Shown: positions 1 through 28,002 of the stretch, in pieces
Numbering within the stretch: position 1 is the first letter of the stretch
Layout: every line of letters begins with the position of its first letter
IMG/VR virus record: IMGVR_UViG_3300047561_000322
Coordinates: 1-28,002 of that record
DNA length: 28,002 nucleotides
Direction: 5' to 3' (one strand)
DNA from: a virus
Lineage: Duplodnaviria; Caudoviricetes
Made by a program: the position numbers and the translations under genes
Notes under the pieces: model-generated
Seen by the model: only the letters and a program-made list of their open reading frames with translations
Databases searched by the model: none
Told to the model about the DNA's origin: nothing

Positions 1-216
1 ATTTGGAGAAATCGAAGCCAATCGGAGTGCAAGATCAGATGAAGTGTATACAATAATTTCAGTATCAATCTCACACATCCTTTTGAAGTGATCGATATAT
101 TTGTCAACAGAACGAAGAAGATAACCTGGAAGTGATCCACCATTTTTTTGTACGTTTGTCGACCAATCACCGCGGCCGATATCAAAGAATGCTGTGACGA
201 TACTAATTTTACTCAT
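1..216 (-). CDS. HtrL/YibB (WlaTC)-like glycosyltransferase, N-terminal part (runs off window)
   Basis: Not in ORF track. ATG at 216 after AGGA; translates MSKISIVTAFFDIGRGDWSTN...LLRSVDKYIDHFKRMCEIDTEIIVYTS, resembling the HtrL/YibB N-terminus (ITAYFDIGRGDW...RSVD.Y). Confidence 0.7.
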   Translation of the reverse strand, partial: MSKISIVTAFFDIGRGDWSTNVQKNGGSLPGYLLRSVDKYIDHFKRMCEIDTEIIVYTSSDLALRLASISPN

Positions 217-224
217 AATAATCC

Positions 225-1121
225 TTAAATTGTTTTATATGTGAAATACTCACGTGAAGAATTTTTGTTTGTTTTTTCTGTTTCGATTTTGTATTTTTCA
301 AACACACTCTTCGTCCATTCAGGAACACGATCATATTGATGAACGATTACAAATGATTCACCTAACTGATTATATACGATTCCATCTTTCATATACGGTC
401 TATCTTCTAATAGAAATGGACCAAATTCTTTCATCTGATCAGGTTTGTTTGTTACATGCGCATTGACTGCCCAAGCATCTTTGAGTTTTAATACTTCAAC
501 ACATTCTTTGAATGGTGAATAATTGCATATGACGTTATATACTGCTTGATCTGCAACCCAATCTGGACGATTCAGTGACATCTGATATAGAAAGAAACAC
601 AAATCTCTTATCGATGATGGAACGCCAGCCAAAATACCGACATTTAGAACTTCTTTTTCTTTAACATCATCATAAAAATATTGTTCAAAATTATTGATAA
701 TATTTCCTTTATTCCAGTTCTCATCGCAGATTTTAATTGCTTCAGATTGTGCAATAAATTTTAAATTTGGTTTTGTTTCAACAAACGTATTTTCTAAAAA
801 GATAGATGGATTTTTTTGAAAGATAACATCTCGAACATCTGTCGAAATAACAAACCTATAGTTATCACCATGTTTTTTCAAATAATCATAGATGTACAAA
901 AATCTCAACATATGGATTCTAAGATTATTGTTGTTTCCAATAATATTGACGACAGTGAATCCTGAGTCTACGATTTTCTGATGCATTTCATCGGTAGAAT
1001 CAATTGCAATCAGTACCTTGTCTCCTTGGAAACCAGATTGATTAATAGATTCGATCCAAGGTTTTAGAACTTGAAAATCAGTATAATTGTTGTATGCACC
1101 AATAATTAAATCTTTCGCCAT
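225..1121 (-). CDS. putative GT-A fold glycosyltransferase (nucleotide-diphospho-sugar transferase-like)
   Basis: 298 aa; motifs VISTDVRDVIFQ, LNVGILAG, DQAVYN, HQYDR; lies between two other glycosyltransferases. Confidence 0.6.
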   Translation of the reverse strand: MAKDLIIGAYNNYTDFQVLKPWIESINQSGFQGDKVLIAIDSTDEMHQKIVDSGFTVVNIIGNNNNLRIHMLRFLYIYDYLKKHGDNYRFVISTDVRDVIFQKNPSIFLENTFVETKPNLKFIAQSEAIKICDENWNKGNIINNFEQYFYDDVKEKEVLNVGILAGVPSSIRDLCFFLYQMSLNRPDWVADQAVYNVICNYSPFKECVEVLKLKDAWAVNAHVTNKPDQMKEFGPFLLEDRPYMKDGIVYNQLGESFVIVHQYDRVPEWTKSVFEKYKIETEKTNKNSSREYFTYKTI

Positions 1122-1831
1122 GGATACTCTCCGTTCATATTGTTTTTCATCACTTCATTGCCACGAATGAAGAAACTGTCTTGTACAGAATCTGCTCTAC
1201 TTGCTACACGATAGTTTACAGTATATAGACCACTCGTGTCAAATGTTTTTTTGTTTTGCATCATAAATGATGATAAAATTCTATCAACTTCTGGTTGTTC
1301 TTGCGGATGTCTTGCTCTTCGATACCAATAAGGTGAAAAAGCAATTGCATCAATTTTAGGAATCATGTAACAATTAACATCAATGAAGTTATCATTAATA
1401 ACTGATTTCCATTTACCAAGAGACTCACAATCATCATTACAAATGAATTTACCATCTTGATCTACAATCTTTCGAAGTGAATATGCCCATTGATTGCCTG
1501 CAAGAATTTGTTCAACAAGTCGTTCAATATGATTAAGTTCAAACCAATTGTCTTCATCTAAAAAACAAATAAAATCACCTTTTGCAACATATGACATTGC
1601 ACCATAGATTCGATGACCGTTGTATTGATCTTTGCCAGTCGCATAGGGAAGTGTCACCACATCAGCAATTGAGCGGCGAAGATAGGGCATAGCAATATGC
1701 TCACGTTCTTTCCCATCAATCACAACAAGATGTTGAATATTCTTGTATGTCTGATGACTGACAGATCGAATAACTTGCCGTAGTGTTGAACTACCAGTTG
1801 TTGGTGTAATCACCGTTATCAAAGGATCCAT
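1106..1831 (-). CDS. glycosyltransferase family 2
   Basis: 241 aa; LITVITPT...LVVIDG N-terminus and AKGDFICFLDEDNW DxD region typical of GT2. Confidence 0.8.
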   Translation of the reverse strand: MDPLITVITPTTGSSTLRQVIRSVSHQTYKNIQHLVVIDGKEREHIAMPYLRRSIADVVTLPYATGKDQYNGHRIYGAMSYVAKGDFICFLDEDNWFELNHIERLVEQILAGNQWAYSLRKIVDQDGKFICNDDCESLGKWKSVINDNFIDVNCYMIPKIDAIAFSPYWYRRARHPQEQPEVDRILSSFMMQNKKTFDTSGLYTVNYRVASRADSVQDSFFIRGNEVMKNNMNGEYPWRKI

Positions 1832-1846
1832 AATAAAACTCCATAT

Positions 1847-3151
1847 TTAAGATATCTTTACGAAAACTCCAGAAGACTCCGTACTTGAAGCTGCGTATCC
1901 TATAATTTCACGCAGTATTCTTTCTTTTGTTTCATCATTTAATTTACTGAACTCAGCCAAAGTTTGCAACGTTAAATATTTCGAATAATTCCAATCGTTT
2001 GTTTGCAACATTGGTTCGTCTACTTTAACTTTTATTTGACTAGCATACGCCGCAATACTAACTCCAATTCCAAGTCTATCTTTTTTAACTCTCTGTGTAA
2101 CGTTTATAGCATTAGCAGCGTCTAGATCTACTTTACCAATTCTTTTAAAGATAGATGCGACTTGGCCGCCTCCAATTTTTCCACCAGAAGCATATTTGCC
2201 TTTTATCTCACCTTGCCAAGAACCAGTGTCTGAGAATGATCTAAATTGAATTGACATATTTGAATCATCTTTGTAAGCAAATAAAATATATCCGTCTTTA
2301 GATTTATTAGAAACTTTAAAAGATTTGAATGATGTCACAGTTGCTTTTCTTTTATAATTAAAAATTTCATCATGTACTGTTGGGCCAACTTTTTTAAGTG
2401 ATACACCAACAACATCTCTAGATTCATAAAGTTCTGTAATTAGATGATTTAGGGATGCGAACGTCTGATCTAGCGAAGAACGTTCGATTATCTTTTCACC
2501 ATTTAGTGTCATTAACCAAATATCTGCTGGACTCCATTTATTAATGTTAGCGAATAACTTTTCTTTTTTATTTGCGGTTAAGAACATTTTGTTAATTTTA
2601 TCAACTAATTTTGATCCTCTGTGAAAATTATATTTGGTCAAATTACCTTTAAATTGATCCATTGATCTCATGTAATTAGCTATTCTAATCGACGAATCAA
2701 CCCAATCGTCTGGTAATTTTTCAATTATTTTATCAGTTGTGGCATCCGTAAAACATTTAGATTTGACATCTTTATAATATTTCATAAAGTCATCAAATGA
2801 TTCTAACTTTTCATTGAATGCTATTGCTGTATACCAACATTGTGCAGATTCAGCAAGTTCTGTAACCTCTGCTCCGGCACCAGATCCACCACCACCTGCC
2901 GATTGTTTATATACAATGGTTACACTTTTGCCTTCTGGTGTTTTTATTTTTGTTACATTGAAAGATGATTTATTTGTCTTTTCATCTTCGTAGGGAAATT
3001 TATTCTTGTCAAAGAAAGCATACAGATCTGCTTTAACTTTCACCCTATCATCAAGGTTAACGGTAATTATAGATGCACTACCATTAACCAACAAGGTTCC
3101 ACTATAAACACCTTTTATTAACTGTTTAATATACTCATTAGTGGATGACAT
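1847..3151 (-). CDS. hypothetical protein, possible PD-(D/E)XK-fold nuclease
   Basis: 434 aa clean ORF; E(S)...KWSPADIW...VGVSLKK pattern is suggestive of a restriction-endonuclease fold; function uncertain. Confidence 0.5.
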   Translation of the reverse strand: MSSTNEYIKQLIKGVYSGTLLVNGSASIITVNLDDRVKVKADLYAFFDKNKFPYEDEKTNKSSFNVTKIKTPEGKSVTIVYKQSAGGGGSGAGAEVTELAESAQCWYTAIAFNEKLESFDDFMKYYKDVKSKCFTDATTDKIIEKLPDDWVDSSIRIANYMRSMDQFKGNLTKYNFHRGSKLVDKINKMFLTANKKEKLFANINKWSPADIWLMTLNGEKIIERSSLDQTFASLNHLITELYESRDVVGVSLKKVGPTVHDEIFNYKRKATVTSFKSFKVSNKSKDGYILFAYKDDSNMSIQFRSFSDTGSWQGEIKGKYASGGKIGGGQVASIFKRIGKVDLDAANAINVTQRVKKDRLGIGVSIAAYASQIKVKVDEPMLQTNDWNYSKYLTLQTLAEFSKLNDETKERILREIIGYAASSTESSGVFVKIS

Positions 3152-3175
3152 TATATAATACCTTGTAAATTAAAA

Positions 3176-3183
3176 TATTTATC
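3176..3183 (-). promoter_or_regulatory. possible late promoter variant GATAAATA
   Basis: 7/8 match to T4 gp55 consensus TATAAATA, about 25 nt upstream of the 434 aa ORF; same variant precedes the nuclease at 12518. Confidence 0.35.
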
Positions 3184-4285
3184 TCATAATATCTATGTCG
3201 TGATCGTTCGTCCAAACTTCAAGTTTGTTTCTCAAACGATTCTCATTCTTCAATGATTCGTAACGATTAGTTGCTTTTTGTTTCCACCATTGAACAATTT
3301 TCTCAAGTTCAAATTTATCATAGTTCTCTTTATCTTTGATAAGTGTGTCTGTCTTGCAATTAATATAGTCAATGTAGTTAGAGAAACCATAATTAGAAAT
3401 ATAGTATCGTTTCTGTTCTGTTAGACTCTTTGCTTTTTCAATCGTTACATTGAATTCGCCAGCCGCAGGTGTTCCTTTTAGTGCTGCCTTAGTCAACGAT
3501 ATGATTGACATTGATATTCTCAGTTTCTTACTAGAAGTTTTCTCATCAACCAACTGACCAACTTTAGACTGTACGAAATCCCGAAGATCTGAATATGGTT
3601 TACCGTGCATCATTGGCAGAAAATCCGAGTCAGTCAAACCCTTATATCTTATATATGGTTTCATTCCATCATACTGAGAGACTTGTTTTGAAGAACCGTA
3701 CAAACTTGTCGTTTCAAACAAACACAAATTCATATCATATTTCTTGTTGACAATTTCACGAACTGCATGAGAACAACAAATTGCTGCTAGAAGTTTACCA
3801 CCCAAGTAATTGAATCCGAAAGGTTGACTAGGAACAATAACAAAACCCATCATTGCAGACGCATTAAATCTTTTACTCCACTCTGGTTTCTGTGTAAATA
3901 CTTGAGATAACATTTCGTTTCTAGGTTTACAATTAATTACAGGTGAAGCAAGTCGAATAAATCCTAGAAATTTATCTGTATTTTTTTCTTTGATTGCAAG
4001 TTGAATGCTTCGACCAACAGGTTTAACATTAATATGTGAAGATGTGATATTCAGTAATGTTTCCCATTGTGTTGTTGGTATCTGACAAATTTGAATATCC
4101 ATGTCATTAGGATGCATGGAGAAATCAGAAAACAAATCATCCTCTAGAGGAAACAAAGACTGTGGGATCGATGATAATGAGTTAATCTTCTGATCTCTCA
4201 TATATTCATCGATCCGATCAAAGTTTCCAAAATAATCTTGAAACGCTTTGGCACAAACCAAAGCATCATCATAAGTCAATTTCAT
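3179..4285 (-). CDS. DUF4338 / Druantia DruA-like protein
   Basis: 368 aa; LGFIRLASPV, IVPSQPFGFNYLGGKLLA, FETTSLYG..SQYDG motifs recalled for DUF4338; ATGA overlap with gp41 stop. Confidence 0.6.
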   Translation of the reverse strand: MKLTYDDALVCAKAFQDYFGNFDRIDEYMRDQKINSLSSIPQSLFPLEDDLFSDFSMHPNDMDIQICQIPTTQWETLLNITSSHINVKPVGRSIQLAIKEKNTDKFLGFIRLASPVINCKPRNEMLSQVFTQKPEWSKRFNASAMMGFVIVPSQPFGFNYLGGKLLAAICCSHAVREIVNKKYDMNLCLFETTSLYGSSKQVSQYDGMKPYIRYKGLTDSDFLPMMHGKPYSDLRDFVQSKVGQLVDEKTSSKKLRISMSIISLTKAALKGTPAAGEFNVTIEKAKSLTEQKRYYISNYGFSNYIDYINCKTDTLIKDKENYDKFELEKIVQWWKQKATNRYESLKNENRLRNKLEVWTNDHDIDIMR

Positions 4286-5658
4286 ACTTTAAATCCAGAG
4301 AAATCTTTCTTCTTAAATTTACTTGATTGTTCGTCTTGTTTACCTGCATCAGCAAGACCATCTTGTGCAGTCTGTTCTACATCATACAGTTTCATTCTAG
4401 ATCTATCAACACCAACAACAAATCTTTTATGTGTAGTTGGATCGGAATATCGATTCTTTAATTGTTTGACCATGATTTGACCAAGCGCTTCAAGTTCTTC
4501 CGAACTAATCAATGCAAACATTAAGTCAGCGGTTGCTGGCAAACCAAAACTCTCACTTGTATCCTCGAGTCCTGGGTCGGATGAAGTAAAACCAGATCTT
4601 GTTGTTTGAGTCGCAGAAACAATTGGGACTCCGAATTCAACGGCAAGTCCTCGCAGTTCTTCTGCAATAGATTTGACATATGTATACGAGTTAATATTGG
4701 AGCCAACTTTGATACGAGAAGAACAACAGATATTAAGATAATCAATGAAGATAATATCGGGAACAAATGACTTTTTAAGATTGAGCTCATTCAATAGAGT
4801 CCTAAAGTGTGTGACAGATGCAGATGCAGTAGGATACTCTTTGATGATCAACTTACCAGTAGTCATATCTTTGACACGTTTAACTTTGCGTTCGTACATA
4901 TCACGAGGCAACTCCATCAAAGCATCAATAGATACATTCAATAGATTCGCGTCGATCCTCTCGGCAATCTTTTCTTCGGCCATTTCAAGAGTAATGTAAA
5001 GGACATTCTTACCTTGTGCCATAGCACCAGCAGCCACATGGCACATAAAGAGAGATTTACCAACTCCGGTGCCAGCAAGGGCAATATTAAGTGTCTTGGC
5101 AGGAAGACCACCCTTTGTGATTTTATTAAAGTATTCTAGATCGAATGGAATTCGTTCCTCTTTTCGATGATAAAATTCATATCGTTCATCTGAGTTCTCC
5201 AGATAATCATGACCTACTGAATTATCAAAACTAACTGCTAGAGCGTCCGATAGTATCTTGGGAATCGCACCTTTGTCGTTGGACTTGTCTTTTCCGTCCA
5301 AGATTGAAATAGACCCCAATACAGCGTTGTAGATTGCTCTTTCCTGACAGAACTTTTCGGTTTTGTCAGTAAGCCATTGAACTTTGGATTCTTCATCTTT
5401 AAACGAAGCAATTTCATGTAGATACGACTGGGACTTCTCCAGTTCTTCATCTGAGAGATTTCGCCTTTCTTTGACGGCCAGTCCAACCGCTTCAATCGAT
5501 GGTGTAGAGTTATAAGTTTCTGTGAACTTGTTAATTTCTTCATAAATTATCTTTTCAGTTTTGTCAGTAAAGTATTCGGTCTTCAGAAATGGAAGTACCT
5601 TACGAAGATAGTCTTCATTCCTGATCAGATTCCTCAATATAACTGTCTCCAATCTCAT
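4282..5658 (-). CDS. gp41: replicative DNA helicase (T4 gp41, DnaB-like)
   Basis: Walker A AGTGVGKS, YITLEMAEE, IFIDYL, SATQTTR, SESFGLPATAD, QLKNRY. Confidence 0.97.
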   Translation of the reverse strand: MRLETVILRNLIRNEDYLRKVLPFLKTEYFTDKTEKIIYEEINKFTETYNSTPSIEAVGLAVKERRNLSDEELEKSQSYLHEIASFKDEESKVQWLTDKTEKFCQERAIYNAVLGSISILDGKDKSNDKGAIPKILSDALAVSFDNSVGHDYLENSDERYEFYHRKEERIPFDLEYFNKITKGGLPAKTLNIALAGTGVGKSLFMCHVAAGAMAQGKNVLYITLEMAEEKIAERIDANLLNVSIDALMELPRDMYERKVKRVKDMTTGKLIIKEYPTASASVTHFRTLLNELNLKKSFVPDIIFIDYLNICCSSRIKVGSNINSYTYVKSIAEELRGLAVEFGVPIVSATQTTRSGFTSSDPGLEDTSESFGLPATADLMFALISSEELEALGQIMVKQLKNRYSDPTTHKRFVVGVDRSRMKLYDVEQTAQDGLADAGKQDEQSSKFKKKDFSGFKV

Positions 5659-5944
5659 CCTGTATTCCTTGATTTTGTTCCATGATGCTCACAAGAATGT
5701 CGCCAATCTTGTTCTTGAAGTTTAAATCTTTCTCCAACTCTTCTGCGTTAAGCGGAGTCTCAACTATATTATACACGAATCTTAGATAGATGTCACCAGA
5801 TTCCTTGTCCTCGTCGAATTTAACTTTACCATATTGATATACAGTATCTTTGAAGATACCATTAAGAATCTTTAGATGTACCGTCGTCTCTTTATCAGAT
5901 GGTACAATGTAGGCGTAATCAATTCCTTCAGTTAACTTCTTCAT
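5615..5944 (-). CDS. gp40-like protein (head vertex assembly chaperone position)
   Basis: 109 aa acidic ORF between uvsX and gp41, where T4 has gene 40; assignment is mostly by synteny. Confidence 0.5.
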   Translation of the reverse strand: MKKLTEGIDYAYIVPSDKETTVHLKILNGIFKDTVYQYGKVKFDEDKESGDIYLRFVYNIVETPLNAEELEKDLNFKNKIGDILVSIMEQNQGIQDEIGDSYIEESDQE

Positions 5945-6980
5945 GCTCTTCCTCTTTTTGAATCAAATCATTATTAGAGTACCGATACTTGTCTTCAATA
6001 AAATCATTAAAAGACTTCTGATTTAAAATTGGTGTCCAGAAATCTTTAGTGTCAGTATCTTTTTCACGATACTTTTTATCTTCAACTTCACCAGTTTCTT
6101 TATCTACTTTTGAATACCAACCGTTGGATGGTTTAACAACGTGACCTGACTCGATAGCAAGATCCAATAAACCAGACCACTTACTGATGCCACCATCAAA
6201 AGATACAGAAACAGGTATTTTAGATTTTTCTTTAACATATCTCGATTTCTCAACATTAATAATAAAGTTATAACCGACAATCTCTGTGCCTGATTTCTCT
6301 TGTTGGCGTCCAAGAATGAAGATGTTGTCGGCAGAATAATATGAACCAGTACCACCACCAACGATATCTTTAGGATATAGTCCAATCTCTTTGTAAGTAT
6401 GATTGACAACGATCATCGGAATATCTTTAATCGTTAGATGTGGAGTAACCATCCTAAACAACGACTTGACTGCTTTTGCGCGAGTCATATCTGCAACAGT
6501 TTTACCTTCAAGTGCATCATCAACTTCTTTCTTAGATGCAAGATTACCAATAGAGTCAACAATAATAATCAATCGATCACCACGTTCGACGTTAGAAATC
6601 TGTTGCATGATATCAGACTTTAATTGTTCGATATCAGTAAGAGGAGTGTGCAAAACTCGATCAGTATCAATACCAAAAGAATCGAAATATGATTGCGGCG
6701 TACCAAACTCAGAATCGTAGAATAAGAGTGCTGCATCTTCGTATTTGTCCAAATAAGATTTTGCCATGAAAAGTGAGAATGCAGATTTGAAGTGTTTCGA
6801 TGGACCAGCCCACATAGTTAGACCTGGTGTCAATCCACCATTCAGACTTCCACTTAAAGCAAGATTGATAATAGGAATAGATGTAGTGATCATATCCTTG
6901 TTATTAAAGAACTTCGACTTTGAAAGAATAGCCGAATCTTTGATCGAACTATTCTTTTTAATTTTATCCATAATACCCAT
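5928..6980 (-). CDS. uvsX: RecA-like recombinase UvsX
   Basis: GPSKHFKS P-loop, LFYDSEFG, DSIGNLASKKE, VNHTY, GGG..YYSAD. Confidence 0.97.
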   Translation of the reverse strand: MGIMDKIKKNSSIKDSAILSKSKFFNNKDMITTSIPIINLALSGSLNGGLTPGLTMWAGPSKHFKSAFSLFMAKSYLDKYEDAALLFYDSEFGTPQSYFDSFGIDTDRVLHTPLTDIEQLKSDIMQQISNVERGDRLIIIVDSIGNLASKKEVDDALEGKTVADMTRAKAVKSLFRMVTPHLTIKDIPMIVVNHTYKEIGLYPKDIVGGGTGSYYSADNIFILGRQQEKSGTEIVGYNFIINVEKSRYVKEKSKIPVSVSFDGGISKWSGLLDLAIESGHVVKPSNGWYSKVDKETGEVEDKKYREKDTDTKDFWTPILNQKSFNDFIEDKYRYSNNDLIQKEEEHEEVN

Positions 6981-6989
6981 AATTTACTC

Positions 6990-9518
6990 CTAGTCCCAAA
7001 GGGAAATTGTTCTCTCAGTTGACCAATTCATACAGTCTAAAACTATCTTGATTGGATCGATAAAAGATTTTTGAAATTGTGTCTCATAATCAACATATTG
7101 ATTTAAATTGAACTCAGCTGGCAGTCGACCAGGAAAAGAAACGACAGCTTCTTTCAATGGATTTGGCAACTTCAAATATACAAACTTAATCTTCTCACCA
7201 TCTTGAATTACCGGATACTTCTTTGTCAGATTTTTCTCTTGAAGATAGTTATTATATAGAAGTGCGCCTTTTACATGGATCGGTGTGCCTTTCGAATAAA
7301 TCGTAGTGTTGTTACCGTACTCACGCATACCATTCACGCCACGCGGGAAAGAAATATCTTCTGGAGGCAACTTGTTAAAATCAATTCTTGAATTCTCAAT
7401 AAACTTATGAATGTCGGATTCAGTACCCTTCAACATAATCTCAACTGCTTGATGCATCTTATCACGAATCGCGGCAGGTGTCGATGATTTAATCATCTCT
7501 AGTCCCATGACTTTCATCTTAGGTGTTGCATATTGAACACCTTCGTTATTATACACATGCATGATATAACGTTTCTTAGAAGTCCAAATTGCTTTGTCAG
7601 CAAGTGCTTCACGTTTCATCTGCATCTTTTGTGCATATGCATGTACATAGTCAGCAAGTTCTTGATAAGAACGATCAATATATGGTTGAATCTTATCTTC
7701 ACAAACACGATCCATAAACTCAATAACTTTATTTGGATCAGTGTCAGATTTAATAAATTTATTCACAATAGGACCAAGTCTCAGATAAATCGAATCTGTA
7801 TCTGATGCGATAACATAATCATCAGATGTACTCAACATCTTATTCATATATTGATTAAGTTTGGATTCGATCCAACGAATAGATAACTGACCGGCAGTAG
7901 TAACTGCAAGTGCAATACGAAGATCGTAGAATCTAAAATATTGACTACCAAGTGCGCCATAAGCGGAGTTCAAAGACAATTTCTTTGCAAGTTGCAGATT
8001 ATCATATCGAGCAATTCGTTTAGAAATTTCATACTTCTTTCTTGCATCAGTTTCAAGTTCATATTCTTGCTTTGCTTGAAGCATCAACTTCTTAAACTTC
8101 TTGCGATCTTCGTACATCTCTTCCATCATTTTAGGAAGAAACCCTTGAATGTCTGTTCGAAAGAATTGACCATTAGGCGTCAACGTCACATCTTTTAAAG
8201 AAGATAGATCGACTTTCTTTTGAAGAAGTGAATCTACATTAATACTTTGAGATATGATTTGACGCATTTCTGGAGTGTAATTCTCAGCGTCGATAAGTGT
8301 TTCTGGTGACAGATTATATTGAATAATCAAATGTGGATACAAAGAATTCAAATCGAACGATGCAACCCAATCATGTTTACCAACTTGTGGATCTTTGACG
8401 TATGCACCCTCAAACGCTTCAGTTTTACTTTGAAACACGCGAGGCGGCACAACCACATTCTTTGCAAGAAGATGATTATAAGTTAGTGCATCCCACATGC
8501 GAGTCTGTGCAAACACATCACTATAGTTTGTCTTAGTGTCATATGCAAGGGTCAACGCAAGTTCAAGAAGTTTTAACTTGTCTTCCATCCGAACAATGAG
8601 ATCAACGTCTTTGATGTTGTACTCAATAAACTTTTGAAAATCATGTTTATAAAGATCATGTAGATTGTCGTACTCATCAAATGACAGTTTACGCTCACCG
8701 AGTTCTATGTTAGCAATATTATCAAGTTTATATGACTCTTGTGATTTACCACCGGGCGAAAACCATCTGTACAATTCAAGATAATCTAGATCAGTAATAC
8801 CAATAAGTTCATAAGCAGTTTGTTTACGACCTCTGACTGTGATCTCACGTTCAGAAATCATATTCCAAGGAGACAACTTCTTAGCGTGATCTTCACCGAG
8901 AATTTTACGAATGCGATTAATCAGATACGGCGTATCAAAGAAGTTAGTATTCCAACCAGTGATAATGTCTGGATAATTTGCAATCCAATCTTCAAGAAAA
9001 CGTTTCAACAAAGAATATTCATCTTTGCATTGGAAGTAAGTTACATCATCTTTATCGTTATTGAATTTACCACAACCATACACATACGTATTGCCATTAT
9101 GGTATTTCATGGCAATAGCCGTCACAGGCTCAGATGCAATATATGGATCTGGAAATCCATTCTCAGAACCAACTTCGATATCTATGAAACAGATAACAAT
9201 TCTATCTTTATCCCACTCGACAGATTTCTTATGTTGTTCACCAATGAACGCATATTCATATCGATTGTTACCATAAATGGTTTTACCCGAGACACCATCA
9301 AATTGCTTGTAGTAGTCTCGGGCTTCAGAAATAGAATCGAATCGAATCTGCTGAAGATATTCTCCAGCAAGATTAGTGAACTTGGTAATAGACTTAGACT
9401 TCTCGTAGAAAGAAGGTTGATACTTTATCTTTAGTTTGACACGTTTGTTGTCAACAACTCCACGATAAAATATGTTATTACCAATACACTGTACGTTCGT
9501 GTAAAAATGAAAACTCAT
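6990..9518 (-). CDS. gp43: family B DNA polymerase (T4 gp43)
   Basis: Exo DIEV, GWN..FFD, YNIKDV; pol SFDLNSLYPH, KKLSLNSAYG, SDTDS. Start re-called to ATG 9518 (AAGGA RBS, MSFHFYTNV). Confidence 0.97.
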   Translation of the reverse strand: MSFHFYTNVQCIGNNIFYRGVVDNKRVKLKIKYQPSFYEKSKSITKFTNLAGEYLQQIRFDSISEARDYYKQFDGVSGKTIYGNNRYEYAFIGEQHKKSVEWDKDRIVICFIDIEVGSENGFPDPYIASEPVTAIAMKYHNGNTYVYGCGKFNNDKDDVTYFQCKDEYSLLKRFLEDWIANYPDIITGWNTNFFDTPYLINRIRKILGEDHAKKLSPWNMISEREITVRGRKQTAYELIGITDLDYLELYRWFSPGGKSQESYKLDNIANIELGERKLSFDEYDNLHDLYKHDFQKFIEYNIKDVDLIVRMEDKLKLLELALTLAYDTKTNYSDVFAQTRMWDALTYNHLLAKNVVVPPRVFQSKTEAFEGAYVKDPQVGKHDWVASFDLNSLYPHLIIQYNLSPETLIDAENYTPEMRQIISQSINVDSLLQKKVDLSSLKDVTLTPNGQFFRTDIQGFLPKMMEEMYEDRKKFKKLMLQAKQEYELETDARKKYEISKRIARYDNLQLAKKLSLNSAYGALGSQYFRFYDLRIALAVTTAGQLSIRWIESKLNQYMNKMLSTSDDYVIASDTDSIYLRLGPIVNKFIKSDTDPNKVIEFMDRVCEDKIQPYIDRSYQELADYVHAYAQKMQMKREALADKAIWTSKKRYIMHVYNNEGVQYATPKMKVMGLEMIKSSTPAAIRDKMHQAVEIMLKGTESDIHKFIENSRIDFNKLPPEDISFPRGVNGMREYGNNTTIYSKGTPIHVKGALLYNNYLQEKNLTKKYPVIQDGEKIKFVYLKLPNPLKEAVVSFPGRLPAEFNLNQYVDYETQFQKSFIDPIKIVLDCMNWSTERTISLWD

Positions 9519-9532
9519 AAATTCCTTATTTC

Positions 9533-10543
9533 TTATGCTGCAATGGCAAACGAACAATTTTTGCACATTGTATCATACGAATGTTTAACAATTCTAACAT
9601 GTTCGTCATTGCCCCAAAACTCTCTCAATGGTGTATTGATAATATTACCAAATTTGTAATCATAATTATAGTCATTGCAACAAATAAATACGTCACCTGC
9701 CGCATTGATGTGTAGCCATTCTGAAGTTCTATCTCCACCATTGTTACATCCAACAACTGATTTTTTATTATTAAAAACAAGTCTCTGAATACTTTCTGCG
9801 TTTGTCATAATGTGACTCAAAGATGCGGCTCGATCAATCAAATATGGATTATCAAAAACATTTAAAGTAGGAAACATCGACTTAGCAAGAGACTTCTGGG
9901 TCGACAACTCCCCTGTTTTCATATCGAGATCCATCTCTAGTGTATCAAATTCTGGACCTTTTTGCAACCATTTTCCCGTGAAGGAGTGTTCATTCAATCC
10001 ATTAATTTGAACGCTGATTCCATTCGGTTTTAAATATTCTAGTTTGTTTTCTGCATATTTGATATTATCAATTAGTTTATCAAACTGTTGTGCTTTAAAT
10101 CCAGTTCGTTTGACCCACAAGTCTCTCTCAAACGCAGGAGTATTAATGCACAATCCAACCACAACATCTTTATATTCATTCATTAAATCTGTTTTTTCGG
10201 GACTCAATGGAACGCCGTTTGTCAAAACCATTGTTACAAACTTACGTTCTCTACAGAGTTGCAATAAATTTTCAAAATGTTTGTAGAGTAGGATTTCGTT
10301 GTAGTGTGCAGTATAAAAGAAATGAAATCCAGGATCCACTAGTCCATCTGGTCGATTTTTTTCTTCAACAATATTGTCAAGAATTTTTGCCAAGTCCTCA
10401 ACAGACATGGTAACTTTACCTTCTACAGGCAACTCTTGATATTTTACTGGACAAAACCAACACTTTGCATTACAATATCCAAATGGATCCAACTGTAAAG
10501 ATTTTATTTTTGTGTTTTTAATTTTTTCACTGATATCAAACAT
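9533..10543 (-). CDS. radical SAM protein with C-terminal SPASM/twitch domain
   Basis: CNAKCWFC (CxxxCxxC), LTNG, and C-terminal C...GDVFICC...FGNI...LREFW...CKNC. Confidence 0.85.
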   Translation of the reverse strand: MFDISEKIKNTKIKSLQLDPFGYCNAKCWFCPVKYQELPVEGKVTMSVEDLAKILDNIVEEKNRPDGLVDPGFHFFYTAHYNEILLYKHFENLLQLCRERKFVTMVLTNGVPLSPEKTDLMNEYKDVVVGLCINTPAFERDLWVKRTGFKAQQFDKLIDNIKYAENKLEYLKPNGISVQINGLNEHSFTGKWLQKGPEFDTLEMDLDMKTGELSTQKSLAKSMFPTLNVFDNPYLIDRAASLSHIMTNAESIQRLVFNNKKSVVGCNNGGDRTSEWLHINAAGDVFICCNDYNYDYKFGNIINTPLREFWGNDEHVRIVKHSYDTMCKNCSFAIAA

Positions 10544-10544
10544 C

Positions 10545-11501
10545 TTAACAATCCTCGTAATTACCAGTCGAACATTCTTCAGTTCGTTCTTTTGTTTTAA
10601 ACTTTATACCTGCATATTTTTCATAGTCAGTAAGAGTTCGAACCGTTCCTAATCCATATTGGCCTTCATATGACCCTGTTAAGATCTTATCGACAGTATT
10701 AAATGCTTCTTTGTTTCTTTCATGAAAATTTATTGCTCGTTTAGAATCGTCTTCTTGATTCCAAACGTGAGGTCGACCTTTTCGTACATTCAATCTATCA
10801 CCATAGTGGTGCCAACTCACAGTTAGACAAGGATGGTATAGATTGAATCCATGCGTCCAACACCTTACGGTTGCAACGATTTCAGTACCCCAAAAAATAA
10901 TATTAGGATCATAAGGAACTTTATTACTAAAACTGCCATGGCCAAACATAAATCCACCATTTAGATATCGTGCTTTGATTGGGCGATTTTTATCGCCAAT
11001 GGGTAACGCTTGACCTTGTGGAAAATTCTTATCTGGTTCATAATACAAAAGAGTTTTACTAACATAACCTGCTGATTGTAATACTCTTTCACCTTCACTA
11101 TTTAATGTGTATGCGGCAGGATATGAAGCCATGATTGCTGGACCAGACATAACATTTTGAAATTGTTGATATTGATCCAACAAAATAGTATCCCAACCTT
11201 CAATAAATTCAAGATGACTGTCGATCTGAAGAAAGTAATCTTCACCATCATACTTCGCATGACATTTATTTAAAGCCCAGCAAAGACCATTGCTTTGTTC
11301 TGGTAAATAATTGTCTAACCTAACATCAATGATGCCTTTGTAACGTTTAAAGTTTTCCCAATCACTTTCAACATCTTGTTGGCAAATTCCAAATGTTAAT
11401 TGCCTAGGATTATTTGCCTGTAGGATCATTCGATCCACAGTCATTGCCAATTCGGCGTCCCTATAAGCAGGAATAGCAACAAAAATACTAGGCTTCGACA
11501 T
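10545..11501 (-). CDS. GT60-like (Skp1/polypeptide GlcNAc-transferase-like) glycosyltransferase
   Basis: IFVAIPAYRDAEL, FGICQQ, EDYFLQIDSH, WD, GGFMF, VPYDP, R.WTHG..LYHP motifs. Confidence 0.75.
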   Translation of the reverse strand: MSKPSIFVAIPAYRDAELAMTVDRMILQANNPRQLTFGICQQDVESDWENFKRYKGIIDVRLDNYLPEQSNGLCWALNKCHAKYDGEDYFLQIDSHLEFIEGWDTILLDQYQQFQNVMSGPAIMASYPAAYTLNSEGERVLQSAGYVSKTLLYYEPDKNFPQGQALPIGDKNRPIKARYLNGGFMFGHGSFSNKVPYDPNIIFWGTEIVATVRCWTHGFNLYHPCLTVSWHHYGDRLNVRKGRPHVWNQEDDSKRAINFHERNKEAFNTVDKILTGSYEGQYGLGTVRTLTDYEKYAGIKFKTKERTEECSTGNYEDC

Positions 11502-11518
11502 ATCTTAAATCTCCAAAA

Positions 11519-11845
11519 TTAACCAGTAATGATTTGATTTTGTGCAGTTATAATACCTGATCCGAAAATAGAATCATATTGGCGAACAATTTGTTCATCT
11601 GGAATGTATGTATAAACGACATGAAGATCATCAATAATAACAATCGAATCTTTTTTCTGTTGCGCTAACATAGGAAAAGGCACAAATCCAACTTGTGGAA
11701 GAGTTCCCTCAATTTGACTTGGCATCATCCTCAACAAAACAGGATTTGATAAAATATACTGATTACCCGAAGTTTGTCCAACTTTGGCAACAATATCTTC
11801 ACCAGTTACTAGTTTCAAACCAAGAATACCTTTTTCAATAGACAT
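11519..11845 (-). CDS. conserved T4-like hypothetical protein (LKLVTGEDIVA type, possible Sm-like fold)
   Basis: Start re-called to ATG 11845 (AAGGA RBS); the longer track start falls in a tRNA fragment. Confidence 0.7.
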   Translation of the reverse strand: MSIEKGILGLKLVTGEDIVAKVGQTSGNQYILSNPVLLRMMPSQIEGTLPQVGFVPFPMLAQQKKDSIVIIDDLHVVYTYIPDEQIVRQYDSIFGSGIITAQNQIITG

Positions 11846-11866
11846 ATTAATTTCCTTATTAAGAAT

Positions 11867-11891
11867 TGGTGGGCCCAACAGGACTTGAACC
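11867..11891 (-). pseudogene. 3' fragment of disrupted tRNA (probably Ile2): T-loop, acceptor 3' strand, ACCA
   Basis: GGTTCAAGTCCTGTTGGGCCCACCA; TGGGCCC pairs with GGGCCTA of the 5' fragment at 12586-12580. Confidence 0.85.
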
Positions 11892-11908
11892 CAGAGAAAG
11901 ATACTTTG

Positions 11909-11982
11909 TAGGCCCCTCCGGACTTGAACCGGAACAATACAAATTATGAGTTTGCGGCACTAACCAATTATGCTAGAGGCCT
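11909..11982 (-). tRNA. tRNA with CAT anticodon, probably tRNA-Ile2 (lysidine type); CCA not encoded
   Basis: AGGCCTC TA GCAT AATTGGTTA GTGC C GCAAA CTCATAA TTTGT ATTGT TCCGG TTCAAGT CCGGA GGGGCCT A folds as a full cloverleaf; GGCC acceptor and lack of initiator features favour Ile2. Confidence 0.85.
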
Positions 11983-12518
11983 ACAAAGCATCCTTGTCTA
12001 ATCTGTTTTATCTCTGCTTCCTTTATTATACGCAATTTCTTAGGAAATGTCAACCACTTAGCACGATCCCTATCAGTTTCATACCCCTTAACCTCTACAT
12101 ATAAATCCTTAGAGGGTATGTAGAAATCAGGATGATACCATCTTAATCCGTTCCATTCGTATTGGAATGCTTCTGTTGGTCGCTTAGGATCTAATCCTTC
12201 GGCTTTGGCCCAAAAGTAGAAATCAACTTCCCACTGACCTTGTAATTTGATACCATCTACAATGATCTGCTTGGTCCTTCCTCTGTTCTTACTTGAGTAA
12301 GACTCTGGATTGGCTAGTACTGCTCTCTTCATGCTGTCTGATAGTTTCTGCTTGGTCTCATCACTGTGTCTATACGCTGAGTTCTTCGCAACTATCATTG
12401 CCCTACCAGCATCGGTTAATGTTTCCATTATACGATCGGGATTGCTAGGGCACCTTCGAACGTGATTTGAATATCCAATCTTGTTTGTATATTCTTTAGA
12501 ACAGTGTTGACATTGCAT
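11973..12518 (-). CDS. putative homing endonuclease: Zn finger + NUMOD3 + PD-(D/E)XK nuclease domain
   Basis: CQHC...HVRRC, HSDETKQKLSDSMK (NUMOD3), WE...YHPDFYIP..LYVEVKG; GGAG RBS; TAG stop lies within the tRNA-CAT. Confidence 0.8.
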   Translation of the reverse strand: MQCQHCSKEYTNKIGYSNHVRRCPSNPDRIMETLTDAGRAMIVAKNSAYRHSDETKQKLSDSMKRAVLANPESYSSKNRGRTKQIIVDGIKLQGQWEVDFYFWAKAEGLDPKRPTEAFQYEWNGLRWYHPDFYIPSKDLYVEVKGYETDRDRAKWLTFPKKLRIIKEAEIKQIRQGCFVGL

Positions 12519-12527
12519 AATAGCTCC

Positions 12528-12557
12528 GAACTTTAATATGTTTATTTATCAAAGTTC
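12528..12557 (-). promoter_or_regulatory. hairpin abutting nuclease RBS and containing late promoter variant GATAAATA (12543-12550)
   Basis: GAACTTTGAT-AAATAAACAT-ATTAAAGTTC followed directly by GGAG-N5-ATG. Confidence 0.6.
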
Positions 12558-12586
12558 ACTGCTCTGACCAACTGAGCTATAGGCCC
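12553..12586 (-). pseudogene. 5' fragment of disrupted tRNA (probably Ile2), ends at U33 just before the anticodon
   Basis: GGGCCTA TA GCTC AGTTGGTCA GAGC A GTGAA CT: acceptor 5' strand, intact D-arm, anticodon 5' strand. Confidence 0.85.
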
Positions 12587-12594
12587 GATTAAGT

Positions 12595-12623
12595 ATTCTA
12601 ACACTAAACTTGCGTAGTGTCAA
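12595..12623 (-). promoter_or_regulatory. sigma70-type promoter
   Basis: TTGACA-17 nt-TAGAAT, 8 nt upstream of the 5' tRNA fragment. Confidence 0.8.
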
Positions 12624-12631
12624 TAGAATTA

Positions 12632-12714
12632 TGGTGGGGCTGGAGAGACTCGAACTCTCAAGCCGAAGCGTCTGGGCTTAAACCAGATGTGTTTGCCAAT
12701 TTCACCACAGCCCC
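12632..12714 (-). tRNA. trnL: tRNA-Leu(TAA)
   Basis: GGGGCTG.../CAGCCCC ACCA, anticodon arm TCTGG TTTAAGC CCAGA, long variable arm, GAGAG TTCGAGT CTCTC. Confidence 0.92.
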
Positions 12715-13338
12715 ATGTAATAATTCGTTAGCCCTATTATAATTAGCTCCTTTTGGCGTTAATCCAAGTTTTAACAACGCCTGTCTAATATTTTTAGTTG
12801 TATTTAATGCTTGCAAAAAATCATCATCGGAAACATATTGATCTTTTCTTTTATATATGTTTCTTCCTTTCCAAGTTTCGGTAAACGAATGACAGTTAGG
12901 ACATAACAGTTTCAAATTCTCTTTAATATTATTTTGATTATCCCCGTCTATATGTTCCAATTCTAATGTTATGGGTTTATCTAACCATTTGGATAAACCA
13001 CAATTTTCGCAAATATGTCCACGCTCATTAATCAAAAATCCTTTATGGTTTCCTAATTTACCATATTCGAATTTTGTGTTTAAAAATTTATTTTTACTCC
13101 AAGCCATTCTTTTTTTAGTTTCTTCCGGAAGATTTTTATATCTCTCTGATCCAGAAATTCTTAAACCATTTTCATATACTTTTTTTGTCGATTCTCTATT
13201 TTTAGATTTTATGGCTGGACAAGATTGTGATCTTTGTGAACACATTAAATTCCCCGAACCATTTTTGTATGTAGCTACATTTCCACAACCATATGAGCAT
13301 AAATCAGTAGTAATTATTGGATTTGATATAAGTTTCAT
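12658..13338 (-). CDS. HNH endonuclease (putative homing endonuclease) with Cys-rich N-terminus
   Basis: CENC...LELEHIDGDNQNNIKENLKLLCPNCH; last 18 codons plus stop are inside tRNA-Leu(TAA). Confidence 0.9.
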   Translation of the reverse strand: MKLISNPIITTDLCSYGCGNVATYKNGSGNLMCSQRSQSCPAIKSKNRESTKKVYENGLRISGSERYKNLPEETKKRMAWSKNKFLNTKFEYGKLGNHKGFLINERGHICENCGLSKWLDKPITLELEHIDGDNQNNIKENLKLLCPNCHSFTETWKGRNIYKRKDQYVSDDDFLQALNTTKNIRQALLKLGLTPKGANYNRANELLHGAVVKLANTSGLSPDASA

Positions 13339-13355
13339 AAATCGACTCTTGTTAA

Positions 13356-13397
13356 AACGGTATACTTTTATTTATAAAAAAACAAATGTATACCGTT
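13356..13397 (-). promoter_or_regulatory. hairpin enclosing T4 late promoter TATAAATA (13369-13376) upstream of HNH gene
   Basis: Perfect 10-bp arms AACGGTATAC / GTATACCGTT; exact TATAAATA in the loop. Confidence 0.7.
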
Positions 13398-13410
13398 CCA
13401 CCACTACCGC
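13387..13410 (-). pseudogene. 5' fragment of a tRNA-Leu-like gene
   Basis: GCGGTAG TG GTGGAACGGTATACA matches the class II/Leu 5' pattern (TGGTGGAA..GGTA.ACA), then breaks off; 10 nt downstream of the preceding tRNA. Confidence 0.65.
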
Positions 13411-13420
13411 AAAAATAAAA

Positions 13421-13493
13421 TGGAGCGGGGAGGAGGAATCGAACACTCCGTACCAGAAAGGTATTCTGGATATTGCCACTATATCATCCCCGC
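13421..13493 (-). tRNA. atypical tRNA-Gly-like gene (ACC in a shortened anticodon arm)
   Basis: GCGGGGA/TCCCCGC TCCA acceptor (Gly identity), D-arm ATAT/ATAT, CAGAA TACCT TTCTG, T-arm with bulge GGAGTG TTCGATT CCTCC. Confidence 0.55.
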
Positions 13494-13498
13494 AATAA

Positions 13499-13969
13499 CT
13501 ACGCTGCTATTCCTTTCAAACGATCAGCAGCATAAGATGCTGCAAAAGCCCTTGGTTTCACCATCGGTACTACGTTACACATACCTTTGATGTAACCAAT
13601 CGCTTCATTGATCACTATACTGGAATTATACATCTCATTTGGGTTGATGTCAAGATGAACTTCAATATCATTCTCGACGATTGCAGATAAATCTAAATAC
13701 ATTTCTGCTACTTTATAAACTTCAGTCATTAGTCTCATTCTTGGTTTTTTATTCAAGGCATCATAATCTCTTTCTCTAATGACTTGACCGAAAATTTTGC
13801 AACCGTGTTTGCCAGCGATATGTACTACGATTGCTATCGTGTAATCAGCATACCAAAGATCTCTGATTTTAATTCTCTCAGAGTCACAACCAACATAAAG
13901 TTTTGTATCAGGACCGCAACTTTCTACAAATTCCTTAACTTCTCTCAAGTTAATTTCTTTGTTTAACAC
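13499..13969 (-). CDS. YkuK/DUF458 RNase H-like protein
   Basis: LYVGCDS, RLMTEV, IEVHLDIN, KP.AFAASYAADR; GTG start with AGGAG RBS. Confidence 0.8.
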   Translation of the reverse strand: MLNKEINLREVKEFVESCGPDTKLYVGCDSERIKIRDLWYADYTIAIVVHIAGKHGCKIFGQVIRERDYDALNKKPRMRLMTEVYKVAEMYLDLSAIVENDIEVHLDINPNEMYNSSIVINEAIGYIKGMCNVVPMVKPRAFAASYAADRLKGIAA

Positions 13970-14006
13970 TTGCTTCTCCTTTTAAAGAACTTCTTAGAAG
14001 CCACTC

Positions 14007-14014
14007 TATTTATA
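14007..14014 (-). promoter_or_regulatory. T4-type late promoter
   Basis: Exact TATAAATA about 38 nt upstream of the YkuK-like gene. Confidence 0.6.
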
Positions 14015-14041
14015 TGGCTCCGGTGGAGAGAATCGAACTCC
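14015..14041 (-). pseudogene. 3' fragment of a tRNA (Asn-like)
   Basis: GGAG TTCGATT CTCTC CACCGGA GCCA; ...GGA-GCCA end is typical of tRNA-Asn; no 5' half upstream. Confidence 0.7.
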
Positions 14042-14087
14042 TATTAATATTGGTATATATTATATATAAAAATTCGATTTTATAAAC

Positions 14088-14163
14088 TGGTTCCACCTGA
14101 ACGAATCGAACGCTCGACCTTCTCCTTACAAGGGAGTTGCTCTACCAACTGAGCTAAGATGGA
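14088..14163 (-). tRNA. trnT: tRNA-Thr(TGT)
   Basis: TCCATCT/AGGTGGA ACCA, GCTC/GAGC D-stem, loop CTTGTAA, GAGCG TTCGATT CGTTC. Confidence 0.9.
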
Positions 14164-14171
14164 ATAAAAAC

Positions 14172-14194
14172 TTTACCACTAGAACTAAAAGGGC
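14172..14194 (-). pseudogene. possible 5' tRNA fragment (Thr-like)
   Basis: GCCCTTT TA GTTC TAGTGGTAAA resembles acceptor 5' strand plus D-loop; only 23 nt. Confidence 0.45.
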
Positions 14195-14204
14195 TTTGAA
14201 ACTT

Positions 14205-14411
14205 TTATTTATTCAACAACAACTCAATTTCATCAATACTTTCTTCAACTTCCCATGTACCGTGCGGAGGACCAAAAACAAACGTCACCTCGTCAACAGT
14301 TCCATCCTCTCTAACTCCTACTTGCCTGTGAACAGTCACAATCAAATCTTTCTTAATCAACAATTTATTACCCCTATGAGCAGGAGAAGCATTAGTGAGT
14401 TTAACAAACAT
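14205..14411 (-). CDS. small hypothetical protein (weakly FlbD-like)
   Basis: 68 aa, AGGA RBS; MFVKLT...LI.TV...VEESIDEI pattern. Confidence 0.6.
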   Translation of the reverse strand: MFVKLTNASPAHRGNKLLIKKDLIVTVHRQVGVREDGTVDEVTFVFGPPHGTWEVEESIDEIELLLNK

Positions 14412-14428
14412 AACAATTTCCTATTAAA

Positions 14429-14513
<85 letters not shown>

Positions 14514-14541
14514 AAATAGATTTATTTTAACGAACACATAT

Positions 14542-14570
14542 ATTATATATCACACACTAAACAAAGTCAA
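14542..14570 (-). promoter_or_regulatory. sigma70-type promoter for tRNA cluster
   Basis: TTGACT-17 nt-TATAAT with upstream A-tract. Confidence 0.75.
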
Positions 14571-14638
14571 GTCGTTTTTTGTTATAATATTATAAGGTGT
14601 TGGCACAAGTTTCTCCTAATCTTAACGTCGATTCAATT

Positions 14639-15079
14639 TTATATTTTTTGCACATCAACTTTAGCAGTTTTCAGAAAGTCTAAACCAGATTGATCACGGT
14701 ATGAATTTCTATAGTATACAGATGTGATGCCTGATTGATAAATCAACTTAGCGCAATCCATACAAGGTGCATGAGTAATAAACATAGTAGCGTCGTCTCC
14801 AGATTCTGTAGACTTAGCCAATTTCGCAATAGCATTTGTTTCTGCATGGAGACACTCCGGTTTAGTTTTTAAAGTAACGATTGGAATTCGATCAGTATAG
14901 TTATCAATTATTTCATCTTCACAGTTGTTATCCCAACCAGATGGCATACCGTTATAACCAATAGAAATGATGCGATCATTTTTTACGACAATCGCACCCA
15001 CATGAAGGCGTCGGGCAGAAGATAATTCAGCGAACACTTCTGCCGTTTTCATATACGCATCAATAAACTTTTGTTTCAT
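14639..15079 (-). CDS. cd: dCMP deaminase
   Basis: VGAIVVK, GYNG, HAETNAI, APCMDCAK zinc-deaminase motifs. Confidence 0.92.
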   Translation of the reverse strand: MKQKFIDAYMKTAEVFAELSSARRLHVGAIVVKNDRIISIGYNGMPSGWDNNCEDEIIDNYTDRIPIVTLKTKPECLHAETNAIAKLAKSTESGDDATMFITHAPCMDCAKLIYQSGITSVYYRNSYRDQSGLDFLKTAKVDVQKI

Positions 15080-15561
15080 AATAAATTACCATTATCATCA
15101 ACTTCGATCCAAGTAGAGTCTCCCATGTATCGAACTCGGCTTATATATTCATAATGTTCTGGTGCACCACAAGTCCAATCATTAGGACCATTGACACTTA
15201 AACCGATAACATTATTATTTCTGTTTGAAAATAACCAATAATATTGTCCATGAAAGACTTGGAAATTATAAGACGCTGAATGTACAGCATCTGTAATAAA
15301 CAATCTGCGTTTAATCTGTTCTGCTTGTTTTTGTAGAATATGCACCATTTCCATTATTCTATCATACTCTTGTTGAGCGTGCATTCTGGCAACATTAAGC
15401 ATTAAATCTTTTTGTTGTTTAACTGGAACTAAATCAAACTTTGGACCACCCGATTCAGTGGGATATGGTGTTATATTCCTATTCAAGAAGGTGACAAGAC
15501 TATCTCCAATCTTGATATCGAAACTAGTTCGACCTTTGGTTATATTTGATTTTTCAGTCAT
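15076..15561 (-). CDS. conserved hypothetical protein (DUF2452-like)
   Basis: Start re-called to ATG 15561 (track start is inside tRNA-Arg); TPYPTE.GGPKF, coiled coil, GQYYWL, P.DW, DSTW. Confidence 0.65.
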   Translation of the reverse strand: MTEKSNITKGRTSFDIKIGDSLVTFLNRNITPYPTESGGPKFDLVPVKQQKDLMLNVARMHAQQEYDRIMEMVHILQKQAEQIKRRLFITDAVHSASYNFQVFHGQYYWLFSNRNNNVIGLSVNGPNDWTCGAPEHYEYISRVRYMGDSTWIEVDDNGNLL

Positions 15562-15568
15562 ATTAATT

Positions 15569-15644
15569 TGGCCCGCCTGGCAGGGATCGAACCTGCGACC
15601 CACAGCTTAGAAGGCTGTTGCTCTATCCACTGAGCTACAGGCGG
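15569..15644 (-). tRNA. trnR: tRNA-Arg(TCT)
   Basis: CCGCCTG/CAGGCGG GCCA, ACAGC CTTCTAA GCTGT, GCAGG TTCGATC CCTGC. Confidence 0.96.
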
Positions 15645-15649
15645 TATTT

Positions 15650-15847
15650 TTATTTTGCTTTTACAAGCGAATCTTCACGCATCCAATGTTTCTGCAATGG
15701 TTGTTTTTCAATTAGATTGTCAGGCACAACAGAAACAAAATTGACACCATCAATTTCTTTCGATGGCCAATCGTGGAAAGTAAAGTAGATATCCTGTGTC
15801 ACTTTGTTACACAGTTTGATTGGTTTGTTTAGATGATTCTTTTTCAT
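15650..15847 (-). CDS. small hypothetical protein
   Basis: 65 aa ORF downstream of a consensus promoter, same strand as neighbours. Confidence 0.6.
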   Translation of the reverse strand: MKKNHLNKPIKLCNKVTQDIYFTFHDWPSKEIDGVNFVSVVPDNLIEKQPLQKHWMREDSLVKAK

Positions 15848-15854
15848 AATTTAG

Positions 15855-15886
15855 ATTCCAAGTAAGTTTTTACGCTTACTTGGAAT
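15855..15886. repeat. perfect 12-bp inverted repeat
   Basis: ATTCCAAGTAAG-8 nt-CTTACTTGGAAT. Confidence 0.75.
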
Positions 15887-15913
15887 TATACATCACATCA
15901 GACTAGTTGTCAA
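15885..15913 (-). promoter_or_regulatory. consensus sigma70 promoter
   Basis: TTGACA-17 nt-TATAAT; the -35 box contains the hsp20 TGA stop. Confidence 0.85.
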
Positions 15914-16383
15914 GTCTTACCTTTTAACTGTTGTTTAGGAGCAACAGTCTGTCCAATTTGGACCTTACGGAGTTTCTTCTCTTCTGGAATAACATTTTCC
16001 AGTTTGATGATAAGAAGTCCATCGGTTGATAGATCCGCATCACGGACAACAATAGTTTCAGCAAGAACAAACTTGTGTGTGAAGTCACGAGTGCCGATCC
16101 CACGATGTAGAAACTTCTCAGGATCTCTCGTAGTTTTAATTGCACCATTGACTGTTAATCTTCCACCTTCAGCGGTAATTTCAATGTCATCACGTTTAAA
16201 TCCAGAGACTGCAATTTCAATAGTGTAATTGCATTCATCCTCTTTGATGATATTGTATGGTGGATAAGTTTGCGTCTTAGTTGTTAACAACGTATCGAAT
16301 TCTTCGAAAGTGCTAAGAAGACGATCAAAGCCAACAGTGGCTGGAAGCAAAGATTTGCCATACGGCAACGAAATGTGCGTCAT
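15910..16383 (-). CDS. hsp20: small heat-shock protein Hsp20 (IbpA-like)
   Basis: VGFDRL, YPPYNIIK, IEIAVSGF, FLHRGI..RDF, DGLL.I.L...IPEE. Confidence 0.95.
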   Translation of the reverse strand: MTHISLPYGKSLLPATVGFDRLLSTFEEFDTLLTTKTQTYPPYNIIKEDECNYTIEIAVSGFKRDDIEITAEGGRLTVNGAIKTTRDPEKFLHRGIGTRDFTHKFVLAETIVVRDADLSTDGLLIIKLENVIPEEKKLRKVQIGQTVAPKQQLKGKT

Positions 16384-16389
16384 AGTTTT

Positions 16390-16451
16390 CTCCTAATTAA
16401 AGCGAGGTTATAATAGTGTGAACCCTTACGGCATTCACGATATTATTTATA
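16390..16451 (-). promoter_or_regulatory. late promoter plus structured hsp20 5' leader (GNRA hairpin and ROSE-like anti-SD)
   Basis: TATAAATA at 16444-16451; GTGAATGCC-GTAA-GGGTTCAC at 16418-16438; CTCGCTT...AGGAG at 16390-16407. Confidence 0.55.
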
Positions 16452-16456
16452 CAAAA

Positions 16457-16864
16457 TTATTCTTTAGATTGATGCTTCTTACCTATCTGATATTTTGGTA
16501 CTAACTGCCACTCACCTTTTTCTTTATGTGAAAGAATTTTGATTTGTGACAATGAGACTGTTGGTTCTTCAGTCTTGTATTCATCTACAATTCTTAGAAG
16601 TTCCCAATCTTCTAGTAGATTTGCAATCGTATTTCTACGTGCCATATCATTCTCAGAAAAGTCAGTTTCTTTACCATCTAAAGCAAACAGTTCTTTGAAG
16701 TGGGTAATATAGTATTTACCTTGTTTGTGTAGAATGTGGCACGATTGAAATAGTGTTTTTTCTTTCTTAGAAGCTACTCCAATTCGAGTCAAAGTCTCAC
16801 GAACTTTAAGGAAGTCATCTTTTTGGTCTAATGTGACTTCAACCAGATCCTCGATTCTTATCAT
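16457..16864 (-). CDS. regA: translational repressor RegA
   Basis: DDFLKVRETLTRIGVAS, QSCHILHKQGKYYI.HFKELF.LDG. Confidence 0.97.
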   Translation of the reverse strand: MIRIEDLVEVTLDQKDDFLKVRETLTRIGVASKKEKTLFQSCHILHKQGKYYITHFKELFALDGKETDFSENDMARRNTIANLLEDWELLRIVDEYKTEEPTVSLSQIKILSHKEKGEWQLVPKYQIGKKHQSKE

Positions 16865-17240
16865 TATTCTTCACTCCACCTTTGTCTAGTTTTTGTTTTA
16901 TCAAAGATATCTGATCTTTATTTAAGATACGTAGTGCTTCCTTCGCTTTCGCATTAGAGTAACCATAGTATTCTTTAATACAATCTAAATCTTCAATACT
17001 CTGTGCTTTTTGCCATGGTTGAAACTTACGCTTCATTGCACGAATAGTATTTAGAAGATACTGATATTGTAGTTCAGAATCAATTGTTGCAGACATATTC
17101 ATCTGATTTGCATACATGATACAATCCATATGATATGATAATGCTTTATTAACTACAAAAGATTTATAAGTTTCTTGTGAAAAAGAATACTTCTTAGTTT
17201 GAAGTATTGATGGAACGATTTCTTTAAATAAATCACTCAT
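16839..17240 (-). CDS. gp62: clamp loader small subunit (gp62)
   Basis: F.VN.ALS, AN.MN, IKEYYGYS..KA.EAL.IL; position between gp44 and regA. Confidence 0.9.
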   Translation of the reverse strand: MSDLFKEIVPSILQTKKYSFSQETYKSFVVNKALSYHMDCIMYANQMNMSATIDSELQYQYLLNTIRAMKRKFQPWQKAQSIEDLDCIKEYYGYSNAKAKEALRILNKDQISLIKQKLDKGGVKNNDKNRGSG

Positions 17241-18175
17241 TTAAATTCACATTCCATCATAAATTCAGTAAGACATGCGACTAGATTTATTTCTTGATCT
17301 GCAACGAATGCTGCCTGATACTGATACTTTGCAAGTATTAGAACTGCTTGTGGAATACTATCTGGTTTCATAAATTCATACAACGAATCATAGATCTTAC
17401 GAAGAATCGTTTTAGGATCATTGTCGATGTTATTAGTTACCCACTTACGTGCCGATGTGAAATCTTTTGATTTGATTGCTTTAACTAGTTCATTGATCTG
17501 AAGATCTGCAACAGATGCGAGAATACCTTTATCGATAGAACCAGACACAGCATATCGTTGAAGTTCATTTAGAATACGTCGATTATCTGGAAAGTGTTTA
17601 GTGATAACAGCAGCAACCACTTCTTTATCAAACTCAATATTCTCATTGCGAAGAATGTTCTCAACTCGTTTAAAGAATTGAGTTGCCATCTTTGCTTTCT
17701 GTCCATTCTGAATCTTAAATTCAACAACAGAACATCGAGAATGAAGTGGTTCAATGATACGATTCTTGTAATTACAAGTAAAGATGAATGAACAATTAAC
17801 TGCAAATTCTTCAATCGCACCACGAAGTGCAGGTTGAGTTGAATTAGGATTTAGATAATCTGCTTCGTCGATAATGATGACCTTTCGACCACCAGAAAGA
17901 CTCATTGAGGATGCATAATTCTTAATTTTGTTACGGAATGTGTCAATACCGCTTTCGTCCGAACCGTTGATAACGATATAGTCACATCCGACTTCTTCAC
18001 AGAGGGCTTTGGCAATTGTAGTTTTGCCAACGCCTGCGGATCCAGCAAGAAGCAAATTTGGGATTTCTTTTCGGTTAACATATTCCTGGAATGTAGATTT
18101 AAGAGTTTCTGGGAGAATACAATCAGCGACTTTGCGAGGTCGATACTTCTCGACCCACAACATTTGACTTTCCAT
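17237..18175 (-). CDS. gp44: clamp loader large subunit (gp44)
   Basis: WVEKYRP, GSAGVGKTT, IIDEAD, PLHSRC. Confidence 0.97.
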   Translation of the reverse strand: MESQMLWVEKYRPRKVADCILPETLKSTFQEYVNRKEIPNLLLAGSAGVGKTTIAKALCEEVGCDYIVINGSDESGIDTFRNKIKNYASSMSLSGGRKVIIIDEADYLNPNSTQPALRGAIEEFAVNCSFIFTCNYKNRIIEPLHSRCSVVEFKIQNGQKAKMATQFFKRVENILRNENIEFDKEVVAAVITKHFPDNRRILNELQRYAVSGSIDKGILASVADLQINELVKAIKSKDFTSARKWVTNNIDNDPKTILRKIYDSLYEFMKPDSIPQAVLILAKYQYQAAFVADQEINLVACLTEFMMECEFK

Positions 18176-18203
18176 TCACGATCTCCATAATATAAAAAAA
18201 TAA

Positions 18204-18887
18204 TCAAACGCCGTAACTAGAACCAGATTCAGTAGTGATCCAATATTCAATTGGAGCATTCTTATTCTTAAAGTGTGAAATACCTTTTGCAGAAATAACA
18301 ACATCATAAGAACCTGCAATCAATTTCAAGTTCTCAGCAGCAAAGATCATTTTGAATCCACTTGGACTTGGAAACTCACCAATATCAGTGGAGTTAACGT
18401 GTGCTGAGTCATCCATTTTATCAAATGTTTCAACAGAAACTTTAGTGCCATCAGAAACAAACGCAACGTGAGGCGAACTCAATACACTTGCAACTTTAGT
18501 GATCCATTCAAAGTCGGCAGCAACAAGAGTAAACTTAATCTCTGCCGAGTCCATATTGATTTTCTTCTCTGGCGGAACAAGAATAGTTTCTTTGTTTGCT
18601 TTACGATAACGAATCTTACTTCGACCCGAAAGCATGTTGATAACGATTTCTTTATCATTAAACTCAAGTTCTGGAACTCCAGTCTTGTCAAGTGTAATAA
18701 CAGTCAAAAAGTTATTGACATCATATACACCAAACTCGGTTGGAAAAGATTCTGCAACTTCTGCTCGTGCAAGAATGTTTTTCTTCTTTGAAATCGTCTC
18801 AAGTACATTACCAGCTTTAACAAAAATACTTTCATTAATACTAGTAAAATTTTTCAAAATATTCATAGTGTCGTTAGACATTTTCAT
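18204..18887 (-). CDS. gp45: sliding clamp (gp45)
   Basis: T..ILKNF.SIN, FGVYDVNNFL, NLKLI.G.Y.V, YWI..E; upstream of gp44. Confidence 0.95.
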   Translation of the reverse strand: MKMSNDTMNILKNFTSINESIFVKAGNVLETISKKKNILARAEVAESFPTEFGVYDVNNFLTVITLDKTGVPELEFNDKEIVINMLSGRSKIRYRKANKETILVPPEKKINMDSAEIKFTLVAADFEWITKVASVLSSPHVAFVSDGTKVSVETFDKMDDSAHVNSTDIGEFPSPSGFKMIFAAENLKLIAGSYDVVISAKGISHFKNKNAPIEYWITTESGSSYGV

Positions 18888-19546
18888 AACAAAACTCCTT
18901 TAGTAAGTTCATCAATTATAGCATATCCGTAGAACATTTGCAAGCACAACATGATGTTTTTTTCGAGATCTTTGAGACTTCCGTCATTCCTAATCACATG
19001 ATCGGCATTCTGATTACCAATCCATTTCCACTCAGATTCATGAATTCCAATATCTTGCATGACTTGAATAGAGTGTTGACATCCAGTGTTAGCTTTACTC
19101 GCCACATCATACCATAGAGGAAGTTCGCCTCTTCTGATTTCAATTAGAATACCTTTTTGTTTTCTAACCCAATCAATCTCATTTTGAAAACGCACATCGG
19201 TGATGACATAATGTTTGTCATCACCTTTCAGTTTATTCTCTAAAGCATGAATCCATAAATTCTCACCAAATACATTACGACCAACTTCAGTGCCCATTAG
19301 TTGTAATGCAAGACGGGGTGTAAATTCACGACCAAGTTTTTCAGACCAAAAGAGATCTATTTTTTCACGAAATTCTCTAGATTCGTAAGTATCGCCTTCA
19401 AGTAGTTTGCGGGCCCATCCAAACATAACAGATGTTACATCTTTAAGATGAGACGCAAAACTAATCTTTTCAAAACTATATTTTTCTAGAATATCTCCAA
19501 CTGATCCTTTACCAGAACCAATAAAACCTAGAACTCCAACGATCAT
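18884..19546 (-). CDS. deoxynucleoside monophosphate kinase (gp1-like)
   Basis: GFIGSGKG, SFA..LKD, TPR.ALQ.MGTE, ITDVRF.NE, HESE; start re-called to ATG 19546 (TAATG overlap). Confidence 0.9.
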   Translation of the reverse strand: MIVGVLGFIGSGKGSVGDILEKYSFEKISFASHLKDVTSVMFGWARKLLEGDTYESREFREKIDLFWSEKLGREFTPRLALQLMGTEVGRNVFGENLWIHALENKLKGDDKHYVITDVRFQNEIDWVRKQKGILIEIRRGELPLWYDVASKANTGCQHSIQVMQDIGIHESEWKWIGNQNADHVIRNDGSLKDLEKNIMLCLQMFYGYAIIDELTKGVLL

Positions 19547-20343
19547 TACATTTCTCCGACATAATTTGCCACTGCTGGCATATCTCCCTGGAAATGATAG
19601 GTGCCGATGTGTTGAGTACGCATCCATGGGCACAGCCAAATCTGACCACCCATATTACGCCACCACTGGCAGAACATATAGTCTTCAGAGAGATAACGTT
19701 CAGAGACTTTATCAATCACAGTGTCAAAGTATGCGTGAATGTATCGGGTGCCATCAAAGTTAGCTTGACCAACATGATCTGGTTTGTATTTCAATTCTGG
19801 ATACTGTGCTTCAAATTGAGGGAACACTTCACGCTTTACCATCATAAAGCCAGTACCAATTTCCATAACTTCTAGTGGTTCAGACACAGAGAACTGTGAA
19901 GTACCTTTAACTGGATTAAAGACATAATCTCCAGTCACTTTCTCTAGAAGTCCTGGATCCATACCAGGATTCGACATCAATGCTTTCGCAACTGAACGCC
20001 ATTTAATAGACTTCTTGGGATATGGACCACCAATAACGTCACGATCAAGTGCAAGCATAGCAAGAACATCTTGTGGATTAAAATTAATATCAGAGTCGAT
20101 AAACAAAAGATGAGAGCAATCTGATCGATGCAAGAACTCATCAACAAGATAGTTCCGTGCGCGAGTGATCAAAGACTCATTAAATAGAAACGAGAATTTA
20201 ATGTTGATTCCATATTGAACGCAAAGACCTTGAAGATCAAGGCATGCTTTCATGTAGAGTCCGTGATTTTGACCACCGTACATTGGTGTGGCAACGAAGA
20301 TGCTTTTCTTTTGCAGATCTTCGGATTTGATAGAAATTTCCAT
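19546..20343 (-). CDS. GT-A fold glycosyltransferase-like protein
   Basis: FVATPMYGG, ESLITRARN, LLFIDSDI, GTGFMMVKR, YLSEDY.FC; start re-called to ATG 20343 (GGAG RBS). Confidence 0.7.
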   Translation of the reverse strand: MEISIKSEDLQKKSIFVATPMYGGQNHGLYMKACLDLQGLCVQYGINIKFSFLFNESLITRARNYLVDEFLHRSDCSHLLFIDSDINFNPQDVLAMLALDRDVIGGPYPKKSIKWRSVAKALMSNPGMDPGLLEKVTGDYVFNPVKGTSQFSVSEPLEVMEIGTGFMMVKREVFPQFEAQYPELKYKPDHVGQANFDGTRYIHAYFDTVIDKVSERYLSEDYMFCQWWRNMGGQIWLCPWMRTQHIGTYHFQGDMPAVANYVGEM

Positions 20344-20360
20344 AACAACTCCATTTTTAT

Positions 20361-20388
20361 AGAAAAGAGAGGAGTTCACACTCCTCTC
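20361..20388 (-). terminator. rho-independent terminator
   Basis: GAGAGGAGT-GTGA-ACTCCTCTC followed by TTTTCT, just after the HTH gene. Confidence 0.75.
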
Positions 20389-20403
20389 ACCATTCACAAG
20401 ATA

Positions 20404-20670
20404 TTAACCTAGCGAATAACCCGATTGTAGTGCGGTTTTAACAAGAGCTTTAGTTGGAGTACCTAGACGATAAAAGTTAATCTTACGTCCATCTTCCAAA
20501 GTTTTTGTATTAGTGTAGATGCAATGACCTTCTTGACGAAGTTCACTGATTCGTGCAGACACGTTCTCAATACCAAAACGACGGCGTGCTTGCTTCACGG
20601 TAAATGTGTTGTATCCGCTTTTCTGTTTGAGGACAGCAAGCATACGATCTTTAACATTCAATTTTTCCAT
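20404..20670 (-). CDS. small winged helix-turn-helix protein
   Basis: 88 aa basic; FTV.QA..RFGI.NVSARISELRQEG..I...YRLG. Confidence 0.75.
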   Translation of the reverse strand: MEKLNVKDRMLAVLKQKSGYNTFTVKQARRRFGIENVSARISELRQEGHCIYTNTKTLEDGRKINFYRLGTPTKALVKTALQSGYSLG

Positions 20671-20719
20671 TGTATTTCTCCATTATCATTTCACAAAAAT
20701 ACCCTTTCGGGAAACATAT

Positions 20720-20748
20720 AGTATACTACTATATATGCGGGATGTCAA
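20720..20748 (-). promoter_or_regulatory. sigma70-type promoter
   Basis: TTGACA-17 nt-TATACT upstream of the HTH gene. Confidence 0.8.
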
Positions 20749-21658
20749 GCAAATTTTGCTTTCCAAAATTTCTGACAAGTTTCATACCATAATTGTTGTT
20801 ACCTTCTGGAATAACAACATTCGGTTTCATTCTTAATTCATTCTTTTTAAAGACAGAGTAGTCAACGTAGTGGTGCCAACGACCATATTTTTTAACCATA
20901 GTTGCAACATCTGGATGAAGATCGACTAACATCTGAGATTTATTTCTTGTTCCCTCAGGATTAAGTGTACCATCTCGCCATTCTTTTTTATCCAATGTAC
21001 CTTCTTTATGATAGAACTCTTCGGTATTACCACCCTTAACAGTTTGAGTTGCTGCTTTACCTTGAAGAAAGGCGTTGAATTGAATAGTGCAATCACCATC
21101 TTTTAGAACACGAAGACAAATATCAGTATCTTCATTGTATCTACCACGCCAACGATGTTTGCAATCATTAGATATCAAAAGTGTCGAATAGATTCTTGTA
21201 TTCTTGACATATGGTGGATAGAAACTATTTGGTGCAATAAAGAATCGATATTGAAATCCAGAGATAGGAACATTCTCATATCGATCAACAAAGTCTTCTG
21301 ATGCTTTGAAAATTGCACCAGATTCTACACGAATACGTTTATTATAATTCAATCTGTAGAAGTCATCGATGTTATCGTCAAGAACCCAATGTTTTTCAGA
21401 ACCAATTGAGATTGCATGATCCCAACACCAGTTTCTGGCACGTCCTGGACCATCTCCATGATTAGAGAACGGTGCAACTAGAAGTGTTACATAATCTCTA
21501 ATCTTAAAATTATCTAACGCTTGATCATACAACTTTTCATCTTGTGGTTCAATTGTAATGTAATGAGGCACTTTCATTCTAGACAAAGATCTAGAAGTCT
21601 TCATTGTCTCATGTCGACCTTTAGAGATAATATAAACAGGATGAACTGGATTGGTCAT
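20729..21658 (-). CDS. GREB1-like / TET-associated-type (TAGT) glycosyltransferase, candidate DNA base glycosyltransferase
   Basis: PVYIISKGR, G.GRARN, HWVLDDNI, RIYS.LL, WRGRYNEDTD..LRVLK.G, KGGNT; start re-called to ATG 21658 (ATGA overlap). Confidence 0.7.
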   Translation of the reverse strand: MTNPVHPVYIISKGRHETMKTSRSLSRMKVPHYITIEPQDEKLYDQALDNFKIRDYVTLLVAPFSNHGDGPGRARNWCWDHAISIGSEKHWVLDDNIDDFYRLNYNKRIRVESGAIFKASEDFVDRYENVPISGFQYRFFIAPNSFYPPYVKNTRIYSTLLISNDCKHRWRGRYNEDTDICLRVLKDGDCTIQFNAFLQGKAATQTVKGGNTEEFYHKEGTLDKKEWRDGTLNPEGTRNKSQMLVDLHPDVATMVKKYGRWHHYVDYSVFKKNELRMKPNVVIPEGNNNYGMKLVRNFGKQNLLDIPHI

Positions 21659-21984
21659 TCTTCGATCCACCTCAACAAAGAATTCTCTTCACGATCTAGT
21701 TTTGGATACCAAATACTTTTAGTTTTCTCAGACAAATTTTGATCAACTAATTTAGCAAATGCATCATAGTCTTCTTTATTTCTAAAGTTTAGATACAGTT
21801 GTTTATATGGTGGATTTTTATCCTGATCATATTCAGGCATTCCTTTCCAGTGTTTCTTCCAATCAGGAGTACTTGTAGAAGGATCTGGAATATCACCTAA
21901 AAGATCTTCAAACGTAAGTGCTTGCGTAGTATCTTTAACACCAATACAATTTTCATATTCTACACTTTCATCAACTTTCATCAT
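21655..21984 (-). CDS. hypothetical protein coupled to the TAGT-like gene
   Basis: 109 aa; WKGMPEY.Q...F...EDY..F...Q...TKSIWYP. Confidence 0.7.
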   Translation of the reverse strand: MMKVDESVEYENCIGVKDTTQALTFEDLLGDIPDPSTSTPDWKKHWKGMPEYDQDKNPPYKQLYLNFRNKEDYDAFAKLVDQNLSEKTKSIWYPKLDREENSLLRWIEE

Positions 21985-21989
21985 GTATC

Positions 21990-22568
21990 CTAATCTGTTG
22001 ATCGAACAAACTTGATCCGTTTTTTGGTCGCCATCTTTAGGGCTACCGGGCCCACATGCTTAGTGTAACACACTCCGTTCAGGTGGTCAAGCTCGTGTTG
22101 GAAACAACGCGCCGTGAGTCCTGTGAACTTGCCAGTCTTATGTGCTCCAGTAAAGTCTTGGTATTCAACTTCAATCGTTTCTGCCCTTTCAATATCTAGA
22201 TAGAGATTTTTAAAAGATAAACATCCCTCTGTCAATCTAACAGAACCAGATGAAGATACAATCTTTGGATTGTAGAAAGCGACGTATTCATCTCCAGATC
22301 CAACTACGAATACACGATATTTAAATCCACATTGATTTGCGGATAATCCAAATCCATCATGTTCAATACAAGTCTCCACTAAAGAACTTGCAAATGCATT
22401 AGGATCAACTGGCGGATTATCAAAATCAAATTCTGGAATAACTTCTTTTAAAATAGGATCATTTTCAGACACTAATTTAAATTTAATAACTTTAGAAGTA
22501 ACAGACATACTTGAGACTTTTAAGTCTTGTTTCCACGCATCTGTGTCGAATGTGATAATATCACTCAT
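21990..22568 (-). CDS. def: peptide deformylase
   Basis: All three motifs: GFGLSANQ, EGCLS, QHELDHLNG. Confidence 0.95.
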   Translation of the reverse strand: MSDIITFDTDAWKQDLKVSSMSVTSKVIKFKLVSENDPILKEVIPEFDFDNPPVDPNAFASSLVETCIEHDGFGLSANQCGFKYRVFVVGSGDEYVAFYNPKIVSSSGSVRLTEGCLSFKNLYLDIERAETIEVEYQDFTGAHKTGKFTGLTARCFQHELDHLNGVCYTKHVGPVALKMATKKRIKFVRSTD

Positions 22569-24280
22569 TTTGCCACCTGTGAGAAATTGTTTCGTTTTTC
22601 GAATTTGATAACAGATCTGAATTTGTCAAAGAGTTGATCACCTTTGTGTGAGATTACGAAGACGTTAGTGTTGTTATCAAGAGAATTTAAAAGTTTAAGA
22701 AATTCTTCTGTTCCAACTCCATCTAAGGACGAATCAAACACTTCATCGAGAATTAATAGATTAGTATTAACAGAGTTTTTCATTTTTGCCACTTGACGCC
22801 AAGTAAACAAAAGTGCCAAATCTATACGCATTTTCTCACCCTCAGAGAAAGATGCATATGAAAACTCATCTCTATGCCTAGACTTGATTGTCTCTTCAAA
22901 GTTTTCATCAAGATTAAAATTGACAAAGAAGTCCATCGCGGTAAGATATTTATTAATTAACTTATTCATCACAGGCAAATACTGTTTGATGATCTTAGTT
23001 TTAATACCAGTATCTTTTAGTAGTATTGATGCATACTCATAATACTGTTTATCTTCTGCACACTTTTTTGCAATCTTAATATGTTCTTCCAACAAAACTT
23101 TAAGTTCTTTCAATTTGGTGTTATCAGTCTCAAAAGAAGCAGTAGACTTTTCAATCTGTGAGATTTCATTCAGAAGTTTTTCATTATAAGTATTGATTGA
23201 TTTAAACTGAGTATTCAACTTAACAACTTCTGAATTATGATTTCTAATGTTCTCTTGAGTCTTAGTAATTTCATCAAGTCTTTTATTAGTTTTCTCAATC
23301 TCAATCAACAATAGTTCAGACGCTTTTCCAATTTCATTAAGTTTATCTTTCTTCTCTGTGATACTTTTTGTTTTATGATCTTCTTGAATTGTTTGATGGC
23401 AAGTTGGACAATTGTCATTGTTCTCATAAAACTCTATTTCTTTTTCAACTTTAGATTTATTAGTATCAAACTTAGCTTCAATTTGAATCATCTTCTTAGA
23501 CTTCTGTTCAGTAGACGCTCTGTCTTTCAAAGAGTCCAACATAATGTCTACGTGTTTTTCGATCTTAGAAATGTCTTCTTTTAATTTAACTGTTGCAATA
23601 TTATTCGTGTTAATCTCTTCACGTTTCTTTGCAATCTCTGCTGCCGAGTTTGTTTTATGATCTTCGATATTCTGTTTTTGAATTTTAATTTTTTCAGCAA
23701 CAAGTTTCATCTCATAGTCAACATCTTTCTGTTTATCTTTCAATTCACTCAATTGATTTTTAACAACAGAATTCATCGAAGAGAAGATTCCAATATCAAG
23801 CAAGTCTTCAATAATTGTACGCCTATCAGCAGCAGACAATTGCATGAATGGCACAAAAGATGCAGAACCGAGAATAACAACTTGAGTAAAAGACTTATAG
23901 TTCAACTTGAGAATAAACTTCTCTAAGTGTTCTTGATAATCTTTTGACTTTGCATCTTGATTAAGAAGAATCTTGTCACATAAAATCTCAAAGACGTTAG
24001 GTTTTAGTCCACGAATAACTTTGTATTCTCTTTTACCGATAGTAAATTCTACTTCAACGACACCATTAGATTGATTGATCGAATTCAGTAGATTCGGTTT
24101 GTTGATCTTTCTAAACGGTTTGCCAAAAAGAACAAATGTAAATGCGTCAAGTATGGTAGATTTGCCAGCGCCATTTTGCCCCACTATGAGTGTATTGGTG
24201 GACCGAGTTAGATCGATTTCGGTAAAAGCGTTACCCGTGGAAAGAATGTTCTTCCACCTGATTTTTGTGAATATAATCAT
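22565..24280 (-). CDS. gp46: recombination endonuclease ATPase subunit (gp46, Rad50/SbcC-like)
   Basis: GQNGAGKST, CPTC zinc hook, FSEGEK, LILDEVFDSSLD, VISH. Confidence 0.97.
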   Translation of the reverse strand: MIIFTKIRWKNILSTGNAFTEIDLTRSTNTLIVGQNGAGKSTILDAFTFVLFGKPFRKINKPNLLNSINQSNGVVEVEFTIGKREYKVIRGLKPNVFEILCDKILLNQDAKSKDYQEHLEKFILKLNYKSFTQVVILGSASFVPFMQLSAADRRTIIEDLLDIGIFSSMNSVVKNQLSELKDKQKDVDYEMKLVAEKIKIQKQNIEDHKTNSAAEIAKKREEINTNNIATVKLKEDISKIEKHVDIMLDSLKDRASTEQKSKKMIQIEAKFDTNKSKVEKEIEFYENNDNCPTCHQTIQEDHKTKSITEKKDKLNEIGKASELLLIEIEKTNKRLDEITKTQENIRNHNSEVVKLNTQFKSINTYNEKLLNEISQIEKSTASFETDNTKLKELKVLLEEHIKIAKKCAEDKQYYEYASILLKDTGIKTKIIKQYLPVMNKLINKYLTAMDFFVNFNLDENFEETIKSRHRDEFSYASFSEGEKMRIDLALLFTWRQVAKMKNSVNTNLLILDEVFDSSLDGVGTEEFLKLLNSLDNNTNVFVISHKGDQLFDKFRSVIKFEKRNNFSQVAK

Positions 24281-25395
24281 ACTTCTTGGTTCAGTGCTTC
24301 GACGTAGAGTTCTCTCAGTAGAACCTTAAGTTTATCTTTATTCAGATCGGTTGTCAAGTTGTCGACGTACTTATTTAAGATAGTAGTTGTGTCTTCCGTT
24401 TCATTCACAATCTCATTATCAGAATCTTCTAGTTCAACAAAATCTTCTACAATTGCAATGTCAACTGGATTAACTTTATAAAGATTATTGATGAACACAT
24501 CGAACATATAAGGATTAGTTTTATTAACTACAACAACTTTAACATAAGTTCCTTTATATGCAGACAGATCTTTTGTTGCGAGTGTCTGAAGACTTTCTAC
24601 ATAAGTTCCTTTATATGGAGTAGGATCTTTTGGTGCGAGTGTCTGAAGACTTTCTTGTTTATCATCGTAAACAATTCGATGAAACATTCGATTTGGATTC
24701 TCAATGAATTCTAATTCTTTAGTTTTCAACTCAAACAGATGAAATCCACGCGGATCTCCGTAGTCCATCCAAGTCAGTTCATAAGGATTGCCAAGATAAT
24801 GAATTGATCCATTGTTTGATCTGTGATGATAGTGTCCAGAAAACACTAGATCAAACTTATCAAACATCGAAGGTTCTAGACCATCCGTACACACTGCGCC
24901 ACGGTGCATTGTGAATCCTTGAATCTCGAAATGACCCATACAGATAGTTGCAGAAGTGTCTTTCATTTCTTGCATGGATTGCGTATAATTTTCTGCGCAA
25001 ATCCATGGCATCATACAGATATCAACTGAGTCTACATTGATAGTCTGTGGAGAATCAATCACGTTAATGTTATCATACTCTTCAAGGAGAAGTTCTGGTG
25101 AATTAACTTCATTTGTATTCTTGTAGTATGTGTCATGATTACCCACGAGCATATGTACTTTGATTTTACGTTTATGTAACTCATCAAAGAACATCGATTT
25201 TGCACGATGGAAAGAATAGAAGTTAATAAACTTACGTCGATCAAATGTGTCACCAAGAATCAACACAGTATTGATATCGTTCTCATCAATAACTTTGAAG
25301 AAAGTTTCTTTGTAGAACTTCTCATAGTAGTCTAGAAAATGAACAGCATCACCTCTAGCTCCAAAATGTTGATCCGTTATAATTGCAACTTTCAT
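24277..25395 (-). CDS. gp47: recombination endonuclease nuclease subunit (gp47, Mre11/SbcD-like)
   Basis: TDQHFG, LGD.FDRR, VGNHD, MGHFE, SGHYH, YLGNP. Confidence 0.97.
   Translation of the reverse strand: MKVAIITDQHFGARGDAVHFLDYYEKFYKETFFKVIDENDINTVLILGDTFDRRKFINFYSFHRAKSMFFDELHKRKIKVHMLVGNHDTYYKNTNEVNSPELLLEEYDNINVIDSPQTINVDSVDICMMPWICAENYTQSMQEMKDTSATICMGHFEIQGFTMHRGAVCTDGLEPSMFDKFDLVFSGHYHHRSNNGSIHYLGNPYELTWMDYGDPRGFHLFELKTKELEFIENPNRMFHRIVYDDKQESLQTLAPKDPTPYKGTYVESLQTLATKDLSAYKGTYVKVVVVNKTNPYMFDVFINNLYKVNPVDIAIVEDFVELEDSDNEIVNETEDTTTILNKYVDNLTTDLNKDKLKVLLRELYVEALNQEV
24542..24655. repeat. in-frame 57-bp tandem duplication within gp47
   Basis: Units 24542-24598 and 24599-24655, 52/57 identical. 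Confidence 0.92.
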
Positions 25396-25398
25396 ATC

Positions 25399-25590
25399 TT
25401 AGAATGACGATGGATAGTGATGCTCAAGTTTTTCCATTCTAGCGATTTCTTCTTTAAGATGAAGTTTCTTCTTTTTTAATTCACGAATCTGATAATCAGA
25501 AATATGATTGATCTGCATTTGAACGACTTCTTTATCCAACAATTGATGTTTTTCAATCAATTTATTGAGATGATTTCTCATTTTACCCAT
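25399..25590 (-). CDS. DUF465/YdcH-like coiled-coil protein
   Basis: L.EKH..LD.E...I.ELKKKKL.LKEEI; GAGGAG RBS. Confidence 0.75.
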   Translation of the reverse strand: MGKMRNHLNKLIEKHQLLDKEVVQMQINHISDYQIRELKKKKLHLKEEIARMEKLEHHYPSSF

Positions 25591-25645
25591 AACATTCTCC
25601 TCATCTAAGCTTAGGTACTAGAACCCACACGAATTTTTCCTTCAA

Positions 25646-25674
25646 ATCATACCACAATTTTTTTCACATGTCAA
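25646..25674 (-). promoter_or_regulatory. sigma70-type promoter (extended -10)
   Basis: TTGACA-17 nt-TATGAT with TGn; -35 contains the gp55 TGA stop. Confidence 0.75.
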
Positions 25675-26219
25675 GCATCCAGAAAATTCTCAATTCCTTT
25701 TGTTTTCTTCAACTCTTTCTTTTTCTTTTTAGATTCTTCAAAAGTCGAAATAAAATCAGAAATGTTATCATACAGTTCAAACTGTTTACCAGTAGTCTCT
25801 TCGTAACCCAAAAGTTCAGACTCATCTAGAATTCCAAACTGTTCTGTGGATTTGTATTTCACATACATCTGTTTCTTTTCTTTTTGGATTCTTCGCAAGA
25901 ATGCATAGTAAATAATCTGTGTGAAATATGCAAACGGATTATTAGATTTCTCAGGATTAAAGTTCTCAAAGTACATGATGCAATTTTCAATACCATCTGC
26001 AATCATCTCATCACGATAAGAGTAGTTGATGAAATTAGGTTTGTGAGATAGTCCATGTGCAATCTTTAGAAAACATTCACCAATATAATTCGGTATTGCT
26101 GGTTTTGTTGTATTATTTTCCACTGCCAAATCCACTTTTGATTTATATTCAATCAATGCTTTGCAGAAGTCTGCATTATTTATATAGTGTTTTTTCGAAC
26201 CACTTTCTTTCTTTTCCAT
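25671..26219 (-). CDS. gp55: late transcription sigma factor (gp55)
   Basis: HYINN..F, YIGECFLKIA..LS.KPNF.NY, MI.DGIENC, NPFAYFTQI.YYAFLRRI.KEKKQ. Confidence 0.96.
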   Translation of the reverse strand: MEKKESGSKKHYINNADFCKALIEYKSKVDLAVENNTTKPAIPNYIGECFLKIAHGLSHKPNFINYSYRDEMIADGIENCIMYFENFNPEKSNNPFAYFTQIIYYAFLRRIQKEKKQMYVKYKSTEQFGILDESELLGYEETTGKQFELYDNISDFISTFEESKKKKKELKKTKGIENFLDA

Positions 26220-26233
26220 AATATCTCCTGAAG

Positions 26234-26620
26234 TTAGTGGATTAAGTTATCGTTATTACCAACAGACATAGAATCCAAAATAGACATCATATTTTCTTCA
26301 GATAAAGGATCATCATCAGACTTAAAAGACATAATACTACTATTGATTGTCTCAACAGCGCCCAAATAATATTCGGCAAAATCAGCAGATGGATCTACCA
26401 CAGCAAGTATATCTTTAACATCAATAACGGTCTCATTTTTATCCATTAAACTAACGGGTAACCAAAAAGACATGTTAACTACTTGGTTGCCAGTTTTATT
26501 ATCACTTCTCAACATAAAGATAATTGGATTTATTAGTTTGTATTTATTCTCTTTTTTCTTGACAGCAGCGATTACATCATCACCGCAACTAAGTCTGAAA
26601 ATCTTGATTGTTGTTTCCAT
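26234..26620 (-). CDS. conserved T4-like hypothetical protein
   Basis: 128 aa; RL..GDDVIA N-terminus like the ORF at 11519-11845; between uvsW and gp55. Confidence 0.7.
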   Translation of the reverse strand: METTIKIFRLSCGDDVIAAVKKKENKYKLINPIIFMLRSDNKTGNQVVNMSFWLPVSLMDKNETVIDVKDILAVVDPSADFAEYYLGAVETINSSIMSFKSDDDPLSEENMMSILDSMSVGNNDNLIH

Positions 26621-28001
26621 AATTTAATCCTATTTTATATAATTTGTATGTGAACTTCTCTTCATTGTAGATTTTTGTTCTCTCAACAAAGTGTCTTAGA
26701 GTAAAGTTCATATGATTTTTATATCGTAAGTCGTCAGCTATATCGTATAATGTTGCTTTTGTTTTATTATTACCAAGTCTAAGTCCACGACCAATCGATT
26801 GAAGGTTGCGAACTCTAGACTTTGATGGTGATGCAAAGATAACATTGTGAAGATTACGAATATTCACACCAGTTGAGAATGTTCCATAACTCGCTACAAT
26901 AATACAGTCAGTCTCTGTCTCAGTAATCTTACGAATCTCTTCACGAGTTTCTGTGTCTGTTCCGCCATAAACAAAGAATACTTTTCTATCACCAATATTA
27001 TCTGCGTTTCTGATAATATCATACAGTACTTTGCCGTGTTTGTCAACATATTGGAATAGAAGTAATGTGTTACCTTTTAAAGAAATTGTTAAATTCTTGA
27101 TGAATTTGTTTCTTGATTCATTTAGACACAAGTATTCAATTTCATCTTGATATGTTTTTTCAATCATTGATTTGCAGATCTCATCATCATGTTTCAGAAT
27201 CAGGCACTTGATTGAGAACTCTGCCAGTTGTTTATTGTCCATCAACTGTTTGGTTGTAATGACTCTGTTTGCAGGACCAAAGAGACCTTCTAGGACTAAC
27301 TTATGTGTCTTAGTTCCATCTAATGTGCCAGTGAGTCCAATTCTATACTTTGCATTAATACAAGAAGTCAATATCTTAACTAGTGATTGTGCTTTAAATA
27401 GATGTGCCTCATCACCTAATACGAAATCGAATTGTTCAAAGTATTCATCAGGTAATTGATAGAGTGATTGCCAAGTAGAAATAATTAAAGGAGCGCTTGA
27501 CACCTTGTCTCTTCCCTGATACACTCTGTGTATAATGGTTTTAGCGTCCCACCCGTTCAGTGATGAATAATCTTCGAAATCAGAATAAAGCTGCTCTACT
27601 AGTGCTGTAGTAGGAACAATGATTAATCCTTTAGAACACTTGTAGTCTAGAAGCTGACGTATGATTAGGTAGATGATTAATGACTTACCTGATGCAGTAG
27701 GTGATAGTAATAATGTTCTTTTATTTCTGATTGCATTAATATAAGCTTCTTTCTGATAGTCACGAACAGATATGTCTTTACCTAAAGACTGGAGAGTCAA
27801 AGAAGAGATGAATTTATCAGCTAAAGCTAAAGGGTAGTTCTCTAGTAGATCTGGTCTAGGATCACCATACTCAAGTTTAATTGATCTTTCTTCACAGAAG
27901 ATTTCAATATATGAAAGTAATCCATGTGTAATCTGATTAGATCTTGAATCAAAAAGACGAATCTTACCGTCCCATACTCGTTTACGAAATGCTGGTGTAA
28001 A
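26589..28001 (-). CDS. uvsW: UvsW RNA-DNA/DNA helicase (5' end outside window)
   Basis: Frame open to window edge (FTPAFRKRVWDGKIRLF); SPTASGKS, DEAH, GLTGT, LQSIGRGLR. Confidence 0.96.
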   Translation of the reverse strand, partial: FTPAFRKRVWDGKIRLFDSRSNQITHGLLSYIEIFCEERSIKLEYGDPRPDLLENYPLALADKFISSLTLQSLGKDISVRDYQKEAYINAIRNKRTLLLSPTASGKSLIIYLIIRQLLDYKCSKGLIIVPTTALVEQLYSDFEDYSSLNGWDAKTIIHRVYQGRDKVSSAPLIISTWQSLYQLPDEYFEQFDFVLGDEAHLFKAQSLVKILTSCINAKYRIGLTGTLDGTKTHKLVLEGLFGPANRVITTKQLMDNKQLAEFSIKCLILKHDDEICKSMIEKTYQDEIEYLCLNESRNKFIKNLTISLKGNTLLLFQYVDKHGKVLYDIIRNADNIGDRKVFFVYGGTDTETREEIRKITETETDCIIVASYGTFSTGVNIRNLHNVIFASPSKSRVRNLQSIGRGLRLGNNKTKATLYDIADDLRYKNHMNFTLRHFVERTKIYNEEKFTYKLYKIGLNYGNNNQDFQT

Positions 28002-28002
28002 C

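Follow-up and report, generated by a model that had tools for sequence, protein, structure and literature searches.

Two nuclease cassettes lie in tandem on the minus strand of a T4-like phage sequence of 28,002 nucleotides (the window), an HNH nuclease and then a PD-(D/E)XK nuclease, and each nuclease gene is bounded on one side by what is left of a resident tRNA gene (the stump) and on the other by a diverged tRNA gene with the same anticodon (Table 1). Judged by comparison with related alleles, two independent replacements have occurred, in each of which a nuclease-tRNA cassette of the same anticodon takes the place of a resident tRNA gene's middle or 3′ portion. The nucleases are of the free-standing type, their reading frames being located outside any intron or intein, optional, and matched by cognate empty alleles in close relatives. 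We consider it probable (roughly 80%) that both cassettes are free-standing homing endonucleases which replace their target and, in co-infecting phages, likely cleave the resident gene. The original prediction had described a tRNA gene broken after its 5′ part, a hairpin with the stump as one arm enclosing a late promoter motif, a nuclease reading frame, and an intact diverged tRNA holding the nuclease stop codon. All of these were recovered at both cassettes, together with three parts it had not described: a 3′ stump, a tRNA promoter within a nuclease gene and a leader-trailer helix.

Table 1. Features of the two cassettes and of a third, nuclease-free scar, in window positions.
Feature	Positions	Strand	Support or remark
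5′ stump, nt 1-24 of resident tRNA-Leu(TAA) gene	13387..13410	-	identical to the start of the intact L207 gene
Hairpin 1 / inverted repeat around late-promoter motif TATAAATA (13376-13369)	13354..13399	-	fold z -4.13
HNH nuclease gene, 226 aa	12658..13338	-	open ORF; PHROG 14736, 4e-31 (HNH endonuclease)
Carried tRNA-Leu(TAA), CCA encoded	12632..12714	-	ARAGORN and Rfam
Sigma-70-type promoter match (11/12) in cassette trailer, before next tRNA gene	12595..12623	-	promoter match
5′ stump, nt 1-34 of resident CAT (Ile2-type) tRNA gene	12553..12586	-	identical to the start of the intact L207 gene
Hairpin 2 around GATAAATA (12550-12543)	12522..12563	-	fold z -2.76
PD-(D/E)XK nuclease gene, 181 aa	11973..12518	-	open ORF; PHROG 15137, 1e-20 (endonuclease)
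Perfect sigma-70-type promoter match TTGACA-17-TATAAT within nuclease gene	12025..12053	-	42 nt ahead of carried tRNA
Leader-trailer helix, 12-13 bp (11995-11983 with 11909-11897)	11897..11995	-	lengthens acceptor stem of carried CAT tRNA
Carried CAT tRNA, Ile2 type, CCA not encoded	11908..11982	-	ARAGORN and Rfam
3′ stump of resident CAT gene, its final 25 nt from T-arm to CCA	11867..11891	-	identical to the end of the intact L207 gene
Third scar, nuclease-free, Thr(TGT)	14088..14194	-	comparison with L211 and L202

Cassette junctions were placed by blastn and exact matching against empty alleles. Empty alleles with matching flanks were found at L198, L202, L205, L207, L209 and L211, with L198 and L207 showing 95% identity to the window across 630 nt upstream. 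Both resident tRNA genes are intact at the same place in these close relatives and the carried tRNAs are missing from them; their presence there would have told against the prediction. The stumps are 100% identical to the empty alleles and derive from genes with the same anticodons as the carried tRNAs, in line with the predicted isotypes, while the carried genes are 67–72% identical to the resident ones and 18–60 resident bases are lost under the cassettes. All four allele states were seen: neither cassette (the L198 group and run X5), the HNH cassette alone (L001 and L002, with L289 as the empty counterpart of L002), the PD-(D/E)XK cassette alone (a contig from run X7) and both (the window), a set of combinations that fits cassette mobility. 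Resident alleles were also present in the likely source sample, as loose ends in runs X1 and X2. One HNH cassette (96% amino acid identity) occupies two different Leu alleles with an identical left junction, and contigs from X4 and X5 connect position 11891 to 12553 via the 18 bases lost from the window. A cultured pair shows a corresponding difference: PhaxI has a stump, nuclease and CAT tRNA where FEC14, with an identical flank, has an intact tRNA-Ile gene. In the deletion derivatives L210, L290, L030 and L032 the nuclease is gone and the new tRNA retained.

The HNH cassette (13386-12587, 800 nt) replaces nucleotides 25-84 of the Leu gene and a short spacer relative to empty alleles. The 24-mer of its stump runs into an intact Leu(TAA) gene at 16 of 17 viral loci and into the cassette at the other (L204). 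The stump forms the 5′ arm of hairpin 1, the core of which stops ahead of the likely ribosome-binding site; the inverted repeat could possibly serve as an operator in addition to an RNA hairpin. The protein combines a zinc-finger HNH core with a predicted C-terminal helix-turn-helix, matches PADLOC HEase at 4e-21, and has C110, C113, H129, N141, C146, C149 and H150 invariant over 69 sequences. Its structure model resembles HNH domains (Z 4.7–6.1) and its Pfam HNH score of 18.2 lies under the cut-off of 21.4. The frame enters the carried tRNA by 57 nt, comprising the final 18 codons and the stop. Carried and resident Leu genes are identical at 57 of 85 positions, with differences in the D-arm and anticodon loop. 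At the site of the trailer promoter, empty alleles have a mere 4–7 nt spacer, and a similar promoter occurs in L001, L002 and L321, the last being a different ORF-plus-Leu cassette.

The PD-(D/E)XK cassette (12552-11892, 661 nt) replaces 18 nt including the anticodon, again by comparison with empty alleles, and its 5′ stump ends immediately ahead of the anticodon; among the matches listed, CATAA comes next in 118 of the 120 viral sequences that fit the stump pattern. The stump is the 5′ arm of hairpin 2, in which the GGAG ribosome-binding site is partly paired, and the leader starting from the late promoter of this hairpin folds at only -1.6 kcal/mol. The protein has an N-terminal zinc finger and a NUMOD3-like helix (Pfam NUMOD3 score 17.4, under the cut-off of 20.4), belongs to a family of 503 clusters, and has P130, D131, E142 and K144 invariant over 74 sequences; its model resembles TnsA, Vsr and I-Bth0305I (Z 7.0–7.4). 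The stop codon falls on positions 8-10 of the carried CAT tRNA. Against the expectation from codons, 29 of 36 homologues keep the embedded TATAAT at the same codon site, and the promoter survives in the deletion derivatives L210 and L030. The carried tRNA, identical to the resident gene at 57 of 79 positions, was assigned to the Ile2 type by G3-C70, C4-G69 and C5-G68, following identity criteria given in the accessible part of PMC1635315. It has CAA where CCA is expected, a loss associated with the leader-trailer helix, and cloverleaf covariation was seen over 18 carried CAT genes.

Active-site motifs are intact in both proteins (invariant HNH/zinc residues and P-D...E-x-K), with modest fold matches, all below Z 8. 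Searching solved structures by sequence gave nothing significant for either nuclease alignment, and NCBIfam returned weak HNH-domain matches alone, far under cut-off. No GIY-YIG domain was seen, the Pfam and PHROG matches being of HNH and PD-(D/E)XK type. Rfam identified only tRNAs in the window and no intron, both nuclease frames are stand-alone, and Pfam found no integrase across its 35 ORFs.

We surveyed how each nuclease family is coupled to a tRNA class; from each scan the best 80 loci were retained, and the HNH alignment was run over 9 of 64 metagenome parts and 46 of 64 parts of a second viral set. Among these best loci, the first downstream tRNA was CAT at 48 of 62 distinct PD-(D/E)XK loci versus one of 77 HNH loci, and 42 of those 48 genes overlap the nuclease stop. 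Counting intron-bearing, opposite-strand and upstream genes, a CAT gene adjoins 61 of the 62 loci retained. The 5′ stump motif was detected at 40 of 54 PD-(D/E)XK loci (0.2 in shuffles) and the 3′ stump motif at 22/49 compared with 20/537, with the left junction at a constant anticodon-loop position throughout the family. The HNH family gave a more mixed result among the matches listed: 23 of 25 close loci adjoin or sit within a Leu gene, and 15 of the 25 have the D-arm motif GGTA[G/T]AC, in either orientation, in the 100 nt upstream (0.4 in shuffles), but the forward Leu stump was flagged at just seven, one being an intact gene. Over all distances, the first downstream tRNA at the 77 HNH loci listed was an intron-free Leu gene in 22, and there was none in 41. 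As the loci are related, these counts are not independent events. A motif comparison gave no clear sign that sequence escape is selected: a recipient-derived motif still fits three of 24 distinct carried CAT windows, and L156, and just nine of 50 other CAT windows.

In the cycle we propose, the nuclease would be made late, from the promoter within the hairpin, and would cut the D-arm/anticodon region of the resident tRNA gene. In repair, left-hand homology would come from the 5′ part of the tRNA, and right-hand homology from its 3′ part or from the tRNA gene that follows. The donor would be spared by the different spelling of its own tRNA or, in relatives, by a group I intron that interrupts it. 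Expression of the new tRNA would be maintained by the embedded early promoter. The CCA-less leader-trailer helix may slow tRNA processing, which otherwise strips the nuclease message of its stop codon. With 18 or about 65 nt replaced where each cassette inserted, the cut may lie at the insertion site itself; for T4 seg genes it is stated to be hundreds of bases off (PMC2988022). Late promoter motifs were no more frequent in the window than by chance (six found, 5.0 expected, all six on the coding strand), and their count was rejected as proof of late promoters. From the one RNA run came just one contig, of 252 nt at depth 2, which is uninformative on transcription or processing.

That the two cassettes are neighbours in one genome is a separate matter. 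They were predicted as a tandem pair, and both are present, but the 34-nt stump between them is not spanned by any contig in two runs (X1 and X2) of the likely source sample, so the linkage depends on the window's own assembly. The tandem could be an assembly chimera in which two single-cassette alleles, each real, were fused via this shared stump; resident alleles flank either side of it in X1 and X2, and a second double-cassette locus was absent among the loci fetched. We regard this as unlikely, and it touches the tandem linkage only. Short-word contigs are expected to break at a shared tRNA stretch, the pieces overlap with 0–1 differences, and their depths in X2 (22.8, 17.8 and 20.4) are similar for both cassettes and fit one genome, though those in X1 are uneven (10.4, 6, 2.9 and 13.3).

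The variant tRNA might instead be the real cargo, for example for escape from host tRNA-cutting defences, with tRNA genes acting as recombination hot spots and the nuclease riding along, or cutting tRNA genes as loosely as SegB does, resident and carried alike. Carried tRNAs are scattered across the nuclease tree, as if clades exchange them, hence the nuclease-tRNA pairing is loose, and varied ORF-plus-Leu cassettes occupy the one Leu site (L293, L320 and L321). SegB itself cuts many tRNA genes, its own phage's included, according to the accessible part of PMC2330249. The Thr scar moreover combines a 23-nt 5′ stump (14194-14172) and a diverged replacement Thr(TGT) gene (14163-14088) with no nuclease; L202 has the same scar and L211 an intact Thr(TGT) gene with the same 23-nt start. 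Observed deletions (L210 and L290) nevertheless account for nuclease-free scars, one anticodon class goes with each nuclease family, the left junction is constant in the anticodon loop over the family, and intron-encoded members point to this Leu site as well, all of which makes this account rather improbable. A toxin-antidote system, in which the proteins would destroy host tRNA-Ile2 or tRNA-Leu(UAA) or their genes, by attacking RNA or host DNA, while the phage provides a resistant tRNA and so takes over translation, would explain why nuclease and same-class tRNA always occur together. Some CAT stump-pattern matches look by eye like bacterial tRNA genes at prophage ends, and tRNA splicing endonucleases are among the fold matches (Z up to 5.6). 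We nevertheless think it very improbable: it leaves unexplained the position of the cassettes inside the phage's own resident genes with fixed junctions, DNases are the better fold matches and the catalytic motifs are typical of metal-dependent DNases, and late-promoter leaders suit homing and not early takeover.

Relatives of both nucleases also make use of group I introns located within these tRNA genes. An HNH nuclease is encoded inside the Leu(TAA) intron in L056, L058, L061 and L350, the position of a classic homing endonuclease; these HNH relatives alone have the intron-encoded state, which is absent from the window. The predicted splicing-free mode fits the window but does not hold throughout the two families. 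As in mobile-intron systems, nuclease relatives lie beside intron-bearing tRNA genes or, for HNH, within the intron, and the three states seen among them are those such models predict; the window alleles differ in being intron-free, and the cases described in the accessible parts of that literature concern protein genes and not phage tRNA genes. A known intron-encoded endonuclease of a CAT tRNA likewise homes at the anticodon loop with a PD-(D/E)XK-type fold, but it belongs to an intron in an initiator tRNA of a bacterial chromosome, and it has no sequence match to our PD-(D/E)XK protein (Z 4.3 only). The integrase-free mode was borne out: elements with integrases rebuild the same tRNA by a direct repeat, whereas here the carried tRNA genes are diverged and resident bases are lost.

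The arrangement was not found described in the open-access literature, searched mostly at title and abstract level, but calling it a candidate new system overstated the case. Control by a hairpin with a late promoter, along with embedded promoters, is known for T4 homing endonucleases (PMC2988022), and nuclease ORFs carrying a replacement are known in fungal mitochondria, where mobile ORFs come with a foreign gene end (Allomyces atp6; Glomus atp6, atp9, cox2 and nad3; accessible part of PMC3630166). As described there, they too use neither splicing nor integrase, supply a diverged replacement, and displace a native part closer to relatives than the carried copy. They differ in targeting protein genes, in having LAGLIDADG or GIY-YIG nucleases and in forming a hybrid gene with the resident 5′ part, whereas in the window a whole tRNA is carried, with the nuclease ORF lying between it and the 5′ stump; the resident 5′ part is a leader hairpin and the ORF ends in the tRNA. 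SegB of T4/T6 is similarly free-standing in a tRNA cluster, cuts inside tRNA genes, homes in co-infection and has a hairpin and late promoter upstream, but it is a GIY-YIG enzyme recognising a T-loop consensus of many tRNAs, sits between genes and moves a tRNA block, and neither a same-anticodon stump nor an ORF-end tRNA fusion is described for it in the accessible parts of PMC2330249 and PMC13096335. Upstream of long tRNA arrays in bacteria, an HNH homing endonuclease gene is also conserved beside tRNA genes and is a proposed agent of their spread, although the accessible part of PMC8421152 describes no replacement of a specific tRNA gene. The description of the targets as essential is likewise unsupported, since PMC2330249, in its accessible part, calls the T4 tRNA region non-essential, and in three cultured phages a distant PD-(D/E)XK homologue splits the CAT gene while 700 nt of flank holds no other.

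Variation in phage tRNA genes is usually explained by codon use or by host tRNA-cutting defences. The cassettes offer a testable selfish-gene reason for tRNA gene differences among close relatives, and would represent a natural drive in RNA genes which cuts its target and carries a recoded spare, arrived at by two unrelated nuclease folds. The PD-(D/E)XK family would be a new enzyme set directed at the tRNA-Ile2 anticodon region. We tentatively extend this to a broader proposal, which we hold to be possible and somewhat doubtful: that anticodon-specific homing endonucleases of unrelated folds are a main engine of phage tRNA turnover, overwriting genes with recoded copies and then decaying to leave a new tRNA; that the same families traverse recoded-tRNA, intron-protected and intron-encoded states, and so display in living examples how mobile tRNA introns are born; and that in the Ile2 family the CCA-less helix and a promoter in synonymous codons switch the locus between nuclease message and tRNA. 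Annotation overlooks such ORF-tRNA overlaps and stumps.

Both nuclease genes are rich in ATA (6/12 and 6/11, versus 66/539 in 22 other ORFs of the window) and TTA (15/25 and 5/10, versus 105/554). The idea that each nuclease requires its own carried tRNA for translation was rejected, as both codons are enriched in both genes alike, which indicates a general codon bias.

Two nuclease–tRNA cassettes lie within a minus-strand tRNA cluster of the window, which is an entire 28-kb contig with a T4-like phage gene set (DNA polymerase B, UvsX, gp41-type helicase, gp44/62, gp45 and RegA), best represented among public runs in freshwater metagenomes. Cassette 1 joins an HNH nuclease ORF to a Leu(TAA) tRNA gene and cassette 2 a PD-(D/E)XK nuclease ORF to a CAT (Ile2-type) tRNA gene. 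The original prediction had listed for each a broken tRNA start, a hairpin around a late-promoter motif, a nuclease ORF and an overlapping downstream tRNA of the same isotype, and all of these elements were present. The late-promoter motif is not over-represented across the window; its weight comes from its position at the cassettes.

Features of the two cassettes and of a nuclease-free scar in the window
Feature	Position	Strand	Details
Thr(TGT) scar, nuclease-free	14194-14088	-	23-nt stump, then a different Thr(TGT) gene, no ORF between
Cassette 1 tRNA start (24 nt)	13410-13387	-	5' end of resident Leu gene
Cassette 1 inverted repeat		-	encloses TATAAATA; fold z -4.1
Cassette 1 HNH ORF	13338-12658	-	226 aa; 57 nt of ORF inside Leu(TAA) gene
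Cassette 2 tRNA start (34 nt)	12586-12553	-	5' end of resident CAT gene
Cassette 2 hairpin		-	encloses GATAAATA; fold z -2.8
Cassette 2 PD-(D/E)XK ORF	12518-11973	-	181 aa; P-D...E-x-K; stop codon is CAT tRNA positions 8-10

Empty alleles carrying the original (resident) tRNA genes were found in related phages. The 24-nt Leu start occurs in 17 viral loci, leading into an intact Leu(TAA) gene in 16 and into the cassette in one, and CATAA follows the CAT-stump pattern in 118 of 120 viral matches among those listed. Both resident genes are intact and 4–7 nt apart in six loci (L198, L202, L205, L207, L209, L211), behind the same upstream gene as in the window. The leftover stumps match the resident ends exactly over 24, 34 and 25 nt and the carried genes are diverged (identity 57/85 for Leu, 57/79 for CAT), which argues that the cassettes replaced resident sequence. 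Cassette 1 (800 nt) took the place of Leu nucleotides 25–84 plus the spacer, while 18 nt, anticodon included, gave way to cassette 2 (661 nt); in contigs of two other samples the two CAT stumps are linked via exactly these 18 lost bases. Resident and carried CAT genes both satisfy the Ile2 criteria G3-C70, C4-G69 and C5-G68, as given in PMC1635315, and position 3 is G or A in 38 of 40 distinct carried CAT genes.

All four allele combinations were found: neither cassette (the L198 group and public run X5), HNH only (L001, L002), PD-(D/E)XK alone (run X7, on a contig of 2.5 kb) and both (the window). Two Leu alleles that differ from each other, flanks included, both contain the HNH cassette, and its left junction is identical in the two; for L002, the matching empty allele is L289. 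Resident alleles were detected in the likely source sample itself, so targets are available there. No contig bridging the 34-nt stretch between the cassettes was found in runs X1 and X2 from that sample, hence their tandem linkage rests on the assembly of the window. In L210 (= L031), L290, L030 and L032 the nuclease is mostly gone and the carried tRNA and 3' stump are kept. The Thr(TGT) scar, whose resident gene is intact in L211 and which recurs in L202, resembles what a cassette would leave on losing its nuclease. L293, L320 and L321 have different nuclease-like ORFs at the resident Leu site, every one accompanied by a Leu(TAA) gene of its own, and the site reads as a contested homing site. 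A tRNA-Trp remnant was also seen in the window (14083-14015, an AT-rich stretch then the last 27 nt of the gene, which is intact in L001 and L017), with a late-promoter motif directly after it (14014-14007).

The 116 PD-(D/E)XK loci surveyed reduce to 62 distinct ones, a count that takes in the window itself, the deletion derivatives and two phages in culture. CAT is the first downstream tRNA in 48 of these (42 overlapping the stop codon) vs 1 of 77 HNH loci. The remaining 14 comprise an overlapping CAT gene on recheck (n = 2), a degenerate (n = 1) or intron-bearing CAT gene (n = 1), CAT on the opposite strand (n = 5, two with group I introns), upstream (n = 3) or behind a Leu gene (n = 1), and a single locus without CAT, a relative at 25% identity that is linked to Phe. 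This relative, the second ORF of L048, has the same layout with another tRNA: a Phe-like 5' stump, an overlapping Phe(GAA) gene and a 3' stump. Using stump motifs defined after the data had been viewed, 40 of the 54 loci of full length proved to have the 5' stump, ending just before the anticodon, on their upstream side (0.2 in shuffles, maximum 2), and the 3' stump was found downstream in 22 of 49 vs 20 of 537 other tRNA genes. Among cultured phages, PhaxI and FEC14 form a filled/empty pair and Kuja shares the filled layout. In Apostate, AsFcp_1 and CkP1 (L335, L337, L338) a distant homologue interrupts the CAT gene at its anticodon loop, with both halves kept, no CAT gene within the 700-nt flank and no intron by Rfam, which pins the insertion site and shows that replacement is not obligatory. 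L335 also has an upstream tRNA with a CTA (amber) anticodon; in L166, L169 and L170 the CAT tRNA adjoining the homologue is interrupted by a group I intron directly behind its anticodon, and L166 has one more intron a short way upstream of its ORF; and L156, a phage contig, has a permuted tmRNA match (2310-2634, 78.7 bits) just downstream of the cassette.

Among the 25 distinct close HNH loci listed, a Leu gene lies downstream in 20 (9 with a group I intron) and upstream in 2, the ORF is enclosed in a Leu intron in one, and two broken ORFs were left out of assignment. Coupling to Leu weakens with distance (22 of 77 HNH loci). HNH homologues occur within Leu(TAA) group I introns in L056, L058, L061 and L350 (Rfam 55.6 bits for L056 and 27 bits for L061; L058 gave no match and was read by eye), and many HNH proteins have C-terminal peptides which, by eye, resemble translated Leu-tRNA starts. 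The forward stump is uncommon, flagged in 7 of 25 close loci. With both strands counted, 15 of 25 close loci have a D-arm motif close to the promoter vs 0.4 in shuffles, which suggests an operator, by analogy with that described for I-TevI (PMC2988022). In twelve loci (L038, L039, L041-L044, L047-L049, L098, L343, L344) a phage Leu(TAA) gene has a group I intron with no ORF in it and a 5' exon in which a free-standing HNH gene has its stop codon; in L065 an intron lies in another tRNA, after the HNH gene.

Both nuclease ORFs matched Pfam below cut-off and PHROG strongly, and active-site residues are invariant in 69 (HNH) and 74 (PD-(D/E)XK) aligned homologues. Predicted structures (mean pLDDT 85 and 89) matched HNH domains at Z 4.7–6.1, and TnsA, Vsr and I-Bth0305I at Z 7.0–7.4 with a RAP domain ranked top (Z 7.7); as every match is below Z 8, these speak for a common fold only in both cases.

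A perfect TTGACA-17-TATAAT promoter match lies inside the PD-(D/E)XK gene, 42 nt ahead of the carried tRNA, and 23 of 47 such stretches score at least 10/12 vs 2 of 44 controls. The Ile codon at the TATAAT site is ATA in 31 of 36 homologues (45% elsewhere), T is the last base of the preceding codon, across several amino acids, in 32 of 36 (33% elsewhere), and the L210 deletion ends 12 nt before this promoter match. Embedded promoters are described within T4 endonuclease genes (PMC2988022). The cassette 1 trailer also has a promoter match, which empty alleles lack, and a second embedded perfect sigma-70 match (13653-13625) lies in the RNase H-like ORF of the window. Behind the latter is a Gly-like tRNA gene (13493-13421) with an unusual loop, for which ARAGORN gives the anticodon ACC and Rfam no match; it is conserved in 19 copies with stem changes and a TCC call in some, and may be either a small RNA or a tRNA that has diverged.

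The acceptor stem is lengthened by a helix, defined by pairing at 9 or more of 11 flanking positions, in 22 of 49 rows, these including three near-duplicates and one gene not directly fused, vs 8 of 806 other tRNA genes. CCA is absent in 20 of the 22 and present in all 27 rows without the helix; RNase P is described as helped by CCA and as cleaving CCA-less precursors less well (PMC1874595). Since 5' processing would sever the stop codon from the nuclease message, we infer that the helix delays processing. In 18 rows selected for bearing it, two helix columns change on both sides, and the cloverleaf covaries at 15 further pairs, hence selection acts on the carried genes as tRNAs.

The cassette arrangement is well supported by comparison between loci, which show that the cassettes insert and replace at fixed junctions, are optional, go with one anticodon class each and decay in a way that keeps the tRNA. 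We place the probability that both cassettes represent homing with replacement of the target at roughly 80%. The nuclease would be expressed late and cleave the resident D-arm/anticodon region, the cut gene would be repaired using the donor copy, and the donor would escape via its respelled tRNA or an intron. Escape is the weakest link: the recipient motif is still fitted by 3 of 24 carried CAT windows (plus L156), and by only 9 of 50 CAT windows of other origin, and the nuclease tree shows the carried tRNAs scattered over it. Loose cutting with the tRNA as favoured cargo is an unlikely account of the cassettes, and a host-directed toxin–antidote role is more improbable still.

Searches of an open-access library turned up no account in which a nuclease is fused to a tRNA that serves as replacement. 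The nearest phage case is SegB, which differs, as presented in PMC2330249 and PMC13096335, in being a GIY-YIG enzyme that cuts the T-loop of many tRNAs; its tRNA region is termed non-essential in PMC2330249. Fungal mitochondrial ORFs bringing a foreign gene end follow the same logic, but for protein genes (PMC3630166), and collaborative homing, as outlined in PMC2988022 and PMC3984707, predicts the intron-adjacent and intron-encoded states both seen in relatives here. Related cargo or duplication cases described in PMC10448857, PMC6279837, PMC7487136 and PMC8421152 differ from nuclease–tRNA replacement.

Amid the replication genes, the window also encodes a TET-associated glycosyltransferase (20729-21670), a GlcNAc-type glycosyltransferase (10545-11501) and a radical SAM gene (9533-10543), which suggests DNA or protein modification pathways in this phage.

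Follow-up and report, generated by a model that had tools for sequence, protein, structure and literature searches.

The window, by which we mean the whole 28,002-nucleotide stretch of DNA that was analysed, comes from a T4-like phage, spans 28 kb and encodes gp43, gp41, UvsX, the clamp and its loaders, RegA, gp55 and gp46/47. Its T4-like genes all lie on the minus strand, a small tRNA cluster is present, and the metagenome runs that hold the window are mostly from freshwater. A resident tRNA-CAT gene in this stretch is split in two: on the minus strand, 12586-12553 corresponds to tRNA positions 1-33 and 11891-11867 to positions 52-76 including CCA. Between the two pieces the resident tRNA lacks precisely 18 bases (positions 34-51), and 661 bp take their place, containing a 181-codon nuclease ORF (12518-11973) and a second, complete tRNA-CAT, here called the cargo. 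The parts of the locus are as follows.

12595..12623, minus strand: sigma-70-like promoter just upstream of the resident tRNA gene (11/12 match to consensus), putative source of an early transcript containing the hairpin listed below
12553..12586, minus strand: first 33 positions of the resident tRNA-CAT, its 5' stump, with no difference from the L010 allele
11892..12552, minus strand: the whole cassette, 661 bp, replacing the 18 missing bases (comparison with the intact allele; contigs)
12522..12563, minus strand: hairpin of predicted fold, pairing stump positions 23-33 and cassette bases with the strand that holds the nuclease ribosome-binding site (12527-12524)
12543..12548, minus strand: TAAATA, a T4-type late promoter core, at the hairpin loop (found in 72/83 clusters vs 44/305 control ORFs)
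11973..12518, minus strand: 181-aa nuclease with a predicted N-terminal zinc finger, a NUMOD3-like helix and a C-terminal PD-(D/E)XK domain
12025..12053, minus strand: perfect sigma-70-type consensus (12/12) within the nuclease ORF, separated by 42 bases from the cargo tRNA downstream
11983..11995, minus strand: leader strand of the 13-bp helix that extends the cargo acceptor stem, made up of the last nuclease codons
11908..11982, minus strand: cargo tRNA-CAT with an Ile2-type acceptor stem and without encoded CCA (ARAGORN 11982-11908; Rfam RF00005, 56.8 bits)
11897..11909, minus strand: trailer strand of the acceptor-stem extension
11867..11891, minus strand: positions 52-76 of the resident tRNA-CAT, its 3' stump, with no difference from the final 25 bases of the L010 tRNA

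The two outer pieces are the ends of one gene, as the original prediction from the letters alone had held: their acceptor strands pair at 7/7 positions, and both stumps match the intact tRNA-CAT of another locus, L010, without a single difference (34/34 and 25/25). The downstream flank of L010 also matches the window, with the downstream gene at 98%, and the undecayed state of the stumps suggests that the event was recent. The prediction had the 5' piece stop just before the anticodon, which is correct, and the 3' piece resume at the T-arm, which needs amendment as this piece starts at position 52 and the first three bases of the T-stem are also lost; its estimate of about 660 nt holding a nuclease and a full tRNA-CAT agrees with the 661 bp found. 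Scanning viral contigs with the resident 5' piece returned 15 loci, 14 of which run on as an intact tRNA-CAT, so the anticodon of the intact homologues is the expected CAT; the remaining locus, L006, carries the same split with the nuclease deleted. Misassembly, a concern raised with the prediction, is ruled out by contigs of other studies that span both junctions, one from run X6 (study P4) covering 11862-12582 with 15 differences and one from run X9 (study P5) covering 11866-12584 with 22 differences, the support being assembled contigs and not raw reads. Runs X3 and X5 contain an empty joint, in which the 661 bp are skipped and the 18 missing bases lie between the two pieces, beside contigs with the cassette. 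The cassette inside the resident tRNA-CAT gene is thus a real feature. As Rfam gives no match to the group I core (RF00028) in the window and 18 bases are lost, splicing is unable to restore the resident tRNA, again as predicted. The same two observations, the missing bases being exon bases, led us to reject an intron-encoded endonuclease of the I-Ssp6803I type.

The pairs G3:C70, C4:G69 and C5:G68 without A11:T24/G12:C23 are marks of tRNA-Ile2 (PMC1635315). The intact resident homologue has the CAT anticodon, all three pairs and no A11:T24/G12:C23, and seven of the eight best E. coli matches listed for the resident gene are annotated as tRNA-Ile; Acinetobacter phage tRNAs that are 93-95% identical to it are annotated as Ile in some records and as Met in others. 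The three pairs are all present in the window cargo as well, whose nearest GenBank phage matches (75-79%) are tRNA-Met or unannotated, and across the family the cargo has G or A at position 3 in 73/76, C5:G68 in 65/76 and C4:G69 in 41/76. Ile2 is the likely isotype of both resident and cargo, and the earlier assignment of the outer gene to tRNA-Ile2(CAT) finds support at this same level in its anticodon, its acceptor marks and its E. coli matches. In the cargo, covariation is seen in all four stems (39 loci), CAT and U33 are kept in all 76 cargos, and CCA is encoded in 43 of them. The acceptor stem is extended by at least 8 bp in 41/76 cargos, including 33/33 without encoded CCA, and not extended in 35; the extension shows two-sided changes in rows that were chosen for having the stem. 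The nuclease stop codon coincides with cargo tRNA positions 8-10 in 53/76 members, including the window. The extension may slow 5' trimming and thereby protect the stop codon of the mRNA.

The nuclease matches PHROG 15137 'endonuclease' (E 1e-20), and 503 of 527 candidates are its relatives. Residues E97, P130-D131 and E142-x-K144 are invariant in 24 aligned members, and the zinc-finger and NUMOD3 matches are weak (E 0.004-0.08, below the Pfam cut-offs). The structure model (pLDDT 85) resembles the restriction-like nucleases I-Bth0305I, Vsr and TnsA at a middling Z of 7.0 and an unrelated mitoribosomal chain at 7.8; it scores 4.0 with I-Ssp6803I, 4.9 with a CdiA toxin domain and 4.2-5.5 with tRNA splicing endonucleases. 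In the atlas, its look-alikes come from viral clusters whose domains are of the NUMOD3, TnsA-like or phage endonuclease I kind. The family profile retrieved 0 matches by sequence from the PDB, Foldseek with the nuclease model gave a best E of 0.09, and NCBIfam and PADLOC assigned 0 families to the nuclease. The SegB/Seg (GIY-YIG) family was rejected on the PD-(D/E)XK motif and fold and on the lack of a GIY-YIG match in Pfam or PHROGs, and a Vsr-like (EDxHD) type on the lack of an invariant His in the nuclease domain of the 24 members, the fold alone being common to both. The ORF lies outside any intron or intein and is present or absent among close relatives, and its dN/dS of 0.03-0.18 (8 of 13 pairs, where computable) indicates purifying selection. 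We read these data as an apparently intact nuclease domain, joined to putative DNA-binding modules and maintained by selection.

The scans yielded 188 loci in 100 clusters at 95%, and two clusters at contig ends (L208 and L134) were dropped to leave 98 that could be scored; the scans of collections used a 24-row alignment (A1) that reaches distant members poorly. A CAT tRNA gene or its pieces lies beside the nuclease in 95/98 clusters and none is nearby in 3/98. An intact CAT tRNA sits at the stop codon in 74 clusters, with three more missed by the filter and two damaged; in five clusters a group I intron interrupts the CAT tRNA, two have a CAT tRNA on the opposite strand, three have a CAT tRNA split in the anticodon loop without replacement, four have it directly upstream and two farther downstream. 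CAT tRNAs more than 100 bases away (L120 and L203) were not counted as cargo. A 5' tRNA stump pattern precedes 66/83 nuclease ORFs and 16/305 control ORFs, with the reservation that the regular expression was composed after inspection of the data and that related loci are not independent; a full 5' half precedes 26/83, in 12 of which a pairing 3' acceptor stump follows downstream. Bacterial and archaeal genomes yielded a single locus, which has the same layout and lies in a metagenome bin, on a contig of 24 kb, and hence there is no sign of a cellular family at the search sensitivity used. Cultured carriers with cargo include PhaxI and five further Kuttervirus-like records (at least 80% cover), SW16-7 and Vibrio phage Kuja, and FEC14 has the empty Kuttervirus allele. 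Acinetobacter phage AM101 and its relatives and the Aeromonas phages PX29 and AsFcp_2 carry the nuclease without cargo, and AB-Navy1 provides the empty allele for AM101-type phages. In AM101 no other intact CAT tRNA was detected by pattern, which indicates that the tRNA can be dispensable. At L050:2259-3000 (AM101) and in L052 and L054 (Aeromonas phages) the tRNA-CAT is split in the anticodon loop with nearly all of its bases kept and no replacement. In Acinetobacter Lazarusviruses a CTA-anticodon tRNA, of the amber-reading type, adjoins the tRNA-CAT (L050:2171-2245, L060:472-546).

Comparison of occupied loci argues that the cassette moves. The core of L133 differs from that of the window at 16 of 661 bp, with one amino-acid change, and yet its resident tRNA differs at 7/34 and 8/25 bases in the stumps and its flanks are unrelated. 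PhaxI and SW16-7, which belong to two genera, have cores identical at 720/744 columns inside different resident tRNAs. Judged by these alignments, the mobility of the cassette is well supported, since it occupies distinct resident tRNA-CAT genes whose flanks are unrelated. The points at which cassette and resident flanks switch lie in D-arm and T-loop stretches common to tRNAs, which would fit repair via short homology. Empty, occupied and nuclease-lost alleles are all found, and in L006, L043, L044, L045 and L058 the cargo is kept and the nuclease wholly or mostly lost. Cargo types are scattered on a nuclease tree of 99 rows and 112 columns, which was built by a quick method and is too weak for ordering events with 51/96 branches open. 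An intact cargo-like tRNA-CAT that lacks the motif described below, without a family nuclease upstream, was seen at L213:2257-2333 and is possibly a cargo after nuclease loss. Two element-bearing viral contigs also carry permuted tmRNA genes (RF04321; L102:2348-2634 and L040:6484-6621).

A late promoter and a hairpin that would hide the ribosome-binding site, of the type known from T-even phages, are predicted ahead of the nuclease. The hairpin formed between stump positions 23-33 and the ribosome-binding site has a predicted energy of -18.1 kcal/mol (z -4.1). Across 20 close loci 87% of the cells are paired, with 16 two-sided changes (0/500 shuffles) in only 5 pairs (59/500 shuffles), and L133 differs from the window by one compensatory pair (12556/12529). 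The hairpin is weak in about half of the clusters, z being at or below -2 in 40/83. A transcript starting at the TAAATA loop is less paired in 60/72, a count that includes L091, whose pairing value was an indexing artefact. In the region 10 sigma-70-like sites were found compared to 7.3 expected from shuffles, by consensus match only; the -10 box of the promoter inside the nuclease ORF is at a fixed offset in 48/74 loci and is retained in the decayed alleles L043 and L044. The Ile codon at this -10 box is ATA in 58/63 as compared to 367/803 at other Ile codons, and the codon preceding it ends in T in 57/63, a bias indicating that the promoter is kept at the DNA level. ATA is also enriched over the nuclease ORF as a whole (534/1134 Ile codons vs 564/2416 in neighbouring genes; higher in 46/51 loci), which we rejected as a sign of cargo dependence because AGA and TTA are also enriched and a general A-rich codon bias explains the data equally. 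From RNA runs X19 and X20 came a single contig over the cargo, of depth 2 and with an end at the same place as that of a DNA contig, and no usable sign of expression.

As the window cargo is unchanged relative to the resident at positions 32-38 and differs at 23, 26, 28 and 29, the target site is likely to straddle the U33 junction (about positions 22-38). The suggestion that the lost segment is the nuclease target was therefore half right, in that half of the probable site remains in the 5' stump. The motif R22-A-G-C-A26..R31-C-T33, preceding CAT, occurs in 1/64 distinct cargo tRNAs and in 55/99 distinct element-free viral CAT tRNAs, or 55/86 of those with an intact acceptor stem. Counted by distinct 12-mers the difference is 1/36 vs 19/49 (p 6e-5, kin not being independent). 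The element-free background was picked by a pattern blind to the motif positions, leaving out two element-bearing matches (L266 and L278) and 13 matches without a pairing acceptor stem. The full motif is intact in the retrieved DNA of 4/100 element loci (L025, in the cargo itself, and L120, L127 and L203), which implies that the motif is incomplete or that specificity varies. In four cargos that keep the motif (L104, L154, L166 and L187) a group I intron separates position 36 from position 37; in L132 the motif is absent and a group I intron follows position 33. The members without cargo (AM101, PX29 and AsFcp_2) sit within the anticodon loop itself. Recoding, intron and anticodon-loop insertion would thus appear to be three ways of destroying one predicted site. 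As an intron shields the DNA and not the mature RNA, a DNA target is favoured, and from the depletion of the motif and the positions of introns and insertions we infer that an allele lacking the element would be cut by the nuclease and an occupied one left alone. The RF00028 introns in viral and metagenomic tRNA-CAT genes beside the nuclease lie at L104:2122-2325, L154:2108-2329, L166:1515-1718, L187:1082-1369 and L132:1882-2072; a further one, at L108:1990-2229, is in a tRNA-CAT gene on the opposite strand next to the nuclease. L120:2020-2200 holds a motif-bearing tRNA-CAT that has a 16-bp extended acceptor stem, does not overlap the ORF and is followed by a second CAT-like copy.

We propose that the cassette is a free-standing homing endonuclease element that carries a recoded, probably cut-resistant rescue tRNA-Ile2(CAT), a reading to which we assign a probability of about 0.8 and in which cleavage and homing are deduced from sequence patterns. 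Its mode of action would be like that of intronless homing by free-standing endonucleases (PMC2988022). During co-infection, the nuclease, made late, would cut the intact allele of the other phage across the anticodon arm, at about positions 22-38, and repair would copy the cassette in, with conserved parts of the D-arm and T-loop providing the short arms of homology. The cargo tRNA would be transcribed early, from the upstream promoter and from the one inside the nuclease ORF, keeping AUA decoding supplied, and we suggest that it is for this reason that no intron is needed. In early transcripts the ribosome-binding site of the nuclease would be hidden in a hairpin built from the 5' stump of the victim, whereas late transcripts, which would begin in the loop, would leave it exposed. 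When the 5' end of the cargo is trimmed, the nuclease message would lose its stop codon, and later deletions could drop the nuclease and leave the cargo.

It is conceivable, and compatible with homing since the two are not mutually exclusive, that the element spreads mainly through a useful cargo tRNA, e.g., one that resists a host anticodon nuclease or is better expressed, the nuclease being a SegB-like passenger of relaxed specificity that promotes recombination; as the main explanation we find this unlikely. Cargo positions 32-38, which we take to be the usual target of anticodon nucleases, are unchanged, which speaks against it, while the persistence of the cargo after nuclease loss (L006, L043-45 and L058), its own promoter and the occurrence of similar cargo types with distant nucleases speak for it. 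SegB does cut many tRNA genes and amplify anti-defence tRNAs (PMC2330249, PMC13096335), but the present element keeps to one isotype in 95/98 clusters, whereas SegB was without isotype preference (PMC13096335). A toxin-antidote module, in which the nuclease is an anticodon RNase against the tRNA-Ile2 of the host or a competitor and the cargo a resistant antidote, is in our judgement quite unlikely. It would agree with the fold resemblance to a CdiA toxin domain (Z 4.9) and to tRNA splicing endonucleases (Z 4.2-5.5) and with the systematic differences between cargo and resident tRNAs; however, it leaves the DNA-level insertion into many different resident tRNA genes unexplained, the intron-bearing cargo matures with the ordinary motif and would be protected only as DNA, and AM101-type phages have the nuclease with no match to an intact CAT tRNA. 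In addition, PADLOC has no match for the nuclease, and homing endonucleases use zinc finger and NUMOD3 modules to bind DNA (PMC2330249).

It is very unlikely, in our view, that the inner tRNA does not decode and instead serves as a structural RNA to which the nuclease binds, be it as scaffold, guide or inhibitor, with the extended acceptor helix as part of that function. The extension of at least 8 bp with two-sided changes in all 33 cargos without encoded CCA and the expectation that a paired leader would slow RNase P could be so explained, but not the conservation of CAT and U33 in 76/76 and of G or A at position 3 in 73/76, nor CCA encoded in 43/76, nor the 35 cargos without extension, and members without cargo keep an intact nuclease. 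The chance is practically negligible that the insert is an artefact of assembly, or that it is an intron, of group I or another kind, or an insertion of the integrase type by which the resident gene would be restored. The break falls after U33, where one known type of tRNA group I intron also sits, and L132 does have an intron there; nevertheless, the window has no RF00028 match and no integrase, 18 bases are lost and nothing is duplicated, and the independent contigs that span both junctions speak against an artefact.

A second element of similar build lies beside the first. Its parts are as follows.

13387..13410, minus strand: 24-base 5' stump of a resident tRNA-Leu(TAA); TATAAATA and a hairpin come next
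12658..13338, minus strand: HNH endonuclease ORF ending inside the replacement tRNA-Leu
12632..12714, minus strand: replacement tRNA-Leu(TAA)

The tRNA-Leu stump is a 100% match to the start of the intact tRNA-Leu in L002, L009 and L044, and the TATAAATA of this element, of the late-promoter type, sits in the hairpin. In L213 the HNH/tRNA-Leu element (96%) is found behind a different Leu stump in another setting. As judged from its arrangement, the HNH/tRNA-Leu cassette shares the layout of the nuclease/tRNA-CAT cassette, and the pair would represent two folds with one strategy side by side. Another HNH gene with another tRNA-Leu is seen in L010 and L007 at the place of this cassette. We give about even odds to a broader interpretation, a natural 'cut-and-rescue' phage gene drive, in which unrelated nuclease folds would have converged on intronless invasion of tRNA genes with a recoded rescue tRNA, the stump of the victim serving as a translational switch and the rescue promoter being hidden in the coding sequence. 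If it is true, repeated invasion and decay would be a main source from which large phages derive their odd, divergent and nested tRNA genes, and inserts described as enigmatic tRNA introns would be among its products.

The literature offers partial precedents, SegB and the Lak nested tRNA; apart from these we found no description of a nuclease with a replacement tRNA, in a search that covered literature listings and abstracts. Like the cassette nuclease, SegB of T4/T6 is free-standing, has a tRNA-gene target, a ribosome-binding site hidden in a hairpin and NUMOD3, and its mRNA is cut between the last and the stop codon by tRNA-Arg maturation (PMC2330249); the logic of hidden ribosome-binding site and late expression is reported for the T4 I-Tev and segB genes (PMC2988022, PMC2330249). 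Yet SegB is a GIY-YIG enzyme, intergenic, which cuts a T-loop motif of many tRNAs including those of T4 itself (PMC2330249, PMC13096335), whereas here a PD-(D/E)XK gene lies inside the gene of one isotype, whose middle is deleted, and comes with a recoded replacement that has its own putative promoter. I-Ssp6803I from the group I intron of a cyanobacterial tRNA-fMet (PDB 2OST) shares the PD-(D/E)XK fold and the anticodon region of a tRNA-CAT (PMC2677866). Unlike the cassette nuclease it is intron-encoded and the gene is repaired by splicing (PMC2677866), the model Z is only 4.0, and the target is fMet-type as opposed to the Ile2-type found here. Fractured genes, e.g., Aeh1 mobE in nrdA, likewise have a free-standing endonuclease with late promoter and hairpin between the halves of a host gene (PMC2677866), and their Vsr-like members share the fold of the cassette nuclease (I-Bth0305I, Z 7.0), their active site being of the Vsr-like type and not PD-EXK. 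In fractured genes, though, both halves are functional, through a split intein or as two subunits (PMC2677866), whereas in the window two dead halves accompany an imported whole copy. Collaborative or trans homing, in which a free-standing endonuclease acts together with a group I intron that lacks an ORF (PMC2988022), fits the five members with intron-bearing cargo; in contrast, the window cargo is without intron and its resistance would come from recoding. The tRNA-Thr 'intron' of Lak megaphages resembles the cassette in being a nested arrangement of phage tRNA within tRNA with insert-free alleles in relatives (PMC6784885). The Lak insert, which may itself encode a tRNA, is read as an intron, with no nuclease reported (PMC6784885).

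The cassette resembles engineered home-and-rescue gene drives. Homing endonucleases are thought to persist in important genes by means of introns, inteins or working protein halves, and the cassette would add a further survival route, in which the gene is destroyed and a recoded copy that escapes cutting is supplied. This would offer a selfish-DNA account of the divergence between phage and host tRNAs, usually ascribed to codon usage or host defences, and would explain tRNA stumps and tRNA-in-tRNA layouts that annotation tools overlook. The predicted site, the resistant positions and cultured pairs of carrier and non-carrier phages are all identified, which makes the proposal directly testable.

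Other features of the window deserve mention. On the minus strand, a tRNA-like 5' piece precedes a tRNA-Thr and a T-arm/acceptor piece follows it (14170-14200 and 14010-14040); relatives carry tRNA-Asp and tRNA-Trp at these stumps, which are probably the remains of other deletions. A tRNA-Gly-like gene at 13421-13493 (minus strand), assigned the anticodon ACC by ARAGORN and missed by Rfam, has the same odd form in several relatives, others having Gly(TCC). Several glycosyltransferases and a radical SAM protein are encoded among the replication genes (225-3151, 9533-11501 and 20729-21670, minus strand) and point to a possible modification of DNA or virion.
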